From NCBI GenBank assembly GCA_015711825.1, contig JACVJD010000001.1, positions 333 through 64,332 on the forward strand: 64,000 nt of DNA, read 5' to 3'. The stretch's first letter is position 1, and each line of letters starts with the position of its first letter. This document shows positions 1-64,000 of the stretch, piece by piece. Source of the stretch: Candidatus Solincola daggyaiensis (GTDB lineage: Bacteria; Actinomycetota; Geothermincolia; Geothermincolales; RBG-13-55-18). The translations under genes and the position numbers were made by a program. The notes under the pieces were generated by a model. It worked only from the letters and a program-made list of their open reading frames with translations. It was not told where the DNA came from and made no database searches.

Positions 1-297
<297 letters not shown>

Positions 298-308
298 CTA
301 AATAACCT

Positions 309-614
309 TTACTTCTTTTTCTTTTCCTCTTTCTCGACCACGGCGAGAATGTCGCGCTCGCTGAGGATGAGGTGTTCCTCTCCTGCGATCTTCACCTCCG
401 TCCCGCCGTATTTGGAGTAGATGATGGTGTCCCCTTCCTTCACCTCCAGGGGAACGTACTTGCCATCCTCCCAGCGGCCGGGACCCACGGCGATAACCGT
501 ACCCTCCTGGGGCTTTTCCTTGGCGGTATCGGGGATGACCAGCCCGGACGGGGTCTTCTCCTCTCCCTCCCCCGGCTTCACGATCACCCGATCACCCAGA
601 GGCCTCAGTTTCAT
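309..614 (-). CDS. groES: co-chaperonin GroES
   Basis: 101 aa, [14 protein letters not shown]...[24 protein letters not shown], canonical GroES. Confidence 0.95.
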
Positions 615-674
615 CTACACATCCCTCCATTCCTCTCTTTCCTTTGCCGTTTTCCTTCCCTCATATATCCACCT

Positions 675-703
675 GGCACTCGACGCGCCAGAGTGTTATC
701 ACT
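675..703. promoter_or_regulatory. imperfect CIRCE-like inverted repeat (second HrcA operator candidate)
   Basis: tGGCACTC-N9-GAGTGtTAt immediately upstream of the perfect CIRCE, upstream of groES. Confidence 0.5.
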
Positions 704-718
704 CTCATTTTGTGGCTG

Positions 719-745
719 TTAGCACTCTGGATATAAGAGTGCTAA
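719..745. promoter_or_regulatory. CIRCE element (HrcA operator) of the groES-groEL operon
   Basis: TTAGCACTC-tggatataa-GAGTGCTAA matches the CIRCE consensus TTAGCACTC-N9-GAGTGCTAA exactly. It lies about 105 nt upstream of the groES start. Confidence 0.85.
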
Positions 746-799
746 ATGAAGGATAAGGCACGGCCGGTGAAAAATCAAGGGGGTTTTTGTCCGTTTTCC

Positions 800-1834
800 T
801 CAGGCGAGGGGGAGGTTCGCGGAGGCATCCACCTCCAGGGACGACACCTCGCCCTCTTGCAGCATGCGCCATCCTAGGGCAGCGATCATGGCCGCGTTGT
901 CGACGCACAGGTTCATGGGCGGATAGTAAAGCCTTATCCCTCGCCTGGACAGCTCAGCCTCCAACCTCTCGCGCAGGCTGCGGTTGGCGGCCACCCCTCC
1001 CGCCAGCACTACCCTTTGCACCCCTCTCTCCAGCGCCGCGCGGGTTATCTTGTGCACCTGCACGTCCACCACCGCCGCCTGGAAGGAAGCGGCGATATCG
1101 GCGACTCTCACCTCTTCTCCGCTTTCCCTCAGCTTCCTGACGTGGTTTATCACCGCCGTCTTCAGCCCCGATAGCGAGAAGTCGTAGCCGTGGTCCCTCA
1201 TCATGGCGCGCGGGAAGCGCACCGCCGCCGGGTCGCCCTCGCGTGAGATCCGGTCTATCTCCGGCCCTCCCGGATAACCGAGACCCAGATACCTCGCCAC
1301 CTTGTCGTACGCCTCCCCGGCGGCGTCGTCCAGGGTCTCCCCCAACACCTCGTAACGTCGGTGCGCCGGCACGTGCACCAGCATGGTGTGGCCGCCGGAG
1401 GCCAGAAAGGCGAGCACAGGAGGTTCCAGTTCCGGAAAATAAAGGAAGTTGGCGTATATGTGCGCTTCCAAGTGGTTCACTGCCACCAGGGGGATATCGA
1501 GGGCAAACGCCAGCGCTTTGGCGGCGGTCAACCCCACCAGCAGCGCGCCGATGAGACCCGGCCCTCGCGTCACCGCCACCGCGTCCAGATCGCATGGCCC
1601 GACCTGCGCGTTATCCAGCGCCATCTGCAGCGCCGGGAGCATGGCCTCCAGGTGCGCCCTGCTCGCGAGCTCGGGGACCACGCCCCCGAAGCGCCGGTGC
1701 ACATCCGCCTGGGAGGAGATGACCAGGGAGAGCGTGTCCCTCCCGCCCCTCACCACCGCGGTCGAGGTCTCGTCGCAGGAGGTCTCGATGCCCAGAACGA
1801 GACCCTTTCCTCCCTTACCGTCCTCTCCCGTCAT
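800..1834 (-). CDS. tsaD: tRNA N6-adenosine threonylcarbamoyltransferase TsaD (Kae1/Gcp)
   Basis: LVLGIETSCDETSTAVV ... HLEAHIYANFL ... GGVAANRSLRERL, which is the TsaD family. The ORF track extends 130 codons upstream in GC-rich frame; trimmed to ATG at 1832-1834 (MTGEDGKGGKGLVLGIETSCD). Confidence 0.9.
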   Translation of the reverse strand: MTGEDGKGGKGLVLGIETSCDETSTAVVRGGRDTLSLVISSQADVHRRFGGVVPELASRAHLEAMLPALQMALDNAQVGPCDLDAVAVTRGPGLIGALLVGLTAAKALAFALDIPLVAVNHLEAHIYANFLYFPELEPPVLAFLASGGHTMLVHVPAHRRYEVLGETLDDAAGEAYDKVARYLGLGYPGGPEIDRISREGDPAAVRFPRAMMRDHGYDFSLSGLKTAVINHVRKLRESGEEVRVADIAASFQAAVVDVQVHKITRAALERGVQRVVLAGGVAANRSLRERLEAELSRRGIRLYYPPMNLCVDNAAMIAALGWRMLQEGEVSSLEVDASANLPLA

Positions 1835-1845
1835 GCGCCTCGACC

Positions 1846-2349
1846 TTACCCCGCGTTTCCGTATCTCTCCCACAACCCCTCGAGCAGTCGCCGGTACTCC
1901 GGAGTGGTGATATCGTCCGTCCACATGATGAAGGCGTTCTCCAGGTTGTCGAGATAATAGTGCTTGCGTTCTCCCATGATCTGGAATCCGAAACGCTCGT
2001 AGAGCTCGATGGCGGCGAGGTTGGACCTCCTCACCTCCAGGGTCAGGAAGCGCGCCCCCTTCTCCTCCGATCGCCGCACCAACTCCAGCAGCAGCCTGGC
2101 CCCGATGCCGCGGCGGCGCCGATCCTCTTTCACCGCCAGGGTCATGACGTGCGCCTCGTCCAGGATCAGAAGGGTGCCGCCGTAGCCCACCAGCTCGCTC
2201 CCGTACCTGGCGGTCACGTAACAACCCTCGGGTTTCTCCAGCTCGCGCAGGTACATATCCCTGGTCCAGGGGCTGGCGAAGGCCTTTCTCTCCAGTTCCA
2301 GGACCTCCGCCAAGTCCTCCTCGCCCATCTCGCCCATCACCAGGCGCAT
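1846..2349 (-). CDS. rimI: ribosomal-protein-alanine N-acetyltransferase (GNAT)
   Basis: GNAT motifs RRRGIGARLLLELV ... NLAAIELYERFGF; conserved position between tsaB and tsaD. Trimmed to internal ATG MRLVMGEMGEED. Confidence 0.8.
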   Translation of the reverse strand: MRLVMGEMGEEDLAEVLELERKAFASPWTRDMYLRELEKPEGCYVTARYGSELVGYGGTLLILDEAHVMTLAVKEDRRRRGIGARLLLELVRRSEEKGARFLTLEVRRSNLAAIELYERFGFQIMGERKHYYLDNLENAFIMWTDDITTPEYRRLLEGLWERYGNAG

Positions 2350-3050
2350 CTCTTCTCCTCTCCCATCCGTCCCACGTCGGGACGCCTTAGATAGAGCGGC
2401 AAGAGCTCGTAGGGGTCCGCGATGTCTCCGCGCTCCGCGGCCTCGCGACACAGCCGCGCCAGCCCCCCCGCTCCCGGAGGCTCGCTCGCCGCCACCACAA
2501 GTCCTTGAGGCCAGACATGCGCATAGGCGTCTATAGCGGTGCCGGTGAGAACCACCTCTCCATGCGCGCGCTCCAGACATATCGCCAGATCGGCGGCCGC
2601 CTTTTCCGGGGCGGCGACGCCGGGCTCCAGCAATCTCTCCAGGCCGCCGTCCCCGATGCCGTAAGCGGCGTAATAGACCTCACCCCTGCGTGCGTCCATG
2701 GCCACGAACGCCTCGCGGGCGGAAATCCCGATCCCCGCCGCCCTCACCGCCAGGCTTTCCGGCGCCACCAGCGGCACCCCCAGGGAGAACGCAAGGGTCT
2801 TGGCGGCGGTCACCGCCACCCGCACTCCGGTGAAGGACCCGGGGCCCCTTCCCACCCCCAGAAGGGCGACGTCTTCCCTGCCTATCCCGGCCTCCTGCAT
2901 AAGGGCCTTTACCTCGGTAAACAGGCAGGCGACACGCAGATGTCCCGCGATCTCGCGCCATAGGGTTCCGCCGGGTCCCTCCAACACCAGCACCCCCATG
3001 GGGGTCGAGAGATCGAAGGCCAGCAGCCACCCCCCCCTCGAGCCGCTCAC
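2337..3050 (-). CDS. tsaB: tRNA threonylcarbamoyladenosine biosynthesis protein TsaB (YeaZ)
   Basis: WLLAFDLSTPMGVLVLEG ... GPGSFTGVRVAVTAAKTLA, the YeaZ/TsaB family. GTG start at 3048-3050 preferred over the upstream ATG at 3095; overlaps rimI start by 13 nt. Confidence 0.8.
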   Translation of the reverse strand: MSGSRGGWLLAFDLSTPMGVLVLEGPGGTLWREIAGHLRVACLFTEVKALMQEAGIGREDVALLGVGRGPGSFTGVRVAVTAAKTLAFSLGVPLVAPESLAVRAAGIGISAREAFVAMDARRGEVYYAAYGIGDGGLERLLEPGVAAPEKAAADLAICLERAHGEVVLTGTAIDAYAHVWPQGLVVAASEPPGAGGLARLCREAAERGDIADPYELLPLYLRRPDVGRMGEEKRCAW

Positions 3051-3407
3051 CGCACCTATTCCCCTTTCACCAGAAACCGCCTCGCACCGGACCATGCAAC
3101 CGTCTCAACGCCGAACCGTGGCCGGCAATCCGACGTCAAGGGGACTCGCGCATCTCTCTCACGATAGCACTCCGTCATCTGCGCCTTGACGCCGGTCCGC
3201 CTACCGCTCGCCTGTCCTCTCGCCGGGGACGGCCTTCCGGGTTGCGCCATGCGGGCCCCCGTCCTGCTTTTACCGGCCACGTCAACGCCACCATAGGCGG
3301 CGATTCCGCGCTGTCCCGATCCCTCCCCGGCCCAGGACGGGACGCTAAGAGAGCCTGGGCCGCCGTCTCCCCCCTCGAGGACACCCCTTCCCGACACCGC
3401 CATCCCC

Positions 3408-3926
3408 TCACCCCCAAGGCCTCACCGTCTGCGAACCGCCGCCCCAGGCTTCCCTCAATCCCGTCACCCTCTCCCCCCAGCTTCCGCCCAGGGGCACGAA
3501 GAGGACGCGTCTCTCCTTTTCTCCCTCGCCATACTCCATTCTCACCTCGAGGTAGGGGGGGCGGAAAAAGCCCTTTACCCTGTCGCCCCATTCCACCGCC
3601 AGCACCGCGTCTCCCTCCAGGTACTCCTCCACCCCTATCTCGTAGAGATCGAGCGGACCCTCCAGGCGGTAGGCGTCGAGGTGCACCAGGGAAAGCCTGC
3701 CCCGGTACTCCCGCAGGAGGGTGAAGGTGGGGCTGGTTACCCTTCCCTTGACCCCAAGTCCCCTGGCCATTCCCTGCACGAAGGTGGTCTTTCCGCTCCC
3801 CAGCTCACCTTGCAGCAGAAGCACGTCTCCCGGCCGCAGGGCCTTGGCCACGCGCATGCCGAGATCCCGCATCTGCGAGGCGGAGCGGGTGGTCACCTCG
3901 AGGGTATCCTCGGCGTAAGCGCTCAA
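3408..3926 (-). CDS. tsaE: tRNA threonylcarbamoyladenosine biosynthesis ATPase TsaE (YjeE)
   Basis: P-loop LLLQGELGSGKTTFVQGMARGLG and SPTFTL motif typical of TsaE. Confidence 0.8.
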   Translation of the reverse strand: MSAYAEDTLEVTTRSASQMRDLGMRVAKALRPGDVLLLQGELGSGKTTFVQGMARGLGVKGRVTSPTFTLLREYRGRLSLVHLDAYRLEGPLDLYEIGVEEYLEGDAVLAVEWGDRVKGFFRPPYLEVRMEYGEGEKERRVLFVPLGGSWGERVTGLREAWGGGSQTVRPWG

Positions 3927-4393
3927 GACCTCTCCCGTCCTTTTCCCTCCAAGACCGTCACCGCGTCCATCGCATCTCCGCCCCGTTAAATTCGGGGGTT
4001 CAGGCCATCATCCACGGAGGCAGCGAAAACACCGCGCGCCAAAATCTATTCTCCCATGCCGTAAAGCGATCCTCCAAGGCACAAAACGGCCTTCTCCGTA
4101 CCGAAGCTTGTCGATGACCCCGCTCTGCCCGCGTCTCAACCAAGCGAGCCGTGTACACAAATACCGCCAACGCCATGTGACTAACGTGCTTTCCTTTATC
4201 CCCACCGCCTCCCCCTTACGTCCCCCGCGTTAGGCCATCGACGCTTCTCCGCCCATGAGCCCGCGATGGTGAGTCCCGAACGACGTTTCATGCCCTGCCC
4301 GCGTCCTCCTCGCGCTCTCGCATGCCAGGCGGCCTCTTCTCCGCTCGGTCGTGTTCGGGGTTTGCGGCTCGGGGACAGGCGGCGCAGGCCGGC

Positions 4394-5065
4394 TCAGAAG
4401 AAGCCCATCTGCTCCGGCTCGGATACATCCGCCGGCTCCGCGGGTTCCGCCCGCGACGCCGCTCCAGACACCGTCTCCCGTTCCCATCGCGTCCTCTCGG
4501 CCTCCAGGTGCTCCTTCAGCCTCTGGAAATCCTCGATGAGCACGCTTTTTAACGGCGGTTTGTGAAGGGCGGCTGCGGGATGAAACAGGGGGACATAGGC
4601 AAGGCCGTCCCTGTGCAGTAGCTTGCCGTGGAGCTGGGTGATGCCGGTGCCGGTCTTGAGCAAGGTCTTGGTGGCGTGATTGCCCAGGGTGCATATGATG
4701 CGCGGCGCGATGATCTCTATCTGCTTGAACAGATAAGGGGTACACATCTTCAGCTCATCGGGCTGCGGATCGCGGTTGTCGGGCGGCCTGCACTTGAGGG
4801 TGTTGGCTATATAAACCTGGGAGCGCCTCAGTCCGATGGAGGCCAGGAGCTGGTCCAGGAACTGTCCCGCAGGACCCACGAAGGGTATTCCCTGACGGTC
4901 TTCCTGGAAGCCGGGTGCCTCTCCCACGAACATGATGTCCGCGTCCTCGTCGCCCGTGCCCAAGACCAGGTTGGTTCGCGTCTCCCCTAGCGGACAGCGG
5001 CGACAGTCGCGGATGGCCTCGTAGAGCTCCTCTATGGTCGTCGCCTGGCGCCAATCGACTGCCAT
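4394..5065 (-). CDS. uracil-DNA glycosylase, family 4 (Fe-S type)
   Basis: CRRCPLGETRTNLVLGTGDEDADIMFVGEAPGFQEDRQGIPFVGPAGQFLDQLL ... HPAAALH, the family-4 UDG signature. The ORF track's 85-codon upstream extension was trimmed to MAVDWRQ. Confidence 0.8.
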   Translation of the reverse strand: MAVDWRQATTIEELYEAIRDCRRCPLGETRTNLVLGTGDEDADIMFVGEAPGFQEDRQGIPFVGPAGQFLDQLLASIGLRRSQVYIANTLKCRPPDNRDPQPDELKMCTPYLFKQIEIIAPRIICTLGNHATKTLLKTGTGITQLHGKLLHRDGLAYVPLFHPAAALHKPPLKSVLIEDFQRLKEHLEAERTRWERETVSGAASRAEPAEPADVSEPEQMGFF

Positions 5066-5073
5066 GTCCTCCC

Positions 5074-5310
5074 CTAACTGGAGCATCCGGTGCAGCTGGC
5101 GGCGGTGCATGAGCTGCATCCCGAGGAGCCGGCCGAAGACCTGAAATCCCCGGAGGAGGCCGACCCGCTCTTGAAGCCGAAGGTGGAGAAGAGCTTCTTT
5201 ATCCTCTTCTTGCCGCACACGGCGCAGCGCTCCGCCTCGTCGGACATGTTGCGGGCGAAGTGCTCGAAGGTCTCGCCGCAAGCCTCGCACTTGTATTCGT
5301 AAAAAGGCAT
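5074..5310 (-). CDS. FmdB-family zinc-ribbon protein
   Basis: MPFYEYKCEACGETFEHF...CAVCG, the FmdB putative regulatory zinc-ribbon motif; Ser/Gly/Cys-rich tail. Confidence 0.75.
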   Translation of the reverse strand: MPFYEYKCEACGETFEHFARNMSDEAERCAVCGKKRIKKLFSTFGFKSGSASSGDFRSSAGSSGCSSCTAASCTGCSS

Positions 5311-5610
5311 CCCTCATCACTTCCTTTCCGCTTTCTCTCCTTGATTTTAATCACATCGCCCGAGGGCAGGCAACGAGCCGCATCATCTTCAAGCAGGGCG
5401 CCCGACCGTAAAAAGCGAGCTCTCCGGCCGTAACCGGCGCTTGTGGCTGCCGGTCATACCTAAACCGCCCGCTTCTCCCGGCCGCCACCCCCCGCCATTA
5501 TCTTTAACACACCCTTGCGGGAGAAGAACCTCTTGTGATCATGCGCTCCCAAGGCGTGCTCCCGGCCATCGCTCCCGCGAGCCGGGACGTAATTGTCTCC
5601 CCTCTCGCCA

Positions 5611-5619
5611 TGGTGTAAT
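5611..5619 (+). promoter_or_regulatory. candidate extended -10 promoter element (TGgTGTAAT) for the glycosylation operon
   Basis: TGn + TGTAAT sits 47 nt upstream of the 5666 start codon in the divergent fmdB / GT-fusion intergenic region. Confidence 0.3.
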
Positions 5620-5665
5620 GTCTTGCTAGCCTTGTTCCGTATTTCCGGCTGGTTCAGGATAAAGG

Positions 5666-8600
5666 ATGAGCGTGACCGCTTTGCCGCCATCGGAGCGGGA
5701 TAAAAAACGGAGGCTTTGGCCTCTGGCCATCATCGCGTTGGTGCTGGCGGCTTTCTTCCACTCCATGCTCACCCTGTCGAGGGTTCCATGGATATCGGAT
5801 ATAAAGTCATATTATTACCCTGCATGGCGCTACCTCGCCCACGCCTTCCGCTCCGGGGGGCCCTCGCTGTGGTGTTCCGGGATCTATTGCGGCTTTCCCC
5901 TTTTCGCCGACAGCGAGATGGGGCTGTTCTATCCCGTGAACCTTCTCTTCTTCCAGCTCCCGGCCACGGCGGGGTTCAACTACTGCATCATCCTGCATTA
6001 TCTTCTGGGAGGCGTTTTTACCTACATGTACTGCCGGCGCCTGCGGTTGGGCCGCTCCGCCTCCCTTTTCGCCGCCCTGCCGTTTACGCTGGGGGGGTTT
6101 TTTCTGGCACACATGGTGCACCCCAACGCCGTCGCCACCGCGGCTTGGATGCCCCTGTTCCTTTACTGCCTGGAGAGAGCTCTTTCGGAGGGAAAGCCGT
6201 CTTTCCACCTCGCGGCAGGGGGGGTGCTCGGCCTGCAGTGCCTTTCCGGCTTCTTGATGATACCGCTCATGCAGGCGTTGCTGGCTTTTTTCTATCTCCT
6301 TTCCCACTCCTTTGACGAGCAAGGCGACAGGCGCAGGTTTTTGCTCATCAACCTCGCCTGGCTCATCCTGGCGCTGGGGCTGGGGGTTTGCCTCGGCATG
6401 GTGCAGAACCTGCCCAGTTACCACCTGGTCCAGAACTCCTACCGCGCCGGCGGGCTGTCGGAAAAAGTGGCCGGTATAGGCAGCATGCCGCCCGCTCAAC
6501 TTCTGGGCATCGTGCTTCCAAGGCTTTTCGGGAGAGGCCTGGCGCAGGGGGGTTACCTGGGGGCTTGGACCTTCGAGGAGACCTACGCATATATGGGCGT
6601 ACTCCCTATCCTTTTCGCCTCCGCGGCGCTGCTGCGGCCGCGCCGCAGGCACGCCGCCTTCTTCTTCTGGATGGGGACGGTCTCGCTTTTGCTCAGCCTG
6701 GGCAGGTACGGCCTGCTCTGGTCGGCATTGCGCCACCTCCCCGGCTTCAACGTGCTCAAGGGCTCAAGCCGCTTCATCCTCACCTTCAACCTCTCCCTGG
6801 CCGTGCTGGGAGGGATGGGGTTCGAGCGCTGGCGCAGCGGAGAGTTCCCCTCCCGCATGGCGAGGTCCCTTTCCCGCGCCTGGTTGAGGGTCGCCGCCGC
6901 CGCAGCCGCGCTGGCCGCCATCCCGGTGCTCCTGTACCGCTTCGACGTCCTGGGGTTCAGGGACCTGGCGGCGGCCGCGGCCAAGCCCTTCCTGGCGGGG
7001 ATAAAGCTTCCGACGCGCCGTGTCCTCGACGGCCTGGTCTCGTTCTTCACCGCCCCGCGCCTGGACCTCCTGCTCCCTCCGGTGATGCTGGCCCTCTTCC
7101 TGCTCCTCATACGCGCCGACGGCGAGGGGGAATACGGACCCAGCCGCCTCAAGGTCTTCATCGCCGTGGGCCTTGCCGTGGTGGACGTTTTCGCCTTCGG
7201 GAACTTCGTGCTCAAGCCGGTTCCCAGGGAACGGGCGGACTTCAAGCCGCAGGTGATCGGCTACCTGAAGGAGAACGCGGGCGACGCCAGGGTGGCCCTG
7301 GCCAAAGAGCCCGGCGTGGATCGCGGCGAGTTCCCCCTCTGCTCCAACCAGCTGCTTCCCTACGGCCTCGAGGACGCCTTCGGGTTCTCCACCATCCCGC
7401 CCGCGCGCCTCGACCGCTTCCTGGCCCTGGTGAACGACCGCCCGGAGGCCTCCGCCTTCGAGCTGCTCGGCGTGGGTTTGCTCTACTCCAACCTCTCCAG
7501 GGTGCAAGGCACCACCTACGATCTGTCCGACCCCTATCCCATTCCCGGCGGCCTGGGCGCGGTGAGCTACGCCTTTCCCTCCCGTACCTCGGGGAGGGAA
7601 CTGCGCCTGCTGGTGGACGGCAGCATCCTGGAGCCGAGCGCCTCCGGACGGCTTTGCTTCAAGTTGAACTCCATCATCAACGGACGGGTGGTGAAGCACC
7701 CCGTCCTTTTCCTGCACAAGGACAGCGGCCCCGAGGAATACTTCCTCGCGGTTATCGACGCGGAGCAGACCGCCTCCTTCGAGCGCGTGCGCTTCCGCTC
7801 ACCCGGCCACGGGGAGGGGCGTGAAGCCTTGGAGATAAGGGTTCCGCTTCCCAGTTTGGGAGAGGCGGACGAGCTCATCCTCACCACCCTCTGCGACCCG
7901 GCCCTCGAGGGAACCCGAATCGCGGCCGTCACCGCCATCGACAAGGACGGGAGGCGCGTTCCCCTCACCGCCTGGCCTTCCGTGTATTGCGACGGCAAGA
8001 ACGCGGTGTACGAACTGCCAAACCGCCTCACCGAGGCATATGCGGCATGGGAGGTCTCCTGGAGCGGAAGCTGGGGGGAAGCGGTGGACCGCGCCTTCCG
8101 CGAGGACCTGGGCATGGGCGAGGTCGTCCTGGTGGAAAGCGAGATCGGCCCCGAAACGCGCAAGGCACTGACCGCCCTCTCCCCTCCCGAAAGGGAGCCC
8201 TCCATCGAGGTGGCGGAGAGCGGAGGCGACGGTATGGCCCTGCGCGTCAGGGGTGACGGCGATTTCATCCTGGTGGTCTCGCTCGATTTCATGCCCGGCT
8301 GGAGGGCCACGGTGGACGGCGAGGAGGCGCCCCTGTTTTCCGCCAACGGCTTCCTTACCGCCCTGCACATGAAGCGAGGAGAACATGTGGTGCTGCTCTC
8401 CTACCGTCCCCCCGGCTTAGCAAGCGGTGCGGCGGTGTCCTCGCTTTCCCTGGCGCTCCTCGTTTTTCTCTTCATGTTATCGAGAAGGAAGGAAGGCCGG
8501 GCGGCGGAGCCGACGAGCCTGGAGACTCCCGTGGCGAGAACAGCCGGCGGGAGCATAAGCGCCTTCTTCCCCTGCTACAACGACTCCGCCACCCTCAAGG

Positions 8601-9247
8601 GTCTTATAGAGAAAGCCCTCGCCGTACTCGACGACCTCGCCGATGACTACGAGGTGATCGTGGTGGACGACGGCAGCGCGGACTCCTCCGGAGAGGTCAT
8701 AGACCAGTTGGCGGCGTCCTACGAAAAGGTACGCGTGGTAAGGCACGACCGCAACCGCGGTTACGGAGCCGCTCTGCGCAGCGGCATAAGGACCTCCACC
8801 AAGGACTGGGTCTTCTACACCGACAGCGACGGGCAGTACGAGGTGGAGGACCTCCGACTGCTGCACGCCATGAGCGGCGATGCGGACGTGGTCAACGGCT
8901 TCAAGACGGGGCGCAGCGACGCCTGGTATCGCAAGTTTCTGGGGTGGGCCTACAACCGACTGGTTCGCTTCGCCTTCGCCATCCCCATCCGCGACGTGGA
9001 CTGCGATTTCAGGCTCATGCGGGGCGAGCTGGTGCGCAGCCTGGATCTCCGCTCGGAGGGCGGGGCCATCTGCGTGGAGCTGGTCAAGGAATTGCAGGCG
9101 GCGGGGGCGGTGTTCGCGGAGGCGCCCGTGGGACATTATCCGCGCGCGGAGGGCAGGAGCCAGTTCTTCCGCCTCAAAAACCTGCTTGTCATGGCGAGGG
9201 AGATTGCGGCACTATGGTGGAGAATGCAGAGGAAAGGGGTGGTGTGA
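5666..9247 (+). CDS. fusion protein: N-terminal YfhO-like polytopic membrane (GT-C type) glycosyltransferase domain + large periplasmic domain + TM helix + C-terminal GT2 polyprenyl-phosphate sugar transferase (DPM1/GtrB/CsbB/ArnC-like)
   Basis: Residues 1-470 have at least 10 hydrophobic helices with a YfhO-like start (SDIKSYYYPAWRYL...GFPLFADSEMGLFYPVNLL). A TM segment follows near residue 925 (LSLALLVFLFMLS). The C-terminus is FPCYNDSATL...VIVVDDGSADSS...YTDSDGQY...DFRLMRGE, a GT2 DXD fold. Good RBS (aaagga) before the ATG; the antisense frames are R/G/P-rich junk. Confidence 0.75.
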   Translation: MSVTALPPSERDKKRRLWPLAIIALVLAAFFHSMLTLSRVPWISDIKSYYYPAWRYLAHAFRSGGPSLWCSGIYCGFPLFADSEMGLFYPVNLLFFQLPATAGFNYCIILHYLLGGVFTYMYCRRLRLGRSASLFAALPFTLGGFFLAHMVHPNAVATAAWMPLFLYCLERALSEGKPSFHLAAGGVLGLQCLSGFLMIPLMQALLAFFYLLSHSFDEQGDRRRFLLINLAWLILALGLGVCLGMVQNLPSYHLVQNSYRAGGLSEKVAGIGSMPPAQLLGIVLPRLFGRGLAQGGYLGAWTFEETYAYMGVLPILFASAALLRPRRRHAAFFFWMGTVSLLLSLGRYGLLWSALRHLPGFNVLKGSSRFILTFNLSLAVLGGMGFERWRSGEFPSRMARSLSRAWLRVAAAAAALAAIPVLLYRFDVLGFRDLAAAAAKPFLAGIKLPTRRVLDGLVSFFTAPRLDLLLPPVMLALFLLLIRADGEGEYGPSRLKVFIAVGLAVVDVFAFGNFVLKPVPRERADFKPQVIGYLKENAGDARVALAKEPGVDRGEFPLCSNQLLPYGLEDAFGFSTIPPARLDRFLALVNDRPEASAFELLGVGLLYSNLSRVQGTTYDLSDPYPIPGGLGAVSYAFPSRTSGRELRLLVDGSILEPSASGRLCFKLNSIINGRVVKHPVLFLHKDSGPEEYFLAVIDAEQTASFERVRFRSPGHGEGREALEIRVPLPSLGEADELILTTLCDPALEGTRIAAVTAIDKDGRRVPLTAWPSVYCDGKNAVYELPNRLTEAYAAWEVSWSGSWGEAVDRAFREDLGMGEVVLVESEIGPETRKALTALSPPEREPSIEVAESGGDGMALRVRGDGDFILVVSLDFMPGWRATVDGEEAPLFSANGFLTALHMKRGEHVVLLSYRPPGLASGAAVSSLSLALLVFLFMLSRRKEGRAAEPTSLETPVARTAGGSISAFFPCYNDSATLKGLIEKALAVLDDLADDYEVIVVDDGSADSSGEVIDQLAASYEKVRVVRHDRNRGYGAALRSGIRTSTKDWVFYTDSDGQYEVEDLRLLHAMSGDADVVNGFKTGRSDAWYRKFLGWAYNRLVRFAFAIPIRDVDCDFRLMRGELVRSLDLRSEGGAICVELVKELQAAGAVFAEAPVGHYPRAEGRSQFFRLKNLLVMAREIAALWWRMQRKGVV

Positions 9248-10294
9248 ATGGGCGAGCTCGCCCCGCTGCGCGAAAGCTACTCCGGAAAACGCGTTCTGGT
9301 CACGGGAGGACTGGGGTTCATCGGCAGCGGACTGGTGCGGAGACTGGTGCGCATGGGAGCATCGGTCACCGTCATCGACGCATGCTTTCCCGACCAAGGC
9401 GCCAACCTCTTCAACCTAAAAGGCGTGCTCGACGAAGTTGCTCTGGTGGTCGCCGACATCGGGCGCGTCGACGACATCTCCGCCTACATAGTGGATCAGG
9501 ATTACGTCTTCAATCTGGCCGCCTGTATCAGCCATGTGGGCTCGTTGCGCGACCCCCTTCGCGACCTCGAGCGCAATTGCGTAAGCCAGCTGCGCTTCCT
9601 CGGCGCCCTCACGGAACTCAGCCGGGGGGCGCGAGTGCTGTACACGGGCTCGCGCAGCCAGTACGGAAGTCCCCTCTACACTCCCATGGACGAGGAGCAC
9701 CCCTTGAGGCCCGTGGACTTCAACGGCGTTCACAAAACGGCGGTGGAGGAATACCACCGCATCCTTCACGGGCTGGACAAGCTGCGCTTCACCTCCCTGC
9801 GACTGACCAACATCTACGGACCCAGGCACCAGATGCACCACGACGGGCAGGGCTTCCTCAACTGGTTCATCCGCCAAGCCCTGGCGGGCCAGGAGCTGTG
9901 CGTCTATGGGGACGGCACGCAGAAACGCGACTTCCTTTACGTTGACGATGCGGTGGAGGCCATCCTTCTCGCCGCCTCGGACCCACGTTGCGAGGGAAAG
10001 GTCTTCAACCTCGCCTCGGGCTTTCCCGTCAGCGTGGCGGAGGCGGCGGCGGTCATATGCGAGGTTTCCGGAAACTCCTATCGCTGCGTGCCCTACCCTC
10101 CCGACGCGGTGGCGGTGGAGCCCGGGGACATCCACCTGGACGGCTCGCGGCTGCAGGAACTGCTCGCTTGGAGGCCCCGGGTCGAGCTTAGGGAGGGGAT
10201 CGAGAAGACCCTTTACTTCTACCGTCGCCACGGCTCGCGCTATTTCCATGAGGGAAAGGCGCGCGTGGACTTGAAAGCGGGTGCCATGGGATGA
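9248..10294 (+). CDS. NAD-dependent epimerase/dehydratase, extended SDR family (UDP-sugar decarboxylase/4-epimerase-like)
   Basis: Rossmann motif VLVTGGLGFIGSGLVRRLV, SRSQYG and K(TAVE) motifs. Its ATG overlaps the upstream stop (TGAATG). Confidence 0.8.
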   Translation: MGELAPLRESYSGKRVLVTGGLGFIGSGLVRRLVRMGASVTVIDACFPDQGANLFNLKGVLDEVALVVADIGRVDDISAYIVDQDYVFNLAACISHVGSLRDPLRDLERNCVSQLRFLGALTELSRGARVLYTGSRSQYGSPLYTPMDEEHPLRPVDFNGVHKTAVEEYHRILHGLDKLRFTSLRLTNIYGPRHQMHHDGQGFLNWFIRQALAGQELCVYGDGTQKRDFLYVDDAVEAILLAASDPRCEGKVFNLASGFPVSVAEAAAVICEVSGNSYRCVPYPPDAVAVEPGDIHLDGSRLQELLAWRPRVELREGIEKTLYFYRRHGSRYFHEGKARVDLKAGAMG

Positions 10295-10365
10295 AACGCG
10301 ACGCCGCGCTCGCGAGCGTCCCGGCACCGCAACCGCGGCGCCCAGGCCGGCGAGGATAGGACGGC

Positions 10366-11517
10366 ATGGGCGAGACCACCGTTCCCTTCCTGGACCTCTC
10401 GCGCCGGGACGAGGAAATGCACGCCGAGGTCTCGGAGGCCTTTGCGCGCGTGCTGCGGGGGGGAAGGTTTATTCTGGGCCCCGAGGTCTCCTCCTTCGAG
10501 GAGGAGTTCGCCTCCTACTGCGGGGTGAGGCATGTCATCGGCGTGGCCTCGGGCACGGACGCCATCGTCCTCGCCCTGAAGGCCCTGGGCATATCCCCCG
10601 GAGACGAGGTGATCACCACGGCTCTTTCCGCTCCCCCCACCGCGGTCGCCGTGACCCTGGCGGGCGGCCGCCCGCTCTTCGTCGATATAGACCCTGCAAG
10701 CCGCTGTATAGACCCCAGCGAGGTCGAGAAGTCCATCGGCCCCCGCACGCGCTTCCTTCTCGTCGTGCACCTTTACGGGCGCCTGGCGGATATGGAAGCG
10801 CTTTCCAGGATCGCCCGCGAACACGAGCTGCTGGTGGTGGAGGACTGCGCCCAGGCCCATGGAGCCCGGGCGGGAAACAGGTCGGCGGGCTGCTGGAGCC
10901 GCGCGGGATGCTACAGCTTTTACCCCACCAAGAACCTGGGGGCTTACGGTGACGGCGGCGCGGTGGTAACCGGGGACGCGGAGCTGGCGCAGCGGCTGCG
11001 CTCGCTGCGCGATTACGGGCGCGTCGACCGTGACCTGCTGGCGGAAATCGGCATGAACAGCCGTCTTGACGAGCTGCAAGCGGCCCTTCTTCGCGTCAAG
11101 TTGCGGCGCTTGGAAGCCTGGAACCGCCGGCGCCGCGAGCTGGCGCGCCGCTACCAGGAGGGGCTTGCGGACCTTCCCCTCGACCTCCCTTCCTGGGATG
11201 GGGATGAGGACCATTGCTTTCACCTCTGGGTAACGGGATGCGAGGAGCGTGACGCGCTGCGCTCATACCTGGGAGAGAAAGGCATCGAGACCGCCGTGCA
11301 CTATCCCGTTCCCCTGCACCTTCAGAAGCCCTACCTGGTGGGGGGAAGGCCGGTCTTCTCCTGCCCGGAGGCGGAGCGTTTCTGCGCCCGTGCCCTCTCC
11401 CTCCCCCTGTATCCCTACCTGTCAGACCGCGAGCAGGAAGCGGTCATCTCCGCGGTGAGGGAGTTCTACCGCCGCCATCGAACGTACGCGTGCGGGGGAA
11501 ACGCGGCCAGAACCTGA
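10366..11517 (+). CDS. DegT/DnrJ/EryC1/StrS-family PLP-dependent sugar aminotransferase (ArnB/WecE-like)
   Basis: FEEEFASYCGVRHVIGVASGTDA ... SFYPTKNLGAYGDGGAVVT (PLP lysine) ... MNSRLDELQAALL. Confidence 0.85.
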   Translation: MGETTVPFLDLSRRDEEMHAEVSEAFARVLRGGRFILGPEVSSFEEEFASYCGVRHVIGVASGTDAIVLALKALGISPGDEVITTALSAPPTAVAVTLAGGRPLFVDIDPASRCIDPSEVEKSIGPRTRFLLVVHLYGRLADMEALSRIAREHELLVVEDCAQAHGARAGNRSAGCWSRAGCYSFYPTKNLGAYGDGGAVVTGDAELAQRLRSLRDYGRVDRDLLAEIGMNSRLDELQAALLRVKLRRLEAWNRRRRELARRYQEGLADLPLDLPSWDGDEDHCFHLWVTGCEERDALRSYLGEKGIETAVHYPVPLHLQKPYLVGGRPVFSCPEAERFCARALSLPLYPYLSDREQEAVISAVREFYRRHRTYACGGNAART

Positions 11518-11524
11518 TGCGCCT

Positions 11525-12052
11525 TCAGAGGTAAGTGGTGAGGCGCTTGCAGTCCATCTTGCGCGGCTGCACCTCCTCGCGCGCGGGGTATCCCACCGGC
11601 ACCAGGGCAAGGGGCCTTATGTCCCTCGCCAGGCGCAGCGCCCGCGTCACCTCATCCTCCCGGAAAGCCCCCACCCAGCACGCGCCCAAGCCCAGGGCGG
11701 TGGCGCAAAGAAGCAGGTTCTCGATGGCCGCTGCGGTGTCCTGCACGGCATAGAGCTCCACCCCCCGCCTGCCGTAGGAAGCCGCGTGGGCGGCCAGGTC
11801 GGCGCACACCACTATGACCACGGGGGCCTCCGCCAAGAAGGACTGCCCCAGCGCCGCCTCGGCCAGCCGCACCCTCAAGCCCGCGTCGCGCACCACCACG
11901 AAGCGCCATGGTTGCACATTGCCGGCGGAGGGCGCCTGACAGGCGCATCGCAGGAGCTCCTCCACCAGCTCCATCGCCACCTCCCTGCCGGCGTCGAACG
12001 ATCGCACGCTACGCCTTTTCTCCATGGCCTCGAAGACGTCCATCGCGCACAC
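11525..12052 (-). CDS. nitroreductase family protein
   Basis: KRRSVRSF ... APSAGNVQPWRFVVV ... classic NADH/FMN nitroreductase motifs. Confidence 0.8.
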   Translation of the reverse strand: MCAMDVFEAMEKRRSVRSFDAGREVAMELVEELLRCACQAPSAGNVQPWRFVVVRDAGLRVRLAEAALGQSFLAEAPVVIVVCADLAAHAASYGRRGVELYAVQDTAAAIENLLLCATALGLGACWVGAFREDEVTRALRLARDIRPLALVPVGYPAREEVQPRKMDCKRLTTYL

Positions 12053-12055
12053 CCC

Positions 12056-13003
12056 TCATACCAGGTCGGCGTGGGCCGGTATGCCCGCAACTCCCTCCGC
12101 GTGCAACACCGCGTTGCGAACCGCCCGCGCCATGAGCACCGCTCCCAGTATACCCACGGTGTCCGCAGCCGCCTCCACCTGGCCGGTCGCGGCCGCGAAC
12201 ACCAGGTCGCCGTCCAGCTTGGTATGGCTCGGCGATACGGCCCTGGCGAGGCCGTTATGCCCCCTCTGGGCAACCCAGTTCACGTCCGTTTTTCCCAATC
12301 GCGCGTTGGTCACTATGACCCCCAGGGTGGTGTTGGTGAGAGGAGGGACGCCGCCCCCGCCAAGGGCCGTCTCGATGCACGCTTCCGTGCACGCGAATCC
12401 TCCCTCGGGCAGGCGCGCTCCCGCCAGTATCCTGCCCTCTTCGTCCACCACGTCTCCGAAGGCGTTGACCACCGCCATGGCGAGGATTTTCAGCCCCCCG
12501 CTCTCCATGAAGGACGTTCCCAGCCCGCTCTTGGTGGCGTTGGCGGGACCGAGCATCATGCCCACCGTGGCGCCCATTCCCGCCCCCACGTTTCCCTGGC
12601 GCGTGAGGTCCTCGCTCGCCTCCAGGCAGGCACGGTACCCCATCTCCGCGTCCGGCCTGGCGCCGGCGTCGCCCACCGCCAGGTCGAAGATCACCGCCGC
12701 GGGGACGATGGGCACACGTGCCACCCCGGTGTCGAAACCGATGCCCCGTTCCTCCAGAAAACTCACCACACCCGTCGCCGCCGCCAGCCCGAAGGCGCTG
12801 CCGCCCGAGAGCACGAAGGCATGAACCTCCTCCACTAAGTTGACGGGGTTTAGGAGGTCGGTCTCGCGTGTACCCGGGGCGCCTCCCCTCACGTCCACGC
12901 CGCCTCGAGACCCCGGCGGCAACAGCACCACGCTGCAGCCCGTGAGCCCCTTTTCGTCCTGTGCGTGCCCAACCCTCACGCCATCGATCCTGAAAACAGC
13001 CAT
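12056..13003 (-). CDS. P1/S58 family peptidase (DmpA/L-aminopeptidase D-Ala-esterase/amidase-like)
   Basis: GVRVGHAQDEKGLTGCSVVL...GTRETDLL...VLSGGSAFGL...TTLGVIVTNARL, which is DmpA/ArgJ-like. The start ATG at 13003 has a strong RBS (aaggagg); the 20-codon upstream extension was rejected. Confidence 0.75.
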   Translation of the reverse strand: MAVFRIDGVRVGHAQDEKGLTGCSVVLLPPGSRGGVDVRGGAPGTRETDLLNPVNLVEEVHAFVLSGGSAFGLAAATGVVSFLEERGIGFDTGVARVPIVPAAVIFDLAVGDAGARPDAEMGYRACLEASEDLTRQGNVGAGMGATVGMMLGPANATKSGLGTSFMESGGLKILAMAVVNAFGDVVDEEGRILAGARLPEGGFACTEACIETALGGGGVPPLTNTTLGVIVTNARLGKTDVNWVAQRGHNGLARAVSPSHTKLDGDLVFAAATGQVEAAADTVGILGAVLMARAVRNAVLHAEGVAGIPAHADLV

Positions 13004-13215
13004 GTAAACCTCCTTGCGACCATAAAACCGCCTTGAGCCGGGAAAGCCGGGTTTTATCATCACGCCCTATCCGAGATCTTTAAACCCCCAGTTTCTCCAC
13101 CCCGCGAACCATGCGGCGGGCACCGCAAAAAGCCCTGATGTCCTATCCCCTTCCTTCCCCGCAAGGCGCAATCGCCCCCGGTTCGCGCTTATGGTCTTGA
13201 CGGCTACACGCCCTT

Positions 13216-14637
13216 CTAGTCCGTTTGGCTCAGCAGGTCTCTCACGAACCTCAGGGCATCCTCCCTGCCCTTAAGAGCTCCCTCCATCTGGGCTACGCGC
13301 ACTTCCTTGAGTATTTCGCCTATGAACGGTCCCTCCATGAGGTTGAGTTCCTTTATGAGATCCCTTCCCATGATCAGCGGCGGAGTGTCCTGTTCGCGGC
13401 GGTACTCATCCAGCAAGTGCGCACAGAAGGCCGTGTAGCGTCGCAGCTTTTCGGGTGTGGACAGGGTTCCCCGAGTGGCCTGGCGGTCCGCGGCGGACAG
13501 CAGCACCACGTCCACCAGCTCCTCGCCCAGTCGAGCGATGAGGCGGCGTAATTGTCTCCGTGAGGGTCGATCGGCCATGGCCAGCCCGATATCCATGTGA
13601 CCTCCCACCACGTTGACGATATAGTCTCCCGCCCTGCGCGAGAGCCTTAAGCGCCCCACCAGCTCCACCGCCGCCTCGCGGCTGTGCTTCTGATGGGAAT
13701 AGAAATGGATTCGACCCGAGGCGTCCCGCGATACGGTCTCCGCCTTGCCTGCGTCATGGTATAGCGCCGCGAGGCGAAGGAAAGCCTTGCGCGGATAAAG
13801 GTCCTGCAGCGGTTCCTCCAGGCGCTCCCGCACATCATCGGCGTGCCCGGGAAAGAGCGTTCCCGGATCGGCGATTATGCGGTCCAGCTCCTCCAGGGTG
13901 AGCAGGGTATGCGACCAAACGTCAAGATGGTGGTAGGCGTTCTGCTCCAAGCCCACCAGGGGAACGAGGTGCGGGAACACGTATTGCATGAGTCCGGTGG
14001 CCTCGAGGTCCGCGAAGATGGGTGCGGTGTCGGGTATAAGCAGGGTCTCCAGCAGTTCCACCGCCACCCGCTCCCCCGGCGCCCTGGTGACGAGGGGAGC
14101 GTATTTCTTCATATGATTGAGGGTGCGCTCATCGTATTCCATATCCAGGACATGCCGGAAGCGCATGGCCCTCACCAGGCGCACCGGGTCCATGAGAAAG
14201 GACTCGTTGGAGCATTCCCTCAGTATCCCCCGGGAGAGATCCCTCCAGCCGTAATGTTTATCCACCAGGTCACGCGGCAGACGCAACCCCCCCGCCAAGA
14301 GCCTATCCACGTCCAGGGCCATGGCGTTGACGGTGAAGTCGCGGTAGGAAAGATCCTCTTCGATGCTCATACCTCTGATGGGAGAGAAGTCTATGGTGCG
14401 CCTGCCTTCAGCGCCGTCCTCCACCACCACGCGATGGGCTCTCTCCTCCTCATGCAGGATGAATGCTTTGCCGCCGAAGCGCTCCGCCACCTCACGCGCC
14501 AAGCCTTCGGGGTCCGCAGCGGTGACGAAATCGATGTCGGCGGGCGGTGCGCCAAGCAAAAAGTCCCTTAGATAGCCGCCCACCAGGTACACCTCTCCTC
14601 TATGTAGGGAGGCCAGGAAGGGCATGAGCGATCCCAT
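13216..14637 (-). CDS. cca: CCA tRNA nucleotidyltransferase with HD domain
   Basis: YLVGGYLRDFLLG...DIDF...RDFTVNAMA (pol beta NT head); HD region HLDVWSHTL...YHDAGK. Start placed at M45 of the ORF; it could be 14769. Confidence 0.8.
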   Translation of the reverse strand: MGSLMPFLASLHRGEVYLVGGYLRDFLLGAPPADIDFVTAADPEGLAREVAERFGGKAFILHEEERAHRVVVEDGAEGRRTIDFSPIRGMSIEEDLSYRDFTVNAMALDVDRLLAGGLRLPRDLVDKHYGWRDLSRGILRECSNESFLMDPVRLVRAMRFRHVLDMEYDERTLNHMKKYAPLVTRAPGERVAVELLETLLIPDTAPIFADLEATGLMQYVFPHLVPLVGLEQNAYHHLDVWSHTLLTLEELDRIIADPGTLFPGHADDVRERLEEPLQDLYPRKAFLRLAALYHDAGKAETVSRDASGRIHFYSHQKHSREAAVELVGRLRLSRRAGDYIVNVVGGHMDIGLAMADRPSRRQLRRLIARLGEELVDVVLLSAADRQATRGTLSTPEKLRRYTAFCAHLLDEYRREQDTPPLIMGRDLIKELNLMEGPFIGEILKEVRVAQMEGALKGREDALRFVRDLLSQTD

Positions 14638-15036
14638 AAAGGGGTCCGCCTTTTCCAGGTCGCCCAGATCCAGGGTAGTAGGCAGGGATCGCAAGCTATC
14701 TCCTTCGCCGTCCCGCACGGTAAGATCCCTTTTAGCGCCAACATTATAACCCATGGGCGGCAGGCTCAAGCTGGCAAGCCCTGAGCCCGCATGAAAAGCG
14801 GTGCCGGGGCGCCGCGGGGAAACGGCCTATCCGCCTCCAGGCCACACGCCGCGGTGAGACTTCGACCACGCTCAAGGTGCGCGGAAACCGTCGTTCGGCC
14901 CACCTACTCATAAGATGCTGCGAAAAATGCTCGCTCTCCGCGCGCCGCCTCCTCCTGCGCAAAGCTTTTCTCGCTTCGAACAAGCCGAGGGGGTCCGGCT
15001 CGCAGGCAGGAGCGTTTACGCGCGGGTCACGGACCC

Positions 15037-15059
15037 CTTGCCCCTCTCACGGGGGCAAG
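15037..15059 (-). terminator. GC-rich hairpin 17 nt downstream of the zinc-ribbon gene stop (possible terminator, no U-tract)
   Basis: cttgcccc-tctcacg-ggggcaag, 8-bp stem, 7-nt loop. Confidence 0.25.
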
Positions 15060-15075
15060 AGCGTAAAGGCGGCGC

Positions 15076-15495
15076 TCAGTCCCGCGTCCAGTAAACGCGG
15101 GCGAAATCGGAATGGTGCTGCCACTGGATATCCAGGTGTCCCGAGTAGGCCTTCTCGAATTCCTTTCCCAGCCTTTCCGCCAGGGCGCGGTCGGTGGTCT
15201 CTATGACTATCTCGTCCTTCTTCTCCTCTATATGGTATATGCGCGCGGCGATGTTCTTGCGCAGCTTTTTCTGGGCCACGCTGCGTATGAGGTTCTTAAC
15301 CTCTTCACGGTGTTTGTCCACGAAGTCCCCCCTGAGATAGACCACGCCGTCCACCTGACCCCGCGCCACCCTTTCGCACCCCGGGCATAGATGCTTCTCC
15401 CACCCGTTGCCCTTCATAGCCTTCTCGCGCACGGGCTCGTTGAAATCCCACCTTTGATCGATGCAGACGGCATAGCAGGACGGACATATCTTCAT
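15076..15495 (-). CDS. hypothetical protein with N-terminal C4 zinc-ribbon
   Basis: CPSC...x29...CPGC then a charged K/E/R-rich domain; no family recognised from memory. Confidence 0.55.
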   Translation of the reverse strand: MKICPSCYAVCIDQRWDFNEPVREKAMKGNGWEKHLCPGCERVARGQVDGVVYLRGDFVDKHREEVKNLIRSVAQKKLRKNIAARIYHIEEKKDEIVIETTDRALAERLGKEFEKAYSGHLDIQWQHHSDFARVYWTRD

Positions 15496-15722
15496 GTCTC
15501 CGTACCTCCTTGGGGCTCCGCGCCAACATGGACTCTAGAGAGCAAGGTCAGCACCGCCTCATAGACCACCCCCGCACATTCCTCGCGGTTGGAAACGCTC
15601 AAAATGTGTGCCTTTCTTGGCGCCTCCCATATAGTTAATCCTACCCCACCCACACTCACATAAACCGCGACGCACTCGTTTGAGCCCTCCGACCCGCTCG
15701 GTGGGACCACGGCCTTCTTTCC

Positions 15723-16877
15723 TCATCCCCGCACGCTCCCCGGGCCTTGGTCGCGGTTCAGGTAATGCCTCGGAACCCGCTTCCCGATATCGCAGACCAC
15801 CTCGTAATTTATGGTGCCCAAATCCGCGGCCATGCGCTCTACGCCTACCGCTTCCTCTCCCCGGCCGCCTATGACCGTCACCTCCTGACCGGGCTCGTAA
15901 CGGTCGTCCCCGAGGTCCACCATGCAGAGGTCCATGCATATGGTCCCCACTTGCGGGTACCTCTTCCCCTCTATCAACACCTCCCACCGCCCCGAAAGGG
16001 CGCGGCACAAGCCGTCGGCGTAACCCACGGGCAGGACGGCGATCCAGGCGTCCCTGGCGCAACGGTACCTTAACCCGTAGCTTATCCCCTCCCCTGCGCT
16101 CGCCCGCGCCACGTGGCATATGCGAGTGCGCAGCGAGAGCGCCGGCCTCAGGTCGAGACTCTCCCGGTAGGCCTCGCCCGGGAGGAGCCCGTACATGGCG
16201 ATACCCAGCCTGATCATGTCCAGCCTGAGTTGGGGCAAGGCGATCGCCGCCCCGGAGGCCGCGGCGTGGCGTATGGGAACGCGCAGTCCCCTCTCCTCCA
16301 TGCCCCGCAACACCTGTGCGAATATCTCCCCCTGGCGGATGTTGAAGGGATGCCCAGGCTCGGAGGCCATTGCCAGGTGGGTGTAAACCCCCTCAAGAAA
16401 AAGGCCGGGGGTGGAGGATATCTCCTCCGCCACCGAGGGGGCGTCCTCAGGAGCGACGCCCACCCGGTGCATGCCGGTATCCACCTTGAGGTGCACCGGA
16501 ATCGCCGTTCTCCCCCCTGCGGCACGCGACAGCTCTCGCATAAAACCTCGCGTGTACACGGTGGGGGTCAAGGAGAGCTCCACCACCCTCCGCGCCGCTT
16601 GCGGCGGCGGCTCGAAAAGGAGGTGTATAGGCTCCCGGAAGCCCGCCTCCCGCAGTTCTTCCCCTTCCTCCACCAGCGCCACCCCCAGCCTGGTGGCGCC
16701 CGCCTGAAGGGCGGCGCGCGCCGTCTCCACCGCCCCGTGCCCGTAACCGTCGGCCTTGACCACCGCCATTACCTCGCATCCGGGACCCGCCAACCCCACG
16801 AAAAGCCTCACGTTGTGGCGGATGCAGTCCAGGTCGATGACCGCAAGCGTTGGCCTCCAGCCGCCACCTTTCGCCAA
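15723..16877 (-). CDS. alr: alanine racemase
   Basis: AVVKADGYGHG (PLP lysine), ...YTHLAMASE..., C-terminal PQVGTICMDLCMVDL. Confidence 0.9.
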   Translation of the reverse strand: MAKGGGWRPTLAVIDLDCIRHNVRLFVGLAGPGCEVMAVVKADGYGHGAVETARAALQAGATRLGVALVEEGEELREAGFREPIHLLFEPPPQAARRVVELSLTPTVYTRGFMRELSRAAGGRTAIPVHLKVDTGMHRVGVAPEDAPSVAEEISSTPGLFLEGVYTHLAMASEPGHPFNIRQGEIFAQVLRGMEERGLRVPIRHAAASGAAIALPQLRLDMIRLGIAMYGLLPGEAYRESLDLRPALSLRTRICHVARASAGEGISYGLRYRCARDAWIAVLPVGYADGLCRALSGRWEVLIEGKRYPQVGTICMDLCMVDLGDDRYEPGQEVTVIGGRGEEAVGVERMAADLGTINYEVVCDIGKRVPRHYLNRDQGPGSVRG

Positions 16878-16905
16878 CTTCCCACCTCCCTCCGCTTCGC
16901 TTTCC

Positions 16906-17361
16906 TCAGCCCCCGGCCAGGGTCCTCAGGATATCCGAGCGCGTGACCACGCCCTGCAGGCGTTCGTCCTCCAGCACCAGCACGTATTCGAGGTCCTTCT
17001 CCACCATCAGGGTAGCCGTCTTCTCCACGCTGTCCAAGGGGCTCACGGCCTGGAAGTCCTTCTCCATGACCTCACCCGCGGTAGCGCCCACCGCCTGGCG
17101 CAGTTCCTTTTCGAAGCGCTTAAGGGAGGTGGGAAGCATGATATAGCTTTCCAGAAAATGGATGAAAGTGGGGAAGTGCACCCTGGCGTCCTGGTGCACG
17201 AGATCCTCCTCGTCCACCACCCCCAGCACCCTCCCCTCCTCGTCCACCACCGGCAGGCAGCGGATGCGGTTTTCCACCATCATCTGGGCCATTTCCTTCA
17301 CCGTGGCCTCGAGGCCCACCGTGATGACCTCACCGCTCATGATATCGCGAACCGCTTTCAC
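16906..17361 (-). CDS. CBS-pair domain protein
   Basis: two CBS motifs (IMSGEVITVGLEATV...CLPVVDEEGRVLGVV / VMEKDFQAVSPLDSV...VLVLEDERLQGVVTRSDIL). Confidence 0.8.
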   Translation of the reverse strand: MKAVRDIMSGEVITVGLEATVKEMAQMMVENRIRCLPVVDEEGRVLGVVDEEDLVHQDARVHFPTFIHFLESYIMLPTSLKRFEKELRQAVGATAGEVMEKDFQAVSPLDSVEKTATLMVEKDLEYVLVLEDERLQGVVTRSDILRTLAGG

Positions 17362-18917
17362 TTTTTCGCACCCCTTTCCCCTTCTTTACACAACCCGGTC
17401 AGCGCCAGGGGGAGGTGGGAGACGATATCCCCCGCCAGCATACCCACCGCTCCCGTCATGTTGGCCGCCAGCTCCGCCGCCCTGGCGTGCACGTAAACCC
17501 CGCATATCCCGGCCCGCCCGGGATCCAGGCCCTGGGAGAGGAAGGCGGCCGCGCAGCCGGTAAGCACGTCTCCACTACCCGCAGTGGCCATGGCCGGGAG
17601 GGCAAAAGGGTTGATGTGCAAGGATTCCCGGGGAGAAGCGATGAGGCTATATGCCCCTTTGAGCGCCACGGCGCAGCCGAACATCTCCGCCGCTCTGGCG
17701 GCGCATTGCAGGCGCGATCGCTGCACCTCCCTTGCCTCCATTCCCAGCAGACGACCCAGTTCGCCGGGATGTGGGGTGATAAGGGTCGGCCACTCCCTTT
17801 CCTCAAGGGCTCCCGGCTGGGCCGCCGCGCAGTTGATACCGTCAGCGTCCAGCACCAAGGGCTTCCGCGCCCGTCGCAGCAGCTCCCCCACCACCCTCGC
17901 CGTGGAGGCGGCGGTTCCCAGCCCCGGACCCAGGGCAAGGGCGTCATATCCGTCCAGCCTCTCCAGGACGACCTCCAGCGCTTCCTCCGCCAGGTGGCCG
18001 TCCTGTTCCGGAAGGGGAAGGGTCATGACCTCGGTGAGCTTGACCTCCATCACGGGGTTGAGGGAGCGTGGTATGCCCAGGGTAACCACGCCTGCGCCCG
18101 CCCGCATGGCGGAGCGCGCGCAAAGCGCCGCCGCTCCCGTCATCCCCTCGCTTCCCGCCACCACCAGCAAGCGCCCGCACTCGCCCTTATGGGCGTCGGG
18201 GCGCCGGCGGGGAAGCATGGCCGCCACCTCCGCCTCCTCCGTGGTAACGATATCGCTCTTCACCGCCGCTTCCAGCAGGCTTTCCGGAATGCCGATATCC
18301 ACCACCACCAGCTCTCCCACCAGCTCCGCGCCGGGGAAGAGATAGTGGCCCACCTTGGGCCACGCAAAGGTAACGGTACGCGCCGCCCTCACCGCCGGAC
18401 CCTCCACCGACCCCGTCGCCGCATCCATGCCGGAGGGCACATCCACCGCGAGCACGGGGGCACCGCCGCCGTTTATGGCCTCGATGGCCCGGGCGTGCTC
18501 GCCTTCAGCCTTCCCATGGAAGCCGATGCCGAACACCGCGTCTATCGCCAGGTCGAATCGTTCTCCGGCAAGCCTAGGCAGACCGTCCTCCACTCCCGCC
18601 ACTTCACAGCCGGCTTCCACCAGGCGCCGGTGGTTGACCGCCGCGTCCGGTCTCAACCCCGATGCCTCACCCAGGATGACGGTCAAGGTCTCCGCACCCC
18701 AGCTTGAGAGATAGCGCGCGGCCACCAATCCATCCCCCCCGTTGTTGCCCCTGCCCGCCACCACCACCACCCTTTTACCTGCGCACAAACCCACCATATC
18801 GCGCGCCTGCTCCGCCACGTGCTTTCCCGCCCGCTCCATGAGCTGGAGGGAGGGAATGCCCGAGTGCATGGCCGCGCGGTCGAGGGCGGCCATCTCGTCC
18901 GGAAAGACCACTCTCAC
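17358..18917 (-). CDS. nnr: bifunctional NAD(P)H-hydrate repair enzyme Nnr (epimerase + ADP-dependent dehydratase)
   Basis: YjeF-N domain (GKRVVVVAGRGNNGGDGLVAARYL) and C-terminal carbohydrate-kinase-like domain (LLVVAGSEGMTGAAALCARSAMRAGAGVVTL ... GSGDVLTG). GTG start chosen at 18915-18917 with a GTGA overlap on the acpS stop; the 135-codon upstream extension overlaps acpS in another frame. Confidence 0.85.
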   Translation of the reverse strand: MRVVFPDEMAALDRAAMHSGIPSLQLMERAGKHVAEQARDMVGLCAGKRVVVVAGRGNNGGDGLVAARYLSSWGAETLTVILGEASGLRPDAAVNHRRLVEAGCEVAGVEDGLPRLAGERFDLAIDAVFGIGFHGKAEGEHARAIEAINGGGAPVLAVDVPSGMDAATGSVEGPAVRAARTVTFAWPKVGHYLFPGAELVGELVVVDIGIPESLLEAAVKSDIVTTEEAEVAAMLPRRRPDAHKGECGRLLVVAGSEGMTGAAALCARSAMRAGAGVVTLGIPRSLNPVMEVKLTEVMTLPLPEQDGHLAEEALEVVLERLDGYDALALGPGLGTAASTARVVGELLRRARKPLVLDADGINCAAAQPGALEEREWPTLITPHPGELGRLLGMEAREVQRSRLQCAARAAEMFGCAVALKGAYSLIASPRESLHINPFALPAMATAGSGDVLTGCAAAFLSQGLDPGRAGICGVYVHARAAELAANMTGAVGMLAGDIVSHLPLALTGLCKEGERGAKK

Positions 18918-19294
18918 GGTTCCTCCCCAAGTGCCTGTGCCACCGCCACCACCATGCCGCGGGTATGAGAGATGCTCACCAGGATATCGCACACCCCCAG
19001 GCTCGAGGCCAGAGCCCTCGCCTTCCCCGAGAGCTCCAAGCGGGGGCGGCCGCTCTCCTCCCTCAGCAGCTCGATCTCGTGCCAAGAAAACCCCTTCATC
19101 CCCACCCCGAGCGCCTTGGCGGCGGCCTCTTTGGCGGCAAAACAGGTCGCGAAGCGCAGGGCGGGTCGGGAACAGTCGCGGCACCTCGCCTCCTCCCGCG
19201 GCGTGAAAAGGCGCGGCACGAAACCCTCGTGCCGCGCCACGGCCCTCTCTATCCTCTCCACTTCTACCAGGTCCACCCCTATCCCCAGGATACG
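18914..19294 (-). CDS. acpS: holo-[acyl-carrier-protein] synthase
   Basis: ILGIGVDLVEVERIERA...FAAKEAAAKALG...ISISHTRGMVVAVA. Confidence 0.85.
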   Translation of the reverse strand, partial: RILGIGVDLVEVERIERAVARHEGFVPRLFTPREEARCRDCSRPALRFATCFAAKEAAAKALGVGMKGFSWHEIELLREESGRPRLELSGKARALASSLGVCDILVSISHTRGMVVAVAQALGEEP

Positions 19295-19376
19295 CATGTT
19301 CCCCTTCATCCGCGGCCCTCACGTCAGGGAAGAAACGCCAGGGAACCTCATCGGTCCCCGCTACTCGCGCTTTCCC

Positions 19377-21203
19377 TCACTCCACGGTAACCGTCTTGGC
19401 CAGGTTGCGCGGCTGGTCCACGTTGCATCCCCGCATCTTGGCGATATGATAAGCGAGCAGCTGCAAGGCCGGCGCCAGCACCACGGGGTTGAACTGAGGC
19501 CTGACCTCCGGGACGAAGATCGCCTCGTCGCTGAAACCGCCCACCTCATGGTTGCCCCTGGTGGCCATGGCGATCACCGGTGCCTGCCTGGCACGTACCT
19601 CCTCGATGTTGTTACGCACCTTGTCGTAGATGGGGTCGCTGGGAATGAGGGCCACCACCGGAAAACCGGGATGGAGCAAGGCGATGGGACCGTGCTTCAT
19701 CTCTCCCGCCGGGTAGCCCTCGGCGTGGATATACGATATCTCCTTCAGCTTCAGCGCCGCCTCCATGGCCATGGGGTAGTTGATGTTGCGACCCAGGAAT
19801 AGAAAATCCTCGCAGCGGCAGTACTTTTCAGCGCAGGTCTCGACGGCCTCCGTGTCCTCGAGCACCTCCTCTATGCTGCCCGTCAAGCTCTCCAGGTAGG
19901 AGAACACCTCCCGCACAAAGCCCTCCTCCAGAAGCCCCCTCTCCTGCCCCAGGTAGAGGCCGAGGAGATAGACCGCCGCCATCTGTGCGATGAAGGTCTT
20001 GGTCGCCGCCACCCCTATCTCCAGGCCGGCATGGGTATAGAGTACCCCGTCCGATTCCCGCGCCATCATGCTTCCGACCACGTTGACGACGGACAGGGAC
20101 GGGGCCCCGCAGCGCGCCGCCCAGCGCACCGCCCCCATGGTGTCCAGGGTCTCCCCGGACTGGCTCACCGCCACCACCAGGCACGAGGGATCCAGCCGCG
20201 GCTCGCGGTAATAGAACTCGGAGGCGATATCCACCTCCACCGGGATATCCATCCAGGCCTCGAAGATGTAGCGTCCCAGCAGCGAGGCATGATAGGAGGT
20301 GCCGCAGGAAACGAAGATGATGCGCCGGATGGAGCTCAAGTCTATGCCGTGTCCCTCCAGCTCCTCTATGCGCAGCCTCCCCGACCTGTCCAGGCGTCCC
20401 CGTAAGGTGTTCTTCCACGCCTGCGGCTGCTCGTATATCTCCTTGAGCATAAAATCGGCATAGCCGCCTTTCTCCACCGCCGCGACGTCGTAAGGGATCT
20501 CGAAAGGCCGGCGTTCCACCGGCCTGCCGGCGAGGTCGAGGAGCCTCCACGTATCTCTGGTAACCTTTGCCATTTCACCGTTCTCCAAGGCGAGCGCGCG
20601 GTGGGTGCAGTCAAGCAGCGCCGGGGTGGCGGATGCCAGGAGGTTCTCTCCCTCACCCAACCCCAGCACCAGGGGGCTGTCCTTGCGTGCTCCCACCAGC
20701 ACACCAGGCTCGCGTGACGACATGACCACCAGGGCATAGGCCCCCTCCAGCCTCCGCAAAGCCCTCCTTACCGCCTCCAGGAGGTCCCCTTGATATTCCT
20801 CCTCCACCAGGTGGGCCACCACCTCCGAGTCGGTCTGGGAAAGGAAGCGATGCCCCCTGGCGGTCAACTCCTCCCGCAACTCCTGGAAGTTCTCGATGAT
20901 GCCGTTGTGCACCACCGCGATCTCCCCTCTGCAGTCGAGATGGGGGTGGGCGTTCTCGGTGGTGGGATGGCCGTGGGTCGCCCAGCGGGTATGGGCGATG
21001 CCCATGGAGGCTTCCCGGGGCAGCGCTTCAAGATGCGGCTCCAGGCTATCCAGGTTGCCCCTGCGTTTTAGCAGCGAGATCCTTTCCCCGTCGTGTACGG
21101 CGATCCCCGCGGAATCGTATCCCCGGTACTCCAGGCGGCGTAAACCCCGGAAAAGGGTCTCGTTCACGGGGCGGAATCCCACGTAACCGATTATGCCGCA
21201 CAT
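19377..21203 (-). CDS. glmS: glutamine--fructose-6-phosphate aminotransferase
   Basis: MCGIIGYVG N-terminal nucleophile; two SIS domains; ends ...TVTVE; 608 aa. Confidence 0.95.
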   Translation of the reverse strand: MCGIIGYVGFRPVNETLFRGLRRLEYRGYDSAGIAVHDGERISLLKRRGNLDSLEPHLEALPREASMGIAHTRWATHGHPTTENAHPHLDCRGEIAVVHNGIIENFQELREELTARGHRFLSQTDSEVVAHLVEEEYQGDLLEAVRRALRRLEGAYALVVMSSREPGVLVGARKDSPLVLGLGEGENLLASATPALLDCTHRALALENGEMAKVTRDTWRLLDLAGRPVERRPFEIPYDVAAVEKGGYADFMLKEIYEQPQAWKNTLRGRLDRSGRLRIEELEGHGIDLSSIRRIIFVSCGTSYHASLLGRYIFEAWMDIPVEVDIASEFYYREPRLDPSCLVVAVSQSGETLDTMGAVRWAARCGAPSLSVVNVVGSMMARESDGVLYTHAGLEIGVAATKTFIAQMAAVYLLGLYLGQERGLLEEGFVREVFSYLESLTGSIEEVLEDTEAVETCAEKYCRCEDFLFLGRNINYPMAMEAALKLKEISYIHAEGYPAGEMKHGPIALLHPGFPVVALIPSDPIYDKVRNNIEEVRARQAPVIAMATRGNHEVGGFSDEAIFVPEVRPQFNPVVLAPALQLLAYHIAKMRGCNVDQPRNLAKTVTVE

Positions 21204-21204
21204 C

Positions 21205-22560
21205 TCATCCCAACTCCCGCTCGATCAACGCCGCCAGAGTCTGCGCGGCCTCCTCCGCCAGCCCCGCATCCATGGCCTCCACCATCACCCTCACCAGGGG
21301 CTCCGTCCCCGAGGGGCGCAGCAACACGCGTCCCTGGTCGGAAAGGCGCTCCTCCCAATCGCGCCTCGCCCGCGATACCTCGCGCGAGTGCTCCAGGGCG
21401 GACCTATCCCGCACCTTCACGTTGATCAAGACCTGGGGGACACGCTCCACCATGCCCCCGAGGGACGAGAGGCTTTCGCCGCTCTCCGTTATCACCTTCA
21501 TCAACTGCAGCGCCGTCACCAACCCGTCGCCGGTGGTGGCGTGATCGGCGAATATGATATGTCCCGATTGCTCCCCGCCCAGGTTCAGGTCCAGCTCCAG
21601 CATCCTCTCCAGCACGAAACGGTCTCCAACGGAAGCGACATGGACCTCTATACCCTCCCTGCGCATGGCGCGGTGAAAGCCCAGGTTGGACATGACCGTG
21701 GCTACCAGGGCGTTCTTTTTCAGGATGCCCTCCGCCTTCATGTGTATCGCGCAGGCAGCCATGATGACGTCGCCGTCCACCAGCGCCCCCGTCTCGTCCA
21801 CCGCCAGCAGGCGGTCGGCGTCTCCGTCGAAGGCCAAACCGAAGTGCGCCCTCTCCTCCACCACCGCCCGCTGCAAGCCCTCCGGCCGGGTTGAACCGCA
21901 GGCGCAGTTGATGTTGAGTCCGTCCGGATCCACACCCAAGGCGACCACTTCCGCCCCCAGCTCGCTCAGGAGGCGGGGAGCAAGGCGGTAAACGGCGCCG
22001 TTTGCGCAGTCCACCACCACCTTCATCCCCGAGAGGTCGGGGTCGGCAACGGACAAAAGATGTTCCAGGTAGAGCGCCTCCGCATCGCCGGTGTGGCATA
22101 CGCAGCCTACACGATCACCGTCCGGACGACCATCCCCCATCTCGCCGCGCACCAGGGACTCGATGGTCCACTCTATCTCGTCGGGCAGCTTGTAACCGCT
22201 ATGGTGGAAGAACTTTATGCCGTTGTCGCGCGCCGGGTTGTGGGAAGCGGAGATAACCACCCCCGCGTCGGCGCCTTTCCTGCGCGTAAGGTAGGCCACT
22301 GCCGGGGTAGGGATGATCCCAAGGCACTCCGCCCGACCCCCTCGGGAGCATATCCCGGCTGCCAGGGCGGACTCCAGCATAGTGCCCGATATGCGCGTAT
22401 CCCGGCCGATGACCAGGAAGGGGTGAGGGTTTCCGCAGGCCAGCGCCTCCACCGCCGCGCTTCCCACCCGCATGGCGAGCTCCGGTGTGAGTTCCAGGTT
22501 TGCTATGCCCCTTATCCCGTCGGTGCCGAAAAGCCGCCGCCCTTCAACGGTATCCCGCAT
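21205..22560 (-). CDS. glmM: phosphoglucosamine mutase
   Basis: LFGTDGIRG...ISASHNPARDNGIKFF; start placed at MRDTVEG with GGGAG RBS 7 nt upstream. Confidence 0.9.
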   Translation of the reverse strand: MRDTVEGRRLFGTDGIRGIANLELTPELAMRVGSAAVEALACGNPHPFLVIGRDTRISGTMLESALAAGICSRGGRAECLGIIPTPAVAYLTRRKGADAGVVISASHNPARDNGIKFFHHSGYKLPDEIEWTIESLVRGEMGDGRPDGDRVGCVCHTGDAEALYLEHLLSVADPDLSGMKVVVDCANGAVYRLAPRLLSELGAEVVALGVDPDGLNINCACGSTRPEGLQRAVVEERAHFGLAFDGDADRLLAVDETGALVDGDVIMAACAIHMKAEGILKKNALVATVMSNLGFHRAMRREGIEVHVASVGDRFVLERMLELDLNLGGEQSGHIIFADHATTGDGLVTALQLMKVITESGESLSSLGGMVERVPQVLINVKVRDRSALEHSREVSRARRDWEERLSDQGRVLLRPSGTEPLVRVMVEAMDAGLAEEAAQTLAALIERELG

Positions 22561-22944
22561 GGCACTCTCCCGTTTTTCCATATCAGGACTATAGCACCCG
22601 CGCTTTCCGCCCTTCAAGAAAAGCCCGTCCTCGCTCCTCTTTCCCGACCAGACCCGGCGCCGCGCTCTCCGGCTAGAGCATACGGCGGGTTCTCCATCTA
22701 CCTTCATGCCCTCATCTACCGCCGGACAAGAGTGCGCCATCCTTTTTTGGTGTCCAAATCAGCAAGCCATATGCAACCGCAATAGAGACGGTTTCACTTG
22801 CGCCCCGCGGGTGCTTTCATCCCCGCATGTTGCGGCTTCCGCGCGACGCCAACCCCCATCCCTAAAAAACCCCGCTCCGCAAGGGAGTAAAGGCGCGAGG
22901 GCGCTCGCCGGACTCATCGGGTATGAGTTGGATAAAGATGGGGG

Positions 22945-23358
22945 TCAGCGCTTGGAGAACTGCGGGCGTTTACGGGCTTTCTTCAATCCGTACTTCTTGC
23001 GCTCCTTCATGCGCGGGTCACGCCTCAGAAGCCCCGCCTTCTTGAGGTCGGTGCGAAGGGTATCGTCGCAGTCAACCAGGGCGCGGGCTATGCCGTGGCT
23101 GAGCGCTCCCGCCTGCCCGGAGATGCCGCCTCCTTTGATGGTGGCCTTGATACGGTAACGCTCGGTGCTCGCGGACACCTCCAGGGGCTGCATGATCTGG
23201 TAACGCAGGGTCGGGCGGGGAAAATATTCCTCCAGGGTCTTGCCGTTTATGGAGAACTCCCCCTCTCCGGGGTAAAGCCAGACCCTGGCCACCGCCTCTT
23301 TGCGCCTTCCCGTTCCATATCCCAGATGTTGCGGCAAGCCCTTCACCCGCCCTTTCAA
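22945..23358 (-). CDS. rpsI: 30S ribosomal protein S9
   Basis: [13 protein letters not shown]...[19 protein letters not shown]...[12 protein letters not shown]. Confidence 0.95.
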
Positions 23359-23798
23359 CGGCCTTTCACGGCCAGTTCTATCCTTTCGGGCCTCTGTGCC
23401 TGGTGTGGGTGGTCGGGGCCCGCGTACACGTGCAGCTTCTTGAGCATAGACCTCCCAAGGCGGTTCTTGGGAAGCATGCCCCTTACCGCCTTCTCCACCA
23501 CCAGCTCCGGCTTGTCCTTGAGGAGGACCTCGTAGGGAGTCTCCTTCAACCCGCCGGGATAGCCCGAATGCCTATAGTGCACCTTATCCCGCAGCTTGTT
23601 GCCGGTGAGCACGACCTTATCGGCGTTCACCACCACCACGTGGTCTCCCACGTCCATGTGGGTGGTGAAGATGGGCTTGTTCTTGCCGCGGAGGATCTTG
23701 GCCAGCTCCGCCGCCAGCCTACCCAGGACCAGGCCCTCGGCGTCAACCAAAAACCACGACCTGGTGATATCGGCCTTTTTAACGCTATAGGTCTTCAT
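23355..23798 (-). CDS. rplM: 50S ribosomal protein L13
   Basis: [33 protein letters not shown]...; trimmed from ORF to MKTYS. Confidence 0.95.
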
Positions 23799-23905
23799 GC
23801 TCCTCGCGCGCTTTGCTCCGTCCAATCCATTGCACGACAAACAATAATGATAGAGGCGCGCTCCCTGCCTGTCAAGGCAAATGAAGCAGCCCACCGCAGC
23901 CGTCC

Positions 23906-24631
23906 CTATCTGGGACTCAGCCTGCCGTCGGCCATATGAAAGGCGCGGTCCGCCACTCCCAGGATGGACTCGTCATGGGTCACGATGAGCACGCACCTGC
24001 CGTCCTCGCGGGCCAGACGCACCAGGATATCCACCACCGTACCGCCGGTGGCGCTGTCCAGGTTGCCCGTGGGCTCGTCTGCCAGGATGATCTGCGGGTC
24101 GTTGGCCAGGGCACGGGCGATGGCTACGCGCTGCTTTTCTCCCCCGCTCAAGCGGTTGGCCCTGGTGCGCTGCAACCTGCGGTCGATACCCATGCGCTCC
24201 AGGAGCTCCACCGCCCTCCTTTCCTGCTCTGCCGAGGGAACGGCCGATAGATCCATGGGTAAAGCGACGTTTTCCAAGGCGGTAAGGGCGGTCACGAGGT
24301 TGAAGAACTGGAAAATGAAGCCTACTCTCCTGCGTCGGTAGGCTATGAGATCCACGCCTGGGGCGCAGATATCCTCACCGGAGACCAAGATCTTGCCCTG
24401 GTCCGGTTTCTCCAGCGAACCCAGGATATATAAGAGGGTGGTTTTTCCGGACCCCGAAGGCCCCACTATCACCACCACCTCCCCCTGTTGCGCCGTGAAG
24501 GAAACCCCGTCGACCGCCCTGACCTCGCCGGCCTTGCTGCGGAAAGTCTTGGAAACATCCGCCACTTCAAGAAGGGCGCCGCCCACACCCCCGAGGTTAT
24601 TTCCATAATCCTCCATAGGCTCAGGCACCAT
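23906..24631 (-). CDS. ABC transporter ATP-binding protein (MacB/LolD/FtsE-like)
   Basis: Walker [10 protein letters not shown], signature [15 protein letters not shown], Walker [12 protein letters not shown]. Confidence 0.85.
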
Positions 24632-24639
24632 GTCCTCCT

Positions 24640-26154
24640 TCACTCCATGCTCAAGACCCTGGCCGGCTCGAGGCGGTTTATCCATGCCACCGGTATGGCC
24701 ATCCCCAGCAGGCTTATCCCCAGCAGGATGAGGATGCCGTAGGCGAGCATCCTCCCCTGGTAGACCACGTTCAACTGCGCCTCCTCTTTCTCGCCGCCGG
24801 GAAGGGAGAAGAGCCCGCCTTCCTTGTAGAGGTTGCGCTCGGTAAGCCGCGCCATCATGGCAGCGTACCCGGATGCCTCCTCCCCTTCCTCCACCACCCG
24901 GCCGTTCTCGCTTCCCGAGAGCAGCCAGTCTCCGATGCCCTGGCTGACCAGGGCGGTGGCCAAGGTGGCCAGTGCTATGGCGACAAGGCAGATGCAGAGC
25001 ACCTCCACGGCGTATTGCGTCACCACCTGGCGGTCCGTGGCCCCTATGGCCTTGAGTACCCCCAGCTCGCGGGTGCGGCCCCCCACGATGATGGCCATGG
25101 CCAAGAGGATAATGAGGGCGCTTGCGCCCAGCGCTCCCCCGAATCCTATGAGCGAGGTCTTTCCCACTTTTTCCAGGGGATCGGAGATCAACCGGTAGTC
25201 GGCCTCGTCGGTGACGAACTCGTAGCGGTCGGAATCCCCCCTCGCCTCCGCGAACGCCTCCCTTAGCTCCTCGGTGTGATCCACGCTGTCGAAATAATAC
25301 GATCCCAGCTCCACGTATCCCGGCGTCTTGTTGAGCGTCTGCACCACCGAGAGGGGGGCAAAGAACTTGTTGCCCGCGGGGTTGAAGGTTGCGAAAGAGC
25401 CTTTCTGGCTCTGGCGTTCCGCCTCCACCGTCTCGTATATGCCCACCACCTCCAGCTTGACCTCCGCCTTCTTGCCCGACTCGCCGCTTACCCGCGCCGT
25501 TACCGTGTCCCCTACCTCGATCCCGTTCTCGTCCGCCAGGTTCCTCTCCACCAGCACCACGGGGTTGGCCTCCAGGTGGTCGGCATAGGTGTAGAAGCTA
25601 CCGGCGATGAGTCGCTTGGACCCGTTCAGGAACTCCGAGGCGGATGCGCCGTTGGTATTGCCCTCGAAAACGAAGGTATGCTCGGTGATGCCCGAAGCGG
25701 CCGCTCCCTCCTTTATCTCCTTGCTCAAGTCGAGCATGCTGGAAAGCTCCACGTTCTTTATGCCCGGCACGGTGACCCCGGCGGTGAGGATCTTGTCATA
25801 GGTGAGGATATAGCGGTGGCGAGAGAATGCGTCCGCCAGCTCCTCCGGCACCAGCGTCTTCGCCCTCTCCTCCAGCTCCTCCTCCTCCGACATGCCGCGG
25901 ACCTCGCGTGCGCGTTCCGCCTCGCTCTTGCCCCTCTCCCGCTCGAAGGTGGACATCATGTACCCGGAGCTGGAGCGGATCTCGCCGTAGTTGCCTATCC
26001 TTCCCTTCACCGCCTCGGTCTGACTGTCCGCCGCGAGCTTCACCGCCAGCATGGAGAGGCAAAAGGTCAGGCAGACGAACAGCAGCAACACCACCACCAG
26101 GTTGGCGGCGGGATGACGGCGGAAGCTCCTGAAACCCCTTTTCAGCGCGCGCAT
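24640..26154 (-). CDS. ABC transporter permease, FtsX/MacB-type with large periplasmic domain
   Basis: N-terminal TM, ~300-aa extracytoplasmic region, C-terminal FtsX-like 3-TM module (LKAIGATDRQVV...). Confidence 0.8.
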   Translation of the reverse strand: MRALKRGFRSFRRHPAANLVVVLLLFVCLTFCLSMLAVKLAADSQTEAVKGRIGNYGEIRSSSGYMMSTFERERGKSEAERAREVRGMSEEEELEERAKTLVPEELADAFSRHRYILTYDKILTAGVTVPGIKNVELSSMLDLSKEIKEGAAASGITEHTFVFEGNTNGASASEFLNGSKRLIAGSFYTYADHLEANPVVLVERNLADENGIEVGDTVTARVSGESGKKAEVKLEVVGIYETVEAERQSQKGSFATFNPAGNKFFAPLSVVQTLNKTPGYVELGSYYFDSVDHTEELREAFAEARGDSDRYEFVTDEADYRLISDPLEKVGKTSLIGFGGALGASALIILLAMAIIVGGRTRELGVLKAIGATDRQVVTQYAVEVLCICLVAIALATLATALVSQGIGDWLLSGSENGRVVEEGEEASGYAAMMARLTERNLYKEGGLFSLPGGEKEEAQLNVVYQGRMLAYGILILLGISLLGMAIPVAWINRLEPARVLSME

Positions 26155-26170
26155 GCCCGCCTCCCCGCCT

Positions 26171-26923
26171 TCAGTCCGGGTATGCGGCGAGGTTTATCTC
26201 CGCCTCGTCGCCGGCGTCGTCGCCCCGTTGCTTGCGCACCACCAGATTGGTGGAATCCTTGCCGACCTCTCGGTTACGCGCCACGCTGGTGGGGTTGAGG
26301 TCGCAGAAGAGAAAAACCCCCTCCAGGATCTCGCCCGCTTTGAGCTTGCGTGAAGCCGGCTGCAGAGTGGCGTAATCCAGGAGAACCACGGAGACCATGT
26401 TGTTGGACACGTATTCCCCGAACCTGGGATCGGAGCCGTAATACTCCTGGTAGGAACGGGCATCGATGCCCGGGCTCCACAGCCGGAAGGAGAACTCCGA
26501 AAGGTCCACGATGCCGTCGCTGACGTTCTCCGCCAGAAGCTCTATCTCCAGGTAATCACCCTGCACCTCGGGTTGCCCCGCACCCGCTACTACGGCGTTG
26601 GAATCCGGACGTCTCGCCTCCACTACCGTGAACCGCACCCCCGCCAGCTCCACCGCGGCACGCAGCGAACCCACCGTGCCCACCGCCGTGTTCTCCACCG
26701 CCTCCTTTTCCCCGTCCAGCGGTGACCCGGCACCGCTTCCCGTGGTCTTGACCAGCATCTCCTCGCTGGTACCCGGGGGATATTTCGCTGCATCTCCTGC
26801 GGGTTGCCCTTGCTCCGTCCCGCCACCACAGGAGGCCAGCAGGAGCGCGCATGCCAACATGAGGGCGGTTGCCGCCGGCACCGCCAACGGCGTCCTCCCG
26901 CGTTCTCGGTGTTTTACCGCCAT
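26171..26923 (-). CDS. lipoprotein (DUF4352-like), likely partner of the adjacent ABC pair
   Basis: signal peptide + lipobox LLASCGG; beta-rich body. Confidence 0.55.
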   Translation of the reverse strand: MAVKHRERGRTPLAVPAATALMLACALLLASCGGGTEQGQPAGDAAKYPPGTSEEMLVKTTGSGAGSPLDGEKEAVENTAVGTVGSLRAAVELAGVRFTVVEARRPDSNAVVAGAGQPEVQGDYLEIELLAENVSDGIVDLSEFSFRLWSPGIDARSYQEYYGSDPRFGEYVSNNMVSVVLLDYATLQPASRKLKAGEILEGVFLFCDLNPTSVARNREVGKDSTNLVVRKQRGDDAGDEAEINLAAYPD

Positions 26924-27212
26924 CCGGCCTTCCTTTCCCTCCGCTTGCCCTTCATCCTGCCTTTTCCATTAAAGGCGGTGCCTGTTATGTTTCGGTTAAG
27001 AAATCGTTAGTTTCCACTTAAAGCTGAAGCCGCGCCGCCGGAGCCTCTCCGGGATCAGGACCCGGTCAGGCGCTTCCATTGTCGGGTAGATATACCATGG
27101 GGCGCTGCGATAATGGGGCCATTGCAGGGCAAGCTCGCCTTTGGTGTCCAATCGCGGCACGAGGTCGCGGTCGGGCGGGCACCGGGGGAGCGAAACCCTG
27201 ACGTGGACCCGC

Positions 27213-28289
27213 TCAGCTCTCCGAGGCCATGCGCTCCTTGAGCAAGGTTATGACCTCCACCGGGGTAGGGTCGATGCCGTTGAGCACCGCCAGGTAGGCG
27301 CTCACGAAATCCCCCAGGTGCACGGCGCTGAAAAGACGCTCCGTGCGCGTGCTTCCGCCCACGCGCAGCACCGTCACCCCTCCCACCTTATCCCGCAAGA
27401 TGTCCGCGGTTATCTCCACCCTCTTCGCCACCCTCGAGGCGTCATCCTCCTCGGCCAGGAAGATGGCCTCCACCCTTGCGGCGAGATCGTCCGGCACATG
27501 CCAGCCGACGATCTCGTTATGGTTCATCTCCGGCAAGGTGTGGCAGAAGGCGGGCACCTTGGAGTTCTCGTTGAACTGGCACTTCCAGCGGTAGGCCGCC
27601 ACCGACAATATACCCTCCACACCGTAGATGACGGGGATTTTTCCTCGCAGTCGCGACGCCAGCTGCTTGGCGAAGTTTCTCTCCAGCGGGTTAAGCCGCC
27701 CCCATTCCTCCACCTTGAGGCGCAGCGATTCCGCGGTATCGTGGGCAACCTTGGTGAAGCCCTGTATAAGCCCCATCCTCTCCATGGCCGCCGCCGCCGT
27801 AAGCGAAAGGTATCCAAGGGCCGCCCTCGGCTGCAGCCCTCCCGGCACCACCAGGGCGGGAAAACGGTTGGCGCGCGCCCTCTCCAGGAGCTTTCCGCCC
27901 GTGGTTATCGCCAGCACCCTGCATCCCAGGTAAACGGCGTCGTCCAGGGCGGAAAGGGTCTCCTCGGTGTTGCCCGAGTAACTGACGAAAACCGCCAGGG
28001 TATCGGGTCCCAGCAGGCTGGGTAGGCGGTAAGAGCGATGCACGCTCATGGGCATCCCCGCCACGTCCTCGAGCAAGGCCTTAAGGATATCGCCGCCGAT
28101 GGCTGATCCTCCCATGCCCACAAAGGCCAGCCTGGATACGCCCTCCGCCTCCGGAAGCTGGGAAGCGTCCCTGCCCAGGTTAAGCGCCTCGGAGCACTGT
28201 CGAGGGAAGTCCTCTATTGCCGCCAGCATTCCCCCCGGGTCCATATCTCCCAGGGCCGTCACGTCGTCCAAGCTCACTTGCTCCCGCAT
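27213..28289 (-). CDS. bifunctional phosphoglucose/phosphomannose isomerase (SIS domain)
   Basis: AFVGMGGSAIGGDIL ... VFVSYSGNTEETL, the archaeal/actinobacterial PGI/PMI family. Confidence 0.8.
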   Translation of the reverse strand: MREQVSLDDVTALGDMDPGGMLAAIEDFPRQCSEALNLGRDASQLPEAEGVSRLAFVGMGGSAIGGDILKALLEDVAGMPMSVHRSYRLPSLLGPDTLAVFVSYSGNTEETLSALDDAVYLGCRVLAITTGGKLLERARANRFPALVVPGGLQPRAALGYLSLTAAAAMERMGLIQGFTKVAHDTAESLRLKVEEWGRLNPLERNFAKQLASRLRGKIPVIYGVEGILSVAAYRWKCQFNENSKVPAFCHTLPEMNHNEIVGWHVPDDLAARVEAIFLAEEDDASRVAKRVEITADILRDKVGGVTVLRVGGSTRTERLFSAVHLGDFVSAYLAVLNGIDPTPVEVITLLKERMASES

Positions 28290-28430
28290 GGAAACCCCCT
28301 TACATGATAGCCGACACCCGATATCCTCCCGAACGCGCGACGGTTTCTTTAGGCTCCGTTGCCGCGACGCCGCGCCGCCACGAACGATTCCTCCCGCGCA
28401 TGCGAGACCCCGCGATGCGCTTTTCCGCTA

Positions 28431-28439
28431 TGGTAGAAT
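28431..28439 (+). promoter_or_regulatory. candidate extended -10 promoter (TGgTAGAAT) inside the 10-bp palindrome TAGAATTCTA
   Basis: located 27 nt upstream of the GTG start at 28466, which is preceded by RBS aaaggagg. Confidence 0.3.
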
Positions 28440-28465
28440 TCTAGCATGCATGAAAGGAGGCAGGC

Positions 28466-29809
28466 GTGAAAGAGGTGGATCCCGGGATATTCAAAGCCTA
28501 CGACGTGAGGGGGGTATACCCCGAGGAGATCGACGAGGAGGTCGCCTATCGTATAGGCAGGGCCTTCGTCACCTTCCTGGGGGATCCGGGCATAGTCACC
28601 GGGAGAGACATGCGGCTATCCTCTCCCGCCCTCTCCCGCGCCTTCATCGCCGGCGCCACCGACCAGGGAGCGGAGGTCACCGATATAGGCCTTTGCTCCA
28701 CCGACATGCTCTACTACGCCTCAGGCGCCATCGACATGCCCGGCGCCATGTTCACCGCCTCCCACAACCCCAAGCAATACAACGGGCTGAAGCTCTGCCG
28801 CCGCAAGGCGGCGCCCATAAGCATGGACACCGGCATCGCGGAGATAAGAGACCTGACCCTGGCGGGCGACTTCCCGCGTCCCTCCTCAAGGGGAAAGGTC
28901 AAGGAGGTCGACATGCTGGACAGTTATGTCAAGCATGTGCTCGGCTTCATCTCCACCTCCTCCCTGCGCCCCCTCAAGGTGGTTACCGACGCGGGCAACG
29001 GCATGGCGGGGATGATACTCCCGGCCCTCTTCGAGCACCTTCCCTGCGAGCTGGTGCCCCACTGCTTCGAGCTCGACGGCTCTTTCCCGCACCACCAGCC
29101 CGACCCCATAAACCCCGAGAACATCCGCCTCCTCTCGCAATGGGTCTTGGAGGCGGGGGGCGACCTGGGAATGGCCTTCGACGGCGACGCCGACCGCGTC
29201 TTCCTGGTGGACGACAAAGGGGAGCCCGTCAGCGGCTCCCTCACCACCGCCATGGTGGCCAGGCGCATACTGGAGACCAACCCGGGCGAGAAGATCATCT
29301 ACAACTGCATCAACAGCTGGGTGGTGCCGGAGACCATACGCGCCTACGGGGGCATACCCATCCGCGAGAGGGTGGGGCACTCCTTTATCAAGCAGACCAT
29401 GGCGGAGACGGGAGCCGTCTTCGCCGGCGAGCACTCCGGGCATTACTATTTCCGCGACAATTACCGCGCCGACTCCGGTCTCATAGCCGCCATGTTCATC
29501 CTCGAGATCGTGAGCCTTGAGGGGAGGCCGCTGTCCGAGATCCTCGCCCCCTTCAGGAAGTACCATGCCTCGGGGGAGATCAACAGCCGCGTGGACGATA
29601 TCCTGGGCAAGCTTGAGGAGATAGCCCGGGTGTACTCACACGGCAAAGTGGACAGGCTGGACGGCATCACGGTCGAGTTCGACGACTGGTGGTTCAACGT
29701 CCGACCCTCCAATACCGAGCCGCTTCTGCGCCTGAACCTGGAGGCCAAGAGCCGCGAGCTCATGGAGGAGAAACGCGACGAGGTGCTGGCGGTGATACGC
29801 TCGCGATGA
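28466..29809 (+). CDS. phosphomannomutase/phosphoglucomutase
   Basis: IFKAYDVRG ... TASHNPKQYNGLK (phosphoserine loop) ... GEHSGHYYF; GTG start. Confidence 0.9.
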   Translation: MKEVDPGIFKAYDVRGVYPEEIDEEVAYRIGRAFVTFLGDPGIVTGRDMRLSSPALSRAFIAGATDQGAEVTDIGLCSTDMLYYASGAIDMPGAMFTASHNPKQYNGLKLCRRKAAPISMDTGIAEIRDLTLAGDFPRPSSRGKVKEVDMLDSYVKHVLGFISTSSLRPLKVVTDAGNGMAGMILPALFEHLPCELVPHCFELDGSFPHHQPDPINPENIRLLSQWVLEAGGDLGMAFDGDADRVFLVDDKGEPVSGSLTTAMVARRILETNPGEKIIYNCINSWVVPETIRAYGGIPIRERVGHSFIKQTMAETGAVFAGEHSGHYYFRDNYRADSGLIAAMFILEIVSLEGRPLSEILAPFRKYHASGEINSRVDDILGKLEEIARVYSHGKVDRLDGITVEFDDWWFNVRPSNTEPLLRLNLEAKSRELMEEKRDEVLAVIRSR

Positions 29810-30549
29810 GCCGTTTGCGTCCATTCTTTTCCGCATCTCTGTCCTTTCTCGCCATCCTGGCTCTCGTCTCCGGATGCGGCGCACCCCGTGACGGCGAAGA
29901 GGCCGTGCTGCGCGGGAAGGCGGAAGAATCGTTGCAGAGCCTGGCGCAGACCCCCGCTTTTCGCTACCGCCTGCACCTGGAAAGCTGGGTGGGGGTCTCA
30001 GGGCAAACGGTTTACGGGGACGAGCGCTGTGAAGGGGCGCGGACCACCGAGGGGTTCACGATCAGCGTGAAGCGTCACAATCCCGCCGGCGACGAGGAAT
30101 TCGACTTGCTGATGCGCGACGGCCTCCCCTTCAAAGCGGAGAGCGGGGCCTGGAAAGAGCTCGATGCGGGGGCGAGCCTGAACCCGCTATACGATCCCCT
30201 GCTTGCCACCGAGCTGGGGAAGCACGTCCATTCGGCCGCCCTGGAGGAGGAGATGGAACGAGAAGGGATGCCTTGCAAAATCATCCTCCTGCGCCTTGAC
30301 CCGAGGATCGCCAAAGACGTTCTCAGCGCGGGAGCCTGGTCATATTTCTCCTCCCTGCGCTTCGAGCTCTCCCTGCGGCTTTGGGTCTCCGATACCACCT
30401 CGCCGCCCCTTTCTCTGCAGCTGGAGACGCTGGGTTACGACGCGGCCGAGAACCTGCTGCGCTACCGCCTCCTCGCCACCCTGGAACCCTACGACCTCGG
30501 CGCCCCCGACATCTCCCTTCCGCGCCCGGAGGAGGAAGGAGGCCGTTGA
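29806..30549 (+). CDS. lipoprotein of unknown function
   Basis: signal peptide + lipobox LALVSGCG; ATGA overlap with the PMM stop. Confidence 0.55.
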   Translation: MSRLRPFFSASLSFLAILALVSGCGAPRDGEEAVLRGKAEESLQSLAQTPAFRYRLHLESWVGVSGQTVYGDERCEGARTTEGFTISVKRHNPAGDEEFDLLMRDGLPFKAESGAWKELDAGASLNPLYDPLLATELGKHVHSAALEEEMEREGMPCKIILLRLDPRIAKDVLSAGAWSYFSSLRFELSLRLWVSDTTSPPLSLQLETLGYDAAENLLRYRLLATLEPYDLGAPDISLPRPEEEGGR

Positions 30550-30885
30550 AGGAAGGCGGGCGTTGTCCCGGCAGGAGAGCGGCTTTGCGCATCTCCCCAG
30601 GCTAAGCCGACCCGGTTGGCCGTCTCAGAAGGACAATCCCATGCCAGAGAGGTTTTCGGTATCCCGTCGACCACCTGGATGCCGGCGAAGGTCATGGCAG
30701 AAAATGGATGGGATCCCTTTTCGCTGCGGTCGACCGCGAGCGCAACGCCGCTCCTCCGCCTGCGAGGATCGCGGGCGAGCTCCGCCCCGTAAACCGCCCT
30801 CACGCCGGCCTTTTACGCACTCGATCCCCGCCGCAACCCGACGGTTGACGGAGCATCCCCGAGGAAGGGTTTGCCCGGGAGGCAA

Positions 30886-31647
30886 CTATCCCGCGGGGTC
30901 TTTCCGCGTCAGGTCCGGATAGTACACCCGCTCCAGGAAAAGGCCGCGCGGCGGCAAGGTGGGAGCATGGTGCGGACGCTCCCCGCTCGCCAGGGCTTTG
31001 CGGAAGCCTTCCACATCCCACCTCCCCCTTCCCACTTCCAGGAGCGCGCCGCAGAGCATGCGCATCATCATCCAGGCGAAGGCGTCGGCCTTCACCCTGA
31101 TGCGCAGAAGCCCGCACACCGCTTCCAGCTCGGCCTCATGGACCTCCCGCAGCGTGGACTTCCCCTCCTCCCGCCGGCAGAAGGCCGCGAAGTCGTGCAC
31201 CCCCGTCAAGGCCCGTAGCGCCTCCCGCATCCGCCCCTCGTCAAGCGCCCCGCGGTGATGGTGAACGTACCTGCGCATAAAGGGGGAGGGGGGGCCGCCT
31301 ACTTGGACATAGTAGGCATACTCCCTGGCCAGGGCGCTCCTGCGGGCGTGAAAATCATCAGGCGCCTCCCCGCCTTCCCGCACCACGATATCCGGGGGCA
31401 GCAGGGAGTTCAGGGCGCTCGGCAGCCGCTCCTCCTCCACCTTCAGGCGCGCGCGGAAGCTCACCACCTGTCCCCTGGCATGCACGCCGGCGTCGGTGCG
31501 TCCCGCCGCGTATAGCGGTCCCTCCAGCACCGCCACCCTCCGCAGAGCCTCCTCCAGGGCGCCCTGTATGGTGGGCAACCCCGGCTGCCACTGAAAACCG
31601 TGAAAGGCGGTCCCGTCGTATTCCAGCACCAGCATATGGTTCGCCAT
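30886..31647 (-). CDS. truA: tRNA pseudouridine(38-40) synthase
   Basis: LVLEYDGTAFHGFQWQ...AGRTDAGVHARGQVVSF. Confidence 0.9.
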   Translation of the reverse strand: MANHMLVLEYDGTAFHGFQWQPGLPTIQGALEEALRRVAVLEGPLYAAGRTDAGVHARGQVVSFRARLKVEEERLPSALNSLLPPDIVVREGGEAPDDFHARRSALAREYAYYVQVGGPPSPFMRRYVHHHRGALDEGRMREALRALTGVHDFAAFCRREEGKSTLREVHEAELEAVCGLLRIRVKADAFAWMMMRMLCGALLEVGRGRWDVEGFRKALASGERPHHAPTLPPRGLFLERVYYPDLTRKDPAG

Positions 31648-31915
31648 GCGAAGATTCTATCACCTCTCCTTTCCTTTTCGTCCTTCCCACCGAGACCGGA
31701 AAGGAGACCCTGCCCCCCGGCGCATCGCGAAGACGCGAACCCTCGCCGCGGTTGCCGGTTGTTGTATAATGATAGTTCGTAGGAACAGCGGGTTAGGATG
31801 GACGGGGCACCGCCTCCCATCCCTCCCGCGGGCGATGAGGCTCGCCTGTGTCGCCGTTCGCGGCTGATAGCTTCTACCACGGTTGGTAGGAGCTTTTTCA
31901 TTGGAGGAAAGGAAG

Positions 31916-33685
31916 ATGGTCAGCTACAAGGAAGTGCACGAGCAAGCCCTCACCCTCATCGAGGAGCTGGAAGAAAAGGAGGGCCATGGCGACCGGGAGA
32001 CGTTTCTGCGCCGTCTCGCCTCCCTTAAGGCAAAGCTGCTTTCCGACCGTTTCCACATCGTGGTCATGGGGCAGTTCAAGCGGGGGAAGACCACCTTCAT
32101 CAACAGCCTCCTCGGGGCACGCGTGCTTCCCAGCTCCGTGGTCCCCCTCACCTCCGTGAACACCGTATTGCGCTACGGCGACGAGGTGAGAGCCGAGGTG
32201 CATTACCTGGACGGCCGCAGGGAGGAGATCGCCCTGGAGGACATCCCCGCCTTCGTAACCGAAAAAGAGAACCCCGAGAACCGGCGCGGCGTGAAGCGCG
32301 TGGAGGTCTGCTACCCCTCCCGCTACCTCAAGGACGGCGTGTGCCTGGTGGACACCCCCGGCACGGGATCCACATATCTCCACAATGATGAGACCGCCTA
32401 CTCCTATCTCGAGAACGCGGACGCGGTGGTGTTCATGGTCTCCGCCGACCCCCCCGTCAGCCGCTCGGAGCTGGATTTCCTGCACCGCATACGCAACTAC
32501 GTGCACAAGATCTTTTTCGTGCAGAACAAGGTCGACTACCTGGAAGCGGAGGATCGCGAGGAGTCGCTGGCCTTCAGCGGACAGGTCATCTCCCAGGCCC
32601 TGGGCCGGGAAGAGGCCAACCTCCACCCCCTCTCGGCCAAGCAGGCCCTGGAGGCCCAGTTGCGCGGCGACGGGGCTTCCTTGGAGGAAAGCGGGTTGCC
32701 GCGTTTCTGCGCCGCCCTGGAATCGTTCCTCATGAACGAGAAAGGCTGGGTTTTCCTCGAGACCTGCATCAAGAACGCCCAGAAGCTCCTCGACGACGAG
32801 ATCGCCGCCATGGAGCTGGAGGCGGGTCTCCTCTCCCACCCCCTAGAGGACCTCAAGGAGAGGGTGGAGGAGTTCCACCGCCAGATGGAGGTGATAGCCA
32901 GGGAGAGGGAGGAGATCCGCTACCTCATCGAGGGAGACCACAAGCACCTGGTAACCGAGGTCCTGGACGCGGACGTGGCTGCCTTCAAGGCGCAGGCCAC
33001 TGACCCCCTCCTGCGCCGCTACCATTCCTTCTTCGAGGAAAACAAGCACCTTTCGGGCGCGGAACTCGCGGCGGCGCTGGGGGGTTTCATCCAGGACGAG
33101 ATCCGGGAGACCTTCTCGGAGTGGAGGTTCGTGGAGGAAGAGCGGCTCTCGGAGCAGTTCAAGCTCATGGAGAGAAGGTATCGCGACAAGGCCAACGCCA
33201 TCTCCAACCGCATACTGGAGATCGCGGGAGACCTCTTCGGTATCTCCCTCCCCACCCTGGAGGCGGAGCTCGATCTCAGCGAGGAGGGGGAGTTCTGGTT
33301 CCACCTCGGCGACCCGCCCTCCGATCTGGAGATGATCATCGGCACCGTGGTGAGGTCCCTTCCCAGAAAGCTGTCCCACCGTCTGTTGCGCAAGAGCAAG
33401 CAGGAGGATCTGCTCATGCTCTTCGACCGCCATTGCGGAAGGGTACGCTACGATTTTTACCTCCGCCTGCAGAAAAGCGTCAATGCCCTCATCTGCGCCG
33501 TGGATGACGTGATCGGGGAAACCCTGGACACCATCGAGGGAGGGATCGCGAGGGCGGTGGAACAACTCAGCAGCGAGGGCAGGGATCTCGAAACCGCCCT
33601 GGCGGATCTGCGGGAGCGCAAGAACCGGCTGCACTCCGCCCATGCGCGCCTGGAGCGGCTGCTCACGACGCCCTCCACGCCTTGA
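31916..33685 (+). CDS. dynamin-family GTPase (bacterial dynamin-like protein)
   Basis: G1 GQFKRGKTTFINSLLG, G3 DTPG, G4 QNKVD, long helical C-terminal half; start at MVSYKEV. Confidence 0.8.
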   Translation: MVSYKEVHEQALTLIEELEEKEGHGDRETFLRRLASLKAKLLSDRFHIVVMGQFKRGKTTFINSLLGARVLPSSVVPLTSVNTVLRYGDEVRAEVHYLDGRREEIALEDIPAFVTEKENPENRRGVKRVEVCYPSRYLKDGVCLVDTPGTGSTYLHNDETAYSYLENADAVVFMVSADPPVSRSELDFLHRIRNYVHKIFFVQNKVDYLEAEDREESLAFSGQVISQALGREEANLHPLSAKQALEAQLRGDGASLEESGLPRFCAALESFLMNEKGWVFLETCIKNAQKLLDDEIAAMELEAGLLSHPLEDLKERVEEFHRQMEVIAREREEIRYLIEGDHKHLVTEVLDADVAAFKAQATDPLLRRYHSFFEENKHLSGAELAAALGGFIQDEIRETFSEWRFVEEERLSEQFKLMERRYRDKANAISNRILEIAGDLFGISLPTLEAELDLSEEGEFWFHLGDPPSDLEMIIGTVVRSLPRKLSHRLLRKSKQEDLLMLFDRHCGRVRYDFYLRLQKSVNALICAVDDVIGETLDTIEGGIARAVEQLSSEGRDLETALADLRERKNRLHSAHARLERLLTTPSTP

Positions 33686-33820
33686 TCTTGCATGGATAAA
33701 AAAGCGCTGTGGATCGGTTACGCGGTGGCCACGGGCGCGGAGGCGCTGGACGGACTCGATTGACCGCCATGCCGGATGACCGAAGTCTTCCTCGCAGACA
33801 GCCAGGTCAGCGCGGAGGCA

Positions 33821-34171
33821 TTACACGAACTCGATGACCGCCATGGGCGCTGCGTCGCCTTTGCGGTAGCCGGTCTTCACCACCCGGCAGTAGCCCCCCT
33901 CGCGATCCCGGTAACGTGGCCCGATCTCGTCGAAGAGCTTATGCACTATACCACGGTCGGGGATGATGGCAAGGGCCTGGCGCCGGGCGTGAAGGTCGCC
34001 GCGCTTGGCCAGCCCCACCAGCTTTTCAACCAGGGGCTGGACCTCCTTCGCCTTGGCCTGCGTGGTCTCTATCTTCTCGTGTTCGATCATCGCCCTGGCC
34101 AGGTTGGCCAGTATGGCCTTCTGATGGGAGGCGCTTCCTCCCAGCCTTCTTCCTTTCTTCGGTTGCGGCAT
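33821..34171 (-). CDS. rplQ: 50S ribosomal protein L17
   Basis: [19 protein letters not shown]... canonical. Confidence 0.95.
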
Positions 34172-34215
34172 GCCTGTTACCTCTCGTATCCGTTCTCCAG
34201 CCGGCGCCCGCTGTT

Positions 34216-35169
34216 CTACTCATCCTTGGAACGCAGGGAAAGCCCCTTTTTGGCGAGCTTCTCCTTCACATCCTCGATGGAGCGCGCTCCGAAGCTGCGC
34301 AGCGCCAGAAGGTCGTCCTCCGTTTTCTCGATAAGCTGACCCAGGGTGCTTATGCCCCCGCGATGCAGGCAGTTGAGCACGCGCACCGGAAGCTCCAGCT
34401 CCTCTATGGAGGTCTGGTGGATTTCCTTCCCGGCTCCCGAAGGAGCGGGAGGCCCGAAAATGCCGCCTTCATCCGCGATCTCCTCCTCCGCCAGGGAGGA
34501 GAAGATGGATATGTGTCCGGAAAGCACCTGCGCGGCCTTCACCAGCGCCTCCCGGGCATCGATGCTTCCGTCGGTATAGACCTCCAGGATCAAGCGATCG
34601 TAGTCGGTGCGCTGACCGACGCGGGTGTTCTCCACCTGGTAGGCTACCCGCACCACGGGCGAGAACATGGCGTCCAAGGGTATGGTGCCGGCCACCTCGC
34701 GATAGCCCCCGAGATGCTCCGCGGCCACGTAACCGCGACCCTTGCGCGCCACCATCTCCGCTTTCAGCCTGCCCTTGCCGTTTAAGGTGCATATCTTGAG
34801 GTCCGGGTTTACGATCTCCACCTCCGCCGGCGCCTGTATGTCTCCCGCCACCACCGTCTTCGGCCCCGTGACGTCGAGATAAAGCGCGTAGGAACCCTCG
34901 CCCTCCACCTTCAGGATCACGCTCTTGAGGTTGAGGATGATGTCCATGGTGTCCTCTTTGACTCCCTCGATGGTGGTGAACTCGTGCACCACCCCCTCAA
35001 TACGCACCGAGGTTATCGCCGCTCCCGGTATGGAGGATAGGAGCACGCGTCGCATGGAGTTCCCCAGGGTATGCCCAAGCCCCCTTTCCAGGGGCTCAAC
35101 GATGAACCTGCCGTAGGAGTCCTCGAGCTTGTCCACCACGACATGGGGTTTCTGCATCTCAAGAACCAA
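34216..35169 (-). CDS. rpoA: DNA-directed RNA polymerase subunit alpha
   Basis: [27 protein letters not shown]; C-terminal domain [12 protein letters not shown]. Confidence 0.95.
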
Positions 35170-35224
35170 GACCAGTTCCCTCCTTATGTCGGCCCGCCTT
35201 TGCGGACCCGCCTTGCCCGTATAT

Positions 35225-35851
35225 TTACTTTGAATAGAGCTCCACGATGAGGTGTTCCTTTATCGGAAGCTCTATGTCCTCGCGTTTGGGTTGCGCGGTC
35301 ATCTCCACCCGCCGCTTGTCGTGGTCCACCTTCAGCCACGACATCACCGGTCGCCCCTCCGCGTATTTCACCGCTTGCAGGACCCGCGCGGCATCCTTGC
35401 TCTTCTCCTTGACCTCCACCACGTCCCCCACCTTCAACTGGTAGGAGGGGATGTTCACCTTGCGCCCGTTTACCGTCACGTGCCCGTGGCGGACCAGTTG
35501 CCTGGCGTCCTTGCGCGAAGTCGCCAGTCCTCCGCGGTAGACCACGTTGTCCAGCCTGGTCTCCAGGAGGAAGAGCAGGTTCTCGCCCGTGATGCCCTGC
35601 TGACGCGACGCCTTGCCGTAATAGCGGCGGAACTGCCGCTCCAGCACGCCGTAGATGCGCTTCGCCTTCTGCTTCTCGCGCAACTGCAGCAGGTACTCCG
35701 TCTCCTTTATCCTGCCGCGCCCGTGTTCGCCGGGCGGGTAGGGTCTTCTTTCCATGGCGCATTTGTCGCTCTCGCAACGCGGCCCTTTGAGGAAGAGTTT
35801 CTCGCCTTCCCTGCGGCACTGCTTACACGACGGATCGGTGTTCCTCGCCAT
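35225..35851 (-). CDS. rpsD: 30S ribosomal protein S4
   Basis: [23 protein letters not shown]... canonical. Confidence 0.95.
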
Positions 35852-35863
35852 CTCCTCGCCCCT

Positions 35864-36265
35864 CTATACTCTTCTTCTTTTCTTGGGACGGCAACCGTTG
35901 TGCGGCTGCGGCGTCTCGTCGGTTATACTGGCCACCTCGAGGCCGTTGGCCTGCAGGGTCCTGATGGCGGTCTCGCGCCCCGACCCCGGTCCCTTGACGA
36001 AGACGTCGACCCTTTTCATGCCGAACTCCTGCGCCGCCCGTCTGGCCACGTTCTCCGCCGCCTGCTGGGCGGCGAAGGGGGTGCTCTTGCGCGAACCCTT
36101 GAATCCCACCGTGCCCGAGCTGCTCCAGGTCAGGGTGTCGCCGTTCTTGTCCGTGATGGTGATGATGGTGTTGTTGAAGGTGGACTTTATATGCGCCTCA
36201 CCATGCAGGACCGTCTTCTTCTCTTTCCTCTTACCTCTTCCTCTTCCCCTCGCAGGCCTGGCCAA
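35864..36265 (-). CDS. rpsK: 30S ribosomal protein S11
   Basis: [24 protein letters not shown]...[11 protein letters not shown]. Confidence 0.95.
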
Positions 36266-36309
36266 ATCTCAACCTCCTGTCAAGTCACGACGCCGTTGTC
36301 AGGCGCAAG

Positions 36310-36684
36310 TTATTTCTTCTTTCTCTTGACCCCCACCGTCTTGCGCGGACCCTTGCGGGTGCGTGCGTTGGTGTGGGTGCGCTGCCCGCGCACCGGCAAG
36401 CCCACGCGGTGGCGCAGTCCCTGGTAGCACCCGATCTCCATCTTGCGCTTGATGTTCTGGGCTACCTCGCGCCTCAGGTCACCCTCCACTTTGAGGTTCT
36501 GGTCTATATAACTACGCAGGCGCACCACCTCCTCGTCGGTGAGGTTGCGCACCTTGGTGTTGGGATCGATGCGGCAATTCTGCAGGATGGATTTCGAGGT
36601 GGACCTCCCAACCCCGTAGATGTAGGTAAGCGCTATCTCCACCCTTTTATCCCTCGGTAGATCAACGCCTGCTATGCGTGCCAA
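36310..36684 (-). CDS. rpsM: 30S ribosomal protein S13
   Basis: [26 protein letters not shown]. Confidence 0.95.
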
Positions 36685-36704
36685 ATCAGCCTACCTCCTC
36701 GTGT

Positions 36705-36818
36705 TTATCCCTGCCGCTGCTTGTGGCGCGGGTTCTGGCAGATCACCAGCACTTTGCCGTGGCGACGGATTATTTTGCACTTGTCGCACATCTTCTTCAC
36801 CGAGGCTCTGACCTTCAT
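36705..36818 (-). CDS. rpmJ: 50S ribosomal protein L36
   Basis: not in ORF track (37 aa); reverse complement encodes [37 protein letters not shown]. Confidence 0.85.
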
Positions 36819-36848
36819 CTTCGACGCGACCTTTCCCGTCCTTACCGC

Positions 36849-37070
36849 TCATTTGTACCTGTACACTATGCGTCCCCGCGTGAGGTCGTAGGGAGATATC
36901 TCCACCACCACCTTGTCGCCGGGCAGGATGCGTATGTAGTGCATCCTCATCTTGCCGGAAATGTGCGCCAGTATCTTGTGTCCGTTGGCCAGCTCCACCT
37001 TGAACATAGCGTTGGGGAGCGGTTCGATCACCGTTCCCTCGACCTCTACGGCGCCTTCTTTCCTGGCCAA
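36849..37070 (-). CDS. infA: translation initiation factor IF-1
   Basis: [31 protein letters not shown]... Confidence 0.95.
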
Positions 37071-37173
37071 TCCTCACTCTCCTCGCGCTTACTTCCCCTC
37101 ACGGAAGGCGCGCCTTTATTTTTCGCACCAGAATTCATATACTAGCAAAACATCCCTTTCTAGTCCAATACCA

Positions 37174-37923
37174 TCATGGTACGGTCAAAACCACCGGCCC
37201 CTCCTCGGTCACCGCTACGGTATGCTCGAAATGCGCGGAGAGGGTGCCGTCCACGGTACGCACCGTCCATCCGTCCCCCTCGTCCACCTCCACTTCATAG
37301 CTTCCCTCGTTGACCATGGGCTCAAGCGCGAAGGTCATGCCTGCCTCGAGCAGCGGCCCCCGGCCGGCAGGACCGAAGTTCGGTATCTGCGGCTCCTCGT
37401 GCATCTCCTTCCCTATGCCGTGGCCCACGAACTGCACCACCACGGAGAAACCCCCGGACTCGACGGCGCGCTGGATGGCATTGGAAACGTCTCCCAGGCG
37501 GTTGCCCCGCCTGCAAGCCCTGATGCCGGCCTCCAGTGCTTCCTCCGTGACCTCCATGAGCTTCCTGGCCACGCCGCTTATCTCGCCCACCGCGTAGGTG
37601 CGCGCGGCGTCGGCGTGATATCCGTCCAGGATCACTCCCACGTCCACACCGACGATGTCGCCTTCCCTCAAGCGCTCTCGCCCCGGTATGCCGTGCACCA
37701 CCACGTTGTTTACGGAGGTGCAGATGGAGGCGGGAAACCCCCGGTAACCCAGGAAAGAGGGCGTCCCTCCCCGCTTCCTTATATATCCATCCGCCAGCTC
37801 GTTAAGGGTTTCCGTCCTCGTGCCCGGTTTGATATGCTCCTCCAGCATCTCCAGGACGCCCGCCACCACGCGGCCCGCCTCTCGCATCTTCGCTATCTCC
37901 TCGCGAGATTTCCTGATGATCAT
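37174..37923 (-). CDS. map: type I methionine aminopeptidase
   Basis: MIIRKSREEIAKMREAG...metal ligands D..D..H..E..E pattern; trimmed to MIIRK. Confidence 0.9.
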   Translation of the reverse strand: MIIRKSREEIAKMREAGRVVAGVLEMLEEHIKPGTRTETLNELADGYIRKRGGTPSFLGYRGFPASICTSVNNVVVHGIPGRERLREGDIVGVDVGVILDGYHADAARTYAVGEISGVARKLMEVTEEALEAGIRACRRGNRLGDVSNAIQRAVESGGFSVVVQFVGHGIGKEMHEEPQIPNFGPAGRGPLLEAGMTFALEPMVNEGSYEVEVDEGDGWTVRTVDGTLSAHFEHTVAVTEEGPVVLTVP

Positions 37924-38054
37924 CTTAAAAAGGGTTCGGGTCTCGTTCCCGCATACAACCACTCGCCGGATGATGCACGATGCGACACGCCCTGCGGCGC
38001 GCATTCTCTTCAAACCATTCCGCACCGGAGCAAGGAAAAGGCAAGGCCCGACCC

Positions 38055-38726
<672 letters not shown>

Positions 38727-39995
38727 TTACCTCAGGAAGCCCTCATAATGCCGCATCTGGAGCTGCGCCTCGATCTGCTTCATGGTCTCCAGGGCCACGC
38801 CGACGATGATCATGATGGCGGCCCCCCCGAAGGGTATCTCCCTGGTGCCGAAGAAGTAGAACATCACCGCCGGCAGCAGCGCTATGCAAGCCAGGGCGAT
38901 GGAGCCGGGCAGGGTGATGCGGTTTATCACCTTGCCGAAATACACCGCCGTGGGAGTGCCCGGCCTGATTCCCGGCACGAAGGCGCCGTATTTTTTCAAG
39001 TGCTCCGCCTGGGTGTAGGGATCGAACACGATGTAGGTATAGAAGTAGGCGAAGAAGATGATCATGCCGGTATAGAGGACGAAGTAGAGCCATCCCCGCG
39101 AAAGGCTTTCCGCGAAACCCGTCAGGCCGGGGATGAACTGAGCCAGCATGGTGGGGAAGAAGATCACCGAGGAGGCGAAGATGATGGGGATGACTCCCGA
39201 GGTGTTTATCTTCAGCGGGATGTAGGTGGTCCCTCCCATGGTCATGCGCCTGCCCCGTATCTGCTTGGCGTACTGCACGGGGATGCGCCTCTCCCCCTGG
39301 TCGAGGTAGATCACGGCGACAATCACCCCCAGCGACATCACCGTGCTGATGATGAGGCCGTAGACGATGCTGCCGTAACGCAGGTCGGTCTGGGTGATGA
39401 GGGTTTTGAACTCCGCCGGGACGCGGGCGATGATGGAGGTGAAGATGAGGATGGACATGCCGTTGCCGATGCCCCGCTCCGTGATCAGCTCCCCGAACCA
39501 CATCAGCAGGGCCATGCCCGCCGTCAGGGTCACCACTATCACTATGCCCTTGAGCCACGTGAACTGCACGATGGGCGTGCCTTCGACGTCCTGCCGCGAA
39601 AAGGTGTACACCAGCCCGATGGATTGCATGAGGGCCAGCCCCAAGGTTAGATAGCGCGTCACCTGGGTTATCTTCCTCCTGCCGGACTCCCCTTCCTCCT
39701 GCCATTCCTTGAGCTTGGGGATCACCGCCACCAGCATCTCCATGATGATGGCGGAGGTGATATAGGGCATGATGCCCAGCCCGAAGATGGCCAGTTGCGC
39801 CAGGGCGCCGCCGGAGAAAAAGTTGAGGAAACCGAGGATCCCTCCCTCCTCCACCAGCTTGCTGAGGGCCTGGGTGTTGACGCCGGGGGAGGGTATGGCG
39901 CTCCCCAGGCGGTAAAGGAGGATGACCAGAAGGGTGAACAGTATCTTGCGGCGCAGGTCCGCTACCTTGAAGATGTTGCGGAAGGTACGGAGCAA
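38727..39995 (-). CDS. secY: preprotein translocase subunit SecY
   Basis: 422 aa, 10 TM, GIMPYITSAIIME... Confidence 0.95.
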   Translation of the reverse strand: MLRTFRNIFKVADLRRKILFTLLVILLYRLGSAIPSPGVNTQALSKLVEEGGILGFLNFFSGGALAQLAIFGLGIMPYITSAIIMEMLVAVIPKLKEWQEEGESGRRKITQVTRYLTLGLALMQSIGLVYTFSRQDVEGTPIVQFTWLKGIVIVVTLTAGMALLMWFGELITERGIGNGMSILIFTSIIARVPAEFKTLITQTDLRYGSIVYGLIISTVMSLGVIVAVIYLDQGERRIPVQYAKQIRGRRMTMGGTTYIPLKINTSGVIPIIFASSVIFFPTMLAQFIPGLTGFAESLSRGWLYFVLYTGMIIFFAYFYTYIVFDPYTQAEHLKKYGAFVPGIRPGTPTAVYFGKVINRITLPGSIALACIALLPAVMFYFFGTREIPFGGAAIMIIVGVALETMKQIEAQLQMRHYEGFLR

Positions 39996-39996
39996 G

Positions 39997-40440
39997 CTAT
40001 ACCACCTCTACGCTTCCTCCGGAGGCCTCGATCTTCGCCACCGCTCCCCGGGTGAAAGCGTGCGCCCTCACCGTGAGCCTGCGCTCGAGTTCCCCTCTCC
40101 CCAGGATCTTTACGTCCTTGTCCGGCTTGCGTATCATCCCCCTCTCCACCAGGGACTCCGGGGTGACCACGTCCCCGTCGGAAAAGGCGTTGAGCGCCTC
40201 CACGTTCACGAGTTGGAATTCCTTCTTCGCCCGCGGCTTGAAGCCGCGCAGCTTGGGCACCCGGCGCTGCAGGGGCATCTGCCCGCCCTCGAACCCGATG
40301 CGGGTCTTGCCTCGCGCCTTCTGCCCCTTCATGCCCCGTCCGCTGGTCTTGCCGTGCCCGGAGGACCTCCCCCTCCCCACGCGTTTGGGAGCATGGGTCG
40401 ATCCCTCAGCCGGCCTGAGATCGTTTATCTTGAAGGTCAT
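39997..40440 (-). CDS. rplO: 50S ribosomal protein L15
   Basis: GRGRSSGHGKTSGRGMKGQKAR; trimmed to MTFKINDL. Confidence 0.9.
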   Translation of the reverse strand: MTFKINDLRPAEGSTHAPKRVGRGRSSGHGKTSGRGMKGQKARGKTRIGFEGGQMPLQRRVPKLRGFKPRAKKEFQLVNVEALNAFSDGDVVTPESLVERGMIRKPDKDVKILGRGELERRLTVRAHAFTRGAVAKIEASGGSVEVV

Positions 40441-40500
40441 GGCGTCTCTCCCGTTTTTACCTCTCAGCCTCCGCGCCCGAACCACCTGGGCCGGGCATCC

Positions 40501-40698
40501 TTACTCCCCCAGGCGCTCCACTTTCACCAGGTGTCTTACCTTGTCGATCATCCCCATTATCTCCGGGGTCTCCCTCTGCTCCACCGAGTGGTTGAGCCTC
40601 TTGAGCCCCAGGGCGCGCACGGTGCGCTTCTGCCGGAGCTGTCTTCCGATGGGGCTGCGCACCAGGGTAATACGCAGCCTGCTTTCCTCCGCGCTCAT
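40501..40698 (-). CDS. rpmD: 50S ribosomal protein L30
   Basis: [24 protein letters not shown]. Confidence 0.9.
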
Positions 40699-41213
40699 TC
40701 CTCCACCGCCTTCTCGGCCCTGCGTGCCTGCGCTATCCTCATCCTCGCCACCTCGCGCGTGCGGCTGATGGTCTTGAGCCCCTGCACCGTCGCTTTGACC
40801 ACGTTCACGGGGTTACGCGATCCGTAGGCCTTGGTAAGCACGTCCTGCACCCCCGAGAGCTCCATCACCGCGCGCACCGGTCCGCCCGCGATCACTCCCG
40901 TGCCCTCGCTTGCCGGCTTGAGCAGCACCCGTGAGGACTCGTATTGTCCCACCACCTGGTACGGAATGGTGGTTCCCCGCGTGGGGACCTTGAAGAGGTT
41001 CCGCTTCGCCCTCTCGACGCCCTTCTGGATGGCCAGCGGGACCTCGCGCGCCTTGCCGTATCCGTATCCCACCACGCCGGCCTTGTCCCCGACCACCACC
41101 AGGGCGGTGAAGCTGAACCTGCGGCCGCCCTTCACCACCTTGGCCACGCGGTTTATGTCGATGACTCTTTCCTCCAGCTCCAGGACGGTCGGGTCTATCT
41201 TGGGCATCTGCAA
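40695..41213 (-). CDS. rpsE: 30S ribosomal protein S5
   Basis: [18 protein letters not shown]... Confidence 0.95.
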
Positions 41214-41243
41214 CCTCCGCGCATCATCTCTTGCTCTCCATGT

Positions 41244-41606
41244 TTAAAACTCCAGGCCGCCTTCCCGCGCGCCCTCGGCCAGGGCCTTGACCCTTCCGTG
41301 ATAGAGGTTGCCGCCGCGCTCGAAGACGACTTTCTGCACTCCCTTCTCGCGGGCTCGGGCCGCCACCAAGCGGCCGATCTCCCTCGCCACCTCCGTCTTG
41401 CTCTTGCCGTCGAGGTCCAGGCCCTTCTCCAGCGAGCAGGCGCTGGCCAGCGTATGGCCGGCGACGTCGTCGATCACCTGCGCGTAGATATGGCGGTTGC
41501 TGCGGAAAACGGACAGCCTGGGGCGCTCCGGCACCCCGCTTATCTTTTTACGCACCCGCCTGTGCCGGCGCGCTCTTCCCGCCTGTCGAGCATGCTCCTT
41601 TTTCAT
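41244..41606 (-). CDS. rplR: 50S ribosomal protein L18
   Basis: [19 protein letters not shown]. Confidence 0.95.
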
Positions 41607-41641
41607 CTTGCCTTCACTCTCTCAGGACCCCGTCAGCCATC

Positions 41642-42184
41642 CTATACGGAGGTCTTCCCGGCCTTACGCCTGATCAGCTCGCCCGCGTAGCGCACTCCCT
41701 TGCCCTTGTAGGGATCGGGCTTGCGTAACGCCCTGATCTTCGCCGCCATCTGTCCCACCTGCTGCTTGTCTATGCCCTTGATGCGCAGCTTGGTAGGCGT
41801 TACCACCTCGAACTCCAGCCCCTCCGGCGCCTTGACCAGCACCGGGTGCGAGAAACCGAGGCTCAGCTCTATATCGCGGTCTTTCGCCACCGCGCGGAAA
41901 CCGACGCCGTGGATCTCCAGGTTTTTCTCGAAACCGTTGGTCACGCCCTCCACCATGTTGGCCAGGAGTGAGCGCGTGAGGCCGTGCAGGGAGCGGTGGA
42001 AGCCCGTGTCCGAGGGACGTTTCACCAGCAGCTTGTCCTCCTCCATCTCTATGATCATGTCGGGGTGGAACTCGCGCGTGAGCTCTCCCTTCGGGCCCTT
42101 CACCGTCACCTTACTGCCCTCTATCCTGACCTCCGTCCCCGCTGGGACGGCTATGGGCATTCTGCCGATCCTTGACAACTCCAA
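41642..42184 (-). CDS. rplF: 50S ribosomal protein L6
   Basis: [30 protein letters not shown]. Confidence 0.95.
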
Positions 42185-42199
42185 CCTCCGCTTCTCTTC

Positions 42200-42598
42200 C
42201 TACCACACGTATGCTATGACCTCTCCCCCCACGTTCAGCTCGCGCGCCTCGCGGTCGGTGATCACTCCCCTCGAGGTGGAGATGATGGCGATGCCCAGCC
42301 CTCCCAGGACGCGCGGAAGCTCCGTCCTCTTGCTGTACACGCGCAGCCCCGGCTTGCTGATGCGTTTGATGCCGTTGATGAGTTGCTCGCGGTTGGGACC
42401 GTATTTCAGGGTCAACCTGAGGCTATCGTAACTCTCCCCCTTGACCACCTCGAAATCGGAGATAAAACCCTCTCTCTTGAGTATCTCCGCGATGGAACGC
42501 TTGATGCCGGAATAGGGCATCTCCACCGTCTCGTGTCTGGCAGTGCTGGCGTTCCTGATGCGGGTAAGCATATCCGCTATGGGATCGGTCATGGTCAT
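42200..42598 (-). CDS. rpsH: 30S ribosomal protein S8
   Basis: [18 protein letters not shown]. Confidence 0.95.
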
Positions 42599-42613
42599 CG
42601 TCTGTCCGCCTCC

Positions 42614-42799
42614 TTACCAGCTGGACTTGGTTATTCCCGGAACCTCGCCCTCGTGCACCAGCTCGCGCAGGCAGACGCGGCACAGCTCGAACTTGCGGAA
42701 ATACCCGCGCGGACGCCCGCACCGCCTGCAACGGTAGTAGGCCCGGGTGCTGAACTTGGGAGGTCTCTTCTGCTTGGCTATGAGCGATTTCTTTGCCAT
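42614..42799 (-). CDS. rpsZ: 30S ribosomal protein S14 type Z (zinc form)
   Basis: 61 aa, [20 protein letters not shown]. Confidence 0.95.
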
Positions 42800-42810
42800 G
42801 CCGCCTCTCC

Positions 42811-43356
42811 TTATTTCCTGGCGCGGAAGGGCATGCCCATGGCCTCCAGCAGGGCCAACCCCTCCTCGTCCGTCGATGCCGTGGTCACGATGGTGATGTC
42901 CATACCCCGAACTCGGTCTATGTCGTCGTAGTCTATCTCCGGGAAGACCAATTGCTCGTCAAGCCCCATGTTGTAATTGCCCCTGCCGTCGAAGGACTTG
43001 GGGTTGAGGCCGCGGAAGTCCCTCACCCGCGGTATGGCCAGAGAGACCAACCGGTCAAGGAACTCGTACATGCGGTCCCCCCGCAGGGTCACCTTACAGC
43101 CCACGGACATGCCGGTGCGCAGCTTAAAGCCCGCCACCGACCTGCGGGCGCGGTTGAGCTTCGCCTTCTGCCCCGTGATCACCGCCAGGTCCTTCATGGC
43201 CCCGTCGATGGCCTTGGGATCGTGGGCACCCTCCCCCACCCCCATGTTCACCACGATCTTCTCCAGGCGCGGCACTTGCATGTCGTTGCGGTAACCGAAC
43301 CTTTCCTTGAGCGCCGGAAGCACCTCCCGGCGGTATTTTTCCTTTAACCTGGGCAC
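42811..43356 (-). CDS. rplE: 50S ribosomal protein L5
   Basis: (M)[11 protein letters not shown]...; GTG start at 43354-43356 with RBS AGGAAGGGAA; the ORF track's upstream extension was rejected. Confidence 0.9.
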
Positions 43357-43388
43357 CGTATTCCCTTCCTTGGCCACTTTGACTTCTC

Positions 43389-43712
43389 CTACTCGAGGTC
43401 TGCGCCGCACTTGCGGCACACCCGCCTCTTCACTCCCTCTCCGTCGAAGCGGTAGCCTACCCTCACTACGCGCTCGCAGGAAGCGCATACCAGGGCGACG
43501 TTGGAGACATGAATGGGTGCCTCCTTGGTGGCTATCCCGCCCTGAGGGTTCTCCTGGCTCGGGCGCTGATGCTTCTTCACCAGGTTGACCCCCTCTACGA
43601 TGACCATGCGTCTTTCGGGAATGCTCCTCAGGACCTTGCCCTGCTTGCCGCGGTACTTTCCCGTGAGCACCTCCACTTTGTCGCCTCTCTTTATCTTCAT
43701 GCTTCCAGCCAT
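43389..43712 (-). CDS. rplX: 50S ribosomal protein L24 (C4 zinc-ribbon variant C-terminus)
   Basis: [23 protein letters not shown]...; CASC...x17...CRKC in the C-terminal third; RBS aaggag 9 nt upstream of first ATG. Confidence 0.9.
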
Positions 43713-43734
43713 TTTATGTTCTCCTTCACCGCCC

Positions 43735-44103
43735 CTAGAGCACTTCCGGGGCCAGCGAGATTATCTTCATGAACTTCTTTTCCCTCAGCTCCCTGGCCAC
43801 CGGGCCGAAAATACGCGTCCCGCGCGGATCCTTGGCCTCGTTGATGAGCACCACCGCGTTCTCGTCGAACTTGATATAGGATCCGTCCTGCCTGCGGCGC
43901 TCCTTCTTGGTGCGCACCACCACCGCCTTCACCACGTCGCCCTTCTTCACCGCCCCACCCGGGGTGGCGGATTTCACCGTCCCCACCACGATGTCCCCCA
44001 CGTAGGCGTAGCGGCGCTTGCTCCCGCCGAGGACCTTGATCACCAGCAGCTCACGCGCGCCGGTGTTGTCGGCGATTCTCACTCGCGATTCCGCCTGTAT
44101 CAT
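43735..44103 (-). CDS. rplN: 50S ribosomal protein L14
   Basis: [19 protein letters not shown]. Confidence 0.95.
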
Positions 44104-44133
44104 CTTCTTCCTCCGAATCGCGGCCCTGGACCG

Positions 44134-44394
44134 CTACTCCGCCTTTTCCACGATCTCCACCAGGCGCCAGCGCTTGGTGCGCGAGAGGGGCCTGGTCTCC
44201 ATGATGCGCACCAGGTCTCCGACCCGGCACTGGTTCTCCTCGTCGTGCGCGGTGTACTTCTTGCTGCGGCGCACGATCTTGCCGTAAAGGGGGTGAGGCA
44301 TGCGGGTCTCCACCTTGACCACGATGGTCTTGTCCATCTTGTCCGAGACCACCGTGCCCACCCTTACTTTCCTGCGGCTGGTCCTCTCCGCCAT
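44134..44394 (-). CDS. rpsQ: 30S ribosomal protein S17
   Basis: [19 protein letters not shown]. Confidence 0.95.
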
Positions 44395-44423
44395 GTGCTC
44401 GCTTTCCCTTCTTCCTCAGCCTC

Positions 44424-44639
44424 TCAGGACGCTTCCTCGCGCAGCTCGCGCTCCCTGATCACCGTGCAAATACGCGCTATGTCCTTCCTGGTCTCAAGGA
44501 TCCTGCTGGTGTTGTCCAGCTGTCCGGTTGCGGCCTGGAAGCGCAGGTTGAACAGCTCCTCCTTGGCCTCCTTGAGTTTCTGCAACAACTCCTCGTAGGA
44601 GTAATCGCGCAGTTCCCTGGCTTTCACCTCACTCACCAC
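44424..44639 (-). CDS. rpmC: 50S ribosomal protein L29
   Basis: [27 protein letters not shown]. Confidence 0.9.
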
Positions 44640-45051
44640 CCATCGTCTCCCGCTTCACGAAACGGCACTTCATGGGCATCTTGTGCGCGGCCCTGCGCAT
44701 GGCCTCCGCGGCGGTGTGTTCCGGGACGCCCGAGAGCTCGAACATCACCCGGCCCGGCTTCACCACCGCCACCCAGTGGTCGGGGTTGCCCTTACCGCTT
44801 CCCATGCGCGTCTCGGCGGGCTTCTTGGATATGGGCTTGTCGGGGAAGATGTTGATCCATACCTTCCCGCTCCTCTTGACGTGCCTGGTTATGGCCACCC
44901 TGGCGGCCTCGATCTGCCGCGCCGTCACCCAGGAAGGCTCCAGCGCCTGCAGGCCGTATTCCCCGAAGTGCACCTGGGTCCCGCCCTTGGAGCGACCCTT
45001 CATGCGGCCCCTCTGCACTTTTCTGTGCTTGAACTTGCGCGGCATCAACAT
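44629..45051 (-). CDS. rplP: 50S ribosomal protein L16
   Basis: [19 protein letters not shown]. Confidence 0.95.
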
Positions 45052-45057
45052 GGGTCC

Positions 45058-45867
45058 TCAGACCTCCTCGTCCTCTTTCGCTTCCCTCGCGGCATCGTCC
45101 GCCGCCGCGGCCGGCTCGGCACTTTCGGCCTCCGCCGCTGCCTCATCTGTCTCCGTCTCCAGGGCATACAGCGCCTCTTTCTCGGGAAGCGACGCAGGGG
45201 CGGCCTCTTCCGCCGTGGCCTTCTCCCTGGGCTTGCGATCGGGCCCCGCAATATCTCCCTTGTAGATCCAGACCTTTACCCCGATAACCCCCATGGTGGT
45301 TCGGGCCTCGTAATAGCCGTAGTCGATGTCCGCGCGCAGCGTCTGCAGGGGGACGCGCCCCTCCCGGTACCATTCCGTGCGGGCCATCTCCGCCCCGCCC
45401 AGCCTTCCCGCGCAGGAGACCTTGATGCCCTTGGCCCCCGCCCGCATGGCGTTCTGCACCGACCTCTTCATGGCGCGGCGGAAGGAAACCCTGCCCTCAA
45501 GCTGCTCGGCGATGTTCTGAGCCACCAGGTAAGCGTCCAGCTCGGGGTAGTTTATCTCCTGTATGTTCACCTGCACTTCCTTGTCGGTCATGCGTGCGAG
45601 GTCGCGTTTTATGCGGTCCACCTCCGCCCCTTTTCGTCCGATGACGATGCCGGGCCTGGCGGTGAAGATGTCCACTTTTACCCGCTTGCTGGTCCTTTCG
45701 ATCTCCACCCGCGAGATGGCCGCCCTCCGCATGTGATGCCTGACGTAACGCCGTATGGCGAGGTCTTCCTGCAGGAGGTCGGCGTAGCCGCGGCTCGCGA
45801 ACCAGCGCGACTTCCAGTCGTATATCACTCCCAGGCGAAAACCGTAGGGATGGACCTTCTGACCCAC
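45058..45867 (-). CDS. rpsC: 30S ribosomal protein S3 with ~55-aa acidic Ala/Glu-rich C-terminal extension
   Basis: [24 protein letters not shown]...; tail ...[50 protein letters not shown]. Confidence 0.95.
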
Positions 45868-45871
45868 GCTC

Positions 45872-46288
45872 TCATCCTTTCCTTCGCTTCGCCGGACGCC
45901 TGCGCGCGCGGCGCCCGCCCTTCTCGCCCGCCTCGCGCTCGCCCACGATGACCGTGATGTGGCTGGTGCGCTTGCGGATGCGGTTGGCCATTCCCCTGGC
46001 TCGCGGCCGCCAGCGCTTCAAGGTCGGGCCCTCGTCCACATAGCAGTTGACCACCATCAGGTCCTCGGCGCGCAGGCCGTTGTTGTTCTCCGCGTTGGCC
46101 ACCGCCGACTCCAGGACCTTCCCCACCAGGCGAGCGGCGGCCCGGTTGGAGTAATTGGTTATGTAACGGGCTTCCTCCAGGTCCTTGCCGCGGATGAGAT
46201 CCGCGATCTGCCTGGCCTTGTAGGGCGACACGCGCACGTAGCGCGCAACCGCGCGTACCCTTACGCCCTCTTCTGCTGCTTCCGCCAT
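45872..46288 (-). CDS. rplV: 50S ribosomal protein L22 (N- and basic C-terminal extensions)
   Basis: [23 protein letters not shown]...; tail [13 protein letters not shown]. Confidence 0.9.
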
Positions 46289-46322
46289 GCTTCTCTCCTG
46301 CCTGCTCCTAGACCGTCAACGC

Positions 46323-46607
46323 TCACTTCAAACGGGTGGTGCGCTCGTGGGCATGGCCGTGCTTGGTGCGTCGGCGCGTGGGGGCGAACTCTCCCAGCTT
46401 GTGCCCGACCATGTTCTCGGTCACGTACACCGGCACATGCCTTTTGCCGTCGTGGACGGCTATGGTATGCCCTACCATCTCCGGAAAGATGGTGGAGCGG
46501 CGCGACCAGGTCTTCACCACCCGCTTCTCGTTGCGCCGGTTCAGTTCCTCTATCTTGAAGTAGAGCTTCTCGTCGATAAAGGGGCCTTTTTTCAGCGACC
46601 TGCCCAA
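46323..46607 (-). CDS. rpsS: 30S ribosomal protein S19
   Basis: [15 protein letters not shown]. Confidence 0.95.
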
Positions 46608-46624
46608 GGCTACCTTCCTTTCCC

Positions 46625-47452
46625 TCAGCTCTTACGGCGACGCACGATATATTTGTTGGACGGCTTGTTCTTCTTGCGTGTACGATATCCCAACGTCGGC
46701 TTCCCCCACGGGGTCACAGGGTGGCGTCCCGCCGAGCTCTTGCCCTCGCCGCCGCCATGGGGATGGTCCACGGGGTTCATCACCGTTCCGCGCACCGTGG
46801 GGCGCCTTCCCTTCCAGCGCCCGCGTCCCGCTTTGCCCTCGGAGAGCAGCTCGTGCTCCACGTTCCCCACCTGGCCGATGGTGGCGCGGCAATTGATGTT
46901 CACCAGGCGCACCTCGCTGGAGGGCAGACGCACGTGGGCAAAACCGCCCTCCTTGGCCATGAGCTGTGCCGCGCCTCCCGCCGAGCGCACCATCTTCCCG
47001 CCCGCCCCCGGCTTCAACTCTATATTATGTATGGTGGTGCCGGTGGGGATGGCATAGAGCGGCAGGGCGTTGCCCGGCTTGATGTCGGCCTCAGGGCCCG
47101 ACATCACCCGGTCCCCCACCTTGAGCTTGAGGGGCGCCAGGATGTAGCGCTTCTCTCCATCCTCGTAGTGCAGCAGGGCGATGCGCGCGCTGCGGTTGGG
47201 GTCGTACTCTATAGCGGCCACCTTGGCGGGGACGTTGTCCTTGTCACGCTTGAAATCGATGACGCGGTACTTGCGCTTGTTCCTGCCGCCCTTGTGGCGA
47301 GTGGTTATCCTGCCCTTGTTGTTGCGGCCCGCCTTGTAGTTGATGGGAGCGAGAAGGGTCTTCTCCGGCTCCTTCTTGGTTATCTCGGAGAAATCTGAGA
47401 CGGAGGCGAAACGCCTTCCCGGCGAGGTCGGCTTATATCTCTTGATGCTCAT
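46625..47452 (-). CDS. rplB: 50S ribosomal protein L2
   Basis: [14 protein letters not shown]... Confidence 0.95.
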
Positions 47453-47473
47453 CTTCTACCATCCTCTTCCTCG

Positions 47474-47767
47474 TCAACCCAGCGGGCCCTCGAAGAACTC
47501 TATACTGTGTCCCGGGGCCAGGGTCACCACGGCTTTCTTGCGCGCCGCCGTCTTTCCGGCCGTCCACCCCTGTCGCTTGGGCTTAGGGGGCACCTTTATG
47601 GTGTTCACCCCGGTGACCTTGACGTTGAAGATCTCCTCCACCGCCTTGCGCACCTCCGTCTTGTGAGCCTTGGGGTGCACCTCGAAGGTGTACTTGTTCT
47701 GGTCGATGAGCGTGTAGCTCTTCTCCGAGATGATCGGCCGGATGATCACATCATGCGGATCCTTCAT
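47474..47767 (-). CDS. rplW: 50S ribosomal protein L23
   Basis: IIRPIISEKSYTL. Confidence 0.9.
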   Translation of the reverse strand: MKDPHDVIIRPIISEKSYTLIDQNKYTFEVHPKAHKTEVRKAVEEIFNVKVTGVNTIKVPPKPKRQGWTAGKTAARKKAVVTLAPGHSIEFFEGPLG

Positions 47768-48389
47768 CTTCCACCCCTTCCTGCAGTTTTTCGAGGGACG
47801 AGCGGGTGAAGATGACGCGGTCGTTGGCGAGCACGTCGTAGGTGTTCAGGTGCTCCAAGCGCACCACCTCCACGGACGGGAGGTTCCGCATGGACTTGAC
47901 CACGTTCTCGTCCTCTTCCGCCAGCACCAGGAGCGCGTAATCCTCCACTCCCAGCGCCTTGAGGATGGCGGCCGCCGCCTTGGTCCTGGGCTCGCTGAAG
48001 CTGAAGTCCTCGAGAACCATGACCCGGTCCTCGCTCGCGCGCACGCTCAGCGCCGAACGCAGGGCGAGCTTCCGGACCTTGCGATTCACCTTGAAGCCGT
48101 GATCGCGCGGCTGCGGCCCGTGCACCGTGCCGCCTCCCCTCCAGAGAGGAGAGCGAATGGAGCCTGCCCTCGCCCTTCCCGTGCCTTTCTGCCGCCACGG
48201 CTTGCGCCCTCCGCCGCTCACCTTGCTGCGCGGCTTGGTCGATGCCGTGCCCCGGCGCGCGCAAGCCAGCTGGCGGCGCACCACCAGGTGCATGACGGGA
48301 ACGTTTATCTCGCAGCCGAAATAATAGTCCTTGAGCTGCGCCTCGCCCTTCTTGTTACCTTCCGTGTCGTAGACCGGTACCGTCTTCAT
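47751..48389 (-). CDS. rplD: 50S ribosomal protein L4
   Basis: 212 aa, ...STKPRSKVSGGGRKPWRQKGTGRAR... Confidence 0.95.
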   Translation of the reverse strand: MKTVPVYDTEGNKKGEAQLKDYYFGCEINVPVMHLVVRRQLACARRGTASTKPRSKVSGGGRKPWRQKGTGRARAGSIRSPLWRGGGTVHGPQPRDHGFKVNRKVRKLALRSALSVRASEDRVMVLEDFSFSEPRTKAAAAILKALGVEDYALLVLAEEDENVVKSMRNLPSVEVVRLEHLNTYDVLANDRVIFTRSSLEKLQEGVEDEGSA

Positions 48390-48405
48390 ATCTACTTCCC
48401 ATCCA

Positions 48406-49077
48406 TCAGGTCAGGACATGCGCCTTTTTCTTGGCCTTCTTGCGCGCTTTCACGGACTCGCGTATGACCAGGATGCCGCCATCGGGACCGGGAACGCTTC
48501 CCTTCACCAGGAGCAGGTTGCGCTCGGGCTTTACGCCCACCACCTCGAGATTAAGGGCGGTTACGCGCTCCCCACCCATACGCCCGGGCATGCGTGAACC
48601 CTTGAACACGCGCGAGGGGGTGGCGCAGGCCCCTATGGCGCCGGGAGCGCGGTGGAAGTGCGCCCCGTGCGATCCCGGCCCCCCACCGAAGTTGTGGCGC
48701 TTGATAACGCCCGCGTATCCCTTTCCGCGCGACCTGCCGGTGATGTCCACGCGGTCTCCCTTGGAGAAAATCTCCACCCTTATCTCCTGCCCCACGCGGT
48801 AGGCGGAGGGGTCCTCGACGCGCACTTCCGCGAGGTGACGGCGCGGCTCCTGGTCTTTGCTCTGGAAATGGCCGCGTTGCGGTCGGTTGAGCTTCTTCTC
48901 CTTGACCTTCAAGAACCCCAGCTGCAGCGCGTCGTATCCTTCCTTTTCCACCGTCTTTATCTGCGTTACCAGGCAGGGTCCCGCCTCCACCATGGTGACG
49001 GGAATCACCTTCCCGTCCTCGTTGAAGACCTGGGTCATGGCTATTTTCCTACCGATGATTCCCTTCAATTTGTCCAC
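48406..49077 (-). CDS. rplC: 50S ribosomal protein L3
   Basis: GIIGRKIAMTQVFNEDG. Confidence 0.95.
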   Translation of the reverse strand: MDKLKGIIGRKIAMTQVFNEDGKVIPVTMVEAGPCLVTQIKTVEKEGYDALQLGFLKVKEKKLNRPQRGHFQSKDQEPRRHLAEVRVEDPSAYRVGQEIRVEIFSKGDRVDITGRSRGKGYAGVIKRHNFGGGPGSHGAHFHRAPGAIGACATPSRVFKGSRMPGRMGGERVTALNLEVVGVKPERNLLLVKGSVPGPDGGILVIRESVKARKKAKKKAHVLT

Positions 49078-49120
49078 CTCTCGACGGCGCGGCTTCCGCT
49101 TCCGCCGCGGCCATTAGCGA

Positions 49121-49435
49121 TCACAGCTTTATCTCGATATCCACCCCGGCCGGTAGATCCATGCGCATGAGCGAATCCACCGTTTTCGGCGTCGGCTCCA
49201 TGATGTCTATGAGCCGCTTGTGCACCCGCATCTCGAAGTGCTCCCGCGAATCCTTGTTCACGTGGGGGGAGCGGATGACGCAGTACACGTGCTTCTCCGT
49301 GGGCAGGGGAACCGGCCCCGCTATGGACGCTCCCGTGCGCCTCACCGTCTCCACGATCTGCTTGGCCGAACGGTCGATCACCTCGTGATCGTAAGCCTTG
49401 AGCCTAATCCTTATCTTCTGTCTCTGCTTGGCCAA
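49121..49435 (-). CDS. rpsJ: 30S ribosomal protein S10
   Basis: [19 protein letters not shown]. Confidence 0.95.
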
Positions 49436-49569
49436 CCTACAGCCTCCATTCTCGCTGCCGCCCTCCTCCGGCCTCGCCTTTGGAGCGACCGCTCCTGCGC
49501 GGCGTCACCGGGCTCCCGGCCTGGAGCGCGTGCGATGGGACGTCGATCAACGCCGCTCTCTTGCCGCCC

Positions 49570-50772
<1,203 letters not shown>

Positions 50773-51000
50773 TTTGACATTCCTCCATCCCTCATCCGTC
50801 TCGTCCCGGCCTTCCCCCGCCCGGAACCATCACCATCAACAACACCGCCACCCGGCCTTGCCGCCCGCGGGAGGCCGGCCATTACGAAACTACCCCGCCC
50901 GACCGTCAAGCGCCAGGCGGGGATATCGCATCATTCGGCTCGAGCACGTCCGCTCTTGCCCTATGCTCCTCTATGCTAACGGGATCCCCCCGTGAACGGC

Positions 51001-51077
51001 TGGTAGCGGTGAGAGGACTTGAACCTCTGACCTCGCGGGTATGAACCGCGCGCTCTTACCAGCTGAGCTACACCGCC
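51001..51077 (-). tRNA. tRNA-Met (anticodon CAT; could alternatively be the lysidine-modified Ile2 type)
   Basis: 77 nt, cloverleaf by eye: acceptor GGCGGTG/CACCGCT, anticodon arm CGCGG-TTCATAC-CCGCG, T-arm AGAGG-TTCAAGT-CCTCT, encoded CCA. Confidence 0.8.
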
Positions 51078-51093
51078 ACGCTTTTTGAATCGA

Positions 51094-51169
51094 TGGAGCC
51101 CGCTAGCAGACTCGAACTGCTGACCCCATCCTTACCATGGATGTGCTCTACCAACTGAGCTAAGCGGGC
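51094..51169 (-). tRNA. tRNA-Thr (anticodon GGT)
   Basis: 76 nt: acceptor GCCCGCT/AGCGGGC, D-loop AGCTCAGTTGGTAGAGC, anticodon arm CATCC-ATGGTAA-GGATG, T-arm AGCAG-TTCGAGT-CTGCT, CCA. Confidence 0.85.
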
Positions 51170-51262
51170 TCGTTCACAATCAAGCGCGCTAATAATATTA
51201 CAACAACCTTTTTTCCGAAACAACGATACGGGGCACGGCTTTCTCGCTGCTATCCCGTGCCG

Positions 51263-51928
51263 TTATTGCAGAAACATGCCAAGGGATGTCTTCACGCCGG
51301 GATCGACTACCACGAACTCGGAGTTCCATTCGCCGTCCAGCATCATGCGCAGGAGACGCGTAGAGCCCGGTATCTCCTCGTACCGCAAACCCAAGGTCTC
51401 CGCCATGGACATGGCGGCGGCGCGGTACTCCTCCAGCCGGTAGTTGCCGGTATTGATGAGCACCAGGCGCTTGTAGTTCGCAAGCATGGCCTTGGCTACA
51501 CGTAGGGCCTTTTCCTCACCGTACCTGCTCACCAGCCTCTCGTACTCGGCTATGGGGAGCTCCGCAGCTTTTATCCATCCCTTGGTGAGAAAATAGGTGC
51601 CGGGCTCCTCCCGCAGCCGGCGAAGGTGCTCCATCCGCGATCCGAGGAATAGGGCTATGCAGTCGTCGACGCGAGGGATGATTAGGCGACGCGTGGGCGA
51701 GGAAAGGCCCACCGCAGCGTTGGAACAGAGGCCGTAGCCCAGGATTATGTCTCCCTCTCCGCTGATGGAATCTATCCTTTCCTGCAGCGCCTCGTGGAGC
51801 GACTCCGGACGGTTATGTAGGCCGAACTCCAGCTCCACGAGCTGGTCCTCTTCCACCCCCATGAGCTTGAGCTCCTCCGCCACCGTCGCGCAGGCGATTA
51901 TCTTTGCCCGGCTTTTCTCCTGCATCAT
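51263..51928 (-). CDS. hypothetical protein (DUF1638-like by recollection)
   Basis: 221 aa, no catalytic motif recognised; family assignment from memory only. Confidence 0.4.
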   Translation of the reverse strand: MMQEKSRAKIIACATVAEELKLMGVEEDQLVELEFGLHNRPESLHEALQERIDSISGEGDIILGYGLCSNAAVGLSSPTRRLIIPRVDDCIALFLGSRMEHLRRLREEPGTYFLTKGWIKAAELPIAEYERLVSRYGEEKALRVAKAMLANYKRLVLINTGNYRLEEYRAAAMSMAETLGLRYEEIPGSTRLLRMMLDGEWNSEFVVVDPGVKTSLGMFLQ

Positions 51929-52114
51929 CCCCTCCCCGGAAAATCAAGCCCCCGTGAGGGCCTAGTGCGTCAGGCACCATCGGCAATATGACTCTATTCT
52001 TACTTCCATTTAGATATCATGCCATGACCCATATATCGGCGATGCGAACGGAATGGACATTCACCCTCGTGCACCGAATGGAGGTACCCCATGCGGTCAG
52101 CATCACCTTCAACT

Positions 52115-53668
52115 TTAACCCGTCCCGCAGGAGAGGCCGGAGTTCAGCCGGCGGCAAGCTCCGGCCAGCCGGGAATAGATGCGGCGGAAGACCCTGTATA
52201 GTTCGTCATATACCTCGACCTTGCCAGGGTCCGGCTCGAAAACCCTCCTGATCCGCACCACTTCCCTGATAGCCTTGAAAAAAGGTATGGCGCCCGTCGC
52301 CACCGCCGCGGCAAGGGCGCAGCCCATGGCCCCCGCCTCCCGGGGATTGCTCACCGCCTCTATCCGCCTGCCGATGATGTCCGCCACTATCTGCATCCAT
52401 ACGTCGCTGGCTGCACCGCCCCCAATGGCCCGCAGGGTTTCGCAGGGATATCTCGCCGAGGCGGCGATATCCGTAAGCCACCTGAGATTAAAGGCGACTC
52501 CCTCGTAAACCGCCCTCAACATGTGCTCCCAACCGTGCCTGATCCCCAGGTTGACGAAGGCGGCGCGGACCATGGTATCGGGCACCGGCGCCCTTTCCCC
52601 GAACATCCAGGGAGTGAAGAGCAGGCGTCCCGCGCCCGGCTCCACCTCCGCCGCAACGGCATCGAGGCGGCGGAAATACTCCGCTCCTCCCACGTCGCCA
52701 TCGCGAGGCATGGCAACGGCCATCTCCCTGGCAAACCATTCCAGGCAAACCCCCGCCGTCTCCGACTCCCCGATGAGCAGGAACATCTCGGGGTCAGGCG
52801 AGACCACCGTGGCTATGCCGTTCTTTCCCAGGTTGACCTTTTTCCGTACCGAAAGGCAAAGCCAGCTCGAGGTACCGAGGTTGATGTGGCCATCTCCATC
52901 CCTCAGCGCTCCCGAGCCCGTGGCCGCAGCCGGGATGTCCGCCATTCCCGCTATGACCGGCGTGCCGGGAAGCAGCCCCATTTCCTCCGCTGCGTCCTGC
53001 TTAAGGCCGCCCACCACCTCTATGCTTGAACGAAGGGGCGGCATCTTCTCGAGGTCCAGGCCAAGGACCGTGGCGTAAAGACCGGACCATTCCCGCTTGC
53101 GCGGGTTGAGAATGCCCGTTCCTCCCGCTCCGGTATGGTCCATGACCAAGCGTCCGGTGGCGCGTCCCACCAGGAAACCCGTGGCGTCAAGGAAACAGCG
53201 GGTGCGCTTGTATAGCTCGGGCTCGTTCTCCTTCAACCACGCCAGCTTGCATACCACATCCTTGCCGGAGGGCGCCGCCCCTGCCAGGCGTGTTATGGCT
53301 TTCCTGCCCCCGAAGCGACGGATTATGGATGCGGCCTGCTTCTCGGCGCGGTTGTCCAGCCAGATGATCGCCGGCCGTAGGGGACAGGCGGCCGCGTCCA
53401 CGGGCACTACCCCAAGCATCTGCCCCGCGAAACCCACGCCCGCCACCTTAGCCGGATCAACGGCGCATTCCAGCAGCATCCCGCGCGTGCAGGCGCATAC
53501 CGCCTTCCACCAGTCCTGCGCATCCTGCTCCGCCCATCCGAGTCGGGGATGGTTTAAAGGGTAGGGATGAAACGCCGATGCTATGAGCTCGCCTTCGCCG
53601 GAGACGAGGACGCTTTTGCACCCTCCGGTACCGATATCGAACCCGACGAAATATCCCTGCATCAGCAT
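52115..53668 (-). CDS. FGGY-family carbohydrate kinase (xylulokinase/glycerol kinase-like)
   Basis: YFVGFDIGTGGCKSVLV...WLDNRA...; 517 aa two-domain actin-fold kinase. Confidence 0.8.
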   Translation of the reverse strand: MLMQGYFVGFDIGTGGCKSVLVSGEGELIASAFHPYPLNHPRLGWAEQDAQDWWKAVCACTRGMLLECAVDPAKVAGVGFAGQMLGVVPVDAAACPLRPAIIWLDNRAEKQAASIIRRFGGRKAITRLAGAAPSGKDVVCKLAWLKENEPELYKRTRCFLDATGFLVGRATGRLVMDHTGAGGTGILNPRKREWSGLYATVLGLDLEKMPPLRSSIEVVGGLKQDAAEEMGLLPGTPVIAGMADIPAAATGSGALRDGDGHINLGTSSWLCLSVRKKVNLGKNGIATVVSPDPEMFLLIGESETAGVCLEWFAREMAVAMPRDGDVGGAEYFRRLDAVAAEVEPGAGRLLFTPWMFGERAPVPDTMVRAAFVNLGIRHGWEHMLRAVYEGVAFNLRWLTDIAASARYPCETLRAIGGGAASDVWMQIVADIIGRRIEAVSNPREAGAMGCALAAAVATGAIPFFKAIREVVRIRRVFEPDPGKVEVYDELYRVFRRIYSRLAGACRRLNSGLSCGTG

Positions 53669-53822
53669 CGCCTTTCCCCGCTAGGCCGTCAACCCATTTT
53701 AAACCTTTGCGCCGGCAATGCCGCCTCTGAAAAGCGACCGGGGCGGGACGCCCACGTCCCGCCCCGGCTGGGTTCGCCCTTGCGAGGTCGCCCTATCGGG
53801 TCTTTCGCCCCGCTCAGGAGGG

Positions 53823-54398
53823 TTACATCATCAGGTTGCCCAGGGACATGGCGAAGGGCATGTCCCCCTCTATCTTGAGCTTGCCGGTCATGAAAGCGGT
53901 GGGGCCGGCGAGCTCCCCCTTCTGCATGAGGGCCCAGTCCTCGAGGCCTATCTTGAAGGTCACTTCGGGAGAAGAGGCTCCGTTGAAGACCACCTTCAGA
54001 GGCACGGTGGAGCCGTCGGGCATGCCCAGTTCCACGTTCATGGTGCCCTTGGTGGAATTCAGGGTGTCATAACGCTTGCGGTTGGCGTTCTGTCCCATGT
54101 CCGTAAACATATCCATGGCGCCTTCCATCTTGCCGGTCACCGCCTTGCGCCAGGTATCCTCGTCTATCTCCACCTTGATCATGGGGCTGTCGAGGGAACC
54201 CTCCTTTACCTCCAGATCCTTAGCGTCCTTGACGGTAATGCCGTACACGTAGTTCTGGTCTCCCTTGATGTCGAACTCCACCGTGAAGACCGTGCCCTCC
54301 ATGCCCGTGATGCTGGTCCCGGAGAGTTGCTCCTCGACCATCTTGGGCACCACTTCCTCGAAGTACTCTTTCACGCTGATGTTCTCGCTGACTTCCAT
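53823..54398 (-). CDS. SCP2 (sterol carrier protein-2-like) domain protein
   Basis: C-terminal GELAGPTAFMTGKLKIEGDMPFAMSLGNLM is typical SCP2; start moved to internal ATG (MEVSENIS) preceded by perfect RBS AGGAGG+5 nt; ORF-track start is a GTG 13 codons upstream. Confidence 0.65.
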   Translation of the reverse strand: MEVSENISVKEYFEEVVPKMVEEQLSGTSITGMEGTVFTVEFDIKGDQNYVYGITVKDAKDLEVKEGSLDSPMIKVEIDEDTWRKAVTGKMEGAMDMFTDMGQNANRKRYDTLNSTKGTMNVELGMPDGSTVPLKVVFNGASSPEVTFKIGLEDWALMQKGELAGPTAFMTGKLKIEGDMPFAMSLGNLMM

Positions 54399-54480
54399 TC
54401 TTACCTCCTTCTCCGGCTGCTCTCTGCTCTTTTCCACCTCAGTTCCGCTTATGCCCCCTGGCTTTCCTTAGGGGAAACGG

Positions 54481-54526
54481 GTGCGGAGCCTTTATGGTAC
54501 TGACATGTCATTACTATAATTATATG
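54481..54526. promoter_or_regulatory. nested palindromes in AT-rich intergenic island: 9-bp inverted repeat TTTATGGTA...TACCATAAA enclosing the perfect 10-bp palindrome TGACATGTCA and a TATAAT box (candidate divergent promoter/operator)
   Basis: read directly; about 100 nt upstream of the SCP2 gene start (minus strand) and about 500 nt upstream of the 55011 gene (plus strand). Confidence 0.45.
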
Positions 54527-55010
54527 CTACCATAAAGTCAACCATATAAACGAACGAATTACGGGGATTTTTCCGTTTGTGCGGAGGAGCGGTGTGGATA
54601 AAGCCGGCGGAGGACAAATGAAAAAGGGCGATGTGAAAATTTTTTTCAATTTGTGGGGAGGAACGGCATGGGCGGCGTTCATCACCGCACCCTCACGCCG
54701 ATCTCCTCATCCCCCTTGCCGCCGAGCACAGGAGCGTCAGGGGCGCTGTTTATCACCACATAACGGGATTATGCGGAAGAGAAAGAACATGAGGCACATG
54801 CGGCTGTTAACCCGGGCTTTCCGTACTTCGTATAGGCGATAGCAAAAGGAGTAATATATATTCTGATCTTGCGACGATATCGACAACGGCGGTCGCCGGA
54901 GATGGGTCAAGGGCTTTACGAACATTTCGCCCGGAGACCATGAAACGGCTGCTGAACGCAGACACAACATAAGAGTAAGAAACGCAGTAAACGAGGAGTG
55001 AGGCATAGCC

Positions 55011-56459
55011 ATGGACCAGAGATTGAAAAACCTTGATTTCGCGTTCAACCCCCGCTCCATAGCCTTCATCGGCGCCACGGAAAGCATCCGCAAGTGGGGT
55101 TTCCTCATCTTGAACAACCTGCTCACGGGGGGATATGAAGGAGAGGTCTTTCCGGTGAACCCCAATCGCGACACCATACTAGGGCTGCGCGCCTATGCGT
55201 CGGTGCGCGATATCCCCGGGGACATCGACCTAGCGGTGTTCACGGTGCCTGCACGCCAGGTCTTGAGCTCCCTCGAGGAATGCGTCCATAAAGGAGTGAA
55301 GGCGGGGCTGGTGATCACGGCTGGGTTCAAGGAGCTCGGTGAGGAGGGCGCCAGGATGGAGACCGAGATGGTGAGAATGGCGCGAGATGCGGGCATGGTC
55401 CTCGTCGGGCCTAATTGCCAGGGCATCTGCTGCCCCAAGAACCGCCTCTATCCCTGGATGCCCATACTCTTCCATCCCGCACCGGGAAAGATAGGCTACG
55501 TCGCACAGAGCGGCAACATCCTCAACATGCTTATCGGGCATGCAGTGAACGCGGGCCTGGGGATCTCTAAGGCGGTTTCCAGTGGAAACGAGGCCGACAT
55601 ATCCACCGAGGAATATTACGCTTACCTCGCGGAGGACCCCGACACCGAGGTCATCGTGTCCTACATCGAGGGCATCCCCGACGGCCGCCGCTTCCTGGAG
55701 TACGCGCGCTCCGTCACCAGGAGCAAGCCCATCGTGGCGCTCAAGGGCGGCAGGACCCGATCGGGGATATCCGCGGCGAGGTCCCATACCGGCGCCATGG
55801 CCGTGAGGGAGAAGCTGTTCGAGGCAGCCTGCCGCCAGGCCGGCATCACGCTCACATACTCTATAGAGGAGGCGGGGGTTACCGCGGCGGCCTTCGTCAA
55901 CCGTCCCCTGCCCCGCGGCAAGCGCGTGGGCATCATCACCGGCGGAGGGGGCCTGGGGGTCATCGCATGCGACTTCTGCACCGAGATCGGCCTGGAGGTG
56001 GCCACGCTTTCAGGAGAAACCTTGAGCAAGCTCGAGGAGTTGCTTCCCGACTGGTGGGTGCCCGGAAACCCGGTGGACCTGGTAGCGGGTCTCGACTTCA
56101 CCATCCTCAAGCCGGTGATCGAGATCCTCATGAAGAGCGGTGAGGTCGATGCGGTTATGTTCCTATGGATAGGGGCCCCCCGCCGCAAGGGAGAGGCCGA
56201 GGCGTCGCAGAGCGAGCGGGGTATGGACATCTCCGCGGTCTGGAACGTGATGGACCAGCATTTTATGGGCTTCTACGGAGAGCTGAACACGCTCATGCAC
56301 GAGCTGCAGGTACCCTTGTATATCGCCACCAGCATCGAGATGCAGGACACGCCGGGCAGGGATGGATGCAATCCCATCGTTTTCCGCGACGTGGAATCCG
56401 CCTGCCGCGCCGTCAGCGCCATGGCCGGTTACCGCTCCTATCTCGACTCCCGCGGCTGA
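55011..56459 (+). CDS. CoA-binding protein, ADP-forming acyl-CoA synthetase (NDP-forming) alpha-subunit-like
   Basis: SIAFIGATESIRKWGFLILNNLL (CoA-binding Rossmann)...VLVGPNCQGICCP (succinyl-CoA synthetase-like flavodoxin domain); RBS gaggag upstream. Confidence 0.65.
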   Translation: MDQRLKNLDFAFNPRSIAFIGATESIRKWGFLILNNLLTGGYEGEVFPVNPNRDTILGLRAYASVRDIPGDIDLAVFTVPARQVLSSLEECVHKGVKAGLVITAGFKELGEEGARMETEMVRMARDAGMVLVGPNCQGICCPKNRLYPWMPILFHPAPGKIGYVAQSGNILNMLIGHAVNAGLGISKAVSSGNEADISTEEYYAYLAEDPDTEVIVSYIEGIPDGRRFLEYARSVTRSKPIVALKGGRTRSGISAARSHTGAMAVREKLFEAACRQAGITLTYSIEEAGVTAAAFVNRPLPRGKRVGIITGGGGLGVIACDFCTEIGLEVATLSGETLSKLEELLPDWWVPGNPVDLVAGLDFTILKPVIEILMKSGEVDAVMFLWIGAPRRKGEAEASQSERGMDISAVWNVMDQHFMGFYGELNTLMHELQVPLYIATSIEMQDTPGRDGCNPIVFRDVESACRAVSAMAGYRSYLDSRG

Positions 56460-56900
56460 GGCGGGCTTTGCTGCTGGTTATAGAGTCGAGTTTCCGTCAC
56501 CATGTTGCTGCTCATCATGTAGAGGTTACTCGCCTCTATGCCCAAGGCCCATATATACTACAGCAGGCGCTTCGGCACCCTGATGTTTACGGGGCAACAG
56601 CGTCGCCGACTCAAGCTGGTGAGTACGCCCTCCCCTTGATGGAGGTTCATAGCCAGCTTGAAGGCCGCGCTACGCTGTGTCCTCCATTGCATGGTGCCGC
56701 GTCAAAAATGCGCTCAAGCCTTCGCGCCCAAGAGGCTGCGGCATGCCTCGGTGTAAGTCGCCGGCAGTGTAGCCTAAAGCCTGCGCGCCTATGATAGGAC
56801 GGGAGCGGGGAGGCCATCGCATGCCGGAGATATCTGAAGCAGCCGGCGATTCTGACCGCGTGATCGAGGCCGGATAAGAGCGCGCCGCGATAATGTAGAG

Positions 56901-57782
56901 GTGAAGGCGATGCGAAAAGTACGGGCTCTCATTTCACGGGAGAGACAGGCGGAGCTTGCCCTCATCGCCGTTACCGTGGTATGGGGGCTCACCTTCTCCC
57001 TGGTAAAGCGGAGCCTGGAGGAGGTCTCGCCTTTCGTCTTCATGGCTTATCGCTTCGCGTTGGCCTTCCTGGTGATGCTGGCCGTATCCGTGCGCAGGTT
57101 GAGAGACCTGGACCGGGGAACGCTCGCGGCCGGGCTTCTGCTCGGGATTTTTCTCTACGGCGCCTACTCCCTGCAGACCATAGGACTTAAATACACCTCG
57201 GCCGGTAACGCGGGCTTTATCACCGGGCTTTTCGTGGTATTCGTTCCCATACTATCCGTCGTTTTGCTGCGTAAACGCCCGGGGGTACGTTCCATCGTAT
57301 CCGTGTCCCTGGCCACCGTCGGGCTTGCCCTCCTATCTCTGCAGCCTGGACAGGGCATCAACCTCGGGGACGCCTTGGTCCTGGGATGCGCCTTCACCTA
57401 CTCCCTGCACATCATCTGCATGGACCGCTTCGTACAGCGCCACGATTTGGTGCTACTCACCCTGGTGCAGATGGGGGTGGTGGCCATCCTTCACACCGTG
57501 TCAGGGCTGTTTTTCGAGGGCTTCACCTTCCCCACCGCTTCGTTCGTGTGGATGACCATCGCCGTATGCGGCATCCTCGCCTCCGCCGTGGCTTTCTTCG
57601 TGCAGGCCTGGGCCCAGAGGGCGCTCTCACCGGTGCGCACGTCGGTGGTTTTGATCATGGAGCCGGTGTTCTCCGTCCTCTTCGGTATCCTCCTGCTTGC
57701 AGAGAGGCTATCCTGGCGCGGGTGGTTGGGCTGCGCGATCATGCTCGCCGCCATGCTCATCACGGAGATAAGACCGGAATAG
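56901..57782 (+). CDS. EamA/DMT-superfamily transporter
   Basis: 10 TM, two EamA repeats. Confidence 0.8.
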   Translation: MKAMRKVRALISRERQAELALIAVTVVWGLTFSLVKRSLEEVSPFVFMAYRFALAFLVMLAVSVRRLRDLDRGTLAAGLLLGIFLYGAYSLQTIGLKYTSAGNAGFITGLFVVFVPILSVVLLRKRPGVRSIVSVSLATVGLALLSLQPGQGINLGDALVLGCAFTYSLHIICMDRFVQRHDLVLLTLVQMGVVAILHTVSGLFFEGFTFPTASFVWMTIAVCGILASAVAFFVQAWAQRALSPVRTSVVLIMEPVFSVLFGILLLAERLSWRGWLGCAIMLAAMLITEIRPE

Positions 57783-57908
57783 GGGTCAGGTCTTGCATCT
57801 AGCCTGCCATATTATGGTATCATATTATATTGTCGCTGGCAGGAGGCCACGTCTATCTTAAAATAATGTTGAGATACCGCGGTATGCAAAATACAAGACC
57901 TGACCCCA
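57749..57908. repeat. direct repeat copy 1: 34 nt of eamA 3' end + ~125-bp AT-rich MITE-like element with terminal inverted repeats GTCAGGTCTTGCAT / ATGCAA..CAAGACCTGAC
   Basis: aligns with 60711-60870; ends conserved, centre diverged; internal 12-bp palindrome ATACCGCGGTAT and TGGTATCAT extended -10-like box. Confidence 0.8.
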
Positions 57909-58667
57909 TCAGAGGATTTTGGAGAAGAAGTCGATGGCGCGGGGGCTTTGCGGGTTGGTAAATATTGCCTCTGGTTGGCCCTCCTCCACGATGTTGCCGT
58001 CGTCCATGAAGATGAGGCGGTCCCCTACCTCTTTGGCGAAGCCCATCTCATGGGTCACCACCATCATGGTCATGCCCTCGCGGGCCAGGTCCTTCATCAC
58101 GTCCAGGACCTCCTTGACCAGCTCGGGGTCGAGGGCCGAGGTCACCTCGTCGAAGAGCATAAGGTCGGGATCCATGGCCAAGGCACGCGCGATGGCCACC
58201 CTCTGCTGCTGCCCGCCGGAGAGGTGGGCCGGGTAGGCCGAGGCCTTTTCCTTCAGCCCTACCCTCTCCAGCAGGCGGAGGGCCTTATCCTCCGCCTCCG
58301 CAGCGTCCATCTTCCTGACCTTAATGGGGGCGAGGGTGACGTTGCGCAGGGTGGTGAGGTGGGGAAAGAGGTTGAAGCTCTGGAAGACGATCCCCACTCT
58401 CTGCCGCATGGCGTTTATGTCCACCTTGTGGTCGGTGATGTCCACGCCCTCGATATATATATGACCGCTGGTGGCATGCTCGAGCCCGTTCACGCAGCGC
58501 AGCATGGTGCTCTTGCCGGAACCGCTGGGTCCCACGATCACCAGCACCTCCGAGGGCCTCACCTTGAGGTTGACCCCCTTGAGCACCTCATGGAAACCGA
58601 ACCGCTTGTGGAGATCGACGATCTCCACCATGTATTCTGCGCTCAAGCGCCCCTCCCGGGATCCCAT
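57909..58667 (-). CDS. polar amino acid ABC transporter ATP-binding protein (GlnQ/HisP-like)
   Basis: Walker [25 protein letters not shown], Walker [13 protein letters not shown]; true start may be the internal ATG at 58631. Confidence 0.9.
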
Positions 58668-58830
58668 CCTCGTCCTGCCGATACCGTTTTCTCAAGACCA
58701 TATTAACCCATATCGCGCCCCGGGCACGAAAGTCGTCCCGCGCTCGGACGCGCGCAAGTTATGCCTTTACTGAGAGCCCTCCCTCATCTTGCGGCCAAAC
58801 CCCCGGTCCAGGGCACACGCCTCCCCAGCC

Positions 58831-59610
58831 TCAATCCTTCATGGAGAGTCGGGTGGTCATGTACTGTACCAGCCTCATCAAGGGAAGGGTGATGATGAGG
58901 TAGCATAGGGCCGCGCCCATGAGAGGGGTAACGCTGGCGTATTTCCCCATCATCTCCCTGCCGCGGAAAAAGACCTCCGCCAGCCCGATGGTGGCTACCA
59001 GGGCGGTGTCCTTGAGCAACGCTATGAACTCGTTGGAGAGCGGCGGGATGACGTTTCTTATCGCCTGGGGCAGGATGATGTAGCGCATAGCCTTCAGGTA
59101 TCCCATCCCAAGGGATCTTGCCGCCTCCATCTGCCCCTTGTGTATGGACTCTATGCCGGCGCGGAATATCTCCGCCTCATACGCCGCGTAGCAGATGGTG
59201 AGGGCGATGACCCCCGCAACGAACTGGCTTAGGTTGAGCCCCATGTAAGCAAGGCCGAAATAGACGATGAAGATCTGCAGCAGAAGCGGCATCCCCCTTA
59301 TGACGTCGATATACACTGCGGCAACGAAACGGAACGGCTTGACCCTGGATATCCTCACCAGGGCCACCATTAGGCCGGCGGCCAGTATGCAGATCTCCGA
59401 GATCACGGCGAGTCTTATGGTCACCCAGAGGCCTCTCGCCACATACGGCATGGTCTTCTTGAAGATCTGCCAGTTAAAGAACTCGTCCACGAACTTCTTG
59501 CCGGCCTCGAACCTGGTGAAGAAAACCGCCAGGAAGACGACCAGCGCCACAGCCGCCAAGATGCCGACCGTCCATAATATGACCTTTAGCCTTCCGTTTA
59601 TCCCCGACAC
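58831..59610 (-). CDS. polar amino acid ABC transporter permease (HisMQ family)
   Basis: EAARSLGMGYLKAMRYIILPQA EAA-loop motif. Confidence 0.85.
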   Translation of the reverse strand: MSGINGRLKVILWTVGILAAVALVVFLAVFFTRFEAGKKFVDEFFNWQIFKKTMPYVARGLWVTIRLAVISEICILAAGLMVALVRISRVKPFRFVAAVYIDVIRGMPLLLQIFIVYFGLAYMGLNLSQFVAGVIALTICYAAYEAEIFRAGIESIHKGQMEAARSLGMGYLKAMRYIILPQAIRNVIPPLSNEFIALLKDTALVATIGLAEVFFRGREMMGKYASVTPLMGAALCYLIITLPLMRLVQYMTTRLSMKD

Positions 59611-59696
59611 CTCCTTTCAAGGCAAAAGGCCCGCACGCCTTCGCGCGCGGGCCACAAAACTGGGCATCAAGACATGGTGGGGTTCGGCGCTCTTTT

Positions 59697-60509
59697 CTAT
59701 TTCTCCCCGAACCACTTCTCGAAGATCTTGTCGTAGCTGCCGTCTTTTTTCATCTCCGCCAGCGCTTTATCGATGGCCTTCTTGAGCTGGTCGTTGCCCT
59801 TGCGGATGCCGATGCCGTACTGCTCGTCGGTCTTGATGGTGGCCACCACCTCGGTCTGGCCGCGCATCTTGCTCATGTAGGCGTTGACAGGGTAGTCGTT
59901 GAGGATGGCGTCGATTCTCCCCAGCTCCAGCTCCTGGAAGGCGAGGATGATGGTATCGTACTTGCGGATCTCCTTGATGCCCGGGATCTTCTCCGCGGTG
60001 AACTGGCCGGTGGTATCTACCTGGACCCCCACCACCTTGCCCGCGAGGTCGGCCTCGCCCTTGATCTCCGTATTGCCCTTCTTTACTGCGATGGACTGGT
60101 TGGAGTCGATGTAGGGGTCGCTGAAGTCGATCTCCTCCAGCCGCTCGTCGGTGATGGTCATGGCGGACATGATGATGTCGTACTTGTCGGCCTTCAACCC
60201 CGGGATGATGCCGTCCCATGCGGTGCTTATGATCTCGAGTTCCAGGCCGAGCCGCTTGGCGAGCTCATTGGCGATATCGACATCGAACCCTTCCGGCTTG
60301 CCGTCATCCCCAATGGACTCGAAGGGCGGGTAGGTGGTGTCGCTGCCCATGAGCAGCTTGCCTTTCTGAATGGTGGTGACGGTAGCCTCCTTCTTCTCCT
60401 CCCCTTTCGTCTCCTCTTTCTTCTCGCCGCAACCCGCCGCCATGAGGCCGACTACCAGCGCGGTTGCAAGAGCGAGTACCAACAGGGCGATAAATCCTTT
60501 CCTGCGCAT
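59697..60509 (-). CDS. amino acid ABC transporter substrate-binding lipoprotein (SBP family 3)
   Basis: lipobox LMAAGCGEKKE; ...MSAMTITDERLEEIDFSDPY... Confidence 0.85.
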   Translation of the reverse strand: MRRKGFIALLVLALATALVVGLMAAGCGEKKEETKGEEKKEATVTTIQKGKLLMGSDTTYPPFESIGDDGKPEGFDVDIANELAKRLGLELEIISTAWDGIIPGLKADKYDIIMSAMTITDERLEEIDFSDPYIDSNQSIAVKKGNTEIKGEADLAGKVVGVQVDTTGQFTAEKIPGIKEIRKYDTIILAFQELELGRIDAILNDYPVNAYMSKMRGQTEVVATIKTDEQYGIGIRKGNDQLKKAIDKALAEMKKDGSYDKIFEKWFGEK

Positions 60510-60710
60510 CTTCCCTCCTTATCCCGTTCGGCCGGCAACGCTGAAATTATATAGTCAAAGCGTAATTCACACAAATCGCCGCGGGATAAATGAATGCCCG
60601 TAAGCCCTTGAGCAAGCCGCTTGGCTTGTCTTTGCTTCTTCTCCAAGGAGTCGGGGGCAAGAGGATGACGGCGAGTGGATAGCGCTCGGTTAAGCGGGCG
60701 GCAAAGTCAC

Positions 60711-60870
60711 CGCCATGCTCATCACCGAGATAAGACCGGAATAGGAGTCAGGTCTTGCATCTATCCTTCCATATTATGGTATCATACTATATTGCTGCTG
60801 TTAGAAGGCCATGTCTGGCGAAAGGATTTGCGGAGATACCGCGGTATGCAAAATTCAAGACCTGACCCCC
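60711..60870. repeat. direct repeat copy 2 (duplicated eamA 3' end fragment + MITE-like element)
   Basis: aligns with 57749-57908; its right end supplies the last codons and stop of the 60855-61970 gene. Confidence 0.8.
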
Positions 60871-61970
60871 ACCACGCCTACCGTGCGCAGCGGGGGCCGT
60901 AGAGCGACCACGGCGTTCGCCGCTGCCTCGTCGATATCGCTCACGCATACCTCCACCGCCAGCCCCATGGAGGCGGCCATGAGGGACATCTGCGAAAGGG
61001 CGATGGGGAGGTCTATCATCCAGAAGGGCTTCTCGAGCATCTCGTAGAGGTAGGAGCGGTCCGGCTCGGCGGCCCCCACCACGGCGGCCCTCCAATCTCC
61101 GGCGGCGCCGCAGGCAAGAGCCAGTTCCCGCAAAGTCCCCTCCCGCCTGACACCGATGAAATGCCATTGCTGGGTGTTCCCGGCGCTGGGCGCGATGCGC
61201 GCGGCCTCGAAACAGGCATCCAGGGCCAGGTCAAGGGGAACGCCGGGGTCGCTTTGGCGCTTTTTCCCCATCTCTCTCAGCAATCCCGCCACGTCCTGGG
61301 TCTCGGAAGCGGAGAAAGGCTCCCTCGCCAGCTCCCGCACGCTGTAAGGGTTGTCCATGGTCTCGAGATAGGCGATGGCCTCCAGCGGCTTGCGTTTCCG
61401 GGATATCTGCAGGTAGAGCAGGTGGTCCATGTCCGCCGCCCTGACCCGCGGCTTGGGTTTGCCGAAGGGGATCACCGCCGCGACGTAGGTCTCCCTGCCG
61501 AACCCCAACGTCTCCCCCACCTCGCGCTGGTTCAGCCCTCCCACCCAGCAAGTGCCCAGGCCCGCCTCGGTCAGCCAGAGCACCACGTCCTCGGCCGCCA
61601 TAGCAACAAGGGGCAGCTCGCGCGGACGGTCGCCCTTGGCGTCGGCGCGTGGGACCGCCAGCACCAGAAACCCCGCCACGGGGGAGCGGTTCAGCCAGAG
61701 GTTGATCTTTCCCTGTGTCCCTTTATGTATCCTTTTCTTTATCCTCTCCACCCGTCCCGTGTCTGAGACCACCGTGATACCGCCCTCCGCTGCACCCCGG
61801 GTGGAGAGCGCCAGGCTCACCACCTCCCCGAGGGATGCAAAGAACGCCTGGTCGTATTCGCCCGGCAGGTACTTGCGATGGGAGCGGCGGGCGTAGAGGA
61901 CCTCCCACAGTTTCCACGGCGTTTCGGAATAGGAAAGATAGTCCCGGGTCGCGGTTTTGGTCTGCTCCAT
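60855..61970 (-). CDS. tandem nitroreductase-fold protein (SagB/ThcOx-type dehydrogenase-like)
   Basis: two nitroreductase-like halves; second carries APSAGNTQQWHFIGV; first starts ...YARRSHRKYLPGE. Confidence 0.6.
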   Translation of the reverse strand: MEQTKTATRDYLSYSETPWKLWEVLYARRSHRKYLPGEYDQAFFASLGEVVSLALSTRGAAEGGITVVSDTGRVERIKKRIHKGTQGKINLWLNRSPVAGFLVLAVPRADAKGDRPRELPLVAMAAEDVVLWLTEAGLGTCWVGGLNQREVGETLGFGRETYVAAVIPFGKPKPRVRAADMDHLLYLQISRKRKPLEAIAYLETMDNPYSVRELAREPFSASETQDVAGLLREMGKKRQSDPGVPLDLALDACFEAARIAPSAGNTQQWHFIGVRREGTLRELALACGAAGDWRAAVVGAAEPDRSYLYEMLEKPFWMIDLPIALSQMSLMAASMGLAVEVCVSDIDEAAANAVVALRPPLRTVGVVGVRS

Positions 61971-62420
61971 GGCTCACCATCCTGTCATCGCTATCTCCTC
62001 TTGCCTGATGCAGAGCATAATAGCACAGTGCCGGGCGCGCCGGCGCAAAAGCGGCTCCGGATCGCCAGCTCGCCTTGTTCCTCACCCTCCTTCTTGGGGC
62101 GGAAGCGCCACCTCTAGGCTTCATGGCGCTGCCCGGTCGCCGGAGGAGCCGAGTGAAGGCGATGCTGAATGCGAGATTAAAGGATCGGCCCACAGCCGAT
62201 AAGCGGCCTGATCCCCAGGGCACAACCCTCGACGCCCTTAATCCCGGGACTGACTCGCAGCGGCAATCTCCGGTTCTTTTCTTGCTGCAAGATTCTCCCG
62301 GTATGCCTATGGATGCTCTCCGCCAGGCACCGCTTTACCTTTTCCGACGCAACGCCGGTCAGCGATGACGCTGTCCGGTCCAGGCCCTCCGCCATCTACC
62401 CCGAGTTGCTGTCCCTCGAC

Positions 62421-64000
62421 CTATGCGGTTTGCGCCTGCTGCGGCGCGGGGCCTTCATATACCTCCATGAACCGGTCGGCTATAGGGGGAACGAGGTTGG
62501 CGTAGAAATCGGTCTTCACGCAGACCACGGCGGGCAATTCATGGTTCTTGGCCCGCTCGAAGGCGGCCACCAGCTCCTCGGGTTTCTCCACGTATTCGCC
62601 GTGGCAGCCCATGGCCTCCGCCATTTTGTCCCAGCGCACAGGGTACTGCCGGCAAGCGATGACCTTGGAGGCGTCGCCCTCGAAGAAAGCCAGTTGCTCG
62701 ATCTCCTCCATGCACCAGTGTTCCTCGGCGTGGACGATGACGGTTATCTTCGCCTTCTCCCGCGCCGCCGTTTCCATCTCCATGAAGTTGAAGCCGGCGG
62801 CTCCGTCACCGGTGATTACATAGACTTCTTTCTCCGGGTTGGCCAGCTTGGCCCCGATAGCACAAGGGATGCCCGTCCCCAGGTGTCCGAACTCGAAGAT
62901 GCCCAAGGAAGTGCGGGGGTTGATGAAGCGGGTGTAGAGGGCGTTGAAGAGGCTGGTGTTGCCGCCGTCGCCCACGTTTATGGCCTCGGGTCCGAAGACC
63001 CTGGCCGCCGTCTCCACCGAGGTGGCAGGATGGATCTTGTCGCCCTGGTAATCCCTAGGAGCCTGTTCCAGGACGGCGAACTGCTCCGCCTCGATATCCT
63101 TGTACTTCTTCAATTGATGCCCGCTGGCGGGCTTGACTCCTAACTCCTTCAACTTGTTCAGCAAGGCCCGAAGGGTGGCCCTGGCGTCGGCCACTATACC
63201 CAATGAAACCGGGCGGTTGATACCCACGTTCCGTGGGTCTATGTCCACCTGGATGAGCTTTTGCTCGTCCGGATGCCCGAAGTAGGGGTCGTAGGGCAGG
63301 TCCAGGTTCCCCAGGCGGGTTCCTACCGCCAGGATGACGTCCGCTTCCTGCCTTGCGCTCAGGGCCCCGTTCCCCAGCCCGAAGAGACAGTTGGGGTGGT
63401 CGCTGCTGAAGGCGGACCTAGCGGCCATGGTGGTGGTGGCGGGGCAGTTGAGCAGCTCCACCAGTTCTCTGAATTCATCCCAGCCCCTGGAGTTGAGCAC
63501 GCCCGTGCCCGCTATGAGCAAGGGGTTTTTGGCATCGGAGATGAGCTTTGCCGCCTTCTCCACCTGCGCATCCGGCGGCTCCATGAGAAGGGGGCGGTAC
63601 TGGTAGGGTTCGAGATAACGGAGTTCGGAGTCATCGCTCCGCTCGTAGATGAGATCGTAGGGGATGTCCACGTGTACCGGGCCCGGGCGACCAGTCAACG
63701 CCTCCCTGAAAGCCCTCTGGATGATCTCCGGAATGCGGTTCCACTGGTGGACCACCGCGTTCCACTTGCAGACGGGCTTCATGATGTCGTACTGGTTCAT
63801 GCCTTGGAAGACCCCGGAGGTGAAGGGATAGGCGATAGGCGAGCGCACCTGGGAGGAGATGGCCACCACCGGTACCCCTTCCTCGCGGGCACAGATGAGG
63901 CCGGAGACCATATTTGCCGTGCCGGGTCCGTAGCCGGCCATGACCACCGGTATCTCCCCTGTGGTTTTGAAAACCCCCTCTGCCATATGCACCGCTGCCG
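62421..64000 (-). CDS. thiamine-pyrophosphate-dependent enzyme (acetolactate synthase/benzoylformate decarboxylase superfamily), N-terminus beyond window end
   Basis: GYGPGTANMVSGL (Pyr domain) ... GIFEFGHLGTGIPCAIGAKLA...ITGDGAAGFNFMEMETA (TPP-binding GDG motif); the reading frame is open to the window edge. Confidence 0.8.
   Translation of the reverse strand, partial: AAVHMAEGVFKTTGEIPVVMAGYGPGTANMVSGLICAREEGVPVVAISSQVRSPIAYPFTSGVFQGMNQYDIMKPVCKWNAVVHQWNRIPEIIQRAFREALTGRPGPVHVDIPYDLIYERSDDSELRYLEPYQYRPLLMEPPDAQVEKAAKLISDAKNPLLIAGTGVLNSRGWDEFRELVELLNCPATTTMAARSAFSSDHPNCLFGLGNGALSARQEADVILAVGTRLGNLDLPYDPYFGHPDEQKLIQVDIDPRNVGINRPVSLGIVADARATLRALLNKLKELGVKPASGHQLKKYKDIEAEQFAVLEQAPRDYQGDKIHPATSVETAARVFGPEAINVGDGGNTSLFNALYTRFINPRTSLGIFEFGHLGTGIPCAIGAKLANPEKEVYVITGDGAAGFNFMEMETAAREKAKITVIVHAEEHWCMEEIEQLAFFEGDASKVIACRQYPVRWDKMAEAMGCHGEYVEKPEELVAAFERAKNHELPAVVCVKTDFYANLVPPIADRFMEVYEGPAPQQAQTA

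Follow-up and report, generated by a model that had tools for sequence, protein, structure and literature searches.

The window, that is, the whole 64-kb stretch of DNA analysed here, harbours two copies of a 126-nt element, one on either side of an amino-acid ABC transporter operon. Both end in the arms of a terminal inverted repeat (TIR). The genes and sequence features of the locus are the following:

56901-57782, plus strand: EamA/DMT transporter gene (Pfam match)
57782-57907: element copy 1, 126 nt, between the convergent EamA and ABC-ATPase genes, recognised by its inverted repeat and fold
57782-57795, plus strand: left TIR core of copy 1, GGGGTCAGGTCTTG, which fits the TIRYT motif GGGGWSAS
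57807-57817 (copy 1) and 60769-60779 (copy 2): sub-terminal palindrome CCATATTATGG
57874-57885 (copy 1) and 60836-60847 (copy 2): sub-terminal palindrome ATACCGCGGTAT, by the other arm
57894-57907, minus strand: right TIR core of copy 1, with TATTTTGCAT, the arm's conserved inner half, adjoining it on the inside
57909-60509, minus strand: native amino-acid ABC transporter operon between the two copies (Pfam matches), with genes for the ATPase (57909-58667), the permease (58831-59610) and the SBP (59697-60509)
60546-60574, minus strand: promoter-like site of the SBP operon itself, with a -35 box TTGTGT (60574-60569), a 17-nt spacer and a -10 box TATAAT (60551-60546)
60707-60743, plus strand: EamA relic, the last 11 codons and stop of the gene (original at 57745-57781), copied with the element; no ORF attached
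60744-60869: element copy 2, 126 nt, same orientation as copy 1, left arm beginning GGAG and not GGGG
60744-60757, plus strand: core of the left arm in copy 2, GGAGTCAGGTCTTG, with a single mismatch
60856-60869, minus strand: right arm core of copy 2, with the minus-strand reading GGG GTC AGG TCT TGA
60855-61970, minus strand: nitroreductase-family gene, its 3′ end running into copy 2

The 14-bp ends (GGGGTCAGGTCTTG/CAAGACCTGACCCC) are perfect in copy 1, and the single mismatch of copy 2 lies in its left arm. An earlier note on this DNA had proposed imperfect 14-bp TIRs; the repeats are present, while the imperfection does not apply to the outer 14 bp of copy 1. The strings that it gave, GTCAGGTCTTGCAT and ATGCAAAAT[A/T]CAAGACCTGAC, were located at their places in both copies. 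Since the flanking GGGG and CCCC belong to the inverted repeat, the element is 126 nt long, with the ends GGGGTCAGG.../...CCTGACCCC. What had been described as a 6-nt insertion in one TIR is actually the diverged inner half of one arm (CATCTAGCCTG vs TATTTTGCATA); in relatives the inner halves of both arms read nnTTTTG[C/G]AT. Three of the arms read GGGGTCAG, in agreement with GGGGWSAS (at 57782 and, on the minus strand, at 57907 and 60869), and the fourth, at 60744, reads GGAGTCAG. These four arms in the window compare with 0.34 expected by chance.

Fold prediction, suggested as a check of the element RNA, returned a long hairpin (z-scores of -2.6 to -6.1), with -50 to -53 kcal/mol and z-scores of -5.3 and -6.1 for copy 1. 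As in a REPIN, two inverted units form a hairpin of ~100 nt, in which pairing occurs only between the two arms. The palindrome ATACCGCGGTAT was confirmed in both copies. Its ATAC-N4-GTAT stem is kept at loci L023, L039, L047 (two copies), L061, L085 and L096, with loops that vary in the subfamily (CGCG, CCCG, TCCG, CCGG, TCTA), and judging from its sequence it is a possible protein-binding site. The second palindrome, CCATATTATGG, is identical in L047b and has imperfect variants in L119 (CCATAACATGG), L096 (CCATAATCTGG) and L061 (CCATAATCTGC). In L119 and L047b the palindrome of this type continues with ATGGCAAGG/C, resembling the transposase start ATGGCAAGRCC, an observation that is mentioned here as a lead only. 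Between the conserved ends the centre of the two copies has diverged, as had been noticed, at 24 positions and without indels instead of at about 40 nt; 17 of the 24 differences fall in 57831-57872. Copy 2 was also found with 100% identity in an independent contig (L121).

Both copies are closely tied to the ends of genes. In the case of copy 1, the EamA gene and the element overlap by one nucleotide, the G of the stop codon (TAG, 57780-57782) being also the first G of the element, and the variable C-terminal tail of EamA homologues is missing from the window protein. On the other side, 1 nt separates the element from the stop codon of the ATPase gene, whose product is 3 aa shorter than in the relative L128, which has a 283-nt spacer and both gene tails at the position of copy 1. 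Copy 1 has taken the place of the spacer between the EamA and ATPase genes and has shortened the tails of both. With respect to copy 2, the claim that it provides the stop codon of the 60855-61970 gene proved correct: on the minus strand the last residues G-V-R-S and the stop codon TGA (60857-60855) lie inside the element, and the TCA of copy 2 corresponds to ACA in copy 1. Nitroreductase-like homologues end in G[IMLV]R* at 369-370 aa and the window protein ends in GVRS*; copy 2 supplies the V-R-S-stop. Stop-codon donation of this kind recurs across the element family, whose members persist mainly just downstream of genes, with the stop codon often abutting an arm or sitting inside it.

The direct repeat formed by the two copies takes in another 37 nt on the left, within the terminal part of the EamA gene (57745-57781 equals 60707-60743, with 2 mismatches), giving a repeated unit of 163 nt. 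Two independent insertions are therefore not supported: the point at which copy 1 meets the EamA gene end recurs with copy 2, which is thus a segmental copy of the copy-1 locus. In relatives, the position of copy 2 is occupied by an 8.6-kb block of one-carbon and regulatory genes that is absent from the window; the relative JABLXL01 shows the same gene order next to EamA, without the element and with the block. According to this synteny the ABC operon is native and not a cassette. The segment 60556-60706 matched none of the loci compared.

The occurrence of the element outside the window was investigated in a genome collection with the pattern GTCAGGTCTTG-N75-105-CAAGACCTGAC. Ends paired at 75-105 nt were found in more than 120 stretches from ~96 assemblies and, among the matches listed, at least 12 phyla, with a chance expectation of ~2 as estimated from the collection size. 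As the search fixed an 11-mer, its apparent invariance is partly built in; an independent RAYT-anchored search also recovers the arm core. Position information amounts to ~1.3-1.75 bits at the three Gs flanking the searched 11-mer and to ~0 further out, and arm conservation ends past position +21. Additional copies, which the earlier note had called for, are present at the level of the family: the repeat is dispersed outside genes as single, dimeric or clustered copies, often several per MAG and between unrelated genes, and in related MAGs of the Actinomycetota 2-4 copies are spread over different contigs. The same ends and sub-terminal motifs recur at unrelated Actinomycetota loci (L023, L039, L047, L061, L085, L096, L119).

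The genes next to these elements are unrelated (105 Pfam families among 124 ORFs), and no protein family common to the neighbours was found among the flanking ORFs. Flanking gene pairs were convergent in 33 cases, co-directional in 41 and divergent in 5, the divergent arrangement being depleted. Genes located between element pairs are assorted accessory genes, with no transposases among them. No target-site duplication was detected, flank identity in 96 elements being equal to that of shuffled pairings. Literature text matches to the 10- and 11-mers were restricted to unrelated primers. In the plasmid collection, a blastn search with a Burkholderiales member gave no match, and tblastn with the transposase described below identified 10 plasmids only, the best of them a decayed copy in Legionella adelaidensis with one degenerate end. 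Among 2.9 million viral contigs there was one match, in a Mu-like region colonised by short dimers, so that phages are not the usual carriers.

An autonomous parent sharing these ends was identified in other genomes. At locus L035, positions 2554-3408 encode a 284-aa protein with a Pfam Y1_Tnp match (E = 5.8e-10) and a C-terminal HTH, and the motif is present on both flanks. The protein scores 80 bits against NCBIfam NF047646 ("REP-associated tyrosine transposase"), exactly the cut-off. The 12-mer GGTCAGGTCTTG was then scanned, with one mismatch allowed, across 80 metagenome loci with transposase homologues. It occurs on the plus strand ~44 nt before the ATG in 60 of these loci, on the minus strand, mostly 10-55 nt past the stop codon, in 54, and on both sides of the gene in 47, with <0.1 such matches calculated to occur by chance. 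In these genomes, the inverted repeat thus brackets a Y1 (HUH and Tyr) transposase with a C-terminal HTH. The transposase alignment keeps the HUH motif (H60-Y61-H62) and Y119, all invariant; from its position in the invariant RY..LNP motif, Y119 is presumed to be the catalytic tyrosine. The homologues carry PF13384 and PF13518, which we take to be HTH_23 and HTH_28. A PDB sequence search with the transposase gave only a weak match, to E. coli TnpA_REP (4ER8, E = 0.17). Rubrivivax gelatinosus DSM 1709, Collimonas rhizosphaerae H4R21 and Methylophilus luteus are examples of TIRYT carriers in culture. In 20 of 25 full-length elements the TTG of the 14-mer is followed by a 17-nt spacer and a TAnnnT box located 6-8 nt before the ATG.

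Neither the 64-kb window nor the Actinomycetota loci compared contain a TIRYT gene. Among the 80 loci, no cognate transposase with the exact inner arm of the window was found, the nearest being L168 (CTTTTTGCAT). The arms expected around a matching Y1_Tnp/NF047646 gene would read GGGGTCAGGTCTTGnnTTTTGCATAC.

The best explanation, to which we assign a probability of roughly 0.8, is that both copies are TIR dimers, non-coding derivatives of a ~0.9-kb TIRYT-encoding element. In such a dimer, a short non-coding centre would link the two TIRs of this insertion-sequence-like element. In its full form the element encodes a TIRYT (TIR-associated tyrosine transposase), which is a Y1 HUH enzyme of the IS200/RAYT type, extended at the C-terminus by an HTH. 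Dimers may arise by internal deletion of a full element. A possible example is L087, which combines an R end and an L end close to those of the full element L193, has no ORF, and shows in its interior a weak tblastn match (E about 0.8) to the transposase C-terminus. By analogy with REPINs and with the enzyme family, the copying of dimers would probably depend on a TIRYT acting in trans from another place in the genome, most likely on single-stranded DNA in which the two arms are paired into a long hairpin. Single-strand Y1 chemistry of this type would leave no target-site duplication.

With the copies read as TIR dimers, that is, as MITE/REPIN-like derivatives, the earlier proposal of a MITE-like, non-autonomous mobile-type element holds, given the conserved ends, the freely drifting centre and the parent with the same ends. 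An ordinary cut-and-paste MITE is not supported, as target-site duplications are lacking and the enzyme linked to these ends belongs to the Y1/HUH and not to the DDE type. In the absence of a TIRYT gene from the window and from the Actinomycetota loci compared, current mobility in this genome is unproven. The window has two copies only, of which copy 2 arose by segmental copying and not by clean transposition, and both may be relics. In the parts of the TIRYT literature available to us, no experimental demonstration of TIRYT-element transposition was found.

The group has been named TIRtron or TnpA_REP subclass 2.1 in the sections available to us of two papers (PMC3733652, PMC6006769), which both define the motif GGGGWSAS. 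In the first, TIRYT genes are described as flanked by TIRs that share GGGGWSAS and form repeat families of singles, dimers and clusters (Di Nocera, De Gregorio & Rocco 2013, PMC3733652). The second places most TIRYTs in TnpA_REP subclass 2.1, with HTH_23, HTH_28 or Bac_DnaA_C tails (Quentin et al. 2018, PMC6006769). The elements reported here resemble these descriptions, as far as the accessible text goes, in the TIR GGGGTCAG, in its bracketing of a ~284-aa Y1/HUH transposase with a C-terminal HTH and in the dispersal of TIRs between genes as singles, dimers and clusters. They differ in their host, a MAG of the Actinomycetota close to Ca. Solincola, whose lineage those sections do not mention, and in the conserved core of 14 nt (GGGGTCAGGTCTTG), whose span of at least 12 phyla is wider than described there. 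Unlike a full TIRtron, the window has no TIRYT gene, and its subfamily has sub-terminal palindromes of its own.

A close likeness exists to the REPIN/RAYT system (Bertels & Rainey 2011, PMC3116915), which also comprises two inverted units forming a ~100-nt hairpin; these elements are not autonomous, their copying is presumed to rely on a Y1 transposase that acts in trans and is usually present as a single copy, and they lie between genes, mostly after them, without target duplication. However, classical REP units are themselves short imperfect palindromes of 20-40 nt tagged GTAG or CGTC, whereas the window arms are plain terminal repeats, untagged and not self-complementary. IS200/IS605 elements and PATEs share the Y1 HUH transposase, the single-strand "peel and paste" mode and the lack of target-site duplication; IS200/IS605 elements lack TIRs, which the window elements have, and possess a different sub-terminal hairpin at each end and insert by a specific tetra- or pentanucleotide. 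DDE MITEs (Correia, ERIC, Tn3-derived TIMEs) are likewise small, with TIRs, a hairpin-forming transcript and insertion near gene ends, but they generate target-site duplications and have ends like those of DDE insertion sequences, neither of which applies here.

Beyond the identification as TIR dimers, it can be proposed that the elements are not just passive relics: gene neighbourhoods would be reshaped by the TIRYT machinery, or by replication errors that the hairpin provokes at the arms, through the copying of an arm along with neighbouring host DNA and the promotion of adjacent deletions. The family would then shape gene ends and operon boundaries generally and across phyla. We regard this extension as unlikely. 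According to it, the in-frame stop that the arm GGG GTC AGG TCT TGA provides would explain why this sequence is tolerated where genes end. In the window, the 37-nt EamA piece would be an instance of such copying and the loss of the 8.6-kb block an instance of such a deletion; short tandem duplications of an arm with its flank, seen in many loci, would likewise reflect the copying.

A structured non-coding RNA, a bidirectional terminator or an mRNA-stabilising hairpin, kept for its RNA function, appears improbable, although the strong hairpin on both strands, the location of the family downstream of genes and the depletion of divergent intergenic regions would all suit it. In the sections available to us, REPs are reported to act as terminators or mRNA-stabilising hairpins (PMC3733652), which also counts in its favour. 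However, the interior is not conserved while the ends are invariant, and conservation is symmetric on both strands, as expected of DNA ends. There is no U-tract after the stem on either strand, and no terminator-like site was called at either copy. A search of Rfam 15 (4227 models, gathering threshold) gave no match in the window or in the elements of 18 other loci, nor was there any match across 57500-61100 at E ≤ 10. Resemblances of the 14-mer to SRP-RNA, tRNA-like and SECIS structures were dropped, as the motif forms the base of an inverted repeat in DNA and finds no support in Rfam.

The earlier note also described a promoter-like AT core, corresponding to CCATATTATGG and TGGTATCAT (57815-57823), and suggested that copy 2 may drive the transporter operon. 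The extended -10 TGGTATCAT is indeed present in both copies on the plus strand, whereas the minus-strand TATAAT occurs only in copy 1 (57824-57829) and reads TATAGT in copy 2, the very box invoked for the SBP gene. It is true that full elements carry a promoter in one arm; nevertheless, a promoter-bearing insertion that drives the ABC operon is very unlikely. A consensus promoter scan returned two weak sites in copy 1 and none in copy 2, which does not exceed chance (1.4 +/- 1.3 in shuffles), the extended -10 string is not a conserved feature among subfamily members, and the window arms lack the -35/17 nt/-10 geometry of full elements. Moreover, the SBP operon keeps its own promoter-like site, with the -10 box 37 nt upstream of the ATG, and this box and the downstream leader are conserved in the element-free relative L128. 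Under the TIR-dimer interpretation, what resembles a promoter in the arms may be a remnant of the one that serves the transposase gene; in full elements, the -35 box is formed by the TTG of the 14-mer.

A purely local segmental repeat, generated by rearrangement of the locus and without any mobile-element identity, was considered because of the 37 nt of EamA coding sequence within the repeat, the coincidence of copy 2 with the 8.6-kb deletion relative to relatives and the restriction to two copies in the window. It is highly improbable as a full explanation, and is refuted as such by the recurrence of the same ends and sub-terminal motifs at unrelated loci of other Actinomycetota MAGs, in a family of more than 120 stretches overall, and by the bracketing of a transposase gene by the same ends; it survives only as the origin of copy 2.

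Tn3-type repeats have a conserved inner ...TAAG, and integron attC sites an R″/R′ core (RYYYAAC ... GTTRRRY), in promoterless cassette arrays next to intI. A DDE-type MITE (for example a Tn3-family derivative) or an attC-like site flanking cassettes would fit the GGGG ends, the inverted repeats, the element pairs around single accessory genes at several loci (PEBP, SDR, AbiE, HepT) and the window pair around a three-gene operon, but is extremely unlikely: target-site duplications, an inner ...TAAG, conservation past +21 and an AAC/GTT core are all lacking, the arms bracket a Y1 transposase and not a DDE enzyme, and synteny identifies the ABC operon as native. Tn3-type ends and integron attC were ruled out by both the sequence and the associated enzyme.

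The element is real but ordinary, as it belongs to a class that has been described, though little studied, in many bacterial phyla, and the basic picture of bacterial miniature elements stays unchanged. For the uncultured Actinomycetota lineage, an unannotated repeat gains a concrete identity, tied to the poorly studied TIRYT class. With respect to annotation, ORF ends such as ...GVRS* can come from an element, and TIR-dimer hairpins flag rearrangement-prone spots. For REP/RAYT biology, the relevant points are a 14-nt arm core common to at least 12 phyla, an arm that also serves as the -35 box of a transposase gene that appears to be leaderless, and flanking genes that repeatedly end within the arm.

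The two copies of the element lie on either side of an amino-acid ABC transporter operon, in the order EamA gene, copy 1, ATPase, permease, solute-binding protein (SBP), copy 2 and nitroreductase-family gene:

56901-57782, plus strand: EamA/DMT transporter
57782-57907: element copy 1, 126 nt, GGGG/CCCC included
57874-57885: palindrome ATACCGCGGTAT in copy 1
57909-58667, minus strand: ABC ATPase
58831-59610, minus strand: permease
59697-60509, minus strand: SBP
60574-60569 (-35 TTGTGT) and 60551-60546 (TATAAT), minus strand: SBP promoter-like site, 17-nt spacer, 37 nt before the ATG
60744-60869: element copy 2, 126 nt
60836-60847: palindrome ATACCGCGGTAT in copy 2
60855-61970, minus strand: nitroreductase-family gene

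Elsewhere in the window, adjacent tRNA-Met (CAT) and tRNA-Thr (GGT) genes occupy 51001-51169 (minus strand).

Both copies described in the earlier note are real, although the GGGG/CCCC belongs inside the element, and the direct repeat formed by them runs 37 nt further left into the EamA gene end, which makes the repeated unit 163 nt long. Previously called imperfect, the outer 14 bp (GGGGTCAGGTCTTG / CAAGACCTGACCCC) form an inverted repeat without mismatch in copy 1 and carry a single change (GGAG) in copy 2; beyond these four arms, the 64-kb window has no match, even with one mismatch allowed. An apparent 6-nt insertion in one arm is explained by divergence of the inner arm on one side. The strings ATACCGCGGTAT and TGGTATCAT were all recovered, as was the difference between ACA in copy 1 and TCA in copy 2, while the minus-strand TATAAT is present in copy 1 but reads TATAGT in copy 2. 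The centre has indeed diverged while the ends are conserved, but the copies differ at 24 positions and not at about 40: 2 in the 37-nt flank, 4 in 57782-57830, 17 in 57831-57872 and 1 in 57873-57907. Fold prediction, as proposed earlier, gave a long hairpin on both strands (-39 to -53 kcal/mol, z-scores -2.6 to -6.1).

A scan for GTCAGGTCTTG-N75-105-CAAGACCTGAC in one genome per species, for which about 2 chance matches were estimated from the size of the collection, yielded at least 120 stretches in at least about 96 assemblies, so that further copies do exist at the level of the family. The matches listed include Actinomycetota, Acidobacteriota, alpha-, beta- and gamma-Proteobacteria, Thermodesulfobacteriota, Desulfobacterota, Planctomycetota, Spirochaetota, Bacillota, Nitrospirota, Elusimicrobiota, Methylomirabilota, Patescibacteria and Armatimonadota, five cultured isolates (Rubrivivax gelatinosus, Collimonas, Methylophilus, Rheinheimera and Vibrio) and several MAGs with 3-4 copies on different contigs. 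At their ends, family members share GGGGTCAGGTCTTG and, after it, a less strongly conserved mATTnTGmC; from lineage to lineage the interiors show no relation, and position information falls to zero outside the GGG. Neither a target-site duplication nor a common neighbour was found at family elements, the adjoining genes being unrelated housekeeping or accessory genes. Flanking gene pairs among the matches listed were convergent in 33 cases, co-directional in 41 and divergent in 5; divergent intergenic regions are avoided and elements are biased towards the 3' side of genes. An Rfam search with the window and family elements gave no match, and the element is almost never carried in the plasmid and phage contig collections. 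The window-like subfamily comprises Actinomycetota MAG loci L023, L039, L047 (two copies), L061, L085, L096, L119 and L088. After one arm comes [C/G]ATAC-N4-GTAT, with constant stem and variable loop; after the other, in several members, come an 11-nt inner arm, nnTTTTG[C/G]AT (the subfamily norm), and then CCATATTATGG or an imperfect variant.

Additional arms are frequently nested or tandem. Short tandem duplications, in which each unit combines the terminal 7-14 nt of an arm with 8-10 nt of its flank, adjoin many family members (e.g. L017 1754-1810, L077 918-955, L045 6080-6170 and L033 1700-1800), and for this reason the arms appear prone to local copying errors. Some same-genome copies share 7-10 nt of identical sequence outside both arms (L091 1362-1462 and L117 2333-2433; L068 5540-5617 and 7152-7230), as would result if mobilisation sometimes takes along DNA beyond GGGG/CCCC or if certain targets are preferred. 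The viral contig L131 (IMGVR_UViG_3300029286_003067) has a Mu-like head/tail cluster (gpT, Gp36, Gp37, tail tube) with dimers of about 50 nt in nearly every intergenic space (arms at 1873-1990, 2712-2762, 5068-5118, 6215-6265 and 7197-7208), suggesting recent proliferation into this prophage. In a Burkholderiales MAG (L116 5236-7977), arms separate antitoxin-like, Uma2 endonuclease and HepT genes and a ParD/ParE-like pair, with the look of a cassette array.

In other genomes the family ends are linked with a gene for a Y1/HUH transposase; no such gene occurs within the 64-kb window. A Syntrophobacteria MAG locus (L035) encodes a 284-aa ORF with the motif on both sides, a Pfam Y1_Tnp (IS200-like) match, a C-terminal HTH and a score of 80 bits, equal to the cut-off, against the NCBIfam "REP-associated tyrosine transposase". 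It has more than 8000 homologues, many named RayT or REP-associated tyrosine transposase by their sources; the alignment shows no variation at the HUH motif or the tyrosine, and HTH hits on some homologues were taken to be HTH_23 or HTH_28. A homologue starts 75 nt past an arm in Vibrio (L094), and a relic of the transposase C-terminus lies between two arms in L089. Of 80 metagenome loci with homologues, 60 have GGTCAGGTCTTG (one mismatch allowed; calculated chance expectation below 0.1) on the coding strand, some 44 nt ahead of the ATG; 54 have it past the stop codon on the other strand, mostly at a distance of 10-55 nt, and 47 have both. It follows that the autonomous unit is arm, transposase gene and arm, of about 0.9 kb. 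L087 illustrates how dimers arise: its two termini closely resemble those at the right and left of the full element L193, no ORF lies between them, and the interior has a weak tblastn match to the transposase C-terminus (E about 0.8).

In Di Nocera et al. [quoted passage not shown] The account of TIRYTs in Quentin et al. (2018, PMC6006769) places most of them in TnpA_REP subclass 2.1, with C-terminal HTH_23, HTH_28 or Bac_DnaA_C, and quotes the TIR consensus GGGG[AT][CG]A[CG]. Because the ends bracket a Y1 transposase elsewhere and GGGGTCAG fits this consensus, the window copies are, judging from sequence, TIR dimers of the TIRYT/TIRtron class. They are not REPs in the classical sense, as their arms lack both the GTAG and the CGTC tag and do not form palindromes on their own; by analogy they would work like REPINs. 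Burkholderiales members (L006 955-1051, L007 3807-3904, L081 4304-4401, L098 2005-2102 and L103 4634-4731) carry TGTGGATAA / TTATCCACA in each arm, a DnaA-box-like 9-mer, of note given the Bac_DnaA_C-like C-terminal domain mentioned for some TIRYTs in PMC6006769.

In the assembly GCA_015711815.1, whose contigs match the window at 99.9-100% identity, each copy is on a contig of its own with unique flanks. The NCBI names of homologous proteins point to Actinomycetota near Candidatus Solincola. The gene order of the window recurs without the element in a relative, JABLXL01 (loci L124 and L128; identity 78% for the nitroreductase, 93% for SBP). Host sequence was replaced at both window sites. At the first, between EamA and the ATPase, JABLXL01 has a spacer of 283 nt and longer EamA and ATPase proteins (by 7 and 3 residues); in the window the EamA stop TAG overlaps the first G of copy 1, and the ATPase stop TGA lies 1 nt from its other end. 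This spacer is rearrangement-prone even without the element, since in L128 about 140 nt are duplicated there in tandem, repeating the ATPase gene 3' end (7009-7075 and 7150-7215). At the second, an 8.6-kb block of JABLXL01 between the SBP and nitroreductase genes (891-aa protein, NuoF-like protein, DUF5981, GAF histidine kinase, MTHFR and two response regulators) has no counterpart in the window (60556-60869 versus L124 11113-19709 and L128 9713-12894). In its place are 150 nt (60556-60706) without a match among all loci fetched, a 37-nt EamA relic and copy 2. Copy 2, which derives from the copy 1 locus because it carries the EamA-element junction, is a segmental copy linked to this 8.6-kb loss. 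The 40% divergence of its centre, against about 5% in flank and arms, speaks less for simple drift than for a mosaic, perhaps the outcome of conversion from a third copy. At its right, the junction falls on codons native to the nitroreductase gene (G-[IMLV]-R), a coincidence that may reflect microhomology.

The donation of a stop codon by copy 2 is real: nitroreductase-like homologues (369-370 aa) end in ...VG[VLM]G[IMLV]R*, whereas the window protein (371 aa) ends in ...VGVVGVRS*, its terminal codons GGG GTC AGG TCT TGA being the arm. Gene ends inside an arm recur across the family; among the 120 genome loci listed, the TGA of GTCTTGA serves as the stop of 14 flanking ORFs, in 3 loci on both sides of one element, and many further ORFs stop 0-10 nt outside the arm.

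The proposal that copy 2 drives the transporter operon appears unsupported: a consensus promoter scan gave only two sites, weak and both in copy 1, which is not above shuffled sequence, and nothing in copy 2; SBP has its own promoter-like site, whose -10 box and downstream leader are kept in the element-free relative; and the extended -10 string is not conserved in other subfamily members. Of 25 full elements with the usual spacing, 20 have a -35-like hexamer that opens with the TTG ending the 14-mer, then TAnnnT after exactly 17 nt and the ATG 6-8 nt beyond, a distance implying a leaderless or nearly leaderless transposase mRNA. Dimers would inherit the TTG and AT-rich remnants, hence the promoter-like look of the arms; those of the window do not have this -35/17 nt/-10 geometry. 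A CCATnnnATGG motif in L119 and L047b runs on into ATGGCAAGG/C, which resembles the transposase start ATGGCAAGRCC, a lead hinting that the motif is a remnant of that region.

From what is described for IS200/IS605 and RAYT enzymes, dimers would be copied in trans from single-stranded DNA with the arms paired, and the HTH may read the lineage-specific inner arm. The reading as a miniature mobile-type element was correct, the element being real, with shared ends, family-wide and transposase-linked in other genomes; from an Actinomycetota lineage, it adds a new member to the known, little-studied TIRYT/TIRtron repeat class.
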